Source of the DNA: Candidatus Margulisiibacteriota bacterium
GTDB lineage: Bacteria; Margulisbacteria; Marinamargulisbacteria; JBFWNS01
Reading direction: 5' to 3'
Assembly: GCA_050250935.1 (NCBI GenBank)
Contig: JBFWNS010000008.1
Span: 9,572 to 73,571, forward strand
Length of the DNA: 64,000 nt
Under the pieces are notes generated by a model, which was not told the origin of the DNA, ran no database searches, and saw nothing but the letters and a program-made list of their open reading frames with translations. A program made the position numbers and the translations under genes. This document shows, piece after piece, positions 1 to 64,000 of the stretch. Position 1 is the stretch's first letter, and every line of letters begins with the position of its first letter.

Positions 1-261
1 TGGGCGTTTTTGTCTGGGTATTGCGAAGACGATTTGCGCCGCCAATTTCGCGAAAAAGGCGAACGGTATGCCGAAGATTGGCTGCGAGAAGGCACGGCCC
101 CCAAACCCACCCATTTTCAAAACTTTTTGGTTCTAGAACGGGGCATCGTGGTGTTTTTTAACCCCAACCAAGTGGGCCCCAGCGCCCTTGGCGAGCGAGA
201 AGTCTTTATTCCCGCAGGCGAAATCGCCAACGCCCCCTCCGTCGATTATTCCCGCTACTAG
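1..261 (+). CDS. C-terminal part of a DUF3298/RsiV-like protein (5' truncated by window)
   Basis: NFLVLERGIVVFFNPNQVGPSALG resembles the F..Y.I.P...G pattern of DUF3298; frame is open at the window edge. Confidence 0.55.
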   Translation, partial: WAFLSGYCEDDLRRQFREKGERYAEDWLREGTAPKPTHFQNFLVLERGIVVFFNPNQVGPSALGEREVFIPAGEIANAPSVDYSRY

Positions 262-340
262 CAAACCCCGTTCTCAAGCTCCCCGTGACAAGCCTTTTTC
301 CCTTTGATATACTCTTGGAAGGTTCATTTAAAAAAATCTC

Positions 341-368
341 TGCAATTTTTTTCAAGAACCTTCGATAA
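341..368 (+). promoter_or_regulatory. sigma28-like promoter motif TGCAA-N17-CGATAA
   Basis: tgcaa 341-345, cgataa 363-368, upstream of ORF 422. Confidence 0.7.
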
Positions 369-421
369 GTACTCAGAAAGTTTTTGTTCTTATACTATTT
401 TTCATTAAAAAGGAGTTTTTT

Positions 422-970
422 ATGGCAACAGTAGGAGCGCCAGTTTCATTAACCTTTACTTGGCAACCAGGCCAATCTGCGGCTTCGGCAGCAGCGGCTT
501 CGGCAGCAGCGGCTTCAGCAGCAGCGGCTTCAGCGACGGCATCGGTCCCAGGTCAACAGGCTGTGGTTTCTCATACAGCAGACACCGACGCCCTAACAGT
601 GGGAGGAAGACAGCTAGCGCTTGCAGACAGTGCAGAAGTTAAAGCCAATTTGGTTGCTCAATTCCAAGTTCTGTCGTCAAACATTCAGGCAGCAGCAGCT
701 GCTATACAGGCAGGAAGATTTGCGGACGTTGAAGGTGCACTTGTACCATCTAAGGCAGCTGGATCTGCTGATGCTCCGGTAAAAACTGATGCGGAACATG
801 CAGCTGCAAAAGACGCTGCTTTAAAAGCTTTTGATGTCGCGGTAAAGGCTTCTGCGCTATTAGCAGCTGTCGATGCACAAATAGCTTCTCCACTACCAAC
901 TGACGCATCTGCAGCTCATGCACTAAAAAGTGTTGGGGCAAACACTGAATTGGCCGCTGTTTTAGCCTAG
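422..970 (+). CDS. Ala-rich hypothetical protein with SAAAA repeats
   Basis: 182-aa ORF, strong AAGGAG RBS, GCA/GCT-biased codons, own terminator. Confidence 0.85.
   Translation: MATVGAPVSLTFTWQPGQSAASAAAASAAAASAAAASATASVPGQQAVVSHTADTDALTVGGRQLALADSAEVKANLVAQFQVLSSNIQAAAAAIQAGRFADVEGALVPSKAAGSADAPVKTDAEHAAAKDAALKAFDVAVKASALLAAVDAQIASPLPTDASAAHALKSVGANTELAAVLA
479..534 (+). repeat. 15-bp coding tandem repeat (GCGGCTTCRGCAGCA, about 3.7 copies)
   Basis: Direct reading; encodes ASAAA units. Confidence 0.85.
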
Positions 971-992
971 GCTGTTCCGAAGACTTTAGAGC

Positions 993-1032
993 GCCCATCC
1001 TAAAACTCAATTTTGGGATGGGCTTTTTTTTT
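993..1032 (+). terminator. Rho-independent terminator
   Basis: gcccatcctaaaa / ttttgggatgggc stem followed by a T run. Confidence 0.9.
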
Positions 1033-1055
1033 GAAGTTCAGGGTGGGGAGTCGAT

Positions 1056-2744
1056 ATGAATTTTTTCAACGAAAAAAAACAACTATCAACCGAGTTTAAA
1101 CACCTCTTGTTTGATAAAGCGGTTTTGAACAAGCACAAAACCATTGTGGCCTATCTGAAGGCCAAAAACGAAAAACCAGACCTTAAACCATTAAAGCGGG
1201 CTTTGGCCCATGTCGAGACGCTTTTACTAGACGGGTTGGAAAAACAAGCTTGGCTTCAATATCGGGCCATGGAATTGGCTGGGAATTGGGGGCCCTCTGG
1301 CGAACAGCAAGTCAAGCTGGGGTTTTATAGGAACATCCTGCAATTGCCCAACAGTGTCGCCCTAACCTACGAACACATGGGGCAGTTCGAAACCCTTAAA
1401 GCCGACAAGATGGACCAATTTGGGCTTACCGGCCTGTCGGCAGGGGCAGTCAAAGTTCAATTCGAGTCCTATCATATTGCGTTTTTGGGTAAACAAGTCA
1501 AGTTCGACCAAGTGGATGCCATCAATGCCTGGCTGCGGTTTATTGGCTCCAAATATACCTATATGACCTGGTTGTTTGGTGCCGAACGCATGTTCTTTGT
1601 GGGCGAAGTCAAAAAACATCGCTATGCCGAAAACGAAGTGGTGTGGGTCAAGCACGAAAAATTCAGAAGCCCGAATCTGATTGTGGCCTTGGCGGCCGTG
1701 AATGCCTCCCACCAGGTTTTTATTCGCGAAGAAGCTTTGCGGACAATTTTTTATCAAAAATGGGTGCTCAGTTACGATTTATCCGATTTTGAAAAATCCA
1801 TGCTCTATGCCAACCGCGAGCGGGCCATTTCGGATGGCATCAAAGAGGTGGTTTTCCAGGCCTATGGCGTGTCGGACCGAGAGGCCCTAATCCAAATCGA
1901 AAACGAATTTGTCTTTGATATGGGCGAAACCATTCAATTCCACGAATTGGGCCACAGCATTGTGCAGCACGATTTGTTGCCCAAAGACGCGGCCACCATT
2001 TCGGAAGTCTCGAATGTGTACACCGACAGTTTGCTCCACAATTTGGCTGAACTATTGGCTGATTTGGCACCCCATCATCGCAATTCCAAAGGGCCATTGG
2101 CCAATATGGTGGATCTATCCAAAACCGACCCCAGACGGGCGGCCCGCATGTTCTATATGTATTTGTCCGATGTGTGGTTTTACGACACCCAAGATGCCCA
2201 CATGTTGTTGTATTCGGATCTGATTGTCTTATTTTTGCTGCGCTACATCAAGCCCAACAAAACCATCGATTTTGCCAAGCTGGAAGCCGATTTGGTGGTC
2301 CATAAAGGCAAGTCCAACGCCAAGCCATCCATGATCGACCGCATTTTAGACGTCATGCAAAAAGGCGGCGAGGACATGATTCAAACCATCAAAACCGCAA
2401 CCTTTGTGATCCATGGCAAAGACTATGCCTTCGAAAAGGTTAAACAGCTCACCTTTGGAAACTTCCAACAAGACAAAATCCCCATCGACGAAAATTCGTA
2501 TAAATTTTTAACCATTTTCTGGCGTACCATGTTGAGCTACATGCCGGTTTTTGCTGTCAATGCGCACCAGGCCATTCAGGCCGATCTCGATGCCTTGCGC
2601 TTGGATTTCTTGAAAAAAATGATGGTCTTATCTTGCGGAAAAACCAAGGCCGAAGCCTATGGGTTCGACCATCGTCGGTATATTTTTGAGACCATGGAAG
2701 CGCTGGGGATTACAGTGAAGCCCGGTTCGACCACGCTCTTTTAA
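1056..2744 (+). CDS. hypothetical protein with HEXXH motif (possible zinc metallopeptidase fold)
   Basis: 562-aa ORF, GGGGAG RBS, FHELGH plus downstream AELLAD. Confidence 0.6.
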   Translation: MNFFNEKKQLSTEFKHLLFDKAVLNKHKTIVAYLKAKNEKPDLKPLKRALAHVETLLLDGLEKQAWLQYRAMELAGNWGPSGEQQVKLGFYRNILQLPNSVALTYEHMGQFETLKADKMDQFGLTGLSAGAVKVQFESYHIAFLGKQVKFDQVDAINAWLRFIGSKYTYMTWLFGAERMFFVGEVKKHRYAENEVVWVKHEKFRSPNLIVALAAVNASHQVFIREEALRTIFYQKWVLSYDLSDFEKSMLYANRERAISDGIKEVVFQAYGVSDREALIQIENEFVFDMGETIQFHELGHSIVQHDLLPKDAATISEVSNVYTDSLLHNLAELLADLAPHHRNSKGPLANMVDLSKTDPRRAARMFYMYLSDVWFYDTQDAHMLLYSDLIVLFLLRYIKPNKTIDFAKLEADLVVHKGKSNAKPSMIDRILDVMQKGGEDMIQTIKTATFVIHGKDYAFEKVKQLTFGNFQQDKIPIDENSYKFLTIFWRTMLSYMPVFAVNAHQAIQADLDALRLDFLKKMMVLSCGKTKAEAYGFDHRRYIFETMEALGITVKPGSTTLF

Positions 2745-2747
2745 TTG

Positions 2748-2773
2748 AAAAAAGAGAGTGGGAAACGACTCTC
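2748..2773 (-). terminator. Rho-independent terminator on the minus strand
   Basis: gagagt/actctc stem with A6 on plus (U6 on minus). Confidence 0.6.
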
Positions 2774-2876
2774 ACTGAGTGCCAGCTGGAAAACGGACAA
2801 AAACCAGTGGCTTTAGCGGGCTTAGCTAGTTATCGGCTAATAATCAGTGCTAAGCCCGCGAGTGTCAAAAGTAATT

Positions 2877-5063
2877 TTAAAAGCCATTCGGAAGATAGGT
2901 CGAGAGGCTGATTCTTTTACCATCGGTTAGAAGCTGAATGGCCCCATTTTTGTCGGTTCGATAGAGTCGAATCTGGTGTTCGGAAAGACGCTCGACAACC
3001 TCTTGGGAGGGGTGGCGGAATTTGTTGTTTCGACCTGCGCTGGCGATGGCAATTTGGGGGTGAACGGCGGCCAAAAAGGCCTCTGTGGATGATGTTTTAC
3101 TGCCGTGGTGTCCCAATTTAAGAACCCTTGCCCCCAAGGCTGGGGCTTGGTTGGCCAGCAGGGCATTTTCCCCTTCTTCTTCCAAATCGCCCATGAACAA
3201 AATATCGACGGTGCCCATGGTCAGCTTGGTGACCACCGAGTTGTTGTTTTCGTTTTCGTCCATCACATGGTCGGGTTCGGGATAAAGAATGCGCAAGACA
3301 ATGCCCTTTTCCAAGCGAAACACCTGGTTTTGAACCGCTGCAAGGGTTGTGGTGGTTTTGGGCACTGGAAGGTGCGGGTTGGGTTCCCCATTCGTTACAA
3401 AGACTTTGGGGCTATAGGTTGGCAGCAAGAAAAATAGCCCCCCAAAATGATCGTCGTGAAAGTGGGTCAGCAAAATGCCATCCAGAGCGGTGATGCCTTC
3501 ATACCTTAAAAAGGGAGCCACAATGCGCTGTCCGGCATCAAAGACAATTTTTCCGGTCAAAAAGTCTTTAACCCTGGGACCGCCATCGATTAAAAAGCTG
3601 CGGTGGGAGGGGGTTTCGATCACGGTGGCGTCCCCTTGGCCCACGTCCAAAAAGGTCACCGTCAGGGTCGAGCTGGGAAACCAAGTGGGAATGGCAATGC
3701 CCAAGAGCGCGATCGTCATCAGGCTTAAGCCCACGGAAGTGCCGGGTTTGCGCTGACTGTGTCGCAGAACGGCCCAGCCCAAGCCAGCATAAAACAGGAC
3801 CAGCCAGCCCAGCCAGGGTTGGGCCAAGGCAAAGTTTCCGCCGGGAATCTGGCTGATTTTGGCCAGAACGCCATTTAAATGGGACAAAACCTGGCCGCAT
3901 CCCACTAGAAATGGGGCGCCAACACTGGGCATCAACAGCCCTATTCCAGAGCCCAAAAATCCTGCAAGTACCACCACTTCCGAAATGGGTACCACCAAGG
4001 CGTTGGTCACCAGGGCAATGGGGGACAGGGTTTGGAAGGCATACCAGGTGATGGGTGTGGTAAATAAAAAGGGTGCCAGCGTCATGGCCACCAGGGTTTT
4101 CAGCCATTGGGGCCAAGTGGTGGGAAATCCCGCTTCCAGCAACGGCACACCAAACACCAACGAGGCTGTGGCTGCAAAGGACAGCAAAAACCCCAAATCA
4201 AAACAAAATAAAGGGTTCCAGGCCAGCATCAGCAAGGCGGTAAACGACAGCAGGTGCAAGGGGTGGGTTCGCCGGTTCAACAGCGCCAAAATCAGGGCGA
4301 TTTCGCTCATTAACACGGCCCGAAAAATCGAGGTTCCCCCGCCAGTCAGGCCATAAAACAGGGCATGAATCACCGTCATGACAACCACCAAAACGGGGTT
4401 GGACAAGGGCAAAAGCCGTAACAGTACCAAACAAGACCCGCAAAGCAACGACACCTGGGCCCCCGACACCACCAGCAAGTGGGTTAATCCGGTTTTTTGA
4501 TAGATGGTTTGAAGCTCGTCCGGCAAGTGTAGGCCTTGGTCTCCAATTAAAAAGCTGGACAACAACGGCCCAAGTTGGGGGCCCAAATACCGATCGTGCA
4601 AGGCCAAAACCCGGTTGTGAAGGACAAACAAAACCCGATTGGGATTCCACCAAGATCCTTGCCCAAGTTTTTGGGTGTGCGTCACCAAAAACACCCCGTT
4701 AATGCCTTTTACACGATAATAATGGGGGGCATTAAATTCCCCAGGATTGGTTGGTTCTCGCAACAGACGAAACCGACCCGAGACCCTGAAGGTGTCGCCG
4801 GGCATCGCCAAAAAAGGGGTTTTGAAGTTCAAGATAACAGTTCCAAACGGCGAACGAGCAACCGCTTGGCTGGGTTTGGGCAGGGCCGATAGGGTAACGG
4901 TCATGTTGAGAGGGGCATCGGGCAAAGGGACGGGCTTTTCCAGCCAGGGGGAGAGGGCAACAATCACGGCCACCACGGCGGCCAAAAGCAAGGGTGTGAA
5001 CCAGCGTTTTATCCCGTTTAAACAAAGGGCAATTAAGGGTTTTAGAGGGGCTTTTGGCAGCAT
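2877..5063 (-). CDS. comEC: DNA uptake competence protein ComEC/Rec2
   Basis: TGLTHLLVVSG competence domain, FLDVGQGD, THFHDDH metallo-beta-lactamase motif, GHHGS; ATG at 5063 preferred. Confidence 0.95.
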   Translation of the reverse strand: MLPKAPLKPLIALCLNGIKRWFTPLLLAAVVAVIVALSPWLEKPVPLPDAPLNMTVTLSALPKPSQAVARSPFGTVILNFKTPFLAMPGDTFRVSGRFRLLREPTNPGEFNAPHYYRVKGINGVFLVTHTQKLGQGSWWNPNRVLFVLHNRVLALHDRYLGPQLGPLLSSFLIGDQGLHLPDELQTIYQKTGLTHLLVVSGAQVSLLCGSCLVLLRLLPLSNPVLVVVMTVIHALFYGLTGGGTSIFRAVLMSEIALILALLNRRTHPLHLLSFTALLMLAWNPLFCFDLGFLLSFAATASLVFGVPLLEAGFPTTWPQWLKTLVAMTLAPFLFTTPITWYAFQTLSPIALVTNALVVPISEVVVLAGFLGSGIGLLMPSVGAPFLVGCGQVLSHLNGVLAKISQIPGGNFALAQPWLGWLVLFYAGLGWAVLRHSQRKPGTSVGLSLMTIALLGIAIPTWFPSSTLTVTFLDVGQGDATVIETPSHRSFLIDGGPRVKDFLTGKIVFDAGQRIVAPFLRYEGITALDGILLTHFHDDHFGGLFFLLPTYSPKVFVTNGEPNPHLPVPKTTTTLAAVQNQVFRLEKGIVLRILYPEPDHVMDENENNNSVVTKLTMGTVDILFMGDLEEEGENALLANQAPALGARVLKLGHHGSKTSSTEAFLAAVHPQIAIASAGRNNKFRHPSQEVVERLSEHQIRLYRTDKNGAIQLLTDGKRISLSTYLPNGF

Positions 5064-5088
5064 GGAAGCCGCCAGTGTAGCAAAAAAT

Positions 5089-5116
5089 TGCAATTTGAAG
5101 CCACATCTTCCGATAA
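5089..5116 (+). promoter_or_regulatory. sigma28-like promoter motif TGCAA-N17-CGATAA
   Basis: tgcaa 5089-5093, cgataa 5111-5116, upstream of the kinase gene. Confidence 0.7.
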
Positions 5117-5155
5117 CTAGTGGATGCCCAAGGGTATCGAAAAGGGGATATGATA

Positions 5156-6706
5156 ATGATGTTTAAGCATATTGCAGTGGTAAAACCACCCACAGATTTT
5201 TCGGGATTAATGGCCCTTTTTCCGCCAAAAAAAAATGGCGGTTCGGCTATTGGTTTTGGGTCCTTTTTACCACCGTCGGTGCCGGTTGTTCCTAGTCCCA
5301 CTTCGGTTTCAGCAGAACTTTCTATGTCTTCTCCAGATGCGTCGAGCTCGGAATCGAATATGGAAGAAGATCCGAAATCCGCGGTTTCGACGCACAGTTC
5401 TGTCCAGCCTTCTGACGACGATTCTTTGTTTAGGGCTTTTCTTGCCGCACCCACTGGGGATATGGGGATTCGTAAACGTACTGCATCTCAATTAGCCGGG
5501 CTTTACCCACCCTCTGCAAAACGGAATGAGCCTCAACTGAAGGCCGCTGGTTTCAATTTTTCTGAGATCGTACAGGCCGAACACCCCGCCATCTATCCAG
5601 ATATGCCAGAGGATCTCAACCCCTTTTTTGATTTTGGACCCGCAAGCCCAGTGCGTGGAGCAGATCTTTTGGCCATGTCTAAGTTGGAGCGTGTTCAGGT
5701 AACAGATGCCTCTGTTGAGTATTCTTTTTCTGGGAATATAAAGGTCTCGGTTGATCTGAAAAAACAGCTTGCAAATGGGGCTCATGGTGCTGTTTTTCCA
5801 GCCGCTGTTCGAAGTGGGGAAAAAGAATGGCAAACGGTTTACAAGCGGTATCGGCCAGGATACGAAAATACGATTTTTAACAGAATTTCGGCGGCGTTCG
5901 AGATCATAAAAAGGTTAAATCAAGGGGCCCCACATCCTAATATGGCTAAGCCGATATTTATGAACCATTTTGAGCTGGGCAAAAGGGTAGATTCGGTGGC
6001 CTATATTGAAGCCCAAACCGAATTTTCCAATATTAATGATGATGGGATCCATGCGGTGTTGAACATAAACCCAGCGGGAGGCACTGCACTTGTGTTCAAA
6101 TTGCTGGTTCAAATTTTAGAGCTAAATCGGTTTATGCACACCAACGGGTTTGTTCATGGCGATTTAAAAGGAGCCAACTTGTTGTTGGATAAAGCCAACA
6201 AGGCCCACCTTAAAGCCACTGATTTTGAATTTGCGCAACATTTAGGTAAGCAAGTGTTTGTAGAGACGACACCCGTTTATTGTGGTGAAAAACAACTGAG
6301 ACATTTAAGCGGAAATTATATCGTTGGGTCCGATGCCGATCTAAATGCTGTGGGATTAATGCTTTACAAATGGCTAGAGGGAAGCCATCTCTATGAATGT
6401 GTAAAAGTGATGGATAAAAGACTGTACACAAACCTGACTTTTTTGGCCCAGGTTATCGATGATCCTAGCTATACGGATGCAAAGCAAGCCTTGAGCCAGA
6501 AAGCTGGCCAAGACACGGTTTTGGCCCCCTTGTACCGAATAGCATTGGCCTTAATTGCTGCGGATGGAAAACCAGAAGAGACCCTATCGGTTTATCGGCT
6601 CGTGATGAACGAAATGGCAAAACACGTCGCGCGATATGCGGTTACTCCACTCCAGGTGGACCAGAGTGTGACCCAGTACATGGAACTGTGTAAAGTACAC
6701 GCCTAA
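5156..6706 (+). CDS. Hanks-type Ser/Thr protein kinase with long Ser/Pro-rich N-terminus
   Basis: LANGAHGAVF Gly loop, VYK, HGDLKGANLLL catalytic loop, TDFE (DFG variant); start among ATGs 5150-5159 after AAGGGG. Confidence 0.85.
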   Translation: MMFKHIAVVKPPTDFSGLMALFPPKKNGGSAIGFGSFLPPSVPVVPSPTSVSAELSMSSPDASSSESNMEEDPKSAVSTHSSVQPSDDDSLFRAFLAAPTGDMGIRKRTASQLAGLYPPSAKRNEPQLKAAGFNFSEIVQAEHPAIYPDMPEDLNPFFDFGPASPVRGADLLAMSKLERVQVTDASVEYSFSGNIKVSVDLKKQLANGAHGAVFPAAVRSGEKEWQTVYKRYRPGYENTIFNRISAAFEIIKRLNQGAPHPNMAKPIFMNHFELGKRVDSVAYIEAQTEFSNINDDGIHAVLNINPAGGTALVFKLLVQILELNRFMHTNGFVHGDLKGANLLLDKANKAHLKATDFEFAQHLGKQVFVETTPVYCGEKQLRHLSGNYIVGSDADLNAVGLMLYKWLEGSHLYECVKVMDKRLYTNLTFLAQVIDDPSYTDAKQALSQKAGQDTVLAPLYRIALALIAADGKPEETLSVYRLVMNEMAKHVARYAVTPLQVDQSVTQYMELCKVHA

Positions 6707-7130
6707 TTTCTCGAGGATACAGCAGATTCAGTGCGGCTAAAACAGGATCCACTAGGTTGCCCGGCCAAAGCATAGGAACTTGGGTTAAATGGGTATCGAC
6801 AAGAACTGTAAGGCCATTCCACTCTCGCACACAAACAATATGATTCTGCACTGGGGAAAGGCTAAACAAACAAAGAACAGCTCTTTCGGAACAGTTGGGA
6901 AAGATGCGCATTAAATTGGCAAAAACATCTTCTAATGGATTCCAACGCGGTAATGGATGGTGTGCGCCATTATAGTTTTGCAAATCTTGAGGAGACTGAA
7001 CGGCGAGGTAACACAACTCTAGGCAAGCATTTGCCAAAGGAAGCCTGGGTACAGTAGGGGGTGGGAACACCGCATTTAGCTGACTAAGTAGGGCCGAAAT
7101 GCTGTCGGAAACGGCGATTAATTTTCGCAT
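6642..7130 (-). CDS. hypothetical protein
   Basis: 162-aa ORF with ATG start and a CGATAA element upstream (7164-7169). Confidence 0.55.
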   Translation of the reverse strand: MRKLIAVSDSISALLSQLNAVFPPPTVPRLPLANACLELCYLAVQSPQDLQNYNGAHHPLPRWNPLEDVFANLMRIFPNCSERAVLCLFSLSPVQNHIVCVREWNGLTVLVDTHLTQVPMLWPGNLVDPVLAALNLLYPREIRRVLYTVPCTGSHSGPPGVE

Positions 7131-7310
7131 GCGTCAACTTTTATAAAAGGGAATAAAAACAGCTTATCGCAGTTTTCAAAAAAAATTCAAGCACTTGTGT
7201 AGTGGGTAGGTCGGATGTTGTCGATTTTGTGTTTGTGCCGGTTGTGAAGAAATCAAATTTTAGGTACACTTGAACGACACTTCTGCTCGGGTTTCCAAAG
7301 GAAAAATGTC

Positions 7311-7694
7311 ATGAAAAAAAGCCTCCTGATGGGTGGCGCTTTGGTTGTTTTGGCTGTTGGGACCTATTGGGGTTTCCATACCCTTAAGCCTTCTGAACCC
7401 AAGCCTGTTGAACAACCTGCTGTAACCACCCAAATGGTTTGGAATGTTCCTTTGGAGTCTGAAGCCAAAGCCCAAAAGATTGAAAAAAAACTGGCCCAAA
7501 CCCCAGGTGTTGTGGCCGTTAAAACAACCGCCAAAACCGTCACCTGCGAATACGATCCCACCAAAGTCCAAGTGGCGGACATGGTGCAGACCATCGAAAA
7601 AGAAGGGGTAAAAGTCGAGTCTAAACCCTCGGCGCCACAGCCCCTGAATGTCATCAACTACAGCATCGATGTTCAACAAGGAGATCCAAAATGA
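7311..7694 (+). CDS. membrane-anchored HMA-like (heavy-metal-associated) domain protein lacking CXXC
   Basis: N-terminal TM helix; KIEKKLAQTPGV...EYDP...IEKEG HMA pattern. Confidence 0.65.
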   Translation: MKKSLLMGGALVVLAVGTYWGFHTLKPSEPKPVEQPAVTTQMVWNVPLESEAKAQKIEKKLAQTPGVVAVKTTAKTVTCEYDPTKVQVADMVQTIEKEGVKVESKPSAPQPLNVINYSIDVQQGDPK

Positions 7695-8200
7695 ACTTAA
7701 AAACAACCATTCTTGCCGCCGTGCTGATGGTTCCTGCAACGGTTTTTGCCGCTCCGATTGCTGGAGTCGCTGTTTTTTACCCCACATCCGGCAATGCGGT
7801 GTCTGGTGTTGTGCGCTTAAGCCAAACCCCAGACGGTGTTCGTTTGGTGGGGCAGGTGTCTGGGCTTACGCCGGGTAAGCATGGGTTTCATATCCATCAA
7901 TACGGCGACACATCGGCGTCAGATGGCACCGCCGCAGGGTCTCATTTTAACCCCTCTGGACACCAGCACGGGATGCCAGGGTCTGGCCACGTTGGCGATT
8001 TGATGAACATCGAAGCCAATGCGTCTGGAAATGCCACCCTCGATCGGACCCTGTCGGGCGCTACCCTGACCTCCGACGAAAACGGAATTTTAGGCCGTTC
8101 CTTGGTCATTCACGCCGACCAAGATGATTACAAAACACAGCCAACGGGCGGGTCTGGGGCCCGTGTTGCCGTTGGCGTTATAGGAGTTGCGAAGCCATGA
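7691..8200 (+). CDS. sodC: Cu/Zn superoxide dismutase, exported
   Basis: Signal peptide, HGFHIH, HFNP, HVGDL, SLVIH, GGSGAR. Confidence 0.95.
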   Translation: MNLKTTILAAVLMVPATVFAAPIAGVAVFYPTSGNAVSGVVRLSQTPDGVRLVGQVSGLTPGKHGFHIHQYGDTSASDGTAAGSHFNPSGHQHGMPGSGHVGDLMNIEANASGNATLDRTLSGATLTSDENGILGRSLVIHADQDDYKTQPTGGSGARVAVGVIGVAKP

Positions 8201-9141
8201 TGCAGGAGAATATGCGTTTTTTTGCGGGATCCTCTCACCCCGAATTGGGCAAAGCCATTGCCGATCAATTGGGCATTGAATTGGGAAAAATTCAGTTGTC
8301 TCGGTTTAGCTGTGGCGAATTGTATGCCCGCATCGAAGAATCCATTCGCGGCTACGAAGTGTATGTGCTTCAAACCGCAGCCCAAGAGGTTAACGACAAC
8401 TACATGGAACTCTTCATCATGATGGATGCATTAAAGCGCTCTTCTGCTGCCTCCATTAACGTGATTATTCCCCATTTTGGCTATGCCCGCCAAGACAAAA
8501 AATCGGCGCCCAGAGAGCCCATTTCGAGCCGTTTGATTGCCGATTTGATGTCCTCGGTTGGATTCGACCGCCTGATTACCATGGACTTGCATGCCGACCA
8601 AATTCAAGGATTTTTCTTGCAACCGGTGGATCATTTAACCGCCATGCCTTTGTTTGTGGAGTATTTTGCCAAAAAGAAACTTCAAAATTTGGTGGTTGTG
8701 GCTCCCGATGCTGGCCGGGCCAAATTTGCCAAAAAACTTTCCGACCATTTGGGCGGCGAATTGGCTTTTTTACACAAAACCCGTCCTGCCCACAATGTGG
8801 CCGAAATTGTGAATGTGGTGGGCAATGTCCAAGGCAAAACTGTGTTGTTGGTCGACGATATGGTCGACACCGGCGGTTCGGTGACTTCTGGCTTGGCCAC
8901 CTTGAAAAAATTTGGCTGCAACGACGAAATTTATTTGGCCACCACCCATCCCGTGTTGTCTGGCCCCGCCATTGAGCGGTTCTCCAAAGCCGGGTTTAAA
9001 GAAGTCGTGGTGACCGATACGATCCCGCTACCCAAAGAAAAACAGTTTCCAGGCTTAACGGTGTTGTCTGTAGCGCCCATGTTGGCCGAAGCCATTAAGC
9101 GCAACTACGAACATCAATCGATTTCGTCGTTGTATGTTTAA
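8197..9141 (+). CDS. prs: ribose-phosphate pyrophosphokinase
   Basis: GYARQDKK, DLHADQIQGFF, VDDMVDTGGS. Confidence 0.97.
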   Translation: MMQENMRFFAGSSHPELGKAIADQLGIELGKIQLSRFSCGELYARIEESIRGYEVYVLQTAAQEVNDNYMELFIMMDALKRSSAASINVIIPHFGYARQDKKSAPREPISSRLIADLMSSVGFDRLITMDLHADQIQGFFLQPVDHLTAMPLFVEYFAKKKLQNLVVVAPDAGRAKFAKKLSDHLGGELAFLHKTRPAHNVAEIVNVVGNVQGKTVLLVDDMVDTGGSVTSGLATLKKFGCNDEIYLATTHPVLSGPAIERFSKAGFKEVVVTDTIPLPKEKQFPGLTVLSVAPMLAEAIKRNYEHQSISSLYV

Positions 9142-10229
9142 GTTAAGGGGTTAAGGCGACCAAGTACCCAGTTTCGGGCGGCATCGAAGAGCGCAAAATA
9201 AATGCCATAACGACCTGATTTTACACCTACACCTGCAAAGACAGTTCGACGTACCCCATTAATCACTTGCAAGGGATTTTCGCTATGGGGGATTTCCCGA
9301 AGTGTTGAAACATAAGACGGTTTCCCAGATTGTATAGCGGTTACCAGCGCATCAAAGGGGGCCCCTGCAACAGCAGCGCCAAAACCAACCGTAGTTGCTG
9401 CGATAACGACAGACCCTGGGGTACCGAGTCCCCTTGGGATGCCATGATCTGAAAACCAATGATTTAGTGCACGTTGGGCATCACCATAAAGGGCAAAAAG
9501 GCCAGCCCCAAAAATGGCAGCCCGAGCAGCAGCAGGCGCCACGGAAGGTAAGATATTCTGTCTAAAAACCGTATAAGAAATAGTGTCAGAACGTCCCGTT
9601 TGGACAGCCCGATTTATAAATTCCAAAGGGGTTACGAGTGCGTCTACAAGCCCACTAGCAGCAGCAGAGGCCCAGAGTTTCGCCTTTTTTTCTGGAACCC
9701 CCTTTTGTACAAGATAAGAAACCGACAGGTCAACCGCGATCACTTTAAGTGTTCTTCGCGGAATGTCTTGGCCAAACCCGGCAACCATGCCCTTGCAAAA
9801 TGTGTTATAAAGTGCGGCCTTCAGACCTCGGGTCTGATGCATTTTTTGGTCGTAAAGGGCTTGCCAGATACCCAACTGAGGGTTTTCTTGTAGTCGAAAT
9901 TTTGCGCCATTGGCCCAATGGGTGGCTGCGCTTGCAGCAATAGAGCCCGCAGCTCCTGAAACCATGGCTTTGAATGCAATGGCTGAGGCGCTGGTATTGG
10001 CAGCTGAGACCACTGTTGGATGAAATGAAATAGCCTGGTTGGCTTGATGCGCTAAGCCAGCCGGAAACCCCAGTGTTATCGAAGGATTGGAGAGAGTCGC
10101 CGAAGCCGCAACGAGTGCTTCTTTAGAAGAGGTAGTAAAAGTAGACTTTGAGGCGGGATGGGATTCAGGACTATTTTGAACAGAACGTGCAGGAACTTGA
10201 GTAGTGGGCGGTGCGGGAGAAACAGACAT
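9138..10229 (-). CDS. mitochondrial carrier family (SLC25)-like protein with Ser/Pro/Thr-rich N-terminal extension
   Basis: Three repeats with degenerate PX[DE]XX[KR]X[KR] signatures (HWANGAKFRLQ, TPLEFINRAVQ, APFDALVTAIQ); GGAG RBS before ATG 10229. Confidence 0.75.
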   Translation of the reverse strand: MSVSPAPPTTQVPARSVQNSPESHPASKSTFTTSSKEALVAASATLSNPSITLGFPAGLAHQANQAISFHPTVVSAANTSASAIAFKAMVSGAAGSIAASAATHWANGAKFRLQENPQLGIWQALYDQKMHQTRGLKAALYNTFCKGMVAGFGQDIPRRTLKVIAVDLSVSYLVQKGVPEKKAKLWASAAASGLVDALVTPLEFINRAVQTGRSDTISYTVFRQNILPSVAPAAARAAIFGAGLFALYGDAQRALNHWFSDHGIPRGLGTPGSVVIAATTVGFGAAVAGAPFDALVTAIQSGKPSYVSTLREIPHSENPLQVINGVRRTVFAGVGVKSGRYGIYFALFDAARNWVLGRLNPLT

Positions 10230-10259
10230 AACCACTCCTGAATAGTATAGATTTCATAA

Positions 10260-10287
10260 TTATCGAGCAGAGGAGGGGTTTATTGCA
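10260..10287 (-). promoter_or_regulatory. sigma28-like promoter motif TGCAA-N17-CGATAA
   Basis: plus strand ttatcg 10260-10265 and ttgca 10283-10287. Confidence 0.7.
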
Positions 10288-10292
10288 AAAAT

Positions 10293-11327
10293 TTAAATGC
10301 TATAGTCGCCAAACAAAACTTGGTCGTGCTTGGGGCTTACAAACACAGTGTCGCCTTTTTGAAACTGTTCTACCCGATAGATTTCTTGGGACAGGTCTAC
10401 CGTGATGGGGGTGTTGTTTTGGCCGACCAATTCCACACGAACCAAAGGCCCCACGGTGTTGAGCTGAACAATGGTGGCCGATAGGGCATTGTCTTGTGTG
10501 GCGGATCGGTTGAGTTGGAGTTCGTGGGGACGTACATAAAAGGGTTTTTCAGAGGCGTCAAAAGAAAGCACAGGAGAGCCGTTTTCGATGCGGCCATAAA
10601 ACAAATTAACACTGCCGATAAACTGATACACAAAGGGGTTCGCAGGTTTTTGATAGACGGCTTCGGGGGTTCCAATTTGTTCGATTTTGCCATGATTCAT
10701 CACCACAATACGGTCGGCTACTTCCAGGGCTTCTTCCACATCGTGGGTCACAAAGACGCTGGTAATGTGCAATTCGTTGTGCAATTGCCGAAGCCAGCTG
10801 CGCAATTCTTTGCGAACGTTGGCATCCAAGGCCCCAAAGGGTTCGTCCAACAACAAGACTTGGGGCTCGATGGCAATGGCCCGGGCCAAGGCCACCCGCT
10901 GCCGTTGTCCGCCCGACAGTTGGCTGGGGTACCGATCCCCCAACTTTTCGAGTTGAACTAGCTTTAACAGTTCATCAACCCGCTTTGCAATTTCGGCTTT
11001 GCTGGGGCGGGTGGATCGGGGGCGAACCGAGAGGCCAAAGCCAATGTTTTCGGCCACCGTCATGTGGCGAAACAGGGCGTAATGTTGAAACACAAAGCCC
11101 ACTTGGCGTTCCCGAACTGCTTTGTCTTGAATGTTCTGACCATTGAATAAAATTTGCCCAGAATCCAGGGTTTCAAGACCAGCAATCAACCGCAATAAGG
11201 TTGTTTTGCCCGATCCCGAAGGGCCCAAAAGGGCCACCAATTCGCCACTTTTAATAGCCAGATTGATGGAATACAGCGCCGGAAAATCCCCATACTGTTT
11301 TTCGACGTTTTGAATGACAATGCTCAT
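10293..11327 (-). CDS. cysA: sulfate ABC transporter ATP-binding protein
   Basis: [31 protein letters not shown]-like tail. Confidence 0.95.
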
Positions 11328-12154
11328 GGGTGTTGGGATCCTTTGTTGGTGGTGTGTTCAAGAAGATGTTTTACCAAAATGGTGACGATGGCCACAAGAA
11401 CCAGCAGAGAAGCCACGGCAAAGGCAGCGGTAAACTGGTATTCGTTGTACAAAATTTCAACATGCAAGGGCAGGGTGTTGGTCAGGCCGCGGATGTGGCC
11501 AGAAACCACCGAAACGGCACCAAATTCCCCCATGGCGCGGGCAGTACACAAAATTACCCCATACAGCAGGCCCCACTTAATTTTGGGCAGGGTAATTCGG
11601 GTAAAGGTTTGCCAGCCGGTGGCGCCAAGGGTCATGGCCGTTTCTTCTTCGTCGCTGCCCTGGGTTTGCATCAAGGGAATTAATTCTCGGGCCACAAAAG
11701 GAAAGGTAATAAACATCGTACTTAAGATAATGCCAGGAATCGCAAAAATAATTTTGATGTTGTGGGCAATCAGCCAAGCTCCAATCAAACTATTGGCGCC
11801 AAACAGCAACACAAAAATCATCCCAGAAATAACAGGCGAAATGCTAAAAGGAAGATCAATTAAACTGATTAAGAGGTTTTTGAATCGAAACTGATATTTG
11901 GTGATGGCCCAAGCCGCTGCAATCCCAAAAAGGGTGTTGATCGGGACCGAAATCACCGCAACCGTTAAAGTAAGTTGCAGGGCAGAAAGAGCATCGGGTT
12001 CAAGAATGGCGGCCCCATAGACAGCCCATCCTTCGCTAAAGGCCTTGGCCAAAACCACATACAAAGGCATCACCAAAAAAACGCCTAAAAAAAGCAGGGC
12101 GGCACCAGTCAGCAGGCGGCGAACCCACCGAGGTTCTGCAATGGCGCGGCTCAT
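11324..12154 (-). CDS. cysW: sulfate ABC transporter permease
   Basis: [31 protein letters not shown]; start overlaps the cysT stop (ATGA). Confidence 0.95.
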
Positions 12155-12981
12155 AGGGAAGCTCCGGTGCGTTTGCGGGCCCAATGTTGGATCCCGTTAA
12201 TGGCTAGGAGCAGTAAAAACGAAACGGTTAACATAAAAACTGCAAGGGCGGTGGCCCCGGCATAGTCGTATTGTTCCAGTTTGGTCATAATCAGCAAGGT
12301 GGCGATTTCGGTTTTGTAGGGCATATTGCCAGAAATAAAAATCACCGAGCCGTATTCGCCCAACCCCCGGGCAAAGGCCAGGGTAAAACCCGTCAGCAAC
12401 GAGGGAAAAACCAGGGGAAATAACACGCGGGTAAAGGTTTGCCAGCGGTTGGCTCCCAAACTGGCGGCGGCTTCTTCGATATCGTGTTCGAGGTCTTTAA
12501 GCACAGGTTCGACGGTGCGAACCACAAAGGGAAGTCCAATAAAGGTCAGCACAATCACAATGCCAAGGGGGGCAAATGCGGCTTGAATGCCCAGCTTATT
12601 CAGCCAAAATCCCAAAGCACCGGTTGGCGTATAAAGCGCAGTCATGGCAATGCCAGCAACCGCAGTGGGCAGGGCAAAAGGAAGATCGACCAAAGCATCG
12701 ACCACGCGTTTTCCCCAAAAGGAATAGCGGGCCAACACCCAAGCCACTAAAAACCCAAAAACGGTGTTCACCAGGGCAGCAATGGCAGCGGTTGTAAAGG
12801 TTAATCGATAGGCCGCAATGGTGCGTTCAGAAAACAAGGTCGCCGATAACTGATCCCAGGACAGGGTTGCGGTTTTAAAAACCAAAGTCGACAAGGGAAT
12901 CAAGACCACCAAAGACAACAGGGTCAAGGTAATCCCCATCGACAATCCAAAGCCTGGTAAACGGTTTTTCGAGGCTCTCAT
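12151..12981 (-). CDS. cysT: sulfate ABC transporter permease
   Basis: DLPFALPTAVAG, FARGLGEYGSVIFISGN; start at MRASKN. Confidence 0.95.
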   Translation of the reverse strand: MRASKNRLPGFGLSMGITLTLLSLVVLIPLSTLVFKTATLSWDQLSATLFSERTIAAYRLTFTTAAIAALVNTVFGFLVAWVLARYSFWGKRVVDALVDLPFALPTAVAGIAMTALYTPTGALGFWLNKLGIQAAFAPLGIVIVLTFIGLPFVVRTVEPVLKDLEHDIEEAAASLGANRWQTFTRVLFPLVFPSLLTGFTLAFARGLGEYGSVIFISGNMPYKTEIATLLIMTKLEQYDYAGATALAVFMLTVSFLLLLAINGIQHWARKRTGASL

Positions 12982-12985
12982 GGGG

Positions 12986-13954
12986 TTATCGTCTGAAAAT
13001 CTTGTCGAAAATACCACCGTCTGCAAAGTGGCGGCGCTGAACCTGGGCCCAGCCGCCAAAATCGGAAATGGTGACTTCTTTGATGGGTTTAAAAGAAGAT
13101 TTAATGCCAGAAACAGTGGGACGGAAATGGTGTTTTGCAGCCAATTCTTGCGCTTGTTTGCTATATAAAAATTGCAGGTATGCTTTGGCCAGGGTGGTGG
13201 TGCCATGACGCTTGGCCACCGAATCGACAACGGCCACTGGGGTTTCTGCCAAAATGCTAATAGACGGATACACAATCTCGTAGCTGCCGGGTTTAAGGGT
13301 TTGGGCAATTAAGAGGGCTTCGTTTTCCCAGGCGATCAGCACGTCGCCAATGCCCCGTTCGATGAAGGTGGTGGTCGAGCCTCGGGCTCCAGAATCCAGC
13401 ACTGGAACACGGGCATAGAGTTTGGTTACAAAGGCCTTGGCCCCTTCTTCGGAACCCGTGGTTTTTTGGGCATAGGCCCAAGCGGCCATATAGTTCCAAC
13501 GGGCACCTCCCGAGGTTTTGGGGTTGGGTGTGATCACCGCAACGTTGGGTTTGATTAAATCGTTCCAGTCGTGGATGCTTTTGGGGTTTCCTTTGCGAAC
13601 CACCAAGACGATGGCCGAGGTAAACGGAACGCTGTGGTTGGGCAGGGCCGAGGCCCAGTTTTGTCCGATTAGACCTGCTTTTTGAATGGCCTCGATGTCG
13701 TAGCCCAAAGCCAGGGTTACCACATCGGCCTCCAGACCATCGATGACGCCTCGGGCTTGTTTGCCAGAGCCCCCATGGGATTGGCGAAGGGTGACGGTTT
13801 CACCGGTTTTGGCTTTCCACTCGGCTTTAAACACGGCGTTAATGTCTTGGTACAATTCCCGGGTTGGGTCGTAAGAGACGTTTAAAAGTTCGGTTCCAAA
13901 AACGCTTTGCCCCACAAAAAAGGCCAAAAGAGCAAGGGTCAGACGGGTTTTCAT
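12986..13954 (-). CDS. sbp: sulfate-binding periplasmic protein
   Basis: [34 protein letters not shown]; signal peptide from MKTRL. Confidence 0.95.
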
Positions 13955-14046
13955 GCAAGTACTCCAAAGTTTAATGTTCATAAAGTCTATCAAATTAATA
14001 GGGTTTGTAAAGAGAGAAAAAGAAATACAGATCTATAGAGGTAAAG

Positions 14047-16740
14047 CTAAAGCCGATTAATGGCCGATTCGAGTTGATCCATGGCCTTGCCAAATCCCGA
14101 CCAATTGCCAGCGGCAGCACTTTGTTTAAGGGATTTAAAGGCGGCTTTGAGGTCCTGGGTTCCACTGGCAGGAGAGACGTTGGGTTGGCTTTTTTCGGGT
14201 TTAGAACGTTGAGTCTCGTTTTGATTAAACACCTGGGCCAGGGTGTCCTGAAGGGTTTCCGCCATCACAATGGTATCGTCGTACGACACGATAACCCGCT
14301 TGAGTTCTGGCAATTTGCCAGAGGTGGCTTGTAAATAGACGGGCTCGACGTACAGCAGATCGTTTTCGATGGGAATCACTATTAAATTGCCCCGAATCAC
14401 CTGGGAGCCCACTTGGTTCCAGAGGGTCAACTTTTGGGAAATTTCGGTGTCTTGGTCGATTCTGGCTTCGATTTGAGCTGGGCCATAAATGACCTTTTCT
14501 TTGGGGAACTTAAAAACTTGTAATTCACCCAATTTTCCAGGCTCGCAATTGGCGTTAAACCAGGCAATCATGTTGCTTTTGCCGTTGGGGGTGAAAGGAA
14601 CCATTAACCGGTAGCTTTCTTGGGTTTCGCCAGGAACCCGCATGACCATGTAGTAGGGCTCCATGTTTCGGGTTTCTCCATCTGCTTTAAGGGTGGGAAA
14701 GGCCCATACGTCTTCCCGGTTATAAAACACCTGAACATCTTGCATGTGATAGGTTTTGTAAATCGAAGCCTGAACCGTGAACAAATCTTTGGGATACCGT
14801 AAGTGGGCCCGAAGCTCGTCCGGCATGGCGTTAAGGGGTTTAAACAAATGCCCAAAAACCCCTTGATAGGTTCGAATGATGGGGTCTTGGGTATCGGCCA
14901 CATAAAAATTCAAGGTGCCGTCGTAAGCATCAATCGTCACTTTAACGGCATTGCGAATATAGTTGTACCCTTCTTGAAAAGGTTCGGCATAGGGAATGCG
15001 GTCTGTGGTGGTATAGGCATCCCAAATCCACACCAACCGACCCGAAGCTGTAATCACGGGATAGGGGTCGGCATCATAGGTTAAAAAGGGGGCAACGTTC
15101 CGAACCATGGTGCGGATGTCACGGTCATACAAAATTTTGGTTTGTGGGGTGATCAATTCGCTAATCAGTAGTTTGATATCGGATTGAACGATGGCAAAAA
15201 TCAGCCGATGCCAAAACGAGCCCAAAGACACCCCGGCTTTGCCTTGGTAGTGGGTATAAACGTTGTCGTCGCCTTTGGGGTAATCGAAGGATTTTTGGGT
15301 GGTGTTCACCAAGGCATAGTCTTTGGTATCTTCCCCAAAATAAATTTCGGGGCGGGTCAATTGAATGGGCACAGAAGCAGTGGGGGGTAAATCTTTAAGA
15401 TAGAAAAACGGGAGGCCTTCTTCCACAACCTGATTCACCGGCGCCATACACACCCCATACCCATGGGTATAGACGATGTGGCGGTTAATCCAGTTCTGCG
15501 CCCGGGCTGGCAGCTGATCCGTTTCCATTTCCCGTGCCGACAGCATGACCTGTTGGGGTTGATTGTTTAAGGTATAGCGATCCACATCGATACTCGAAAA
15601 TTCGTAATAGGGCCGAATTTCTTGCAATTGAATAAAGGTTTCTCGCAAAGGGATTTCGTCCCAGAGTCGCACATTTTGGAGGGTGGTTTCGTTTTTTAAG
15701 ATATCGGCATACGTTAACGTTTGATTGGCCGAAAAAGGCTTGGATTTGACGTTGTTTAGGTTATAGGCAAATCGGGTCAGGTCCAGGTGGTGGCGAATGT
15801 AGGGGGTTTCTTTGGCCAGTTCGTTGGGGGCTACAGTATAGGCTTGAATGAGGCCTGGAATGAAGGCCCGAAGCAAGGTGGCCGTCAGCACCAAAACCAC
15901 CCCAACGGCCGCAACATTGCGATAGGTTTTTTGCCAAATGGAGAGCAGTAAAGTGCCTGCAAGAATAACCTCGAGGGCCACGATGCCATAGGTTAAATAG
16001 CGCCCAACAGTGGCCTCGGTGTATCCGGCGCCAAAAAGGATGCGGTGTTGGCTAAACAGACAGTCATAAACACCCAACCACTCGGTCCAGGCGTAGGCCA
16101 AAACAATCAGAGCCGCCACGCTTAACAAAAGCTTACGAATCGGAGACCGAGATCCTGGCCACAAGGCCATAACGGTTTGGGGAAGCCCAAGAATAAAGGC
16201 CATCAAAACCAAGGCAAACAGCCCATGCCAAAGCAGGGTGCCGGCGATCAGATTCAAAAAAGGAAGTTTGAAGACATAAAACCCAAGGTCTTGGTGAAAA
16301 ATGGGATCAACGATGCCAAAGGGCGTGGCATGAAAGACTTTTAACAAGGTCACCCAATGGCTTTGAATGGCCAGAGCCCCAAACAAAGACAACACCACAA
16401 TCACCACACGAATCAGGACCGGTGTTAAACGAATTTGGCTGAGGGGATTTTGCACCACACGCGCAAATAATTTCTGCCAAAGGGTGGGGAGGCTGTAGGG
16501 ATTTAAAGGGGCATCTTGTCGCAGCCGAAGCGCCAAAAAAGCCAACAGGCTATAGGCCAAAGCCATGCCCACAAAAGACAGGGAAAAATACAGACCTTTG
16601 GCCTTAAATTGAATCAAAAAGGTAGACAAATACCCAAAGGATCGAAACCAAAAATAATCCGGAAAAATCGACAACAACGAGGGCAAAATAAACACAAAGG
16701 CCATCATGGCCAGGGGTAGGGCAAATTGGAATTTTTTCAT
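14047..16740 (-). CDS. UPF0182 family membrane protein
   Basis: DPIFHQDLGFYVF, NVRLWD, YTHGYG, NYIRNAVK, HLRYPKDLF. Confidence 0.92.
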   Translation of the reverse strand: MKKFQFALPLAMMAFVFILPSLLSIFPDYFWFRSFGYLSTFLIQFKAKGLYFSLSFVGMALAYSLLAFLALRLRQDAPLNPYSLPTLWQKLFARVVQNPLSQIRLTPVLIRVVIVVLSLFGALAIQSHWVTLLKVFHATPFGIVDPIFHQDLGFYVFKLPFLNLIAGTLLWHGLFALVLMAFILGLPQTVMALWPGSRSPIRKLLLSVAALIVLAYAWTEWLGVYDCLFSQHRILFGAGYTEATVGRYLTYGIVALEVILAGTLLLSIWQKTYRNVAAVGVVLVLTATLLRAFIPGLIQAYTVAPNELAKETPYIRHHLDLTRFAYNLNNVKSKPFSANQTLTYADILKNETTLQNVRLWDEIPLRETFIQLQEIRPYYEFSSIDVDRYTLNNQPQQVMLSAREMETDQLPARAQNWINRHIVYTHGYGVCMAPVNQVVEEGLPFFYLKDLPPTASVPIQLTRPEIYFGEDTKDYALVNTTQKSFDYPKGDDNVYTHYQGKAGVSLGSFWHRLIFAIVQSDIKLLISELITPQTKILYDRDIRTMVRNVAPFLTYDADPYPVITASGRLVWIWDAYTTTDRIPYAEPFQEGYNYIRNAVKVTIDAYDGTLNFYVADTQDPIIRTYQGVFGHLFKPLNAMPDELRAHLRYPKDLFTVQASIYKTYHMQDVQVFYNREDVWAFPTLKADGETRNMEPYYMVMRVPGETQESYRLMVPFTPNGKSNMIAWFNANCEPGKLGELQVFKFPKEKVIYGPAQIEARIDQDTEISQKLTLWNQVGSQVIRGNLIVIPIENDLLYVEPVYLQATSGKLPELKRVIVSYDDTIVMAETLQDTLAQVFNQNETQRSKPEKSQPNVSPASGTQDLKAAFKSLKQSAAAGNWSGFGKAMDQLESAINRL

Positions 16741-16744
16741 GGGG

Positions 16745-18073
16745 TTAGTGTAGCAGATTTTTGGAAAAGAGGCCTTTTAAGCGCAATGCGTTTAAACTCA
16801 TCCAAAAGATAGGGCGTGTTTTTTTAAACACAATGGCGCTGACAGGCAAAGCAATAGAATAGGTAAAAGCTGTAGCAACGGCTGCACCAATTCCGCCCCA
16901 TCGGGGTAATAGCACAGCATTCAACCCAATATTTACCAGTGCAACGCCCCATAAAAGTACAGCGAGGTGATGGTTGAGTTTTTCAGAGGTAAAAAAAATG
17001 TGGGTGGCATAAATTTGAAAAATGCCGATGAGCCCGAAGGTGTGAATGGTCAGCATGGGAATTGCACCTAAATAATGGTCGCCGTACAACAAGGGAATCA
17101 ACCACCGAGAGCCGCCAGAAACCACAGCAATAATGCCAAAGGCCAACAGCATTAAAAACGAGGCAAGACGTTGCAAACGGTCTTTGTAAAGCTGGGGTTG
17201 ATGTTGGCGGGCACGAATGATGGCTGGTGCAGCCGAAGCACTAAATGCTGCTGGAATAAAGGACCACAGTTCGGATAGCCGTGTTGCCGCAGCGTATAAG
17301 CCGGCTTCGTGTGCGGTGCTCATCATGGGCAACATAACTTGATCAATTCTCATATAAATCATGGTAGCTGAACCTGTCAAAATCAGGGGCAAGCCGTGCC
17401 GAAACAAAAGAGCCGTAGTCCGTGTATTAAAGCGACAGGTTTCCAGGCCAAATCGTTTGCCAAAAAATAAGACAATGCCAACAACCCCTAACACGGTTTC
17501 CAAAGCAAAAACTCCGATAAACCACACGAGTGGTGCACTTACAGCAATCAAGCCCAATTTAAGGAGGGCACACAACAAATAAGCGGTTAGTTCGATTTTA
17601 ACGATGGTGCCAGATTGTAGTTTCGCATCAAAGGCAAAACGGAAAATAGTCGCGGGTTGAACCAAAAGTCCCAGCCCGATTAATCCAAGACCTGTCAGGT
17701 TAAGCTGTTGCTCAAATCCAAAGCCCCATAGTCCCAATCCCACCATACACAACGTTGTTGCAAGCAACCGAATAACCAAAGCAGAGCCAAGGAGGGTTCC
17801 AGCATGCTTGGGATAACGGACCAGCCACCGCACCATAATCGCATCCAAGCCCAATAGCCCAAAAACACCCACGATGCCGGACAGCGACAACGCATATCCA
17901 AATATCCCATAGGCATTTGGGCCTAAATACCGAGCTACCCAGATGCCTACAATTAAGCCACCAACTAAACGGGTTAATTTGTCCAACAACAGCCATCCCG
18001 AATTGATGGCGGAAGAACGAATGCCTGGACGTTGTAAATAGCTTTGAAGGATGCTGATTAAACGGCGTGTCAT
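16745..18073 (-). CDS. wzx: polysaccharide flippase (Wzx-like)
   Basis: VARYLGP..YG, RIDQVML, GLYAAATRL, many TM helices. Confidence 0.9.
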   Translation of the reverse strand: MTRRLISILQSYLQRPGIRSSAINSGWLLLDKLTRLVGGLIVGIWVARYLGPNAYGIFGYALSLSGIVGVFGLLGLDAIMVRWLVRYPKHAGTLLGSALVIRLLATTLCMVGLGLWGFGFEQQLNLTGLGLIGLGLLVQPATIFRFAFDAKLQSGTIVKIELTAYLLCALLKLGLIAVSAPLVWFIGVFALETVLGVVGIVLFFGKRFGLETCRFNTRTTALLFRHGLPLILTGSATMIYMRIDQVMLPMMSTAHEAGLYAAATRLSELWSFIPAAFSASAAPAIIRARQHQPQLYKDRLQRLASFLMLLAFGIIAVVSGGSRWLIPLLYGDHYLGAIPMLTIHTFGLIGIFQIYATHIFFTSEKLNHHLAVLLWGVALVNIGLNAVLLPRWGGIGAAVATAFTYSIALPVSAIVFKKTRPIFWMSLNALRLKGLFSKNLLH

Positions 18074-18144
18074 GGGGTGTCACCATACCATATCTGTGTG
18101 GTAGAGTAGAGCCACTTTATCCCTTACATGTGAGGAGCCCCAAC

Positions 18145-18921
18145 GTGAAGTGCGTCATTTTGGCGGGTGGACTTGGAACCCGGTTAAGCGAAGAGACCGT
18201 CCTGCGCCCCAAACCCATGGTAGAAATCGGGGGTAAGCCCATGTTGTGGCATATTATGAAGTATTTTGCGTCCTATGGGGTGACGGAATTTATCATTTGC
18301 CTGGGCTATAAAGGCTATATAATTAAAGAATATTTTTTGAATTATGGGGTGCATCGGTCCGACATTACCGTGGATTTGGCAACCAACACTCTTGAAATTC
18401 ACAATAACCAAGTCGAGCCGTGGAAAGTGACCTTGATTGACACCGGCGAAGCCACCATGACCGGTGGACGTTTGAAGCGAATTGCCCCGTATTTGGAGGA
18501 TACAGAACCCTTCTTTTTTACCTATGGCGATGGGGTTTCAACCGTAGATTTGGACGCGTTATCGGCGTTTCATCGGGCCCATGGCAAGTTGGCCACGGTA
18601 ACAGCTGTGCAGCCCCCAGGCCGGTTTGGAGCTTTAAAATTGGGACAAAAGGGTCACGTTGAACGGTTTCAAGAAAAACCGGATGGGGACGGTGGCCGCA
18701 TTAATGGTGGTTTTTTTGTATTGTCCAAAGCGGTGCTGCCCTACATTGCCTCGGACAACATCATTTGGGAGCAAGAACCCTTGCAACAGTTAACCCTCGA
18801 CCGGCAACTGATGGCTTTTGACCATGACGGTTTTTGGCAACCCATGGATACCCTGCGTGAGAAAGCCGTTTTGGAAACCCTTTGGAACTCGGGTCAAGCG
18901 CCTTGGAAACGATGGCCATAA
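18145..18921 (+). CDS. rfbF: glucose-1-phosphate cytidylyltransferase
   Basis: ILAGGLGTRLSEET, TMTGGRLK, GFWQPMDTLR; GTG start after GAGGAG. Confidence 0.95.
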   Translation: MKCVILAGGLGTRLSEETVLRPKPMVEIGGKPMLWHIMKYFASYGVTEFIICLGYKGYIIKEYFLNYGVHRSDITVDLATNTLEIHNNQVEPWKVTLIDTGEATMTGGRLKRIAPYLEDTEPFFFTYGDGVSTVDLDALSAFHRAHGKLATVTAVQPPGRFGALKLGQKGHVERFQEKPDGDGGRINGGFFVLSKAVLPYIASDNIIWEQEPLQQLTLDRQLMAFDHDGFWQPMDTLREKAVLETLWNSGQAPWKRWP

Positions 18922-19961
18922 GCCCCAACTTTTGGGTGGGTAAGCGGGTTTGGATAACGGGATGCACAGGCTTTAAAGGCAGTTGGCTAAGTTTGTGGTT
19001 GACCCAATTGGGGGCCGAGGTTTTTGGGTATGCTTTGGCCCCAGATACAACCCCTGCTTTGTGGGAGGTGTTGGACTTGGCTCAAACCGTAAACTGGGTA
19101 GAGGGGGATGTGCGTGATGTCGCTGCAGTTGCCCGTGCTTTACAGAAGGCTCAGCCGGATATTGTATTTCACTTGGCGGCCCAACCCTTGGTGCGTCGGT
19201 CTTATGCCGAGCCTCACCTGACCTTTGAAACCAATATCATGGGGACGGTGTCGGTTTTGGAAGCGTGCCGTCAAATGCCTTGTGTGAAGGCCGTGGTGGT
19301 AGTGACCACCGACAAAGTCTATGAAGACCAACCCGATCATCATTACACCGAAACCGACCCCCTGGGCGGGCATGATCCGTATAGTGCCAGCAAAGCTGCC
19401 GCAGAGGTGGTGTGTGCATCTTATGGACATTCTTTTTTTAAAACGGGGTCGTTGGCCTTGGCTACGGCTAGGGCTGGCAATGTCATCGGCGGGGGCGATT
19501 GGGCAGAAGACCGCCTGATTCCCGATGCCATTCGGGCCATGCAATCGGGAACAGCCTTAACCATTCGTTACCCTCAAGCCATTCGGCCTTGGCAACATGT
19601 GTTCTGCCCTTTAAGTGGGTATTTGATGCTGGCCGAAGCCTTGTTCACACAGGGTCAAATGTGGGCCGGGGCCTGGAACTTCGGGCCCGATGCTGGGGAC
19701 GAGGTATCGGTACAGCGGGTGTTGAACCAGGTTCAAACCTTAACCTCAGTCTTGCAGTGGCGTATCGATGAAACGGCGGTTCCTCATGAGTCGCCTCAGC
19801 TTAGATTGGATTGGACCAAGGCCAAAACCAGGCTGGGGTGGGAACCGGCATGGTCTTTAAAAACGGCTCTTTCGGCTACCATGGACTGGTATGAGGCGCA
19901 TGCAGCAGGACAAAACATGAGAGACTTTAGCGTGACCCAACTCGAGGCTTTTAACCCATGA
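18912..19961 (+). CDS. rfbG: CDP-glucose 4,6-dehydratase
   Basis: [36 protein letters not shown]. Confidence 0.95.
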
Positions 19962-21277
19962 CACCCGAAAATTTAGTCCAATTACGGGCTCAAATTCGCG
20001 CTTTGGCCGAAACCTATGCCGAAGCGGCTTGGGCGGCCAAAGCGTATCAACCTGGTAATCCTGTGCCGCCGTCGGGCAAAGTGATTGGCGGTGCTGAAGC
20101 GGGGGCTATGGTCGAGGCGGCCTTGGACGGCTGGCTGACCACAGGCCGGTTTAACGATGCTTTTGAAGAAAGATTGGCTGCATTTGTGGGCCGTCGGTTT
20201 GCCTTGACCACCAACAGCGGCTCTTCGGCCAATTTGTTGGCCATGTCGGCTTTAACATCCCCGTTGTTGGGCGAAAAAGCAGTTGGTCCCGGCGATGAAA
20301 TCATCACGGTTGCCGCCGGCTTTCCCACCACCGTAAACCCGATTTTGCAAAACGGACTGATTCCCGTATTTGTGGACATTGAACTAGGCACCTATAACGT
20401 CGATGTGACCCAACTTGAGGCGGCAAGATCCCCCAAAACCCGTGGAGTGATGTTGGCCCATACCCTGGGCAATCCGTTTAATCTGGCGGCGGTGGGGCAG
20501 TTTTGTAAGTCCCATGACCTGTGGCTAATCGAAGACTGTTGCGATGCGTTGGGCTCGACCTATGCCGGTCAAAAGGTGGGCACCTTTGGTGATATTGCGA
20601 CCCTCAGTTTTTATCCCGCCCACCACATCACCATGGGCGAGGGTGGTGCGGTGTTAACCGATTCTCCGGTGTTAAAACGAGCATTACTGTCGTTTCGGGA
20701 TTGGGGGCGAGATTGTTTTTGCCCGCCGGGCAAAGACAACAGTTGTGGCAAACGGTTTGGGTGGAAACTGGGCGAATTGCCCGATGGCTATGATCACAAA
20801 TACATCTATTCTCATCTGGGTTACAACCTCAAAATTACCGATATGCAAGCCGCTTGCGGTTTAGCCCAGTTGGATCGTTTAGACGGGTTTATTCAGGCTC
20901 GAAAACACAATTTTGCCTTTCTAACAGCGGCCTTAAAGGCTAAAGGACTAGACTCGTATTTACTCTTGCCAACCGCCACGGCCAATAGCGATCCGGCTTG
21001 GTTTGGCTATCCGATTACCCTAAAACCCACCGCCCCCATTTCCCGCCTTCGCCTGCTTCAAAAATTGGATGCGGCTAAAATCGGAACCCGGCTGTTGTTC
21101 GGCGGCAATTTGCTCAAACAACCCTATATGAAACACCAACCCCACCGCGTGGTGGGCGACCTGACGGTAACCGACACGGTCATGGACCAAACGTTTTGGG
21201 TGGGGGTCTATCCGGGCCTGACCGAAGCGATGTTGATGGCGATTGCCGACCAAATAGAAGTCGCTTTAACCGATTAG
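19958..21277 (+). CDS. rfbH: CDP-4-keto-6-deoxyglucose 3-dehydratase (E1)
   Basis: [14 protein letters not shown] (His in place of Lys), [13 protein letters not shown]. Confidence 0.95.
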
Positions 21278-22186
21278 CTTTCGCCAGAGTATTGAAAAAA
21301 AGAGGCGATAATTGAAGCAAAAAGGCCGAGGTTCCGTATAAAAATCTGAACGGGTTTTCAGGCCATAAATGGCCAGTTTTTTTGTATGACGTTTAAGTAA
21401 AAACCACAAACGTGTATTAAGGCTTGCGATTAAGTCAGGCCGATAGGTTTGGGCAAAAAAGGCCTTGGTTAAACTGTAAAAAACAGCCAACTTAATGTCT
21501 CCTGAATCTGCACTGATGGACCCGGGGTGGGCCCTAAAAAAGGCAAGGGGTTCTGCCACAAAGCCGAACTGAGCATACTGGTTTGCTGTTAGCAAAAACA
21601 ATAATAAATCATTGCCGATGGCATGCATCGCAAAATTGCTGTGAATGGGATTTGGGATGTCCAGCCACAGATTTTGACGTAGATCAGTAAGACGAAAGAG
21701 CGCGCATCCAGGAGAAAGGGGCATTGTATCGGTCAAAAATATACCCTGAATGTAAGTGTCGCTGGGGTAAAGTCCTGTAGCGCCGATCACACAGGCGGTG
21801 TGGGTAGGGGTTTCGGTCTGATCAACCATTTGGATGGCTGAAAAAACGAAGCCTATCGTTGGGTTTTGTTCGATCAAGGGAAGGGTTTTTTCAAGAAAGT
21901 CTGGGGCAATCCAGTCATCAGACCACACAATTTTGCCATAATCACCCCGTGCCTCTTGGATGCAGCGCAGCCAATTTTGCACAGGGCCCAGGTTGGTTTC
22001 ATTTTGAAAAGCCCGCACGCGAGAATCGGCTTTGGCATGGGCACAAATAATGTCCCACGTGCCGTCTGTGCTTGCATTGTCCACAACGATCACTTCAATG
22101 TCGGTGTGGGTTTGTGCTAGGGCGGATTCAAGGGTTTTTGAAACAACGTCTGCCCGATTAAAAACCGGAATAAGGATGCTAACCAA
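21266..22186 (-). CDS. GT2 glycosyltransferase
   Basis: [22 protein letters not shown]. Confidence 0.9.
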
Positions 22187-23198
22187 GGCTGGAAACCCAG
22201 GTTAACATGGCGTTGAGGCCTTGCTTAATGTCGACTTGTGGAGACCATCCCAACAGCCTTTCCGCCTTGCGAATGTCAGCTACAAAGACCTTTTGGTCGC
22301 TTTGACGTGGGGGTAAAGTGGTAGGGGTAAGTGAAATATTGAGCTGGGTTTCCAAATGTTGAAACAGCTCCAATAAAGATAAAGAATTGTTCATACCGCC
22401 GCCGATGTTAAAGACCTCACCTTTTAACCGATCGTGGTGCTGAACCGCATTAAAATACAACCGAACCATATCATCGGCATGCAAGACATCCCGTACTTGT
22501 TTGCCATTGCCGGAAATGGTGAAAGGGGTTGCAGGATTTTTCTTAATGTCCAACGCTTGTTGGCAAAACCATCCGATCCAACCTTGGTCAGTGGTGGCAA
22601 ATTGACGCCCTCCATACATGGAGGAGTGGCGGAACACCGCTGTTTTGAGGTTGAAAACTCGGGCATAATCCAACATATATTGGTCTGCGCATCCTTTGGA
22701 GCAGCCGTAGGGCGATCTAAAGTCCAGTGGCAACATCTCATCGAATCCGTTTTCAAATCCGGTGGCGATATAGCGGCGATCTGTTTCTTGATAGGAAAGG
22801 GTTTCCAAATCCCCATAAACCTTGTTGGTAGACGAGTACAACACCAGGGCTTGTGGGGCGTGTTGGCGAATGGCCTCTAAAACATTCAAAGTTCCCAGTG
22901 CGTTAATCTCAAAATCTTCTCGCGGGTTTGCAATGGATTGGGTCATGGTGACCTGTCCTGCTAAGTGAAAGACGACATCCGGTTGTGCAGCTAGAACCGC
23001 CTGTTCGACTTGGGCAGGGTGTCGGATATCGCCTTGAATAAAGGTAAAAGGGCCCTGGGTTTTCAACCATGTCAAATTGTGATCGCTTCCCACCCGATGG
23101 AGGTTGTCAAAAACGACCAAGTCCTCTTGCTGAAGGAGAACCTGATGGGCCAAATTAGACCCTAAAAATCCACATCCCCCAGTAATTAAATAACGCAA
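22179..23198 (-). CDS. rfbE: CDP-paratose 2-epimerase (tyvelose epimerase)-like
   Basis: [39 protein letters not shown]. Confidence 0.88.
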
Positions 23199-24061
23199 TG
23201 CGAGCTCCTTTGATACGCGGTGATGGTTTCCTGAATGGCGGTTGGCCAGTCGGTTTGAGAAAAACCCAATTCGGTTGCCAGTGAACTCGCATTACACAGT
23301 GAACGGACGGGTCGCTTGTCAGTAGACAGTGTGTCCCATTGCCAGAATTCAGCATTAAACTCGGGTAAAAAAGGGTGTATGGTCTCTGCAAAATCCCGAA
23401 GGGACAGGGTGTTGCCGGAGCCGACATTCACAATGTGGGGCAGTGGCGTTCGATCCAGATACAGCCTTACCAAATGAATCAACCAGCGGGCGACATCTTT
23501 AATGTAGGCGTAGTCCCGTTGTTGTTGGCCGTTTGACAGAGACACAGGCTGTTGTTGAAGCTGGCTTAAAATAAGTGAGGGCACTAATTTGGATGTATCT
23601 TCACCGGGACCAAACAAGGCAAAGGGCCGAACAATGACATAATTTGGGTTTAAGTCTTGTTGGCCAAGATAGTGGGACATGAGCCATTTGGAAATCCCGT
23701 AAGGGGTTTTGGGAAGACAGGGGCTGGCTTCAGTCAGTTTGGGTTGATCAACGTCATACTCAAAGGCTGTGCCCAGTTGAATCCAAAACGGTTTTTTGGG
23801 GGCTTGGATTTCAAAAAAACGCCGGGCCTGAAGATAGTTGGTTTGTAATAAAACATCGGTATCGTGTTGGTGGTGAACAACGCCATACGCTGCGGCATTG
23901 ATAATGGCGTCGGCTTCAACGTTGTGCCAGGTCGCCTCATCCAACAGGTTTAGTGTCTGTTTGGTGGGTGCTATGAGGTGAAACGAGGGGATGTTTTGGA
24001 TTGCAGTACACAGGTGGCGACCTAAAAATCCAGTTGCACCCAAAACCAAGACTCGTGTCAT
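23186..24061 (-). CDS. NAD-dependent epimerase/reductase, probable CDP-paratose or abequose synthase
   Basis: GATGFLG, YGISK, RDYAYI; context in the dideoxyhexose cluster. Confidence 0.75.
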
Positions 24062-24085
24062 AAAACATCCTAATGATAGGGGGAC

Positions 24086-24162
24086 TGGTGGCGGTGACTA
24101 GATTCGAACTAGTGGCACTACGGGTATGAACCGTATGCTCTAACCAACTGAGCTACACCGCC
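24086..24162 (-). tRNA. tRNA-Met (CAT), elongator type
   Basis: GGCGGTGTAGCTCAG...TTCATAC...GTTCGAATC...CCA; paired G1-C72. Confidence 0.93.
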
Positions 24163-24233
24163 ATGGGTCTAAAAAGAGCATTAAAACTAGCATATTGTTC
24201 TTGAGGGGACAATATTTATGCTAAATTAGCGCC

Positions 24234-24821
24234 ATGGATGCGTTTTCGATCACCAAACGGCACTACGATTTAATCATTCAACAGGCCTTGGCCAACTTGC
24301 CCCAAGAATCGGGCGGGTTTGTGGGGGGTAAAGAGGGCGTCATTCAAGGGGTGATGCCGGTGTTTAACCAACACCTTTACAACAAAACCGATACCTTTGG
24401 GGTTACCGCCGACGATGTGTTGCGGGCCCACGAATTTTTCGCCAAACATGGCCTAGACTGCTACGGGGTCTACCACAGCCACCCAAAGGGCATCCCCGAG
24501 CCCTCCGAACAAGACATTAAAACGCGCCAGAAATACCATTTTATTGTGGGGCTTCGAAATCCCAAAAAACCCATCCTCAATGCCTTTATTGTCGAGGGGA
24601 CCAAACCCAGACAACTGCCCTTGCGCATTATTAACGACAATTATTTCAAACCGATCTCTGGCCCGATTGCCAAAGAGTCAAAGCCCAATTTGGCTGGGGA
24701 TTTGCAACACGAAGCCCAAGCCTTGGGCGAACTCTTGAACGACATGAAATACCAACGTCTCAAATATCCCCGCCTGGATCCCAAAGAGTTTGAAGATTCC
24801 GATTTTAGTACGCTGGCATAA
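24234..24821 (+). CDS. JAB/MPN (M67) metallopeptidase
   Basis: PQESGG, YHSHP, PSEQD JAMM motif. Confidence 0.88.
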   Translation: MDAFSITKRHYDLIIQQALANLPQESGGFVGGKEGVIQGVMPVFNQHLYNKTDTFGVTADDVLRAHEFFAKHGLDCYGVYHSHPKGIPEPSEQDIKTRQKYHFIVGLRNPKKPILNAFIVEGTKPRQLPLRIINDNYFKPISGPIAKESKPNLAGDLQHEAQALGELLNDMKYQRLKYPRLDPKEFEDSDFSTLA

Positions 24822-24883
24822 CAAAACAAATTGGCGACCTTGGGGGCTTACGGGGGTTGTGTGTTCGGTAAAAAAAAGGCAAG

Positions 24884-25759
24884 ATGCTAGGGATGTCTTC
24901 TCTTACCGTTTTTATGTTGCCCAAGGCCTTTGAGGGCCTGTTTGATATCCTTCAGCGCAACGCCATCGAAAGTTGGTTGCAGGTCTATCCCAAACCCACC
25001 CTGATTTTATTTGGCGACGAAGCAGGTACCGCCGAAGTGGCCAAAGAATATGGGCTGATGCACCGCCCACACATCGCCAGAAACGATCTGGGCACCCCCT
25101 TGGTCAACGATTTGTTTGTCCAGGCCACGGCCCTGTCGGATTCCCCTTTTTACTGTTTTGTAAATGCCGATATTGTGGTGGACCCCCGTGTGGCCCAGTT
25201 GGTGGATACGGTAACCCATCAACAGACCAGGGTATTGCTGGTGTCCCGTCGTTGGGATGTCGAGGTGAATACCCGCATCGATTGGGCCCACCCCAATGCC
25301 GAAGCAGGACTTGAGACCCTGCAAGCCAAAGCCAAGGCTCAAGGGGCTTTGTATCCCCCCGTTGGCATGGATTTATTTGTGTTTCCCAAAGGTTTTTTTG
25401 ATGCCATGCCGCCTTTTTCCATTGGTTGGCCTGGGGCCAAATACGACAATTGGATGGTGTATTATGCCCGCAAAAAGCGGTTGTCCGTGGTGGATGTCAC
25501 CTTGGCCATGACCACCTTGCACCAAAACCACCCCACCGGCTTTGCCCACAATCCAGCCAAGCAAAAAGAGCATCTGATTAACCTTAAGCTCGCAGGTGGC
25601 TATGGGCATTGTTACGATTCGATGGATGCAACGTATTTTATGGACGAAGAGTGGGGCCTACACCGCCGCATTTCGCTTCGTGCTCGGTGGCGGGTGTGGA
25701 TCAAGCGATGGCTTCAGCGTGTGATCGATCCCATTCGTTTGCCCTTAAGGAAAGCTTAA
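24884..25759 (+). CDS. glycosyltransferase-like protein (GT-A type)
   Basis: FVNADI, DLFVF, YDNW, HQNH; co-oriented with GT genes. Confidence 0.65.
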   Translation: MLGMSSLTVFMLPKAFEGLFDILQRNAIESWLQVYPKPTLILFGDEAGTAEVAKEYGLMHRPHIARNDLGTPLVNDLFVQATALSDSPFYCFVNADIVVDPRVAQLVDTVTHQQTRVLLVSRRWDVEVNTRIDWAHPNAEAGLETLQAKAKAQGALYPPVGMDLFVFPKGFFDAMPPFSIGWPGAKYDNWMVYYARKKRLSVVDVTLAMTTLHQNHPTGFAHNPAKQKEHLINLKLAGGYGHCYDSMDATYFMDEEWGLHRRISLRARWRVWIKRWLQRVIDPIRLPLRKA

Positions 25760-26917
25760 ATGATGTCCAAGGCCTCTCCCAAATTAGCCATTGTTCACAA
25801 TGTTATTTCGCCCTACAAAACCGTTTTGTTTAACCAACTCAAAACGGCTTGGCCAAACCTGGCTGTGCTCTATTTTGCCCCCACCGAAAAAATGCGGGAC
25901 TGGCGGGTCGACCGAGAGGATATTACCTACGAGCATCAGGTATTGTTTGAAAAACCTTTGGACGATATCGGTCCTTGGGCGCTTTTCAAAGCCGTTTGGA
26001 AGGCTTTGGATGATGTGAATCCCGACATCGTCTTGGTCTGCGAATACATCAAGACAGGGTACTGGGCGGCTTTGTTTTGGGCCATGAAAAACCGAAAAAA
26101 ACGCATTTTTTGGACCGAAACAACAGCCGAAGACCGTCCCCGAATCTGGATCAAAGAGCAAGTCAAACGCTGGTTTATCCGTCAGTTTCAGGCGGGATTG
26201 GCCCAAAGTTCGAAAAGCAAGCGCTATATGCACGAATTGGGCATGCCCTACGACCACATTTGGGTTAAAGGATATGTCACCGACAACGATTTTTATGCCA
26301 CAGCCTATGCCAAAGAGCGCGAAAACCGAGACGCACTACAGGCAAAATATGATATGCCCAAGCACAATTTTTTATTTGTAGGTCGTTTGGCCAAAGAAAA
26401 AAACCTGTTGTTTTTGTTGTCTGCCTTTAAAAAAGCCCGAGACCATGGCTGCGATTGGGGATTGATCTTGGTTGGCGATGGTCCGATGCGCCGGATTTTG
26501 GAAGCCTATGTTTTAAATTGTAAGTTGGAAAAAGTGGTTCATTTTGCTGGGTTTGTGCAAAAAGAAGGATTGGCCCCGTTTCAGGCCATGTCCGATGTGT
26601 TTGTGCTTCCCAGTGTTTCCGAGCCTTGGGGATTGGTGGTGAACGAAGCCATGGCCTGTGGGTTGCCCGTGTTGGTGTCCACCCGCTGCGGGTGTTTTCC
26701 AGACATCGTTCGAGACCGCGAAAATGGGTTTTCCTTTGACCCCACCGACGAACACGAGTTGGTTGATTTAATGTTCAAGCTCTCGGACGGTCGCTATAAC
26801 CTTGCCGAAATGGGAAAAGCGTCGATAGAAATCATGACCCAATTTACCCCACAAACCTCGGTGGCCGTCATGAAAACAGTGTTGGATGCGGTGGCGACGA
26901 TGCCCGAGTTGGCATGA
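25760..26917 (+). CDS. GT4 glycosyltransferase
   Basis: FVGRLAKEKN, EPWGLVVNEAMACG. Confidence 0.93.
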   Translation: MMSKASPKLAIVHNVISPYKTVLFNQLKTAWPNLAVLYFAPTEKMRDWRVDREDITYEHQVLFEKPLDDIGPWALFKAVWKALDDVNPDIVLVCEYIKTGYWAALFWAMKNRKKRIFWTETTAEDRPRIWIKEQVKRWFIRQFQAGLAQSSKSKRYMHELGMPYDHIWVKGYVTDNDFYATAYAKERENRDALQAKYDMPKHNFLFVGRLAKEKNLLFLLSAFKKARDHGCDWGLILVGDGPMRRILEAYVLNCKLEKVVHFAGFVQKEGLAPFQAMSDVFVLPSVSEPWGLVVNEAMACGLPVLVSTRCGCFPDIVRDRENGFSFDPTDEHELVDLMFKLSDGRYNLAEMGKASIEIMTQFTPQTSVAVMKTVLDAVATMPELA

Positions 26918-28041
26918 GGGTTTGGCGGGGGGTGTGGGGGCTTCTGGTTCTGGGTCTGGATTGGCTTTGGTGTCGACTGTTGCTGCCAGAAAGCACCCAT
27001 CGCAAGCAAATTCTGGTGGTTCGACTGGACGCGATAGGCGATTTCGTATTGTGGATGAACACCCAGCGAATTTTGCAACGCGAATTTCCAGATGCAGGCA
27101 TGACCTTGGTTTGTCACGAGGATGTCCAAGAATTGGCCGAAACCCTGGGTTGCCAGATTATTCCAGTCTCTCCCAAACGATTTGAAACCCAGCTGGGCTA
27201 TCGCTTTGGACTATTAAGACAATTAAGGCAAAAACGGTTTCAGTTGGCATTGCATCCTGTGCTTTCTCGGTACCAACATGCGGGTACAGCAGAAGCCATC
27301 ATACGCGCCGTTGAGGCAGATCAAAAAGTAGGGTGGCAAGTTCAAAAAACCGGCATTCGTGGGATGGTGGCAAAGGTGACAGCCCGATGGTATACCCAGC
27401 TGATTGTTCAAAACCATCCCCACGAGCTGATGAACAACCTGGCTTTCGCCACCCGGATCACCGGAGCCAACATTAGCCCTATTTTGCCCCAATTACCCCC
27501 CCATTCTAGGCCAATTTCCGAGCCCTATGTGGTGGTCTTTCCAGGCAGCCGAGTGGGCCTCAAAAATTGGCCTCAAGTTGCCTTTGCCAAAACCATTCGC
27601 GAACTTGGAACTCACCACACTTGTACTGTGGTACTGTGCGGAGGCCCCTCCGAAGCAGCTGCTTTTGATCCCCAACTTTGGGCCGGCATACCAATTCAAA
27701 ACGAGCTTGGGAAAACCACGTTAACCCAACTTTTCGCCCTGCTTCAGCATGCCCAATGTGTGATATCTAACGACACCGCTGCTGCCCACATTGCAGCCGC
27801 CTACGGCACACCTACCATTGTGGTGATGGGCGGTGGGCAATGGGGCCGATTTTTTCCCTATCCGCCAGAACTCCAGGCCGATCACGTTGCCATCGTGAAC
27901 CACGAAATGCCCTGCTATGGCTGCGATTGGAATTGTCCTTTTGTGGCCTCCAAAAAGGAAACGGCGCCTTGTATTGCCCAAATTCCAGTGGACCGGGTTG
28001 TGGCCGAAGCCAACCGATTGCTAAAGACCAACCTCGGCTAA
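26914..28041 (+). CDS. GT9 (heptosyltransferase-like) glycosyltransferase
   Basis: RLDAIGD, KNWP, SNDTAAAHIA, C-terminal Cys cluster. Confidence 0.9.
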   Translation: MRVWRGVWGLLVLGLDWLWCRLLLPESTHRKQILVVRLDAIGDFVLWMNTQRILQREFPDAGMTLVCHEDVQELAETLGCQIIPVSPKRFETQLGYRFGLLRQLRQKRFQLALHPVLSRYQHAGTAEAIIRAVEADQKVGWQVQKTGIRGMVAKVTARWYTQLIVQNHPHELMNNLAFATRITGANISPILPQLPPHSRPISEPYVVVFPGSRVGLKNWPQVAFAKTIRELGTHHTCTVVLCGGPSEAAAFDPQLWAGIPIQNELGKTTLTQLFALLQHAQCVISNDTAAAHIAAAYGTPTIVVMGGGQWGRFFPYPPELQADHVAIVNHEMPCYGCDWNCPFVASKKETAPCIAQIPVDRVVAEANRLLKTNLG

Positions 28042-28117
28042 AACCTACACCATTTGGGACAATTTTGGTAAAATTTCCCACCTAAAAAACTTCAAAAAAT
28101 CCAAGGAGGTTTCTTTA

Positions 28118-29926
28118 ATGAGCGCAGCCACCCACATCACCGGCGATATTTCTATCCACACCCAAAATATTTTTCCCATCATCAAAAAATGGCTGTATTC
28201 CGAGCACGAAATTTTCATGCGCGAATTGGTTTCGAATGCCCACGATGCCATCACCAAACGACGCCAAATCGCGGTTCACGAACAATGGCCCTTGCCGCCA
28301 GAAGGGCATATCGATATTCAACTCAACGAAGCCGAAAAAACCATCACCCTTTCCGACAACGGCTTGGGAATGGATGCAGAAGACATTCAACAATACATCA
28401 ACCAAATTGCCTTTTCTGGGGCCGAAGATTTTGTCAAAAAATACCAAAACAACCAAGAAAACCCGGACATTATTGGTCATTTTGGGCTTGGTTTTTATTC
28501 GGCGTTTATGGTGGCCGATGTGGTCGAAATTATCTCCAAATCCCACAAAGAAGGGGCCACGGCAGTTAAGTGGCGCTGCGATGGATCGACTTCGTTTGAA
28601 ATTACCGACGCCCACCGAGCCGAGGTTGGCACCGATATAGTGCTGCATGTGCTCAATCCCGAAAATGAAGGGTTTCTTAAGCCCGAAAAACTCAAAGAAC
28701 TGGTTCAAAAATACGCCAATTTTTTGCCCGTTCGAATTACTGTGGGTGGGGAAACCGCCAACGACCAAAACCCATTGTGGATGAAGTCTCCCCAAGAGGT
28801 TACTGACGAACAATACAAAGCGTTTTACCAAACCCTGTTTCCCTTCAGCCAAGAGCCGTTGTTTTGGATTCATTTGAATGTGGACTATCCCTTTAATTTG
28901 AAAGGGATTTTGTACTTCCCCAAATTGGCCCACGAACTGGACAGCGCCAAAGGAAAAATTAAACTGTTTTGCCAGCAAGTGTTTGTAACGGATACGGCCA
29001 AAGACATCGTGCCGGATTTTTTAACCGTGTTGCAAGGCGCCATCGATTGCCCCAATATCCCGTTAAACGTGTCCCGAAGCTATCTGCAAAACGATCCAGA
29101 AGTTCAAAAAATCGCCAAACACATTGTTAAAAAAGTAGCCGATAAATTGGCCGAACTCTTCAAATCCGACCGGGCGGCTTTCGAATCCTATTGGAAAGAC
29201 ATTCATCCCTTCATCAAATTTGGAATGATGCAAAACGACGATTTTTATCAAAAAACCAAAGACCTGGTTGTCTTTAATTCAACCGCCGAGGCCATGACCA
29301 CTGTGGCCGAATACCAAGCACGAAACCAAGAACAGCTCGACAAAAAAGTGCTGTATTCCACCGACAAAGATGCCCAAGCCTCTTACATTCAACTCTGCAA
29401 AGACCAGGGGTTGGAAGTGGTGTTTTTGGAAGCGGTGATCGATTCGCATTTTATTCAGTTTTTGGAAGGCAAGCAGGATGGTCTTAAATTTGTATCGGTG
29501 GACACCCAATTGGCCGATCACCTCATGGACACCAAAGCCGATGATGAAGCCACTAAAGCCAAAACAGCCGAAATTGAAACCCTGTTTAAATCGGTACTGG
29601 GCGATATGCAGCTTCGGGTAGAGCCCTTAAAAAACCAAACGGTTTCGGCCATGATGTTGCAAGACGAAACCATGAAACGGTTCAAAGAAATGAGTGTGCT
29701 TATGCAACGCAACACGGGCTCGGATTTTATGCTCCAAACCCTGGTGATCAATCAAAACAGCCCTGTGGTTCAAAAGATCCTGGGCTTGCATCAAACCAAT
29801 CCCGACGATGCCCAAATTAAGGTGCTGTGTCAGCAGGTTTTGGACCTGGCGAAATTGGCTCAAAAACCCCTCACCGGCGCCGAGATGCAAGCCTTTATCG
29901 AACGATCCAACGCATTGCTAGTGTAA
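28118..29926 (+). CDS. htpG: Hsp90 chaperone HtpG
   Basis: RELVSNAHDA, DNGLGM, IGHFGLGFYS, PLNVSRS. Confidence 0.97.
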   Translation: MSAATHITGDISIHTQNIFPIIKKWLYSEHEIFMRELVSNAHDAITKRRQIAVHEQWPLPPEGHIDIQLNEAEKTITLSDNGLGMDAEDIQQYINQIAFSGAEDFVKKYQNNQENPDIIGHFGLGFYSAFMVADVVEIISKSHKEGATAVKWRCDGSTSFEITDAHRAEVGTDIVLHVLNPENEGFLKPEKLKELVQKYANFLPVRITVGGETANDQNPLWMKSPQEVTDEQYKAFYQTLFPFSQEPLFWIHLNVDYPFNLKGILYFPKLAHELDSAKGKIKLFCQQVFVTDTAKDIVPDFLTVLQGAIDCPNIPLNVSRSYLQNDPEVQKIAKHIVKKVADKLAELFKSDRAAFESYWKDIHPFIKFGMMQNDDFYQKTKDLVVFNSTAEAMTTVAEYQARNQEQLDKKVLYSTDKDAQASYIQLCKDQGLEVVFLEAVIDSHFIQFLEGKQDGLKFVSVDTQLADHLMDTKADDEATKAKTAEIETLFKSVLGDMQLRVEPLKNQTVSAMMLQDETMKRFKEMSVLMQRNTGSDFMLQTLVINQNSPVVQKILGLHQTNPDDAQIKVLCQQVLDLAKLAQKPLTGAEMQAFIERSNALLV

Positions 29927-29949
29927 CCAGATTGGGCTACCATGAACAC

Positions 29950-30561
29950 ATGATCTATTCGACCCTCCAGACCTTTTTGCGCAAGCATTTGTACATTGTT
30001 TTTAACGAACGATTCACCAACGATGCCGTGCACAATCACCTCGAACGCATGGTGGCCAAACACCCCAAAACCAAGCCGGAACTCATCGTGCTTAACGATC
30101 AGCCCGTTGGATTTCGGGGGTTGGAGGCCGAGGCCAAAAGTTTGGAAAAATACCGCATTTATGTCGAGCTGGAATATGCCAAAGACGAGGATGCCCGCTA
30201 TCTGGATGTGTTTGACCTTTACACCGAAGTTCGAATCAAAAGCAACGACAAACTTAGCGAGATCCTGGCACTGGGTCATTTGTACGAAGATGTGGTCACC
30301 TTGGATCGCATTCGCCGCCTAAAAGACGGTGGCGAAGAAGGGATCTTAATTTATTCCCGATTGGGCGAATCCATAATGGAAGCCTGTTTGGAGCAAGATT
30401 TGGAAGAGGGGCTGCTAACCCAAGAGGACATCGAAGTGCTACTCGATCAGCAATTGTCTGGTTTTTTAAAATTTATTCAAGATTTTGATGCAGTATATTT
30501 TAGAGGGCTTCCCATCGAGGCCCTGGGAAAGGCGGCCAAATTTCGTGAATTTCCTCTCTAA
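29950..30561 (+). CDS. hypothetical protein
   Basis: Acidic ORF with host-like codon usage; TACCAT-N6-ATG leaderless start. Confidence 0.7.
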   Translation: MIYSTLQTFLRKHLYIVFNERFTNDAVHNHLERMVAKHPKTKPELIVLNDQPVGFRGLEAEAKSLEKYRIYVELEYAKDEDARYLDVFDLYTEVRIKSNDKLSEILALGHLYEDVVTLDRIRRLKDGGEEGILIYSRLGESIMEACLEQDLEEGLLTQEDIEVLLDQQLSGFLKFIQDFDAVYFRGLPIEALGKAAKFREFPL

Positions 30562-31555
30562 GCTGAACCGTCAGCAATCGTTGACGGTAGAAGAAAGCCA
30601 AGCGTTGCTTCGCGCGATGTTTTCTGGCGATTTGTCTTTAGAAGACACCAAAGCAGCCCTGGTTGCCCTCCGAGACAAGGGGGAAACCGTCGACGAGTTG
30701 TTCGGTTTTGTCACCGTCATGCGCGAGGCCATGACACCCATTCACTTGGCGCATCCCGCCATCGATGTGTGTGGAACTGGTGGCAGTGGCCAAGACCGAT
30801 TCAATACCTCGACAGCAGTGGCCTTTTTGTTGGCATCCAGAGGGATTGGCGTGGCCAAACATGGCAATCGGGGGTCGGTATTGCCGAATGGCAGTTTCGA
30901 TTTTCTAGAAACCTTGGGCATTCCCTTCGATCTCAGTGTCGAGCAGCATCAAGCCCTGTATGCCGAAACCAATCTGTGTTTTTTGTTTGCCAGGTCTTTT
31001 CATCCGGCTGTAGCCAAATTGGCCCAAGCGCGAAAAGAAATTGGGGGCCGAACCGTGTTTAATTTACTGGGTCCCCTTTGCAATCCGGCTGGGGTTCAAA
31101 CCCAACTCATTGGTACCTCGTCTGTACAGAATGCCGAAAAATTGGTCGATGTTTGCAAGCGATTGAAGATGGATCGGGTTTTGGTTGTGGTCAGTGACCA
31201 TGGGTTGGACGAACTGTCTCCCATCCAGTCCAACACCCTCTTTGAACTTAAAAATGGGGTGATTGTGCGCAAAACAGAGGCCGAAAACCGCATGCCAGAA
31301 TCCCTTTCGGTGACGGGTTTGGGCACCCTACAACAAAATGCAACCCTGTTTGAATCCATTCTCAAAGGCGAGCACCGAAATCACTTGATTGCCCATCAAA
31401 TTTCTCTGAACGCCGGGGCTGCCCTCTATTTGTTGGGAGAGGCCGCGTCCTTGGTTCATGGCTATATGGCGGCCGATAGTGTGTTGCGAACAGGTGCTGT
31501 TTGGAAATTTTTTGAAAGCTATCGCCAAAAAGCCCAAAACATCAAGACAAACTAG
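30545..31555 (+). CDS. trpD: anthranilate phosphoribosyltransferase
   Basis: DVCGTGG, FNTST, KHGNR, RTVFNLLGPLCNP, GLDE. Confidence 0.95.
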   Translation: MNFLSKLNRQQSLTVEESQALLRAMFSGDLSLEDTKAALVALRDKGETVDELFGFVTVMREAMTPIHLAHPAIDVCGTGGSGQDRFNTSTAVAFLLASRGIGVAKHGNRGSVLPNGSFDFLETLGIPFDLSVEQHQALYAETNLCFLFARSFHPAVAKLAQARKEIGGRTVFNLLGPLCNPAGVQTQLIGTSSVQNAEKLVDVCKRLKMDRVLVVVSDHGLDELSPIQSNTLFELKNGVIVRKTEAENRMPESLSVTGLGTLQQNATLFESILKGEHRNHLIAHQISLNAGAALYLLGEAASLVHGYMAADSVLRTGAVWKFFESYRQKAQNIKTN

Positions 31556-31607
31556 CGCATTTCTGTTAAACTTTCCCCCAATTACCCCGTGCAAAAAGGA
31601 GTTTATC

Positions 31608-32483
31608 ATGAGCCCATCCAAAATTTTGGGTGTACTGTTGCTGTGTTGCCTAATGCCAGTCCTACTCACTGGTTGTGGAGAGAATCTATTTAAAGGGTTG
31701 GTCAGTCAGCCTCGTCTGGCGGCTTCCGACTATAATGGCCAGGGCCGATATGCCGAAGCCATCTCTGCTGCAGACGAAATTCTGAATAGTGGTTCGACAA
31801 GCCCAGAGCAAAAAAGAGCCGCTGCCTTTGAAAAAGCAACTGCTATCCTAGGACAAAACAATCTCGACTTTTCAACCATCATGATCCAAGTTCAAGAAAA
31901 AGTTAATTCCCCTTCCGGCACCAATTTGGTGGAGTTAATCGGAAGCTTGCCAGGCAATATCACCGATTTGGCGACTGCAGCCGATTTGTTCAATTTGTCG
32001 GTTTCAAGTACATCCTATTTAAGTGTTGGTGCTCCTCAGCCATTAACGCAGTCGTCGACGAACACAGAAGCCGAATTGCGACGTGGTGTGGCCAACGCAA
32101 CCGTGGCTGTAAAAATGGTAACCCTCTATCTGGATGTTTTTTCAGCAGGCACTGTGTCGTTGAATGCCACGGCTGTTGCAGACAGTGTTGATGAAGAAGA
32201 CACCTTATTGTATTTGACACAATCCACCAAAAACGTGGCGTATTATGCCGACAACGCCATCAGCGCTTTCACCCAGGCCGGGTCTTTGGACTCAAGCCAG
32301 TTGGATAACATCACCAAGCTTCAAACCAGCATGACCAATTTGGCAGCCTTGGCCCAAGCGGTGACGGGGAATACAACCTACACTTCTCCTGCGTCTCAAA
32401 GCTATTCTTTTGCAACGTCGAACCAAACCGTTCGAAATTCACGCATCAACAGCGCCATGGGCGACATTTTTGGGACCAACTAG
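31608..32483 (+). CDS. lipoprotein with TPR-like N-terminal helices
   Basis: AAGGAG RBS, lipobox LTGC, GRYAEAI. Confidence 0.75.
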   Translation: MSPSKILGVLLLCCLMPVLLTGCGENLFKGLVSQPRLAASDYNGQGRYAEAISAADEILNSGSTSPEQKRAAAFEKATAILGQNNLDFSTIMIQVQEKVNSPSGTNLVELIGSLPGNITDLATAADLFNLSVSSTSYLSVGAPQPLTQSSTNTEAELRRGVANATVAVKMVTLYLDVFSAGTVSLNATAVADSVDEEDTLLYLTQSTKNVAYYADNAISAFTQAGSLDSSQLDNITKLQTSMTNLAALAQAVTGNTTYTSPASQSYSFATSNQTVRNSRINSAMGDIFGTN

Positions 32484-32493
32484 GAGACACCAC

Positions 32494-33654
32494 ATGAAGT
32501 ACAAATACAGTTTAGCCCTTGTGACCGGTGTGATGTGTGTAACAACGTCTTTGATGGCCGCCGATTTGGCTGTGTTTAGCGCCAGAAAAGAAGCCATGGG
32601 TGGGGTAGGGGTTGCCGTATCCAACGATGAATCGGCTTTGTATCAAAATCCCGCTGCTTTGGCCAAAGTCAAAGGGTTTAAGGTTAAGTTGCCCAAAGTG
32701 TTGGGAGCTTTTAACACCACCTTTACTGACAAGAATTCTCAATTGCAAGACTTTTTAAATGCAAAATCCGATGCCGGTGCCCAGCTGACCAACCTTAAAG
32801 CGTTGGTGCCCAACACCTTTGCCTCGCGCGTGGCTTTGAATCCTGGGCTTTCCGTAACGATGCCTGGGTTTGGGGTTGGGTTATTTGGGGGCTTGGATGT
32901 TTTGGCAAAGCTGAGTAACCCTGTTTTTCCAGAGCTACACGTCGAAGGCCACACGGATATTTTTCCAAGTGTGGGTTTTGCTGGGGATTACGAGTTTTTC
33001 GATATGCCCATGTCTTTGGGGATTAGTGCGAAATATGTGATTCGCCAAACCATGTACAACAAAGCCTCTGGAGCAGATACCTTTATTGTTCAGAGCAACG
33101 ATTTGATGAAGTTGGTGAACAATGCCTCCGACAAACCCGAAATCAGCACCTATACCACCCAAGGGATTGGCATCGACTTGGGGATGTTAACCCCCATGGA
33201 CAACCTGTTGGGAAAAGGTCAGTGGGGCGTATCGCTTCGCAACGTGTTGGGAACCTTGGGTGGAAGCAAAGACATTACAGGCGCTGGCAGCCAATCGGTT
33301 ACCCAAACCTTGCCTGTGGTTGGGGCTGTTGGATTTGCGGCCGAAACCCGTCTTCCAAGTTGGGTGCCCCTCGTCAGCGATGTGATTGGCGACTTTACCT
33401 GGGCTGCCGATTACCAACTGATTTCTCCGGACACCAGCTTTTTCAAAAAAACCCATGTTGGGGTTGAAAAATCGGTTTTGTTCGACATTGTCAAATTACG
33501 CAGTGGTCTTAACCAAGGTTATATCACAGCGGGTTTGGGTGTGGATGTTTGGTTGGTTAAATTCAACTATGCGTACTTTGCAGAAGAATTGGGCCCAGAA
33601 ATTGGAATGGAGCCTTTAAAAACCCACGTGTTTGATTTGACGTTCTTCTTTTAG
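32494..33654 (+). CDS. outer-membrane beta-barrel protein (FadL/TraF-like)
   Basis: Signal peptide, AMGG...ALYQNPAAL, GIDLG, C-terminal Phe. Confidence 0.75.
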   Translation: MKYKYSLALVTGVMCVTTSLMAADLAVFSARKEAMGGVGVAVSNDESALYQNPAALAKVKGFKVKLPKVLGAFNTTFTDKNSQLQDFLNAKSDAGAQLTNLKALVPNTFASRVALNPGLSVTMPGFGVGLFGGLDVLAKLSNPVFPELHVEGHTDIFPSVGFAGDYEFFDMPMSLGISAKYVIRQTMYNKASGADTFIVQSNDLMKLVNNASDKPEISTYTTQGIGIDLGMLTPMDNLLGKGQWGVSLRNVLGTLGGSKDITGAGSQSVTQTLPVVGAVGFAAETRLPSWVPLVSDVIGDFTWAADYQLISPDTSFFKKTHVGVEKSVLFDIVKLRSGLNQGYITAGLGVDVWLVKFNYAYFAEELGPEIGMEPLKTHVFDLTFFF

Positions 33655-34283
33655 TGAACGTTGCTTTAGTAGGGCATCCCCTTCCATCTGAAGAGGATGC
33701 CCTGCACCGTCTTAAACCCTTGTTGCCGGTGTCTCGGTTGGCCCATTGCCAGAGAGTCGCGGATATGGCCGAACGCATTGCCCGAGCCCAAGGTGCGGAC
33801 CTACCAAAAGCCAGAATGGCAGGGTTGGTGCACGATGCTGCAAAAGCCTTGAGTCCTGACGAGGCCCAACGTCTTGGTATTGCGATTCCTGACGCTGTGA
33901 ATGCCCTTTACGAAGACTATCCGGCCACCTGGCATGCCTTTGCGGCCCCAGCTGTTTTGAGCTCTCAATTCGAGATTACAGACCCAGACATTTTGTCGGC
34001 CTGCGAATGGCATACCACAGGAAAAGCCGACATGAGCCTTTTGGAAAAAGTGGTTTATGTGGCGGATTATTGCGAGGTTGGGCGGTCTTTTCCCCAAAGA
34101 GGTGCCATCGAAACCCTGGCCTTAACCCAGTTGGATCAGGCGGTGTTTGCCGTGTCCTGGTGTGTCCTAAAAGAATTGGCGAATCGGGTGGTTCGCATCC
34201 ATCCTTCTTCCTTGGCTTGTTATAATTTTTATCTGGCATTATCGGGTAATGATGGTAAAATGATCGCTCAAAACCTGCCATGA
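33654..34283 (+). CDS. yqeK: HD-domain Ap4A hydrolase YqeK-like
   Basis: RLAHC, VHDAAK, WHTTG, YVADYCE. Confidence 0.88.
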   Translation: MNVALVGHPLPSEEDALHRLKPLLPVSRLAHCQRVADMAERIARAQGADLPKARMAGLVHDAAKALSPDEAQRLGIAIPDAVNALYEDYPATWHAFAAPAVLSSQFEITDPDILSACEWHTTGKADMSLLEKVVYVADYCEVGRSFPQRGAIETLALTQLDQAVFAVSWCVLKELANRVVRIHPSSLACYNFYLALSGNDGKMIAQNLP

Positions 34284-35698
34284 ACCCTTTAAACGAACAG
34301 CCGCTAGTCAAAAAATTTAAAGAAGCCATTCACCCAAGCCTGATCAAACAAACCGTTATTAAAACCTGCGTTGTTTTTTTGACCTTGATCCTGTTGAGTG
34401 TTTCGACCATCTATTGTTTCGGATTACTCTTCGGCAAGGCTGCGGTTGTTGAATTTATTTTGGCGGTAATGCCGAAAGAACGCCTCAATGGAGTCAATAT
34501 TTTGGCCATGGGTATCGACGATACCGATGTGGTTCAGCGATCCGATACCATCATTGTCATGCACATCGATGACATCAAAAAAAGAATTGGCGTTTTGTCG
34601 ATTCCAAGAGACACCCGAACCAATGTGCCCGGTGTTGGGCTCACCAAAATTAACCACGCCTATGCCTATGGCGGCGAAGAGTTGCTTCGAAAAACCGTGG
34701 CTTCCCTGTTAAACGTCCGCATCGACTATTACATTCAACTTCGAACCAAGGGCGTCGAGCAGTTGGTGGATGCCTTGGGCGGTATCGATGTGAATGTGAA
34801 TAAAAATCTGTATTACATCGACAAATCCGGGGGCTTGTATGTCGACCTCAAAAAAGGTCAGCAAGATTTAAATGGCAAACAAGCTGTGGAATATTTACGA
34901 TTCCGCCACGACGAAGAAGGGGATTTGGGGCGCATTCACCGTCAGCAAGGGTTTTTGCAGTCTCTTGCCGAAAAAATGATCGATTCAAAAAACGTGGCGA
35001 ATTTGCCGTCTGTCATTGGCAAAATGAACGACAACATCAGTACGGATTTGAATGCCAGAAAAATTTTGGGGTTGGCCACTCAGTTTAAAGAGGCCTATGC
35101 ATCGGGCAATATCGATGTCCAAACCATCCCCGGTGAACCCATTCTCATTAAAGGGGTCAGCTATTGGCAACCCGATATTACCCAAACGGATAAGCTGGTT
35201 CAGAATGTGTTGATGGGTTTTGATACCGAGAAAAACGAGGTTGTGGCCAAAGTTCAAACCGTCGACAAAGAAGCGAGCAAAGATGCCCGCCGCAAAGTCA
35301 CCCTTAAAGAGGTGTCGCGGGTGGCCAACCAATTTAACATGGAAGACCTCAATACCCTGCCCCTAACCACCGCAGGAAAGCCCATGACAGTAGAGGTCTT
35401 AAATGGTCTTGGTCGGTCCGGAGAAGCCCGTATGGCCGCCAATTTATTAAGGTCTTCGCATATTGTGATCAGTCGATACGCCAATTCCAAAAAATATGGC
35501 TATAAACGCACCCTGATTGTCGATTGGAAAGGCAATGTGGACAGCAGCATCGCCTTGGCCCAATATTTGGGGATAGAGCCTTCGAGAATCATTGTGTATC
35601 ACCGGTCTGATAAACCCCTGGATGTGACCGTGGTCTTGGGCAACGATTGGCCCGAAATTAAACAAGAACTGGAAAAACGCAGCCGTGAGCAACGCTAA
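34280..35698 (+). CDS. LCP family protein with LytR_C domain
   Basis: RSDT, SIPRDT, KINHAY, YLRFRH, RIHRQQ, VEVLNG. Confidence 0.92.
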   Translation: MNPLNEQPLVKKFKEAIHPSLIKQTVIKTCVVFLTLILLSVSTIYCFGLLFGKAAVVEFILAVMPKERLNGVNILAMGIDDTDVVQRSDTIIVMHIDDIKKRIGVLSIPRDTRTNVPGVGLTKINHAYAYGGEELLRKTVASLLNVRIDYYIQLRTKGVEQLVDALGGIDVNVNKNLYYIDKSGGLYVDLKKGQQDLNGKQAVEYLRFRHDEEGDLGRIHRQQGFLQSLAEKMIDSKNVANLPSVIGKMNDNISTDLNARKILGLATQFKEAYASGNIDVQTIPGEPILIKGVSYWQPDITQTDKLVQNVLMGFDTEKNEVVAKVQTVDKEASKDARRKVTLKEVSRVANQFNMEDLNTLPLTTAGKPMTVEVLNGLGRSGEARMAANLLRSSHIVISRYANSKKYGYKRTLIVDWKGNVDSSIALAQYLGIEPSRIIVYHRSDKPLDVTVVLGNDWPEIKQELEKRSREQR

Positions 35699-36029
35699 AC
35701 AAACCCTGGCCTCGGCCATTCTGACCCTTTGTGAAGATAAAAAGGGGGAACGCATTACCCTGTTCGATGTCTCTAAAACCTCGACCATGACGGATGCCCT
35801 GATTCTGACCGGCGTTAGCAACGACGTTTTGGGACGGGCTTTGCAAGAAGCCGTGTTGAAATTTTTAAAAGACAAGGGCGAGCTGGTTCGTGTGTCGGGT
35901 TCTCCAGAAAGCGGATGGTTGGTGGTGGATGCTGGCGAAGTCGTTTTACACCTTGTAAGAAATGACATTCGCGATTATTATCAACTGGACCAATTGTTCT
36001 CGGCCAAAGCGGTGGTCTATCACCACTAG
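35685..36029 (+). CDS. rsfS: ribosome silencing factor
   Basis: DKKG, WLVVDAGEVVLHL, RDYYQL. Confidence 0.9.
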   Translation: MSNAKQTLASAILTLCEDKKGERITLFDVSKTSTMTDALILTGVSNDVLGRALQEAVLKFLKDKGELVRVSGSPESGWLVVDAGEVVLHLVRNDIRDYYQLDQLFSAKAVVYHH

Positions 36030-36043
36030 CCGATTTCGAACAT

Positions 36044-36119
<76 letters not shown>

Positions 36120-36167
36120 AATTTTAGTGCATTTACAAACCAGAATTCCTAATGCTAGCCTCCTACT

Positions 36168-36548
36168 ATGATTTTCCAGCGCCAATGCGAGAACGTGATC
36201 TATGAGCTTTTGAATGACGATATTGTGGTCGTCAGCCTGGTTTCTGGGAATTATTACAACATCAATCAATTTCCAGAAGCGCTTTGGCAAGCCTTGGAAT
36301 CGCCGGTTTTGTTTGGCGATGTGGTTTCCTGTTTTCCCAATAGCGAAGCAGCCATTACAACAACCTTGAATCTCTTGATTGAAGAGGGGCTTTTGTTAAA
36401 AACCGAAGCTGCCCCAACAGCTTTGCCAGGCACGGTTTACCCCGAGCTGACGCCACAAGTTGAAAAGTTTTCGGACATTCAAAACCTGTTGCTGGTGGAT
36501 CCCATCCATGAAATAGACGAAACCGGATGGCCAGCGATAGCCAACTAG
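36168..36548 (+). CDS. PqqD/RRE family protein with peptide-like C-terminal tail
   Basis: VVVSLVSGNYYNIN...LWQAL...LIEEGLL RRE pattern, then PQVEKFSDIQNLLLVDPIHEIDETGWP. Confidence 0.8.
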   Translation: MIFQRQCENVIYELLNDDIVVVSLVSGNYYNINQFPEALWQALESPVLFGDVVSCFPNSEAAITTTLNLLIEEGLLLKTEAAPTALPGTVYPELTPQVEKFSDIQNLLLVDPIHEIDETGWPAIAN

Positions 36549-37558
36549 CTCAGTTTTTTCAGAGCTGCCGCGAACAATTTTCAGCCAATACGCTGATCCA
36601 TGTCCCAACCCGCATTGCCAAAACGGCTGTTCAACTGATCTATACACACCCGCTGTTACACGAAAAACTTCACCTGGCTTTAAGTCATTTGGGAACTACA
36701 AAACAGATCTGTGCGTGGCAGTTGTATTGTTGTGACAATGTCGTAAGCGACTTTAAAATTCCGCCACCGCCTTTCGAGATGAATCAGTTAAACGGCAATG
36801 GATTGTTGCTAAATCACCAGTCTTCGCGGTTTAAATTTCACTTTGATGTGCCCACACAAGCCTTAAGTCTGGTGGATTTAGAGCAAAAAAAAGCCCTGTA
36901 TTGGGTCAAAGATGCCAGGGCCATTAAGTGGTGGCAGACGGGGTCTCCGTTTCAGGTGATTTTGAATGTTATTTTGCAACAAGAGCAGGCCCAACTAACC
37001 CATGCCGCCGCCGTGGCCACTGATGCCGGTGCGGTGCTACTGATCGGTAAAGGTGGGTCTGGTAAATCAACAACCACCCTAAATTGTATTCACAACGGGT
37101 TTGGCTTTGTGGGCGAGGATTATGTAGTGCTGACCCATGCCCCGCCCTATACCGTCTATTCCATTTACCAATCCTTCAAGCTAACCCCACAGACTTTGGC
37201 CCTGTTTCCCCATTTGGCGGCTTTCAGAGCCAATAGCCCAGCCTCGGATGAAAAAGGGTTGTATTTTATGTCCGACATTATGCGGGGTAATACCTGTCTA
37301 GCTGCGCCTTTAAAAGCCATTGTGCAATGCAAAGTAGAAGGCGAGTTGAATCAATTAAACCCAGCAACAGCTTCGGACATTTTGCCAGCCTTAAGTGTAG
37401 CGACCATGAAACAACTGATTTATACAGGCAAACCCACCATCGATTTTTTGGCTACTGTCGCAAAAGCCGCTCCTTGTTTTAAACTTTCATTGGCCTTGCC
37501 CCTGGCCGAGATTCCGACGTTAATCGAAAGCTGCCTATATACCCATGCCGAACCCTAA
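36527..37558 (+). CDS. HPr-kinase-like P-loop serine kinase
   Basis: HAAAV...GKGGSGKSTT...GEDY. Confidence 0.82.
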   Translation: MASDSQLAQFFQSCREQFSANTLIHVPTRIAKTAVQLIYTHPLLHEKLHLALSHLGTTKQICAWQLYCCDNVVSDFKIPPPPFEMNQLNGNGLLLNHQSSRFKFHFDVPTQALSLVDLEQKKALYWVKDARAIKWWQTGSPFQVILNVILQQEQAQLTHAAAVATDAGAVLLIGKGGSGKSTTTLNCIHNGFGFVGEDYVVLTHAPPYTVYSIYQSFKLTPQTLALFPHLAAFRANSPASDEKGLYFMSDIMRGNTCLAAPLKAIVQCKVEGELNQLNPATASDILPALSVATMKQLIYTGKPTIDFLATVAKAAPCFKLSLALPLAEIPTLIESCLYTHAEP

Positions 37559-38669
37559 ACCGTTAAAGAAAATTTTGTTTTGGAGCGATGGGTTCCATCC
37601 CCGCATCGGCGGTATTGAAACCCTAAGCTTTGACTATGCCCAAGCGTTGATCGCTCGGGGGTGCCAGGTGGCCATCATTACGGGGAAAGACAAGTCAGAT
37701 TGGCCGGATGAAGAGGTCTACCAAGGGATTCAGATTTACCGCCTGCCGTTTACGGCATTAATTGATGGTCGCCAGCTGGGCAGCTTGAAAGTGATTAAAG
37801 ACAAAGTGGCTCAAGTATTAGCCGAATTCAACCCAGATGTGATTCATTTGCAAGATGTCTTTACCCGAGCAGGGATTGTCTTTCAAATGATTCGGCCGAT
37901 GGTGCCTCAGCCCAAGGTGTTAACCTTTCATGGCGCGGCCAAGTGGGTCCCGCCAACCCCCAATAGCTTATTGGAACGGACTTTAAACGGGGTGTCCCAT
38001 GTGGTTTATATTTCGAATTTCGTAAAAGGCATTATTCAAGACACCATTGCAGGGTTTAAGATTCCCTACACCGTGCTTTTAAATGCGGTTCGTTTTCCAA
38101 AAGACTTTCCAAAAGTGGAACAAAAAAACGGATTTCAAGTCCGGTTTATTGGCCGGTATAACGAAGAAAAGGGTTTGCCCATTGCCCTAAAATCGTTTGA
38201 ATTATTTGCAGAAAAACACCCCGAGGCAACCCTAACCTTTATTGGCGAGGGTCTCCTTAAAAAAAGCCTTCAAATGGCCATTGCCAACAGCCCGGTCCGA
38301 TCGCAAATCCAAGACCTCGGCAAAATGACCCATGACGAGATATTGCCCTATTATGCCACGGCCGATTGTGTTGTGATGCCCTCGCAATCCGAGTGGTTTG
38401 GGTTGGTGGCCCTCCATGCGGCCCATGCCGGGGTTCCGGTATTGGCCAATAACGAAGGCGGTCTTTGCGAGATTGTTGTCCACCAGAAAACGGGGTACCT
38501 GCTGCCGACAAACGATTACCAAGCGTTTGCAAATGCGATGGCAGATTTGTATGCCAACCCCAAAACGCGCAAAGCCATGGGGGAGGCCGCAAAAGCCCAT
38601 GTTCAAGGTCACTTTGATTTAGAAAGGACAGTCGATAGACTGCTAAAAATTTATGACTCAGTCTGTTAA
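37545..38669 (+). CDS. GT4 glycosyltransferase
   Basis: PRIGGIET, FIGRYNEEKG, EWFGLVALHA. Confidence 0.9.
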   Translation: MPNPKPLKKILFWSDGFHPRIGGIETLSFDYAQALIARGCQVAIITGKDKSDWPDEEVYQGIQIYRLPFTALIDGRQLGSLKVIKDKVAQVLAEFNPDVIHLQDVFTRAGIVFQMIRPMVPQPKVLTFHGAAKWVPPTPNSLLERTLNGVSHVVYISNFVKGIIQDTIAGFKIPYTVLLNAVRFPKDFPKVEQKNGFQVRFIGRYNEEKGLPIALKSFELFAEKHPEATLTFIGEGLLKKSLQMAIANSPVRSQIQDLGKMTHDEILPYYATADCVVMPSQSEWFGLVALHAAHAGVPVLANNEGGLCEIVVHQKTGYLLPTNDYQAFANAMADLYANPKTRKAMGEAAKAHVQGHFDLERTVDRLLKIYDSVC

Positions 38670-39369
38670 GAACCAAGTTCCTGTGGCTGTGATTATGCCG
38701 GTTTATAATGGGGAAACTTACATTGAAGAAGCCCTAAATTCGATTCTGAATCAAACCGTTTATCCGGCTGAAATTTGGGTTGTGGACGATGGTTCTACAG
38801 ATGCCGGCATTGCCAAGGCTCGAACCTTTGCTAAAAAATTACCTATCCCGCTAACCGTCTTAACCCACGAAACCAATCAGGGGCTTCCCGCGGCGCTCAA
38901 TACTGGCATCCGCGCAAGCAGTGCTTCTTTATATATGTTCTTGGACGCGGACGATCTGTTCGAGTCCGAGGCGGTTCAGCGCCTTTATGAGGGCTTCATC
39001 CAAAACCAGGCTCCTGTTGTGATGGGTGTCGTTCGGCAATTTGTGTGTTCATTAACACAGAAAAAATTCAACCTAACCCATAACCATGTGGTGGGTGGGG
39101 GCTTGGGGTGTATGCTGATTACCAAACAAGCCTTTGAGCAGGTTGGTTTTTTTGAAGAAGATTTAAAATTTGGGGCTAGTTTGGCCTGGATTTCAAAGGC
39201 AAAAAAGCAAGGTCTAAATATACAAGAGACGCCTAGCCTCATTTTAAACCGACGCCTCCACGATCATAATATGAGTCATTTAAAAGAGGGCAGGGCCTAT
39301 TTTCTAGAAATTGCCAAACGCAATATTGCCAGACACCAGGAGGCTAAAAAACAAGGTGCTAATCCATGA
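38653..39369 (+). CDS. GT2 glycosyltransferase
   Basis: IMPVYNG, VVDDGSTD, FLDADD. Confidence 0.9.
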   Translation: MTQSVKNQVPVAVIMPVYNGETYIEEALNSILNQTVYPAEIWVVDDGSTDAGIAKARTFAKKLPIPLTVLTHETNQGLPAALNTGIRASSASLYMFLDADDLFESEAVQRLYEGFIQNQAPVVMGVVRQFVCSLTQKKFNLTHNHVVGGGLGCMLITKQAFEQVGFFEEDLKFGASLAWISKAKKQGLNIQETPSLILNRRLHDHNMSHLKEGRAYFLEIAKRNIARHQEAKKQGANP

Positions 39370-39387
39370 CACAACAGCAGGTGGTCT

Positions 39388-40407
39388 ATGTGGCCAAATA
39401 AACACCAAATCGAGCTATTAAAAGCAGGGCTCTTTCCCCCTGAAGTTGCGGTTGGTCATTGGCAAAACTGGGAAGCGGTCTACCAAAATCGCTATGAAAC
39501 CATCGATCATGCCAGCGCAGGGTTAATCCCATTGGCGTTACGCAATACCGAAAAACAATTGCCCCAAACCCCGTTTGTAAAACGGTGTAAGGGGGTTTAT
39601 CGACAAACCTGGACCCATAACCAATTGTTGTGGTTGGGCATTCAGCCGGTGATTGCTTTTTTGGAGAAAAGTAACATCCCCTATGCCTTCCTGAAGGGCA
39701 TGTACATGATTCGGGAAGAATACCAAGACTTTGGGTGCCGCAGGCTTGGTGATGTGGATATTTTGATTTCAAAAGCTCATTTCGATTTTACGGTTTTGCA
39801 ACTCAAACGCCTGGGTTTTGAATCGGAAGATTCCCACAAGGTCATGCAAGGATCCCGCCATGCGGCTTTATTAAAAAACAAGGCCAATCTAAACCTGGAC
39901 CTTCATGTCAGGCTCTTTAATCAACTGCCAATCGAGGTGGGTCCTGGTGCCCTAACCCCAGAAATGCGTTTGTTTCATACCATTGTCCATGGCCTTAAGC
40001 CAAGCCGGGTTTCGGGGATACGTTGGATTGCCGATGCGGTAACCCTAATCAGCCATCACCCCATCGATTGGGACGCGTTGTGTCATACCGCCATTCAGGC
40101 CAAAGCGGCCTATCAACTGTACAAAGGCCTTGCTTTTTTAAAAACAGATTTTTTTGCGCCTGTTCCTCAAACCACCTTAGCCCAATTGCTGGCGGCCACC
40201 CACCGTTTGGAAAAAGTGGAATACCTGTTGTGGGTACTGTTTCAACCCTTGGGCACAGGCGTTGTGGCGGGTTGGATTCGGGATCGGTTGAATGATCCAG
40301 AGGCCAAGCGGTCGTTTAGGCAATATATGCATCAGGTTCGGGGGATCCGTATTCGACAAGTGATTAGGGGACGTAGCCAAGGGGACAGAGGAAAAGTTGT
40401 TAAATAA
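39388..40407 (+). CDS. nucleotidyltransferase family protein (NTP_transf_5-like)
   Basis: FLKG, R.LGDVDILI, LDLH, RWIAD. Confidence 0.85.
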   Translation: MWPNKHQIELLKAGLFPPEVAVGHWQNWEAVYQNRYETIDHASAGLIPLALRNTEKQLPQTPFVKRCKGVYRQTWTHNQLLWLGIQPVIAFLEKSNIPYAFLKGMYMIREEYQDFGCRRLGDVDILISKAHFDFTVLQLKRLGFESEDSHKVMQGSRHAALLKNKANLNLDLHVRLFNQLPIEVGPGALTPEMRLFHTIVHGLKPSRVSGIRWIADAVTLISHHPIDWDALCHTAIQAKAAYQLYKGLAFLKTDFFAPVPQTTLAQLLAATHRLEKVEYLLWVLFQPLGTGVVAGWIRDRLNDPEAKRSFRQYMHQVRGIRIRQVIRGRSQGDRGKVVK

Positions 40408-41116
40408 TAAAATAACTATTTATTTTATTTTCTTACTAACGTAATATTGAAAAATGCCTAGGAGCGCAAGACTTGCAATAGCGGGAGGATGGTACCATGT
40501 AATGAATCGTGGAATTGCCAGGCGCCATCTTTTTTTATCCAGAAAACACAAGCAGCTCTTTCTGGAATTACTGGGCATTATTGTTGAAAAATTTCAGGTT
40601 GAAGTTCATGCATTTTGCCTGATGGGCACCCACTATCACCTCCTTATTTACACAAAAAATAATACAATCAGCAAAGCTATCCAATACCTCAATTCAAATT
40701 TTGCCCGTGCGGTGAACAAAGACAGAAAAAGAGACGGGTTTGTATTCAAAGGTCGATTTAAATCGATACTGATTAATAACGAAAAATACCGCCTCAACGT
40801 CTGCCGATATATCCATTTAAATCCCGTGGAAGCCGGACTGGTTAAAAACGGATACGACTTTGAATGGTCGAGTTGTCAAGATTATTTGACGCCAATCCCC
40901 CGATTCTCTTGGCTAAGTCGTTACTTATGGCAAGAAAACCCATCGGACTTCCAAATTTATTTAAACAAGGGAATTCCAAAAAAAATTCTCGAAATTTACG
41001 CTCAAAACAAACTTCCTAACCAACTCGGCTAAACTCGAATAGCTAAGTCCAAAAATTCAGGCTCAAAATACAAAACTTGTCCCTCATTTTCCTCTGTCCC
41101 CTTGGCTACGTCCCCT
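40366..41116. mobile_element. RAYT/Y1 transposase cassette bounded by perfect 30-bp inverted repeats
   Basis: AGGGGACGTAGCCAAGGGGACAGAGGAAAA at 40366-40395 and its exact reverse complement at 41087-41116. Confidence 0.85.
40454..41032 (+). CDS. REP-associated tyrosine transposase (HUH Y1 family)
   Basis: YHVMNRG, FCLMGTHYHLL, FKGRFKS, RYIHLNPVEAG, WSS. Confidence 0.92.
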   Translation: MPRSARLAIAGGWYHVMNRGIARRHLFLSRKHKQLFLELLGIIVEKFQVEVHAFCLMGTHYHLLIYTKNNTISKAIQYLNSNFARAVNKDRKRDGFVFKGRFKSILINNEKYRLNVCRYIHLNPVEAGLVKNGYDFEWSSCQDYLTPIPRFSWLSRYLWQENPSDFQIYLNKGIPKKILEIYAQNKLPNQLG

Positions 41117-41141
41117 TGTTCACCTTGTTCAATAATTGGGT

Positions 41142-44100
41142 TTACCGACGTTCGACCCAACCCCATGCTTCTTCTCGTCCACCGTCGCCTGGATAGACAT
41201 AGCCGGTCACTCCCCAATAATATTGTCTTCCTGAATGATCGCAAAGGTTTCGATCTAATCCCTCCCGATCGAAGCCTCTCGAATTAAATCCGCTTGTATC
41301 GTATCCCTCCCGATCAACCCCGTCCTTATCGAAACCATCAGGGTTATATCTAGTTCTCGTTTCAAAATGGATTCCAGCTTTATTAAACCCATTTCGGTTG
41401 TAGCCCCTTCGATTATATCGATTGTCGTCATATCCGGCTCGGTTATATCCCCAACGATCATATCCCCTCGCATCTAATCCAGTTAGGTCATATCCCCAAC
41501 GGTTATACCCATCAATATGAAATCCATCTCTGTTATATCCTGCACGGTTGTACCCATTCCAACTGTAAGCTAAAGGGCTGTGACTACAAAAAATGTCTAA
41601 GTATTCACGAGAACGTCCGTGCCTATCGCGTCCGTTTCGATTAAACCCTTCTTTATCGTACCCCAAATAACTATAGCCATCTTTATTAAACCCGTTTCTG
41701 TCCAGTCCCATGAGATTAAATCCGCTAGTTCGATGGAATCCCTGGCTATCTAACCCATCCAAATCATATCCAGTTCGATCAAATCCTTCTCGGTTGCGGC
41801 CGCTTCTATTATAGCCGTCTTTATCAAGCCCCTCTTTGTTGTAGCCATCTCTATTAAATCCCTCAGGATTATATTGGGTGTGTGTATCTCGATGAAACCC
41901 ATCCCGATTAAATCCGCTTAATCGTGAGTACCCGTTGTGATCATATGTCGTTGCAAGTTCAAATGCCCTTTTATGCGCTTGCGGATTGGTTTGGGACGCA
42001 ACAAGAGAAACTGTCTTAAGAATAGGATGAGCACGATGGGGCCAAAGTTTTATAAAGTAAGTGACGCTGTCCAATTCGCACACAAGAAGTTCAGCACAGA
42101 TCGCATCGATAAATGCGCGCCTTTGGCCGGACATTAATATCGACAAAAACGAGGGAAGCACCGGTAAAACATGCAGTGGGCCTAGGGGAACCTTACGGCG
42201 TACGATCTCTTCCACAGCATCATCGACCGGAAGCCATTGATCTAGCGAACATCCGTAACAAATGGCGCGAAAAACCGCAAAAGCAGAATTTGTGGGACCC
42301 TTTTGCATGTTAAAGGCAATTAAGGTGCTGCTGTTATGGGCAATGGTTTCAAATAGTAACGCTGCAAAGCGTCGGCTGTGGGAATCGGGGAAATGGCGTG
42401 CCCAGCTGGCCCAAGGCTCATCAACCTTCAAGGGTTCATTTCCGATTTGTTGGGGGAATTTTGCCTTGCCTAACCGCTCCGGAGGATACCAAAATGTCGC
42501 GAATTTAAGACGCATTACCTCACGTAAGATGGCCAGAGGAACTGTTTCTTTGATTTGGAACAACCGGCGGGTCAACTGAATTTGAACCAATTCGGCCCAA
42601 GATGCATCCGGAATCTCTTGCGAAAGATCTGAACACTCACTTACAAATTGCTTAGCGTGCTGATTAGATCCAAACCATTCAAGTGCTTTGGTCATCGTAT
42701 CTAAGAATTCGAGCGGAGTGGCACCGCGTATGTTGAGCGCTTTACGTGACGCATCTGATTTCTCTAATACAGTAGCAAGTACACCACAAGCGAGCCTTGG
42801 AGGAGAAAGCTTTGGGGTATCAACCCTTGAAGCAGTGGGGCTACTGTCTTTTTCGGTCATCTGTGCCAACAACCGCGTAGACCCATCGCGATCCCATGCC
42901 CGATAAAAATACGCAGAAAACTCAGGCGATAGCCCCACCTGGTGCTGAATCAAAAAGTCGGCCATGCTTTCCATCGTATCCGTCGTTGGGGCAGCTGAAT
43001 CCATGGACCGAAGCACAACTAAATCCAAAAGATTGAGCCCATCGTCAAATCCTGCCGTAGGTGATATTTTTCCCTCGGTTAAGCACCTAGCTGCGTGTTC
43101 AACATCGCCATTGACCAACAATTGAAAAAAACCTTTTAGCGCTTCTGAACTCGTCGGCGGTACTTCGCCCTTAACCAGAGAATCGGTATAGGTTTGGGCT
43201 ACCTCAGCATGTGGGTGTTCCGTATCCGGGACAAGTTTGATGGTAACAAAATCGATTGGACGGCTCCATCCACCCTGGTGAATTAAAAATTGGATCATCT
43301 GTGCAATCTCTCCACATTGCGGACGGAACTCATGCGACAGAATGGGGATTTGTAGCAACAGGTTTAGTAACATCTTGGGAAGCGAAGTCCCTTTCATTCT
43401 TTCACCAAAGAGCGGGATGATGCGTCTTGCTTGACCCAGAATGACCAGCCAGTCAACAGATTCGGCGGCTGCTTTGTCGAAGTGTAGCAACGCATATTTT
43501 TCAATCACCATGTGGGAAATCATGTAATCAGACGAGGTGTCGTTTTTAATCAAGACTTCTAGGATTGCATGCCGTTCTTCACCAGATAAAAATGCGTCAA
43601 AATCCCTTGAGTCAAAAAAGGTTCTGCACCAAGCCTGAAACTTTTCGTCTTTGAGTATCAAGGGACCGTATACCTGAAGGGTTTGAACAACAGCGTTAAC
43701 CAACCCTTTATCCGGAGAAGTATATTCTGCAGAGTATTCCGCGAAAGGAGAAGGGACTAATACTTCCAATTGCCGAATGGCCTTTTCGACAAGGCGATCT
43801 TTTTCGCCCGCCATGAGTTCGAGCCACCTTGTACGAAAAGCTGCTGCTTGAGGATGATTATGACGCAACAGGGTGTAGCAACTACGTTCAAAACTTTCCA
43901 TCCCAATTGAAAGAACACGACTACCATGGAATCCCATTAAGTCCGTGAGGCGGTTAAGTGCCAGGGTCAGTCGATCATCTCCATGTTGCCCCGAGATTTC
44001 CCAAGGAAGGTTTTCTTCTAAATCGCGGATATAAACTTCGGTCAATTGACTGTCATCGCCTTCTAAACAAATGTCCAAGAAACGAGACTGATAATGGGCA

Positions 44101-45575
44101 TGGTCTGCAATCGAAAACATGCCGACTGTGGGAGGCGGCTGTAGACGTCCGCCATGCTTAACCAAGTGTTCTAAGTGGGCTAGCAAATCTACACTATGCC
44201 CTGGAATAAGATATGGTCTTAGCTGCTTTAAAGTCGTGTCAGTTAACCGTTGAACATAGTCAGCGCTGTGAATGGGCTTTCGAATTGCGCAGTACCATGC
44301 ATAGGCTTTTGGGTTCAAAAACATGTGGTCGGCCAGCGTAAAACCGTCTTGGGTAACGTAGCTGTCAGGTAAGCCCAACGACACAATTAAAAATTTGATT
44401 CCGGGTTTCTGACCTGTTACGCAAGGAGCTACCTCCCCATCGTCGAACTTGGCACCCCTGGCGTGGGCCTGTTTCACAAGTTCTGCCAATTCGGACTGTC
44501 CTTTGACCAGTTTGCGATTGTTGAAAAGCCAGGTCATTAGGTTAAAGCTGGTGCTTTGGGGAAGCGCACCCATTTTAAGCAGGTCAGTGATACGGTTTAG
44601 TTTTTGATTGGTTGGCAAATTCCCAGCGCAGGCGTCCACAAGCCGTTGCGTCAATAAGGCTTCCAATGTGGTTACAGACGCCAAATCATTTTTGGCCACC
44701 AACAATTGCCGCGCCGTTTGCCCAGCATGATTGGGCAAATCCAAGCTAGACTCGGTGGCCACTAATTGTTTTAGGGCAAAGTCACGATCGTGAATAATCG
44801 CTAAATGCAGGGGGGTATTGCCGGCTGAATTGGCAAGACCTATCAGTGATGGTTCTGCCTTTAAAATTTCTTGGAAGCAGCGTTGAGCACCCGACACAAC
44901 CGCATGATGAAGCAAAGAATTGCCCGAGGAATCAACCCATTGCCCGAACCTAGTAGGTGTTGGCACGCCCAGACGGGGCCTTAGAATTGCATTCAATCCA
45001 GCTAGTTGATCGTTCGCAACGCAATGAAAAGCCCATCGCTTGCTAAGTGTTTGACTCGGCAAAAATCGAAATTTGCAAGTCAGATCAAACGCAAATTGAT
45101 CCGTTGATGCTAGCAAAACCGTCATTACCCCATCAACGGATTGGGCATTAACATTGGGTAAAACAGCCTGAGGCGAGATTTGGCAAACCTTCAAAAATAA
45201 AGTGGGGTTTTGGACACAAAAAAGAGGGCTCAAAGGGTCATAAATAAGTGCTGGCCACCGCTGATGAATGGAAAAATAAACAGCTTCTTGCTTCGTACCT
45301 TTGTTTCGTTGAAAATAATCGTGCATAATTTTGGCAACAACAACCTGCCCACAGGCTTGTCGATACCGTTGTTGCATGCTACCAAGTTTATTGACGATCG
45401 CAGTCAGTGCAGCATCCACGGACTGGCCTCCCAAGGAATCCAGCCATTTGTTATAGACGGCTATCTCTTTAGCAGACAAAGAGGTCCCCATGGCTTTCTT
45501 CCTGAGAATCTCAGTGGTATAAATTTTAAAAACATTAACATGGTAACCGATAGATACAGCCGGTAATGAAATCAT
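41142..45575 (-). CDS. large ankyrin-repeat protein with C-terminal GY[DN]xxG repeat region
   Basis: GNSLLHHAV, GNTPLHLAI, GQTARQL; about 230 aa of (Y/F)(D/N)xxG repeats. Confidence 0.85.
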   Translation of the reverse strand: MISLPAVSIGYHVNVFKIYTTEILRKKAMGTSLSAKEIAVYNKWLDSLGGQSVDAALTAIVNKLGSMQQRYRQACGQVVVAKIMHDYFQRNKGTKQEAVYFSIHQRWPALIYDPLSPLFCVQNPTLFLKVCQISPQAVLPNVNAQSVDGVMTVLLASTDQFAFDLTCKFRFLPSQTLSKRWAFHCVANDQLAGLNAILRPRLGVPTPTRFGQWVDSSGNSLLHHAVVSGAQRCFQEILKAEPSLIGLANSAGNTPLHLAIIHDRDFALKQLVATESSLDLPNHAGQTARQLLVAKNDLASVTTLEALLTQRLVDACAGNLPTNQKLNRITDLLKMGALPQSTSFNLMTWLFNNRKLVKGQSELAELVKQAHARGAKFDDGEVAPCVTGQKPGIKFLIVSLGLPDSYVTQDGFTLADHMFLNPKAYAWYCAIRKPIHSADYVQRLTDTTLKQLRPYLIPGHSVDLLAHLEHLVKHGGRLQPPPTVGMFSIADHAHYQSRFLDICLEGDDSQLTEVYIRDLEENLPWEISGQHGDDRLTLALNRLTDLMGFHGSRVLSIGMESFERSCYTLLRHNHPQAAAFRTRWLELMAGEKDRLVEKAIRQLEVLVPSPFAEYSAEYTSPDKGLVNAVVQTLQVYGPLILKDEKFQAWCRTFFDSRDFDAFLSGEERHAILEVLIKNDTSSDYMISHMVIEKYALLHFDKAAAESVDWLVILGQARRIIPLFGERMKGTSLPKMLLNLLLQIPILSHEFRPQCGEIAQMIQFLIHQGGWSRPIDFVTIKLVPDTEHPHAEVAQTYTDSLVKGEVPPTSSEALKGFFQLLVNGDVEHAARCLTEGKISPTAGFDDGLNLLDLVVLRSMDSAAPTTDTMESMADFLIQHQVGLSPEFSAYFYRAWDRDGSTRLLAQMTEKDSSPTASRVDTPKLSPPRLACGVLATVLEKSDASRKALNIRGATPLEFLDTMTKALEWFGSNQHAKQFVSECSDLSQEIPDASWAELVQIQLTRRLFQIKETVPLAILREVMRLKFATFWYPPERLGKAKFPQQIGNEPLKVDEPWASWARHFPDSHSRRFAALLFETIAHNSSTLIAFNMQKGPTNSAFAVFRAICYGCSLDQWLPVDDAVEEIVRRKVPLGPLHVLPVLPSFLSILMSGQRRAFIDAICAELLVCELDSVTYFIKLWPHRAHPILKTVSLVASQTNPQAHKRAFELATTYDHNGYSRLSGFNRDGFHRDTHTQYNPEGFNRDGYNKEGLDKDGYNRSGRNREGFDRTGYDLDGLDSQGFHRTSGFNLMGLDRNGFNKDGYSYLGYDKEGFNRNGRDRHGRSREYLDIFCSHSPLAYSWNGYNRAGYNRDGFHIDGYNRWGYDLTGLDARGYDRWGYNRAGYDDNRYNRRGYNRNGFNKAGIHFETRTRYNPDGFDKDGVDREGYDTSGFNSRGFDREGLDRNLCDHSGRQYYWGVTGYVYPGDGGREEAWGWVERR

Positions 45576-46071
45576 CAAAAATAAATATACTCAAAAAATT
45601 GAAAATGTAAATATGTTCTGGATCTATGTGGCCTTACCTCGTTGGATACGGCAAAAATAAGGCATCAAAGTCCAGACCGATCGAATTGGGTTGATGCATG
45701 ATGTATAAAATATGGTGTTGCTCTGGTTTTAATTTATGAAGATTGGTTTCCAAATTTGCCTGAAAAATGGACAAAGCTTGGCGACTTGGAATTGCTGAGG
45801 CCTAGGGTATCCCCAGCAGGTAGCCGAGTTTCTTTTTTTGTAGCAATTCCAGAAGCAACGGCTGCCCTAGATAAATTTATAAAAACGATTGAACTTCATG
45901 AGGTTGAGCCCCTTTTCGATTCAAGATAAAAATAATTGAAAAAATTAAATAGATACCACCTTCGCTTGTATTTGTTTTACGGCCGCGAATTGTACCGAAC
46001 CATCTGCCGTTCCGCCCAACCTGGGGGCACAGCGGGGTATAACAAAAGTTTAAATTCGAACTTTGTTTTTT

Positions 46072-47238
46072 CTAAGTTTCTCTCGTAAACACAACCTTCT
46101 CCATCTCCTGCCAAGGACAAATGGTAATACCATTTGAAACCCTGCGAATGGGTTCTTGGCAGATGCAGATTCCGGCTGAATTGTGGGTGTCCGAAACCAC
46201 CCCGTGCAATGATTGAAGATGTTTGGGCTGAATATCCGATCGGGATTTAATTTCCACAAACAGTGTTTCTTGGCCTGGCCTTTCGATGACCAGATCAATT
46301 TCCATAGAAGGGGATGCCAGATAAGAAAACCGATAGCCTGCCTCAAAATAATGATTCATGCGAAGCAATTCCAAAACAATAAATTGTTCAAACAATCGAC
46401 CATATTCCGATGACTGTGGCACCAGTGTATTGGATACTGTTCCCACCAATGCGCGTGTAACGCCGGTATCAAAAAAATAAAATTTGGGATGTGTTTTTTG
46501 GCGTTTTCGGATGGAATGGTGATAGGCGGGAAGAATAAATCCGATCAAGGTATCTTCCAAAATACCGAAATAGGATTTAATGGTTTTAGAATCGATTCCG
46601 GTATCGTTGGCCATATTTGAAAAATTCAAACAGTTCCCATTTTCAGCAGCTGCAAGTTGAAGAAAATGGGTAAAGCCTCTCAGATTTCTGACAATGCCCT
46701 CGGCTTGAATTTCTTCAGCCAAATAGGTGTTGGTATAAGATTTTAGAAACCGTTGCTTAAATTGCGGGCTTTCTAAGGCAAAAACCTTAGGAAGGCTTCC
46801 GTACTGGAGCACAGAATCAAGTTGAAATTGGGTGCCCAACTCCCGATACGTTAAGGGGTGTAAATAAAAAGAGAACGCCCGGCCTGCTAATAAATTGGCC
46901 TGACCGCGCCTCAATTTTCGGGCACTGGAGCCCGTCAGAGCAAAGTTGAGATGAGGATATTTTTCCATCAGCAGATGCACTTCATTGAGCAATTCAGGAA
47001 CATACTGAATCTCATCAATCACAACCCAATCCACCGCTTTGGCTGATTCAACCATATCCACCAACCGATGTGGCGACTTTTCCAACACCAACCGCACATC
47101 CGAATTCAATAAATTAAGAACCAGCATTTTGGACGGATCGGCGATTCCAGACAAAAGCGTCGATTTTCCTGTGCCTCGTGGCCCAAACAAGAAAAAGGAG
47201 TGGTTTATAGAAAGATCGAGCTCTCGTTTAATCAACAT
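46072..47238 (-). CDS. AAA+ ATPase (AAA_14) with DUF4143 domain
   Basis: GPRGTGKST, IDEIQ, TGSSAR, KFYFFDTG, EIDLV...EIKS. Confidence 0.92.
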   Translation of the reverse strand: MLIKRELDLSINHSFFLFGPRGTGKSTLLSGIADPSKMLVLNLLNSDVRLVLEKSPHRLVDMVESAKAVDWVVIDEIQYVPELLNEVHLLMEKYPHLNFALTGSSARKLRRGQANLLAGRAFSFYLHPLTYRELGTQFQLDSVLQYGSLPKVFALESPQFKQRFLKSYTNTYLAEEIQAEGIVRNLRGFTHFLQLAAAENGNCLNFSNMANDTGIDSKTIKSYFGILEDTLIGFILPAYHHSIRKRQKTHPKFYFFDTGVTRALVGTVSNTLVPQSSEYGRLFEQFIVLELLRMNHYFEAGYRFSYLASPSMEIDLVIERPGQETLFVEIKSRSDIQPKHLQSLHGVVSDTHNSAGICICQEPIRRVSNGITICPWQEMEKVVFTRET

Positions 47239-47345
47239 AAACCTAGGATATCAAAGCTATGGAAAAAATGGAACATATTCCGAAAAATCATGGAAAAAGT
47301 GGAGTGTGTTCCAGTTTAAACCTGATTTCGAGTAAAGCGCAGTAT

Positions 47346-47382
47346 CAGTGAAAATTATAAATCGGATTCTCAATTTTCACTG
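47346..47382. repeat. 11-bp inverted repeat (possible operator or hairpin)
   Basis: cagtgaaaatt-N15-aattttcactg. Confidence 0.6.
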
Positions 47383-47475
47383 TTTATTCGTGAAAACCGG
47401 AAAGATAGTAATTTGGTGGATAGTCATGCCTGGGCCAGATTATCTGATGCGTTTCATCGGTAGATTTTGGAAAGG

Positions 47476-47503
47476 TGCAATTTTTTACTGATTTTTCCGA
47501 TTC
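47476..47503 (+). promoter_or_regulatory. sigma28-like promoter variant TGCAA-N17-CGATTC
   Basis: tgcaa 47476-47480, cgattc 47498-47503, ATG 6 nt downstream. Confidence 0.55.
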
Positions 47504-47509
47504 TTATAC

Positions 47510-48337
47510 ATGAATCGAAAAATGATTGCGTTAGTGCCCTGCTATCCTGAAGAACAAAAACAAGTCATGGCGGCGTTTTTGGCCAGTGCACCACTGGTGA
47601 TTGATCAGGCGGCATGCACAGACAATTTGTGGTTTGGACTGATTGATAAATGTAGGCCCCCAAACCTTGATTCAACATTATGGCCTGAAACATTTGTGGG
47701 CATTAACATCTGCATGGCCATGACCCTGGCTTTAGGCAAACAGTTGGTGGAGCAGTTTAATTGGAAGGTGTCGGTTATAACGAGCTTTGGAAAATCTGTG
47801 TACCATCATTGGTTTTTGAGGATCGAAAATGCCTTGTACAAGGATGGTTTAATCGTATGCCCGACCTATCGTCAGATTGCGTTGGATACCAATCGGTCGA
47901 ATCCAGGAGAATTGAGTGAGGATAAACTTTCCGGGCAAGATGCACGGTTGGCTTATGAGACCCTTATGTTTAGGCAATTAGGGCCAGTTCTCATCGTGCA
48001 ACCCCATGACTTACCTGTTTTAGCCCAGCGTATTGAAATGACCCATTCACGCGCGTATCCTCACCGACAAAGAACGGGCTATACCCCAACATGGCATACC
48101 TTATATCAAGAAGGTGGCCGATTAGACCTAAATTCACTCTTACAAAAAAGTCTATCAATGCAAGTGGAAACCATCTTGCAATTTGATCCTACATTGCGCA
48201 CAGTAGGCGCTTTCGATATAGGTCAGATTCTTAGGACGATTCTGGAGCAGTCCCAGCAGGTTTATGTTCAACCGCCTCAGCGCTTTGAGCACTTCGCTCA
48301 AGAACAGCTGGAGCATCATGCGTTGTGGATGGGCTAA
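47510..48337 (+). CDS. hypothetical protein
   Basis: 275-aa ORF, no recognised domain. Confidence 0.7.
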   Translation: MNRKMIALVPCYPEEQKQVMAAFLASAPLVIDQAACTDNLWFGLIDKCRPPNLDSTLWPETFVGINICMAMTLALGKQLVEQFNWKVSVITSFGKSVYHHWFLRIENALYKDGLIVCPTYRQIALDTNRSNPGELSEDKLSGQDARLAYETLMFRQLGPVLIVQPHDLPVLAQRIEMTHSRAYPHRQRTGYTPTWHTLYQEGGRLDLNSLLQKSLSMQVETILQFDPTLRTVGAFDIGQILRTILEQSQQVYVQPPQRFEHFAQEQLEHHALWMG

Positions 48338-48340
48338 AGT

Positions 48341-51300
48341 CTACAACCACGCCAGCGCGGCTGCTAAATCATCTGGGTCTATGCCTGAAAAATCTTTCAG
48401 GTCTGTGCCCAGTGTGGTTTGAAGGTTGCTCAGAAGGCGGTGTAAAAGCTGCCGCGTTTTGATGATATTTGCATCCAAAGCTGTAAGAATGGCGGTGCGG
48501 CCTTCGGGCCTAAAGTTTGAGGTGGTCGTGGCCGGGTCTAGGTGGTACTCAATGTTACCAAGACAGGCTAAAAAACGTCGGTAGCGTGGGGCATCGTCGG
48601 TGGTTACGAAAATTGTATGGAAAAAATTCAGATGCTTCGATAGAGAATCATAGGCGTGTGTGTGAAAAATATCAAAGGCCATAACCAACCTGCGTTGAAA
48701 GGCGGTGGATTCGTTCATGGGGTGCGGTGCGGTTGTGGCCATGCACTTAAGCGAAAAAATATCATAGGCAAGCTCTGACATCAGGTCCCCAAACTCAATG
48801 TGGGAGGGGAAACGAGCGGGGTCTAATCCACAGTGTTGGATGATTTGCTTAGGGCCATCCGGTAGGTGTCGACGGAGTTTTTGTGTGTGCACATGTTGCG
48901 CCTGATTGAAGCCCGCCAACAGAGGAGTAAAGTCGACCCCTTGTGCCAAGCGAGCGTGGAGCTCCGTTAAAAATTGGTCTAAAATGATCGGGAAGCCAGC
49001 GGTCTCACAAAAGATGCCGTATTCTTGTTCATAAAAGAAGGCACATTGAATGTTCAGTAACTGAAGCATCCAGTCTGCGGTTTTATGGCTTGGGATGGCA
49101 CAAAATTTTTGAAGTTCGGTGCCGACTTGCAGTGGTCGTAATATTTCTGGGCCCAGAGTGGAACTTCTTCTGGCCGCTTGTTGCAACCGTTCTGGTGAGG
49201 TGCCGTAACAATCCCGCACAAGAATTTTGCGTGTGTCGTGTACGGGTCGCCGCTCTGAGGTGGTCATGGCTTGTCTGATAAGCAGGGAGTGTTCGGAATC
49301 TGCTGGAAAGGGGCTCAAAACACAGTGGGGCGTTGTGCCATTACGGACTACCATGGGTAAAGGGACACCCGACCAGCGGTGGGTTAAGCCGGTTAGAATC
49401 GGGGTTAACCGCCGAATGGCTTCATCTCTGAGACCCTGTGGAGAGTCGGCAATGGCCAAATACAAGAAGTGGCTTAACTGTCTAAAGTCCACACCCGATC
49501 GAAGTTCAGAGGCAATGCCCACAAATTCAGCCGCCTGGTCCGGGTTGCGTAATGGTTTTACTCGTTTTGCAATGTCTGGGTAGTGCATCGTTTCTCCCCA
49601 AGACAGTATCGGTGTAACGGGCCTTGAAGGGGGTTGGGCAGGGATGCTCATGGGTTGAGGTTCGGTAAAGATAATTTTTGCGACCACATCGGCAAGCCAA
49701 GCGTGATCGGTCAGAAAAAGCCGCTCGCCCCGATACTGGGTCACATACAGTAGAAGATCGTCCAAAGAATGAATGAACGCAGAAAAATCAACAAAATTAA
49801 ACTGTTCGGGTTCGGCGTGGCTTAGCAACAACCGTAAAACAACGTGGGTATAGCCCTGAAGAGCGTATCCGACGCCCACTTGTTTAAGAACTTCTCCCTC
49901 AAAATTAGACGAAAAGCATAGGTTCATTTGGGCGACGCAGCGCATGGCCAAGTTAGTGTAATCGGGTGAACTGGCGGCAATGACCGTCACAGGGAGCATC
50001 AACTTGAGGGTGTCGAGTGTCGCTGGTAGGGTGGGGGATTGCAAGCAGGTATTCCAGTGGTCCAGCCATTTTCGGGCCAGCAACGGCCGGTCTAGCAGGA
50101 CGGGAAAAACGGCTTGGTGCTGGTCTAAGTGGAGTGCGTCATGGAACCCTTGCAGGTCAACTGTTGGACCCATAAGGGTCAGTCTAAGTTCAAAATAAAC
50201 CGGCCAATGCGGATGGTTGGGTTGAAGGTCCATCATCGGGGGTGTGGTGTACAAAAGGGGTGGGATCACCGTAGTGGCGACGGCACAGCTTTTGAGCTCA
50301 AATAGATCATCCAGCCAACGTTGGCAGGTTTGTTCGGTGGTACAGGTGTGGCCCAGCCGAAGCCGCATGACTTGATGTCCGATCTGAGCCTTGTCGAGGC
50401 TGAACAGCGTATGTGCCAAGTCGTTAAACGGCTCGGGGGTTGAAAATTTTTCAATAAACCGCGTGATAACCCGCATCAAAAAAGCAACTGATTTATTGGA
50501 TCGGGCCGCCAATGCCGACATAACCCAGTCTCTAAATCCTACCGGGTTAAGCCTGGCATACCGTTCTGCCAGTTCGGGATAATCCAAAATTTGGGCTGTT
50601 TTGGCTGCGGCTGCTTTTTCTAAGATAGGGGCAAAGTTCGAGTCGGGTAAATCGGCAGGTAGGCTTAACAGGTCGTTAAAAATGTCCTCCCAATTGGGAT
50701 TTCGAAGGTCCACTCTGGTTTGCAATCGATCCCAAAACGTGGGGGCATCCACCCGTGCAGGGTTGTCTGGTGCATTGGCTTGCGTGTGGGTGGGTGCTGC
50801 GCTGGGTTGAGCCTGTGTGCGTGCAGGCCATTGGGACAACAATCGTGAAAGCGGTTCTGTTAAAAAAGCTTGGTGAGCCTCGTCGTTATGCTCGCTGGGT
50901 TTGGGGAATTCTACGGGCAAAAGGAGGGTAGGGAGGTCGGGATTTTTGGGCTTGAAGGCATAAAGACGGCATTCTCCTTCGGTTTTGTTTTGAAAGGAAA
51001 CGCGCTGAAGCTGTCCGTGTGGGGGTAATGCATGAGAGGTGGGATAAGGCTGCCATTCTCGGTCCACCGCAATTTTAAGTAAGATCAAGTCGTTTACACA
51101 AACGGGGCTGCCGGGTGCTAGGTCTAATAACTGAACCTTATAATGGGTACAAACGGCCTCATAAACTTTTTGAATGGTGGCTGCATCCAACTTAGCAACC
51201 GCTGCTTCGAGACTGGCTCGACCCAGGTTTTTCCAGGCGACAATAAAAGGGCTCAGATCTGCTGGTGCTGCCACCAATTTCCCGGCTTCTTTTAAAAAAT

Positions 51301-51400
51301 TTTCAACCTGATCTTTGTTACGCTTGATAAGCCGGTTGGCCAAGGTCGTGGCCTGTTGTTGGCTAAGGCCAAAAGGTGGTGCTGCAAGTTGTTTTTTCAT
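48341..51400 (-). CDS. large orphan hypothetical protein (about 1019 aa)
   Basis: Long ORF; ATG at 51400 (MKKQL) lies downstream of the promoter motif. Confidence 0.8.
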   Translation of the reverse strand: MKKQLAAPPFGLSQQQATTLANRLIKRNKDQVENFLKEAGKLVAAPADLSPFIVAWKNLGRASLEAAVAKLDAATIQKVYEAVCTHYKVQLLDLAPGSPVCVNDLILLKIAVDREWQPYPTSHALPPHGQLQRVSFQNKTEGECRLYAFKPKNPDLPTLLLPVEFPKPSEHNDEAHQAFLTEPLSRLLSQWPARTQAQPSAAPTHTQANAPDNPARVDAPTFWDRLQTRVDLRNPNWEDIFNDLLSLPADLPDSNFAPILEKAAAAKTAQILDYPELAERYARLNPVGFRDWVMSALAARSNKSVAFLMRVITRFIEKFSTPEPFNDLAHTLFSLDKAQIGHQVMRLRLGHTCTTEQTCQRWLDDLFELKSCAVATTVIPPLLYTTPPMMDLQPNHPHWPVYFELRLTLMGPTVDLQGFHDALHLDQHQAVFPVLLDRPLLARKWLDHWNTCLQSPTLPATLDTLKLMLPVTVIAASSPDYTNLAMRCVAQMNLCFSSNFEGEVLKQVGVGYALQGYTHVVLRLLLSHAEPEQFNFVDFSAFIHSLDDLLLYVTQYRGERLFLTDHAWLADVVAKIIFTEPQPMSIPAQPPSRPVTPILSWGETMHYPDIAKRVKPLRNPDQAAEFVGIASELRSGVDFRQLSHFLYLAIADSPQGLRDEAIRRLTPILTGLTHRWSGVPLPMVVRNGTTPHCVLSPFPADSEHSLLIRQAMTTSERRPVHDTRKILVRDCYGTSPERLQQAARRSSTLGPEILRPLQVGTELQKFCAIPSHKTADWMLQLLNIQCAFFYEQEYGIFCETAGFPIILDQFLTELHARLAQGVDFTPLLAGFNQAQHVHTQKLRRHLPDGPKQIIQHCGLDPARFPSHIEFGDLMSELAYDIFSLKCMATTAPHPMNESTAFQRRLVMAFDIFHTHAYDSLSKHLNFFHTIFVTTDDAPRYRRFLACLGNIEYHLDPATTTSNFRPEGRTAILTALDANIIKTRQLLHRLLSNLQTTLGTDLKDFSGIDPDDLAAALAWL

Positions 51401-51431
51401 AAATACCCTAATGGTCCTTTTTTGTAGAGAA

Positions 51432-51460
51432 TTATCGGCTCTATAATGCAAATAATTGCA
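51432..51460 (-). promoter_or_regulatory. sigma28-like promoter TGCAA-N16-GCCGATAA
   Basis: plus strand ttatcggc 51432-51439 and ttgca 51456-51460. Confidence 0.65.
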
Positions 51461-51464
51461 ATAT

Positions 51465-52478
51465 TTAGACAGCTTCGGGCACGTGGGGATTCGGTTTGAA
51501 CAGGTTGGGGGGATATATGTCACGTGTCGATACATGTCTGGTTTCTTTTATCCGGTCTCCTTCTCGGTAAAATCCGACGGGCCCCCAGTATTGGGTTGTT
51601 GTGTCCCACGCCCTACCAAACCCATTCTCTACAAAATGCTCTGATTCGTTATTGTAACCTTCTGTCTGTAGAAGCCCAAAATAACTTGAATATACCATCT
51701 CTCGGGCATTGAAAATGCACGCAGTTTTCGATTCTCTCAGAACGTAAGTATTGAATATCTGCGCTTGTTCTGACATCAGCGATGTATCAAAAGTGATCAT
51801 GTGACTGCTGTTCCGATTCGGCTTGATCGAAGGACCCTTATCCCAAGTTTCGAAGTAAGGCTCTCCACCGATCCTTCTTTCTATCATTCCAAACATCCAA
51901 AGTCCTTCGTTAATGTCATGAAAATGTCGCTGATACACCAGAGGACCAATTCGAAGTGCCATTTGCCAATGTGAGTTCTTCAAGGTTCCAAATCCAAATC
52001 CAAAGTCCAACTTTGGATGTTTTGCATCTTCATTCAGTAGAACAGAAGTTACTTCATCAAATTGAATTTTTGTAAGGTGACGTAGTGTCAGGCGAAGAAT
52101 CCTGGGATCAATTCGATATTCTGGCTTTTCGTGGTTACAAACGTGATTGATCACTTTGTCTTCGACACAAATTCTCCGCCACGCCTCTGCCCCATCTGCC
52201 TCTGGCGCATTGACGAGCGGAAACCCGAATATTGCGGGGGGAGAATTCAGTTTTAGATCGTGTCGTTCGATCAAGTTTGCAAAGCAATGCTCTCTATCCT
52301 GCCAATAGTGCACCGCCATTTCAGAATAGTTGCAAAACTCTTGAAATGATCCATAGAAAGACCTGCTTACTGTGGATAACCGAAGAAGGTCCGGCGTTGG
52401 CAACTGTCCCATTACCATTTCCTTTATCTCTTGAGGTAGCTGGGAAAAGTAGGCTATGTGTTTGTGTAGCGTTTTCAT
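51465..52478 (-). CDS. F-box domain protein
   Basis: FSQLPQEIKEMVMGQLPTPDLLRLSTVSRSFY matches the F-box consensus; GGAG RBS. Confidence 0.85.
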   Translation of the reverse strand: MKTLHKHIAYFSQLPQEIKEMVMGQLPTPDLLRLSTVSRSFYGSFQEFCNYSEMAVHYWQDREHCFANLIERHDLKLNSPPAIFGFPLVNAPEADGAEAWRRICVEDKVINHVCNHEKPEYRIDPRILRLTLRHLTKIQFDEVTSVLLNEDAKHPKLDFGFGFGTLKNSHWQMALRIGPLVYQRHFHDINEGLWMFGMIERRIGGEPYFETWDKGPSIKPNRNSSHMITFDTSLMSEQAQIFNTYVLRESKTACIFNAREMVYSSYFGLLQTEGYNNESEHFVENGFGRAWDTTTQYWGPVGFYREGDRIKETRHVSTRDIYPPNLFKPNPHVPEAV

Positions 52479-52522
52479 TTATCTCCGCCTTGGATTCAGG
52501 GATTGGCGCACTTCTATTTAGT

Positions 52523-52550
52523 TTATCGTATTGGATTTTGGTTTATTGCA
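52523..52550 (-). promoter_or_regulatory. sigma28-like promoter motif TGCAA-N17-CGATAA
   Basis: plus strand ttatcg 52523-52528 and ttgca 52546-52550. Confidence 0.7.
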
Positions 52551-52570
52551 GGATAATGGGTTTTGGTAAC

Positions 52571-52952
52571 TTGTAATCACAAATGCACAGCCTTTGTGAG
52601 TCGCAAAGCCAAAGCAAGTTTGTCTTTACTCCCCCGCAGGGGCTTGAAATGCAATTGTACAGAGTAACTGGCGGAGAGGGAGGGATTCGAGCTTAATAGG
52701 AATTAACCTCGAGAAGAATCCTATTTATAAAACCGTTCGCTGAGGCTCACTGGTTCGAAGGTGATTGTAATCACACCTCCGCAGTCGGTGTGAGTCGCAA
52801 AGCCAAAGCAAGTTTGTCTTTACTCCCCCGCAGGGACTTGAAATGCAATTGTACAGGGTAACTGGCGGAGAGGGAGGGATTCGAGCTTAATAGGAATTAA
52901 CCTCGAGAAGAATCCTATTTATAAACCGTTCGCTGACGCTCACTGGTTCGAA
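52571..52952. repeat. two ~190-bp tandem repeats (period 194), each with the 3' end of tRNA-Ser
   Basis: Units 52571-52759 and 52765-52952; TGGCGGAGAGGGAGGGATTCGA at 52669, 52863 and in the tRNA at 52986. Confidence 0.92.
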
Positions 52953-52985
52953 TCCCTCTTTGGGATTTTCGGTTTTTTAATCAAC

Positions 52986-53076
52986 TGGCGGAGAGGGAGG
53001 GATTCGAACCCTCGCTAGGTTTGACCCTACTAACGGTTTAGCAAACCGCCCCCTTGAGCCACTTGGGTACCTCTCC
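52986..53076 (-). tRNA. tRNA-Ser (GCT)
   Basis: GGAGAGGTACCCAAGTGG...TTGCTAA...long variable arm...GGTTCGAATCCC...GCCA. Confidence 0.95.
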
Positions 53077-53086
53077 GATTTATATA

Positions 53087-53287
53087 CACAAATGCATAGC
53101 ATTTGTGGGTCGGAACTTTGAAGTAAATTCAAAATTCCTCCCGCTGCGCGGCTTCTGAAGTTCAGGGGACTCAGAGACCGTGATGGAACACTTGGGACAG
53201 GACATGCAACGTGCGCGGCTTCTGAAGGTCAAGGGACTCAGAACCCGTTGTGGAGCGCTTAGGACAGAACCGTGTGGGTCGGAACTT
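53087..53287. repeat. palindrome plus two 59-bp imperfect direct repeats bracketed by 15-bp direct repeats
   Basis: cacaaatgc-ata-gcatttgtg; units 53145-53203 and 53212-53270; tgtgggtcggaactt at 53104 and 53273. Confidence 0.85.
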
Positions 53288-53352
53288 AAGCTCGAGAATT
53301 CTAGCAGTAAATTAAATCTTTAAAAAGGTGTTTTTAAGGGTACTATGGTTGC

Positions 53353-54540
53353 ATGAGAGCTGGAAATGAAAATATAACACCTGTAAATTGGCCTTCGCCG
53401 CGCTCGGCTGGGGCAGCTTCGGCTGCTGCTGCGAGTGCTGGGGGTGTGCCTATGGGAGGGGCTTTGCCGGTCCATCAACCGGTTTCAACCGAAAGAATTG
53501 GGTTGATGGTTCCACTCCCTGCTGTGTTTCGGCAAACGCCTGGGCAGATGAATTTGCTATTGCCGCAAAACGCGACCGTCTCGGTCGTGATGCATTTACA
53601 TCGCCCCACTATAGAGTGTCTTTTAATGCCGCCAAAAGCCGGCAATCGGGGGACTGTGCGGATACTTCCGATAGGCGATGGAATCGTCTTAAAAGGGGTT
53701 GAAACGGCCGAAGAATTGGACCTAGAGCAGCTAACCCAAGTGCTCTATAGGGAAGGACACATAGCTGTTCCCCAATCGGATTGTGAATCGTGTGGGCCTG
53801 TGGCAAACGCGTTTCGGCAGCAAATTTTAACGCGCTTAATCGAAAATAAACGATACAGAGACCCCAGTTTTGGGGCAGATGGGGTCATTTATCCGGATGA
53901 AATGCCCGAAGTTAATGATTATGTGGACCATGTGATGGTGATGCCCCTGGTGCATGGGACAACTTTGGAAGAGGTCTTAACAACCCCCGCCAAATCAGCT
54001 CTATTTTTTGAGCAATTACTCGACTATGCGGGTGAACTGGGTCGCATCGCATTGATGGATATTTTATGCAAAAATGCGGATAGAGTGGTTAATGCCTATA
54101 GCGAAAATGGCGAGGCTAAGTTTCATTCAGGAACAGGTCTCAACAACGGAAATTTGTTGATTTATTCGCATGAAGGTCTTTTAGGTGGGTTGATTTGTAT
54201 CGATAATGCTGGCGGCGTGAGTAACCCCTTAGAATCAACTGAGTTGGAAGTCAGGAGTTTTAAATCTTTTTTAGCCCAAGAGCGTGTAATAGCCGAGCGG
54301 GTGTGGGATGCACTGATTCCTTATGCCAGCGAAGATCCGTCTCCAACAGAAGTTTCAGGATGCACAAAATCCGATTTCGTGGAATCCTTTACAAAAGGAT
54401 TTCGCCGTCAACAGACCGTTTTAGCCAGGGTGGATGCACAGGTAATGGACCAGGTGCATTGTGGTACAGCGTTTGGCCGCAAATTCAGGACCGTTTTGCA
54501 TGAAAAACTTCGGGTTTTAAGAGGAGAAAACGATGTATAA
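53353..54540 (+). CDS. atypical kinase, actin-fragmin kinase / PI3-PI4 kinase-like
   Basis: LGRIALMDILCKNADR, NNGNLLI, ICIDN. Confidence 0.7.
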   Translation: MRAGNENITPVNWPSPRSAGAASAAAASAGGVPMGGALPVHQPVSTERIGLMVPLPAVFRQTPGQMNLLLPQNATVSVVMHLHRPTIECLLMPPKAGNRGTVRILPIGDGIVLKGVETAEELDLEQLTQVLYREGHIAVPQSDCESCGPVANAFRQQILTRLIENKRYRDPSFGADGVIYPDEMPEVNDYVDHVMVMPLVHGTTLEEVLTTPAKSALFFEQLLDYAGELGRIALMDILCKNADRVVNAYSENGEAKFHSGTGLNNGNLLIYSHEGLLGGLICIDNAGGVSNPLESTELEVRSFKSFLAQERVIAERVWDALIPYASEDPSPTEVSGCTKSDFVESFTKGFRRQQTVLARVDAQVMDQVHCGTAFGRKFRTVLHEKLRVLRGENDV

Positions 54541-54730
54541 ACAGGTCAGTGGTGTGGGCATTCAGGGCGATGTTGAAACCTATCAAAAGCTGTGCGAGCT
54601 TGCCCAAAAAGTGGGTAGCCGAGAGCATTTGGGTGTGTGTCGGAAGCTTTATGAATCACTAAAAGCCCAAGATCCAGGTCTAGAACTGCCTGATCCTCCC
54701 GAGCCGCCTAAGCCCACCAAACCGGTTTAA
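54533..54730 (+). CDS. small hypothetical protein coupled to the kinase gene
   Basis: GAGGAG RBS; ATG overlaps the end of the upstream gene. Confidence 0.6.
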   Translation: MYKQVSGVGIQGDVETYQKLCELAQKVGSREHLGVCRKLYESLKAQDPGLELPDPPEPPKPTKPV

Positions 54731-55326
54731 TCCAACGTAAACGCCTCAAGCGCTTTGCTGAATGAGGCGGTCATGCTGTCTTGGTTGGGCCATTCTTGGC
54801 CCTCTCTGGGATAGACGGTGCAGCCCACCAGAACTTTATGAACGACGGCGATGCCGCGGTCTTGAAGTTGGGTGATGGTTGTTTGGCAGGCCTGGCTACA
54901 GACGTTAATGTCTTGCGGTTCAATGTCTACCATGCTGACGATGGCTTGGGTATGTCCCATTTTATGAAGCTCATGAAAGGGCAAGTGGTTGGCATCTTCT
55001 AAAAAGGTTGTGGTGATGTTGAGGCCTTGTTCCTGAGCTAAAAAGGTAAACTGTGCAAGCTCAAAAAGCAAACGGAGGCGTTGGTCTTGATTAAGACGGA
55101 TTGCGGGATTGTAGGTAAAAAGGGTTTGGGTTGCCGCTTCGACATCAAAGCCCGAAAAATAACGGGCATCTCGGGATTCGTTATAAAGTGGATCAATTAA
55201 AAAAATCTGGGCGGGCTGTCTGAATCCGGCGGCTCTGATGGCTTTAAGTTCGGCATACACCTGCCCCAATTGGCCGGACCCGATGGAAATTATACGGTTG
55301 ATGGTGTTGCGTTGGGGTTTGCCCAA
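54727..55326 (-). CDS. SAM-methyltransferase-like hypothetical protein, probably 5' truncated
   Basis: IISIGSGQ...FLIDP near the start; TTG start without RBS, in-frame stop a few codons upstream. Confidence 0.5.
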   Translation of the reverse strand: MGKPQRNTINRIISIGSGQLGQVYAELKAIRAAGFRQPAQIFLIDPLYNESRDARYFSGFDVEAATQTLFTYNPAIRLNQDQRLRLLFELAQFTFLAQEQGLNITTTFLEDANHLPFHELHKMGHTQAIVSMVDIEPQDINVCSQACQTTITQLQDRGIAVVHKVLVGCTVYPREGQEWPNQDSMTASFSKALEAFTLD

Positions 55327-55623
55327 AAAGACGACTATTTGATTTTAGCCTGTGATGGTGTGTATGACGCTTTATCCAATGCGGATATAGAAGTGATTGT
55401 ACGCCGTGAAGTGTCGCGGATGCAGCAAATTTTTAAGGCCGAAATTGACCGTACTCGACGCCGAGGACAGTCAATTCCTGAAAGCGTTTGGGCGCAACTA
55501 GACGCTAAAATGCTAGGCTACATTGCCGATGCCTTAATCCGCGAAGCCGTGGGCGCGGGGTCTCAAGACAACATCAGCGTGATGGTGATTGCCCTTAAAA
55601 AAGAAGATGCTCGCCCCGCTTAA
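55324..55623 (+). pseudogene. C-terminal fragment of a PP2C/PPM phosphatase
   Basis: DDYLILACDGVYDALS and GSQDNISVMVI present; N-terminal motifs absent, in-frame TAA at 55198. Confidence 0.75.
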
Positions 55624-55631
55624 AGACCGTT

Positions 55632-56231
55632 TTAGAAGTCGTTAGATAAGGCCACTTCGTGAATTAATCCCGTATTCATGTGGAAGATCCAGCCATGAAG
55701 TTGGGGCGCAATCCCTGCTTTGATGGCTTTTTGCATGACCGAGGTTTTGTGAATGTTGTGCAATTGGTCCAGTACATTCAGTTCAGACAAGCGGTTCACT
55801 TGGTCATCCAAAGGCAGGTTTTCCAAGTTGGCTTTGTGTACGGAATACAGGTCGCGAATGCCGGCAATCCAGTCTTCCACCATGCCCGAAATTTGGCCGG
55901 TAATGGCCGCTTTAACCCCGCCACATCCGTGGTGACCACAGACAATAATGTGCTGTACTTGAAGGGTCATGATCGAAAATTCAAGGACAGACAACACGTT
56001 CATATCGGTCAGGGATACTTGGTTGGCAATGTTGCGGTGTATAAACAATTCGCCAGGGCCGGTTTGGGTGATCAAGTGAATCGGTTTTCGGCTATCTGAG
56101 CAGCCAATAAATAAGAAAGGGGGTTTTTGGTCTTTGGACAGTTCTTCGAAATACCTGGGGTTTTCGGCCAGACGGTCTTGAACCCAGGCTTTGTTGTTTT
56201 CCATTAATTGGAGATAAGTGTGTTGATGCAT
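55632..56231 (-). CDS. can: beta-carbonic anhydrase
   Basis: IGCSDSR, HRNIAN, CGHHGCGG. Confidence 0.95.
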   Translation of the reverse strand: MHQHTYLQLMENNKAWVQDRLAENPRYFEELSKDQKPPFLFIGCSDSRKPIHLITQTGPGELFIHRNIANQVSLTDMNVLSVLEFSIMTLQVQHIIVCGHHGCGGVKAAITGQISGMVEDWIAGIRDLYSVHKANLENLPLDDQVNRLSELNVLDQLHNIHKTSVMQKAIKAGIAPQLHGWIFHMNTGLIHEVALSNDF

Positions 56232-56237
56232 GGGCAT

Positions 56238-56259
56238 AGTGTAGCCCAAGTGATACACT
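56238..56259. promoter_or_regulatory. back-to-back -10 hexamers (TACACT on both strands), each 6 nt before an ATG
   Basis: agtgta 56238-56243 and tacact 56254-56259; ATGs at 56231 (-) and 56266 (+). Confidence 0.7.
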
Positions 56260-56265
56260 TTGGCC

Positions 56266-56952
56266 ATGAACATCGACATCATTAAAGCCCAAGACCGAGG
56301 CCGTACCCACATCGAGTGGTTGGACTCTTGGCATACCTTTTCGTTTGGCGGCTACTACAATCCAAAACGCATTCATTTTGGCGCGATTCGGGTGATTAAC
56401 GACGACATCATTGACCCAGGACAAGGCTTTGATCTGCACCCCCACGACAACATGGAAATTGTCACCATTGTTTTGTCTGGCGAGTTGGAACACAAAGACA
56501 GTTTGGGCAATGGCGGCATTCTGAAACCTGGCGATGTCCAGGCCATGTCGGCTGGCACAGGCTTGTACCATTCCGAACGAAACCCTTCCCGAACCACCCC
56601 AGTACATTTGTTGCAAATTTGGGTGATGCCCAACCAAAAAAACCTGACGCCCCGCTATCAAGACAGCCAATTTGCTTGGACCCCAAACGGATGGACCCAA
56701 GTGGTGGGTTCCGAGCCCAGCGAGGACCGGTTGTGGATTCATCAAAATTGTCGGTTCTATTTGGGACAATTCGAGGCCGGAACCCGAGTGGTTTTACCAG
56801 CAGGAAACGCCCATCTGGTAATGCCGATCGAGGGAGAAATCAAGCTGGATTATGTTGTTTTGGCCGAGGCCGACACCGCCTTGGTTAAAGAAGCCGGCGA
56901 CACCCAACTTGAAGCCCTAAAACCCAGCCGCGTGTTGGTGATGGTTCAGTAA
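56266..56952 (+). CDS. pirin family protein (YhhW-like)
   Basis: HTFSFG, HPHDNMEI, HKDSLG, MSAGTG..HSE, LQIW. Confidence 0.95.
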   Translation: MNIDIIKAQDRGRTHIEWLDSWHTFSFGGYYNPKRIHFGAIRVINDDIIDPGQGFDLHPHDNMEIVTIVLSGELEHKDSLGNGGILKPGDVQAMSAGTGLYHSERNPSRTTPVHLLQIWVMPNQKNLTPRYQDSQFAWTPNGWTQVVGSEPSEDRLWIHQNCRFYLGQFEAGTRVVLPAGNAHLVMPIEGEIKLDYVVLAEADTALVKEAGDTQLEALKPSRVLVMVQ

Positions 56953-56998
56953 CCTGCGTCCTAGAAAATACTTTATTACCGCCAAAACCCCCACCACC

Positions 56999-57784
56999 GT
57001 GGCTGAACTGTTGGTGGGGTTTTTTAAAGGCAAGCAAGATCCCCGCGTGGTCGTGGATGGGGGAGGGGTGTGGAAGGGAAAAACCAGAATCACCCAAGTC
57101 TCGACACCGGTTGAAGCCCAAGAAACACTGACGGTGTTTGTTTCCGCCTCCCCACAACAGCAATTTATATTAGACCCCAGCCAAATTATTTTGGAGCACG
57201 CAGATTGGGTGGTGGTGAACAAGCCTGCTGCATTGGCCACGGTTAGCGATCACGCCAATTTACATTGGAATTTAACGGCAGGGGTTTGGGCCTATCTGCA
57301 GGCTAAAGGAAGTCGGTATCAGCCCACCGCCATTAATCGGTTGGATATTGGGGTTTCGGGGCTGGTGTTGTTTCCCAAGCACAAAGCCGCCGAAAAAAAA
57401 CTCTTTGCCCTGATGCAAGCGCGAAAGATCGCGAAGCGGTACACCGCTATTTTAGGGCCTCATGTCCCTCGACCTTGGGTGAGGATCTCGAATTACCTTT
57501 TGTTTACAAAAAAAGCCCAGATCAGCGAGAGCCCTGCAGGTAAATTGGCTCAGTCCGTATTTGTATGGCAGAAAACTGTAGCGGAAGGCGAGGTTTATCG
57601 GGTGGTTATTCGGACGGGGAGAAGACATCAAATTCGGGTCCATGCGGCCCATCATTTGGCCCCTATTGTGGGGGATACCTTGTACGGCTCACCTGCAATC
57701 TGTGGAAAAACGCTTTGCCTAGTGGCCGACTACTTAAAGTTTTGGTGGCGGAATGTTCAATACAAAATTCAGTTACCCGAATAA
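56999..57784 (+). CDS. RluA family pseudouridine synthase
   Basis: VNKPA, NRLD, TGRRHQIRVH, PIVGD.LYG; true start may be slightly upstream. Confidence 0.9.
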   Translation: MAELLVGFFKGKQDPRVVVDGGGVWKGKTRITQVSTPVEAQETLTVFVSASPQQQFILDPSQIILEHADWVVVNKPAALATVSDHANLHWNLTAGVWAYLQAKGSRYQPTAINRLDIGVSGLVLFPKHKAAEKKLFALMQARKIAKRYTAILGPHVPRPWVRISNYLLFTKKAQISESPAGKLAQSVFVWQKTVAEGEVYRVVIRTGRRHQIRVHAAHHLAPIVGDTLYGSPAICGKTLCLVADYLKFWWRNVQYKIQLPE

Positions 57785-58387
57785 TTTGTTGCTTGGCGTT
57801 GAAGGGGAGCGCCGTTTAAGGATCAATGCCGCTCTATCCCCCAAAGACAGGTGGGAGAAGCTTTCGCAGGTGTCTTCGGTTATGTGGAAGGCACAGCGAA
57901 GGTCTGGATGCCCGTACAGCATGGTTTTGAATTCATTTCGCTCACAACGGTCAAAAAATGTAACCAAAATAACAGGGGCAGAGTGAACGTCAGGCTTAAA
58001 AAACCGAAGTAAATTGACCATGATATCTGCCCAATTTTTAGGACACCTGTCGATATTGGGGTGTTCAATCAAGATGCAGGCTGGGGTATAGTCGGCGTTC
58101 CAGATGGAGGCATCGCAACACTGAAACAAAAATTGTTTTGCGACGTCTCTCAAAGAATCTGGGAAAGGAATAACTTGATCTACTTCGTCGACCCCAACAT
58201 AAAGAACAGATGGAAAGCGCTTAATTACAGTTATAAAATCCCGAGCTTGCCCACATCCGATGCTGACAACCATCGCAACACAGTCATGGGGAATGTGGAT
58301 ATGGCGTTCCAAATAAGTATCCAAAGCACTGGTGGGGGGTAACGGGGAAAGCGGAGGCTTGGCGGAGACAACTTTATGAGAAAACAT
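57773..58387 (-). CDS. class I SAM-methyltransferase-like orphan with Pro/Ser-rich N-terminus
   Basis: VVSIGCGQ motif I, YVGVD motif II. Confidence 0.6.
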   Translation of the reverse strand: MFSHKVVSAKPPLSPLPPTSALDTYLERHIHIPHDCVAMVVSIGCGQARDFITVIKRFPSVLYVGVDEVDQVIPFPDSLRDVAKQFLFQCCDASIWNADYTPACILIEHPNIDRCPKNWADIMVNLLRFFKPDVHSAPVILVTFFDRCERNEFKTMLYGHPDLRCAFHITEDTCESFSHLSLGDRAALILKRRSPSTPSNKLFG

Positions 58388-58393
58388 GGCAAA

Positions 58394-58421
58394 TTATCGG
58401 GACAACCAATGGATTATTGCA
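58394..58421 (-). promoter_or_regulatory. sigma28-like promoter motif TGCAA-N17-CGATAA
   Basis: plus strand ttatcg 58394-58399 and ttgca 58417-58421; ATG 6 nt downstream. Confidence 0.7.
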
Positions 58422-58613
58422 GTCAAAAATAGGGACACCTTTAAAAGTTCGGGTGCGGGTAATATGAGTGTGGGGGTGGGTAAGCTTGCAATACCGCCAA
58501 GCATGGTGCAAGATGTCGGTGTTTCCAATCAATACTCTATAGCATGAATTCCCCCTAAATACGGCTGGGGGACCAATGTGTTTTACCCATTACGTTTCGA
58601 ATAAGGAAAGGCT

Positions 58614-61600
58614 ATGTTTCGACGGATATTACAGGCAGTGGTTTTGGGCGCGTGTGTCCTATTGTGTTGTGGAATTGCGGTTCAGGCCTTGCCCCAATAC
58701 GCAACGTTTACAGGAACACTTCGCGGCGATCATGGTCTTCTAACCGGGCCTTATCCAGTTACCGTGGGACTGTATTCGTCAAACAACACCTTGCTTTGGG
58801 AAGAAACCCATCCCAGTGTCACCTTTACCAATGGCTATTTTTCCATTTCGATTGGCAGCAAAAATTCGACCCCCATTTCCAGTTCTATGCTTAAAGTAGC
58901 CGACTATTTGCAGCTGACGGTCGAGTAAGCCACGCTAAGGCTCTCTTTAACCTCTGTGTTGTTTTCTCATATTGCCCAGTCTGCATTAACGGCTGATACA
59001 GCCACAACCGCCAATACGGCCTTGTCTGTTGCTTGGGGGTCGATTACGGAAAAACCTACCTTGGTGACGCCAAACTATTCGGGCACCATTACGGCCACCG
59101 CTTTTGTGGGGGATGGCAGCCAATTAACGGGACTTTCAACCGCTGGCATCGACGATGGGTCTATTACGTCGGCCAAAATCGCCGATGCAACCATTGTGAA
59201 TGCGGATATCAGCCCCAGTGCCTCGATTGCCTATTCGAAGCTAAACATTTCCAAAGCCGATATTGTCGGATTGGGCATTCCAACGGCAGACACCACCTAC
59301 ACGGCAGGGACAGGGTTGGGATTAAGCGGCACGGCTTTTGCCATTGATGGCACCGTTGTAACCTCGAATTTCCACGGTTCGGTAACCGCCACAGCCTTTG
59401 TGGGGGATGGCAGCCAATTAACGGGACTTTCAACCGCTGGCATCGACGATGGGTCCATTACCTCTGCAAAAATTGCGGATGGAACCATTGTGAATGCGGA
59501 TATCAGTACGTCTGCCGCGATTGGGTATTCAAAACTAGCCCTTGCCACCAGCATTACCAACAGCGACATCAGTCCAACCGCCTCGATTGCCTATTCCAAA
59601 CTCAACATTGCCAAAGCGGATATCGTGGGGTTGGGCATTCCAACAGCCGACACCACCTACACAGCCGGAACGGGACTCAGCCTAAGCGGAACGAGCTTTT
59701 CGATTAATGGTACTGTGGTGACCTCGAATTTTAATGGTACGGTAACCGCCACCGCTTTTGTGGGGGATGGGAGTCAATTAACGGGGGTTTCAACGTCTGG
59801 GTTGGACAACGGGTCGGTAACGGGGACCAAAATTGCGAGCGGGACCATCACCAGCGCCAACATCAGTTCAACAGCGGGAATTCTGGGCAGCCAATTGGCG
59901 AATGGGACCATCACCAATACCCAAATTGCCGATTTCACCATCGATGCCAATCGCTTGGATAGTGACAGTGTTTCGTCTTCCAAAATCCAAGACGGCAGCG
60001 TGGAAACCGAAGACATTGCAGACGGGGCCATCGTCTCGACCAAAATTGCAGCCGGCACCATCACCAGCGCCAACATCAGCGCCACAGCCGCAATTCCTTA
60101 TTCAAAATTGAATTTGGTAGTCTTGCTTGGGAACATGGATTTAAGTCCAACAGCGAGCATTGCTTATTCTAAATTGTCCTTGTCTGGATCGGTTGTGAAT
60201 AGCGATATCAGTTCTTTGGCAGCAATTGCCTATTCAAAGTTAAATTTGGCCAATTCGATTGCTTTGACCGACTTGGGCACCACGGCCATCGTAACCAGCA
60301 ATTATACGGGCAGCTTGAACTTATCCGGAACCGTAACTGCCAATGTGTTTGTGGGGGATGGGTCTCGCTTGACGGGAGTGGTGGCAACGTCTTTGGACGA
60401 TAGCACCGTCACCTCGGCCAAAATTGTGGATGATACCATCACCAATTCAGACATTAATTCTGCAGCGGGGATAGCCTATTCGAAGTTGAATTTGGCAGGA
60501 TCGGTCGTCAATTCCGACATCAGCTCGTCAGCAGGAATCGCCTATTCGAAATTGAATTTGGCGAATTCAATAGGTGTGTCGGATTTGGGAAGTACAGCCA
60601 TCGTCACCAGTAACTATACTGGGAATTTGAATGTTAGCGGCACAGTAACGGCCAATGCCTTTATTGGGAATGGGGCTGGGTTAACTGGGGTGGTGGCAAC
60701 TGATTTGGCCGACAGTACTGTTACCTCAGCAAAAATTGTGGATGGAGCCATCACCGACGAAGACATCAGCACCACAGCCGCCATTCCCTATTCTAAATTA
60801 AACTTAACGAGTTCAATTATGAATGCAGATGTAAGTCCATCAGCAGGTATTGCATATTCAAAACTTAATTTGACGGCATCTGTGACCAATGCAGATATTG
60901 CAGCAGGAGCCGCAATTGCATTTACAAAACTACAAATTGCAAAGTCCGATATTACCGACCTAGGTATTCCAGGCGATGATACGGACACCATCTATTCGGC
61001 AGGTACTGGATTAAATTTAAATGGTACAACGTTTTCAATTAATTCTGGCGTGGTAACAAGCAACTATACCGGTGGGCTAAATGTAAGCGGCACAGTAACC
61101 GCCAATGCGTTTATCGGAGATGGGTCTGGATTAACAGGCGTTCCGGTTGACAATAATTCGGTAACTTCGGCCAAAATTGTGGATGGGTCCATCCTGACGG
61201 AAGACATTGCCGATAGCGCCATTACCGGAGACAAAATTGCCGATGGCACAATCGACTATTCAAAACTGACAGGTACTATTCCTAGCAACCAATTGCCTGG
61301 CAATGTTGTAACGGCCAATTTTAATGGATCGTTAATTGTTTCTAGTACTATATCAGGAGCCAGTTTTTCTGGAAGCGGGGCCGGGTTAACCAATGTTGTA
61401 ACCTCGAACTATGCCCTAAGCCCAACCATCAATGGCCAATTGAATGCGGTGGGTGGGATTTCGACTGGTGGAAGAGGCATGAAATTTGCATCTGGCCGAT
61501 GTGAGAGTAACGCGTTGGTGAATCAAAGCCAAGTCACGAGTATCAATCATGACGGAACAGGGGTTTATACGATTACTCTAGCTTTTACAGCCACCAATAT

Positions 61601-61745
61601 TATTCCTGTTGCAACCCTGTACCAGCTTAGTCCTGGATACGTGTCGGTTACAAACATCGGATCTAATTCCTTTGTGATAAATACGTATGATAGCTCTGGG
61701 ACGAACACGGATGCGGATTTTTCATTTCTTGTTATAGGATATTAA
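58614..61745 (+). pseudogene. exported fibre/adhesin-like repeat protein interrupted by one in-frame TAA at 58926-58928
   Basis: Signal peptide ORF and 929-aa ORF share a frame 27 nt apart; repeats TSAKIADG, IAYSKL, TATAFVGDGSQLTG, YTAGTGL. Confidence 0.75.
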
Positions 61746-61889
61746 TCTCTTGTAAAAATTCCTTATTGCCAAGAACGATAAGCCTGAGCTGCCACACCCC
61801 CTGAATTTTCAAAAACAGTGTGTGGCAAAAAAGGAGGTCATAAATCCCATCAAAATAAGGTGTCGAACCAGGTGATGGGTTAGAAGATT

Positions 61890-61988
61890 GTTACCAATAT
61901 TGGCACAAATACATTTGATATTAATACCTTCGATAACACAGGTACGCCATCAAATGAATTGTTTACTTTTATTGTGATGGGGCATTAG
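61890..61988 (+). pseudogene. orphan paralogous copy of the last 32 codons of the fibre-like gene
   Basis: VTNIGTNTFDINTFDNTGTPSNELFTFIVMGH* versus VTNIGSNSFVINTYDSSGTNTDADFSFLVIGY*. Confidence 0.85.
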
Positions 61989-62133
61989 TAGTGAATAGAA
62001 AACACCCCAGGAGGTTTATTCAGGAAAAAGTGTCGTAAATTCGATAGCTTTGATAAGCTATGGAGTCAGTACATCCCGCACCACAAGAAAGAACATCATG
62101 CCATCGGACCATTCAGACACAACACCGGAGAGA

Positions 62134-64000
62134 ATGCAGACAAATCGCAATCGGCCAATAGGCGGGGCGGTGCCAGCGAACACAACTTTGAACAAAAGAT
62201 CAGGTTGGTTTAGACGTTGGTCACTGGGACTTCTCTTTGTACTGGGGATTGGCATGGGGGGAAATGCTCTTTATGCCGCACCGCAGGGAACGCCCACGTT
62301 TTCGGTGAATGTGAATACGGCGGGCTCTTTATCCACCGTTAAATCGATGCGGGTTGATAGCGATGGGACAATGTATTTTCTTCATGGAAACGCAAACTCT
62401 TTTAGTAGACTATCGAGTGACGGGACATCTTACACGTCGATGAGCTTTTCCACGGCTATCCCCAACGCATCTAGCGGTCTTGATTTTGTGATTACAGGCA
62501 ATATCTTGTTTGTGGCGAATCAAGCGTCGCCACAAAGGATCTCCCGATATGATCTGAGCGGAAGTACAGCGACATTTGTTGCCAGTGCGAATACCGGCTC
62601 TGGAGCGCCTGCCCTGGCCATTGGGCCCGATGGGGTAGTTTATTTTTCGCGAAGTAACATTCTTGCCGCATTTGATTCGTCCCTTAGTTCGGTCCCGACT
62701 TCTGGACGGTATATTTCGACATCCAATACCCTTGCCACAGTTGCGAGATCCTATTTTTCGACCAACGGGAACTTTTATTACACGGCTATCAATGGGTCTG
62801 TCCGTCGGTTGATTCCCCCTGGAAATGCCGGGCAAGACACCATCGTAGCGACGGCAAATAATGGTAACAACACGCCCGGTTTTTTTGTTGCGCCCGATGG
62901 AACAATGTATACCGCAAGCCCAAACAGTGTGAAAAAATGGTCGCCGACAGGTAATGCACTGTGGAACATGAGCTTTGGCACGGGTGGTGTTCCGGCTCTG
63001 TCTGCAATGGCCGTAGACGCAACCGGAAATATCTATGTAACGAACACGAACGGGGATGTCAGACTCTATCAACCGATTAATCCGGTGAGTGAATTCAGTG
63101 CAACGAGCGCATCAGCAACCTCTGTCACCTTAAATTGGACATCGGGAGCTCTGGATAGCGACTTTGGCGGGGTGATGATTCGTCGAAGTAGCAGCGGAAC
63201 CCCAACCTCGGTAAGCGACGGCACTCTGGTGACTCAAAACAACACGGGCTCTTCCTACCAAGATACGGGACTGGAAGCTAGTACCACCTACTATTACACC
63301 ATTTTTAATAAAACCTCAGACGGGTTCTACAGCTCTGGGGTGACACTCTCCGTTACAACCGCTGCCGGAACCCCAGATGCCCCCGTGCTTTCGGCAACCC
63401 TGCCAGCGCCAAACAGTGGTTCGGTGTCCTTGTCGTGGAATGCCCCAGCCTTAACCGCAACCTTTTTACTGCAACGGTCCCAAGACGGGGGACCAGCCAC
63501 CACCGTCAGCGCCAATATGGATGTTTCGGTGACCAGCTATTCAGACACCGGCCTAAACGATGGCGCTTATGTGTATTCGCTCTATGCCATTAGTGCTTCG
63601 GGGGTTACCTCGAATGCCGGTGTTGCAGCCACCGTCAATATCGACGTGACAGCCCCCAGCCCACCCAGCCTGGAAGCATCCAAACCCACGCCCAACGGCA
63701 CCACGGTTTCGTTGGTCTGGAGCACGCCATCGGGGGCTGCCAAGTTTGCCTTGTTCCGGTCTAAAGACAACGCCGACCCGGTTTCTGTGAGTTCAAACAT
63801 TCCCCTGTCTACCACCAGCTACACCGACACGGACTTAACCGACGGGGACTATGTGTATTCAATCTACGCCATCGACGAGGTGGGCAATACCTCCAATGCC
63901 GGGATTTCCACCACAGTAAACATCGACACCACAGCCCCCAATGCCCCGAGCAGTTTTAATGCCACGGCATCGGGCAATGCCATTGCCTTGTCTTGGGTAA
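62134..64000 (+). CDS. secreted protein with beta-propeller-like region and fibronectin type III repeats (3' truncated by window)
   Basis: Frame read manually, open to the window end; GGAG RBS, signal-like segment, LAIGPDG/AVDATGNIYV, VTLNW...YQDTGL...YYY. Confidence 0.85.
   Translation, partial: MQTNRNRPIGGAVPANTTLNKRSGWFRRWSLGLLFVLGIGMGGNALYAAPQGTPTFSVNVNTAGSLSTVKSMRVDSDGTMYFLHGNANSFSRLSSDGTSYTSMSFSTAIPNASSGLDFVITGNILFVANQASPQRISRYDLSGSTATFVASANTGSGAPALAIGPDGVVYFSRSNILAAFDSSLSSVPTSGRYISTSNTLATVARSYFSTNGNFYYTAINGSVRRLIPPGNAGQDTIVATANNGNNTPGFFVAPDGTMYTASPNSVKKWSPTGNALWNMSFGTGGVPALSAMAVDATGNIYVTNTNGDVRLYQPINPVSEFSATSASATSVTLNWTSGALDSDFGGVMIRRSSSGTPTSVSDGTLVTQNNTGSSYQDTGLEASTTYYYTIFNKTSDGFYSSGVTLSVTTAAGTPDAPVLSATLPAPNSGSVSLSWNAPALTATFLLQRSQDGGPATTVSANMDVSVTSYSDTGLNDGAYVYSLYAISASGVTSNAGVAATVNIDVTAPSPPSLEASKPTPNGTTVSLVWSTPSGAAKFALFRSKDNADPVSVSSNIPLSTTSYTDTDLTDGDYVYSIYAIDEVGNTSNAGISTTVNIDTTAPNAPSSFNATASGNAIALSWV

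Follow-up and report, generated by a model that had tools for sequence, protein, structure and literature searches.

A mitochondrial carrier (SLC25) family gene in a margulisbacterial genome and its possible export by a flagellin-less flagellar type III apparatus

A gene coding for a very diverged protein that belongs to the mitochondrial carrier family (SLC25) was identified in a margulisbacterial genome, within a window of 64,000 nucleotides that constitutes the whole stretch of DNA analysed. The repeats, the fold and the binding site place the product in this family, and the gene was likely acquired from a eukaryote. Co-regulation with eukaryote-like genes, a flagellar type III apparatus without flagellin and the restriction of such carriers to one class of the phylum lend circumstantial support to a role as an effector. 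The explanation tentatively preferred here is that the protein may be exported by this apparatus into the mitochondria of a eukaryotic host and act there as a weakly gated carboxylate carrier.

The features of the locus are listed in Table 1. The stop of the carrier gene shares 4 nt with that of the convergent prs gene, and the cysA-like gene on the other side is separated from the carrier by a gap of 63 nt. Eukaryotic contamination or misassembly has to be weighed for a member of an essentially eukaryotic family (PMC13385207) in a metagenome-assembled genome. However, an 8,070-base landfill-metagenome contig (depth 19.7) spans positions 8200-10911 with zero mismatches or gaps and joins prs, the carrier and most of the cysA-like gene; the landfill run may be the source sample, making this contig a re-assembly and not an independent sample. 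A second DNA run covers the carrier gene in part and with zero differences. The overlap of the stops, the lack of introns, the bacterial promoter and ribosome-binding site, the contamination figure of only 0.16% for this genome (1.95 Mb, 95.85% complete) and the occurrence of such genes in 29 of the 55 genomes of the class also argue against contamination. No sign was seen of the eukaryotic contamination for which the original prediction had asked that the reads be checked; as far as assemblies can show it is refuted and hardly credible.

Table 1. Features of the carrier gene, its flanks and two co-regulated genes (positions in the window)
Feature	Position	Strand	Evidence or remarks
Ser/Thr kinase gene preceded by the same promoter	5089..6706	plus	Co-regulated candidate effector
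prs (ribose-phosphate pyrophosphokinase), bacterial housekeeping flank, convergent	8197..9141	plus	ORF and Pfam
SLC25 (mitochondrial carrier family) gene, intact, 363 aa	9138..10229	minus	ORF (10229 to 9138, ATG start), Pfam, ESM Atlas, AF2, Foldseek, VIA-align
H6 with contact point III (K337, R340) and start of cytoplasmic-gate motif F348-D349, R352	9183..9242	minus
H5 signature: P291, D293, V296 for base, Q300	9330..9362	minus
H4 with contact point II: R236-A237	9486..9545	minus
H3 signature: P201, E203, N206 for base, Q210	9600..9632	minus
H2 with contact point I region: D155, P157, R158, R159, K162	9744..9800	minus
Degenerate H1 signature: Pro replaced by W105 and acid by N107; K110 and Q114 retained	9888..9920	minus
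Leader of about 70 aa, Ser/Thr/Pro-rich, low confidence, no signal peptide	10020..10229	minus	Candidate type III export signal
Shine-Dalgarno AGGAG	10235..10239	minus	5 nt 5' of the carrier start
Sigma-28-type promoter TGCAA-17 nt-CGATAA	10260..10287	minus	One of 51 genome sites; within the 63-nt upstream gap
cysA-like ABC ATPase flanking the carrier upstream; final gene of a sulfate-ABC-type operon	10293..11327	minus	Sulfate label from gene order and a weak CysA_C match
F-box protein gene preceded by the same promoter	51465..52550	minus	Co-regulated candidate effector

The bacterial SLC25-like gene with a tripartite repeat, as first claimed from the letters of the sequence, was borne out by profile searches, fold comparison and the bacterial flanks. 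Pfam PF00153 (Mito_carr), the sole Pfam family matched by the carrier protein at E<=5, was detected above its cut-off of 22.3 bits (28.8 bits, E=1e-6) in three stretches, corresponding to three repeats of about 100 residues, and the second-half motifs quoted in that claim start at residues 144, 233 and 330. In the ESM Atlas, Mito_carr was present in all 30 feature hits, and the Atlas's own model of the carrier compares with SLC25 models at TM 0.65-0.73. The AF2 model of the carrier core (mean pLDDT 87, pTM 0.82) has six confident helices in the three-fold pseudo-symmetric arrangement; as its input alignment consisted of 23 carriers of the same class, which favours an SLC25 fold, Pfam and the Atlas provide evidence that is less circular. 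When the core model was compared with the PDB using Foldseek, the 12 top-listed matches were all SLC25 proteins (UCP1 with E=3.5e-6 and TM 0.69), and VIA-align gave Z scores of 14.2-21.7 for SLC25 entries, with an rmsd of 3.2 across 258 residues for the best of them, against 6.4 for the next unrelated fold. Searches by sequence retrieved the protein itself and no relatives from a 5.8-billion-protein database, 1.84-billion representatives and the PDB sequences; the same was true of tblastn and phmmer searches of its own genome with this carrier as the query.

The signature Px[DE]xx[KR]xxxQ of helices H1, H3 and H5 is complete in no repeat. The three matrix signatures read W105-x-N107-xx-K110-xxx-Q114, P201-x-E203-xx-N206-xxx-Q210 and P291-x-D293-xx-V296-xxx-Q300, and thus retain two of the three prolines, three of the six charges and all the three glutamines, in agreement with the predicted partial loss of the salt-bridge residues. 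Degenerate signatures are also found in accepted SLC25 members (PMC7611774). By the pairing described in PMC9104175 (H1 acid with H3 base, H3 acid with H5 base, H5 acid with H1 base), one of the three matrix salt bridges is left, namely D293-K110 with the Q114 brace; of the lost pairs, N107 and N206 are both neutral and E203 lies opposite V296. The cytoplasmic gate motif [YF][DE]xx[KR] of H2, H4 and H6 is complete on H6 only.

For the binding site, the carrier was aligned to two environmental carriers, P0007 and P0009, which we take to be ODC-like on account of motifs resembling the oxodicarboxylate carrier ODC/SLC25A21. The match in hhalign has a probability of 87.7 (E=3.4e-6), with 22% identity to P0007, which is the best phmmer match among the 29 carriers compared and does not take first place in a shuffle-normalised comparison. 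At contact point I, D155, P157, R158, R159 and K162 are aligned to E, P, K, R and K of these carriers, while R236 of H4 is aligned to R, and K337 and R340 of H6 to K and R. The central binding site is thus kept, with basic residues at the three contact points (R158/R159/K162, R236 and R340).

Contact point II distinguishes nucleotide (G[IVLM]), amino acid (R[DE]) and carboxylate (R[QHNT]) carriers, according to PMC13385207. It reads R-A in the present carrier and R-H in P0007/P0009, which it matches at contacts I and III. A nucleotide-class substrate is ruled out by the arginine, and an amino-acid-class substrate does not fit, R-A being different from R[DE]. As R-A also falls outside R[QHNT], the carboxylate class is the most probable assignment rather than an established one.

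The retention of the binding residues together with weak gates would fit the leaky carrier of the original prediction, and a weak gate network permits uniport (PMC7611774); the alternative offered alongside it, a dominant-negative carrier, found no support here. The non-classical proteins MTCH and SLC25A46 likewise combine lost gate charges with mostly kept prolines (PMC7611774), and the present protein could accordingly be a secreted effector that no longer transports. It would use its carrier fold in the mitochondrion as a scaffold or decoy, in the manner of MTCH2, SLC25A46 or Lpg1137, and might, for instance, obstruct the import of carriers or bind to a protein of the host. The replacement of the H1 proline by tryptophan, the want of a homologue among the 5.8 billion or 1.84 billion proteins and the precedent of Lpg1137, a bacterial SLC25 homologue that has diverged and is linked to the cleavage of syntaxin-17 (PMC5621508), are in line with such a role. 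However, at an overall identity of about 20% the protein retains basic residues at each of the three contact points and every glutamine of the Q braces, and working carriers tolerate a missing bridge (PMC9104175), although those miss one and not two. A non-transporting effector is therefore considered unlikely, and a weakly gated transporter is the reading followed below.

The genome holds about six carriers, of which five were detected by the Pfam model (three of these above the cut-off as single stretches) and the sixth, at C2:235883-236830, by a profile of the class carriers (E=4.6e-7) and without a Pfam match. Five carriers compared by BLAST were barely alignable (best E=0.002), and the neighbours of four of the carriers other than the present one are unrelated bacterial genes including mutS, queC, gshB and a recombinase. 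In the class, which is probably Marinamargulisbacteria, Pfam carriers occur in 24 of the 55 genomes (9 of the 18 of high quality) and class-profile carriers in the 29 mentioned above; neither kind was found in the 91 other genomes of the phylum. A search of named genomes with prs brought up only distant bacteria, at 42-48% identity. The carrier of one relative (G005) matches yeast Ggc1 with E=3e-50 and other PDB carriers with 4e-9 or weaker, and by its sequence is a clear Ggc1 orthologue. The carrier of another relative is presumably nearest to proteins with the ODC-like motif. Taken together, these sequence likenesses suggest more than one capture of the class carriers. The case for multiple origins comes only from the match to Ggc1 and the motif likeness, since a quick tree gave no grounds for rejecting a single origin (p-AU 0.123); this tree comprised 20 rows with only 6 non-class references, left out 11 of the 31, mostly long-branch sequences, and did not place the present carrier.

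The codon use of the carrier gene is atypical (3.7th percentile; GC3 0.38 versus 0.52), a property common to the five other carriers (4.8th-18th percentile) and to the genes of the regulon described below (median 12th percentile). Together with the singleton sequence and the stops within the carrier matches of some relatives, such codon use could mark a decaying relic of gene transfer without current function. This is quite improbable in view of the full open frame with its ribosome-binding site and regulon promoter, the six confident helices, the selective retention of the binding-site residues and the sharing of the atypical codon use with the other carriers and the regulon genes.

The promoter upstream of the carrier belongs to a motif with a marked preference in spacing: 36 sites have a spacer of 17 and 15 a spacer of 18, while each of ten further spacer lengths has 1-8. 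The CG dinucleotide is required (45 sites, against at most 8 for any of the other 15 dinucleotides), and 46 of the 51 sites lie outside gene bodies, though positions deep within genes account for about 70% of the genome. The spacing fits the E. coli sigma-28 consensus. CGATwt is the -10 box of Campylobacter sigma-28 (PMC4626219), and the promoter would be read by a sigma factor of the sigma-28 type. A sigma-70 reading, for which one weak site was found, as expected by chance, is rejected on two grounds, the need for CG and the lack of a spacer peak for TATAAT-type boxes.

Downstream of these sites are 43 genes, that is, the carrier and 42 others, among which 12 encode carriers or eukaryote-like signalling proteins, 24 have no Pfam family and 7 belong to other families. 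The 12 comprise four carriers, two Ser/Thr kinases, two PP2C-like proteins (one of them below the Pfam cut-off), an ADP-ribosyltransferase and Myb, F-box and MORN proteins. The 7 include LepA, which probably stands behind the promoter by chance, and about five of the regulon proteins look Sec-exported by eye. No flagellar structural gene was clearly found among the downstream genes. The promoter precedes four of the six carriers as compared with 43 of the 1,738 genes in a rough gene call (p about 5e-6), which upholds the shared promoter of the original prediction. The motif is class-wide, with at least 20 sites in 39 of the 55 genomes and 1-12 for the reversed control. The exact promoter lies near one of the 27 carrier frames of the relatives; hence its link with carriers is strong in this genome and not general.

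The leader of the carrier had been predicted to be disordered and about 80 residues long. The disorder is supported by the full-length model, in which pLDDT is below 50 across nearly all of residues 2-68, a value that is partly expected because few or no aligned sequences cover the leader; the length is closer to 70 residues. Ser, Thr and Pro make up 55% of residues 2-30, placing the leader at the 99.7th percentile of 1,397 genes, and neither a hydrophobic signal segment nor a signal peptide was found in it (0.48). Several carriers of relatives (G029, G034, G040) have next to no leader.

These properties also bear on a quite different function, in which the carrier would reside in the inner membrane of the bacterium itself and import host metabolites. 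The Babela genome paper puts mitochondrial carriers among nutrient transporters (PMC4378268), and the segment with which two of the paralogues, C3 and C4b, start is moderately hydrophobic (12-residue mean hydropathy 1.7-1.8). A blank search for a TLC ATP/ADP translocase would point the same way, except that its control was silent and the result is uninformative. However, with no signal peptide a polar tail of 70 residues would have to cross the membrane unaided in the carrier topology, and the loss of two bridges would expose the bacterium's own membrane to the risk of leakage. Neither the co-regulation with F-box, Myb and kinase genes nor the presence of six dissimilar copies at unrelated loci, kept neither as orthologues nor in fixed places, is what such an importer would lead one to expect. 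Residence in the bacterial membrane is thus judged improbable, and export from the cell is considered further.

The genome encodes the flagellar proteins FliM, FliN, FliP, FliR, FlhB and FlhA, the last followed by a FliA-like sigma factor, and the flhA product was confirmed as a flagellar FlhA by an Atlas search. Also present are FliK, rod proteins, FlgA, FlgH and FlgI (P and L rings), FliF, a short FliG, MotA and MotB, and a second sigma factor, both sigma factors being situated within flagellar clusters, the one after flhA on C5 and the second in the rod cluster on C1. No flagellin and no true FlgK were found in this genome, the only trace of the latter being a weak cross-match to a rod gene. 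FlhA is present in 49 of the 55 class genomes and flagellin in one, while phylum-wide the counts are 135 and 15 of 146; FlhA is found throughout the phylum and therefore does not track with the carriers. The VirB4, VirD4 and T6SS sheath families were not found in the 95.85% complete genome, which makes the flagellar gate the sole one-step exporter found for a protein free of a signal peptide, though this gate is older and more widespread than the carriers. Within the scope of these searches, which yielded neither VirB4 nor VirD4, the LncP-type Dot/Icm route is accordingly ruled out; a DotI search of the genome was also blank, its positive control being silent too. One secretin is present, and no translocon was identified in the genome. 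The elements of a flagellar type III substrate that were found are thus the export apparatus, the sigma-28-type promoter and a disordered N-terminus free of a signal peptide.

From these elements we infer the following course of events. The carrier gene would be turned on with the late sigma-28-type regulon, and the unfolded protein would be exported by the flagellar apparatus via its disordered leader. Sigma-28-dependent proteins are secreted through the Campylobacter flagellum, according to PMC5223770, which also remarks that no way for a flagellum to deliver proteins into a host has been described. The recipient would be a eukaryotic host, probably a protist; an intracellular Marinamargulisbacterium symbiont is described in Trichoplax (PMC6784892). 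In the host, the protein may be imported by the carrier pathway, as LncP is (PMC3252375), and inserted in the mitochondrial inner membrane, where the arginine-rich site would bind an anionic metabolite, most likely keto or dicarboxylic acids, and move it without strict exchange. It is proposed that weak gates, by allowing cycling without a counter-substrate, would draw metabolites out of the matrix towards the bacterium or upset the metabolism of the host. The many biosynthetic genes kept by this genome, unlike that of a reduced parasite, count against this account, as do the exact promoter near only one of the 27 carrier frames of relatives, the nearly leaderless carriers of several relatives, the phylum-wide FlhA, the LepA and Sec-like proteins in the regulon, the failure to find a clear flagellar structural gene behind the promoter, the placing of two sigma factors in the flagellar clusters, the failure to identify a translocon and the R-A of contact point II.

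Bacterial mitochondrial carriers were previously known from Legionella, Neorickettsia and Babela (PMC3252375, PMC5621508, PMC4378268), and a literature search outside subscription journals and supplements, whose annotation tables could list such genes, found no paper that joins Margulisbacteria with mitochondrial carriers. A search of the same scope, by title and abstract, found nothing on this subject in the literature on the margulisbacterial flagellum and type III secretion. LncP of Legionella pneumophila, likewise a bacterially encoded six-helix SLC25 protein, has been proven to be an effector; it enters the mitochondria of the host and is capable of uniport (PMC3252375). As described there, LncP is a substrate of the Dot/Icm type IV system and an ATP/GTP carrier, whereas the candidate route in the present genome, in which no VirB4 or VirD4 family was found, is flagellar type III; compared with the description of LncP, the present protein has arginine in place of the glycine of nucleotide carriers at contact point II and a more degenerate signature, and it is accompanied by other unrelated carriers in its genome. 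By analogy, the protein would work like LncP if the course outlined above holds, though not as a Dot/Icm effector of the LncP type. Lpg1137 of Legionella resembles it as a very diverged bacterial SLC25 effector visible mainly by profile or structure; going by the description in PMC5621508, the present carrier differs in passing the Pfam cut-off and keeping basic contact points.

Among eukaryotic carriers, the likeness to UCP1 (8hbv), a subunit of the Tetrahymena 2-oxoglutarate/malate carrier type (7w5z_M2) and the ADP/ATP carriers extends over the fold (Z 14-22), the repeats, the Q braces and the basic contact points. The differences from the eukaryotic proteins are the bacterial gene with its sigma-28-type promoter, the Ser/Thr/Pro leader of 70 residues, a single matrix salt bridge where those have two or three, and the loss of the H1 proline. 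Feds, CiaI and FspA of Campylobacter (PMC5223770) are similar in being non-flagellar gene products with a CGATA-type promoter and flagellar type III export, the last a candidate property here. Campylobacter has a motile filament, as described in that source, whereas in the present genome flagellin is lacking, the regulon consists of about 45 genes for eukaryote-like and orphan proteins, and export is a proposed step. Neorickettsia sennetsu and Babela massiliensis also carry such genes and are eukaryote-associated (PMC3252375, PMC4378268), but they belong to other phyla, and the passages cited report no class-wide expansion of carriers.

The main weight of the analysis lies in the class-wide carrier set and its candidate route rather than in the single gene. 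At the level of genomes, the carriers are evidence that these aquatic bacteria, for which there is little but metagenomes to go by, share their life with eukaryotes and act on the mitochondria of these; they supply testable cargo for an otherwise unexplained flagellin-less flagellar machine, and natural carriers with weak gates offer material for understanding how SLC25 gates set exchange versus leak. A broader and rather unlikely proposition is that in this class a flagellum without flagellin has become an injectisome of separate origin from the classical one. It would deliver into eukaryotic hosts a kit of carriers that evolves fast and was acquired repeatedly, with GTP/GDP-carrier-like, oxodicarboxylate-like and other members numbering up to about six per genome; the present gene would be a deliberately leaky one among them.

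A motif of the K/H-[HKQL]-[ILVF]-[ASV] type within the first few residues was observed in 12 of the 43 genes linked to the sigma-28-type promoter versus 50 of the 1,738 called genes genome-wide, a contrast that is partly circular as the motif was derived from the promoter-linked genes themselves. The motif may act as a signal for export or for translation. In seven genes of this motif/promoter set the start lies no more than 5-14 nt downstream of the -10 box, as if these were leaderless.

The carrier (SLC25) protein encoded at G000:C3:137795-138946 (G000 denotes the genome under study and C its contigs) and an unrelated orphan at G000:C7:6102-6989 share the promoter and a nearly identical start of nine residues with the look of a mitochondrial presequence; N-terminal segments have possibly been swapped between effector genes. 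Among the other promoter-linked genes, the products with an ADP-ribosyltransferase domain and with Myb repeats are likely to be host-directed.

Promoter-linked genes with a clustered neighbour, motif-bearing genes and flagellar clusters
Feature	Location	Strand	Remark
Ankyrin protein, 1,478 aa	window 41142-45578	-	clustered with orphan and F-box
Orphan protein, 1,019 aa	window 48341-51535	-	clustered with ankyrin and F-box; preceded by promoter
F-box protein	window 51465-52478	-	clustered with ankyrin and orphan; preceded by promoter
ADP-ribosyltransferase-domain protein (L180)	G000:C2:9743-11089		preceded by promoter
Myb-repeat protein (L183)	G000:C3:6514-7428		preceded by promoter
N-terminal K/H-motif gene	window 5150-6703	+	
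N-terminal K/H-motif gene	window 51468-52478	-	
N-terminal K/H-motif gene	window 57776-58387	-	
Flagellar clusters	G000:C5:118-128 kb; C1:313-325 kb; C2:21.7-23.3 kb		export gate, basal body, rings, stator

The flagellar genes found in G000 cover the export gate, the basal body, the rings and the stator, with neither flagellin nor FlgK among them; its FliG is short (215 aa), and two sigma-70-family factors are encoded inside the flagellar clusters. The sole flagellin match of the class (L133) lies on a small contig (C64) of a fragmented genome, G003, from which the promoter enrichment is also absent, and may be a binning stray.

Three class carriers, L012 (G005), L121 (G043) and L014 (G003), form a supported group, within which L012 is clearly orthologous to Ggc1, the GTP/GDP carrier of yeast. 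Birth and decay of carrier genes appear to be still under way, with a tandem pair at G008:C2:11648-13461, one of the two matches holding a stop, and fragmentary carrier frames in G023 (C247 and C53).

Directly 5' of prs, the convergent housekeeping neighbour of the window carrier, the translation of window 7311-8200 (+ strand), read by eye, shows a small protein with a heavy-metal-associated domain and a gene resembling Cu/Zn superoxide dismutase.
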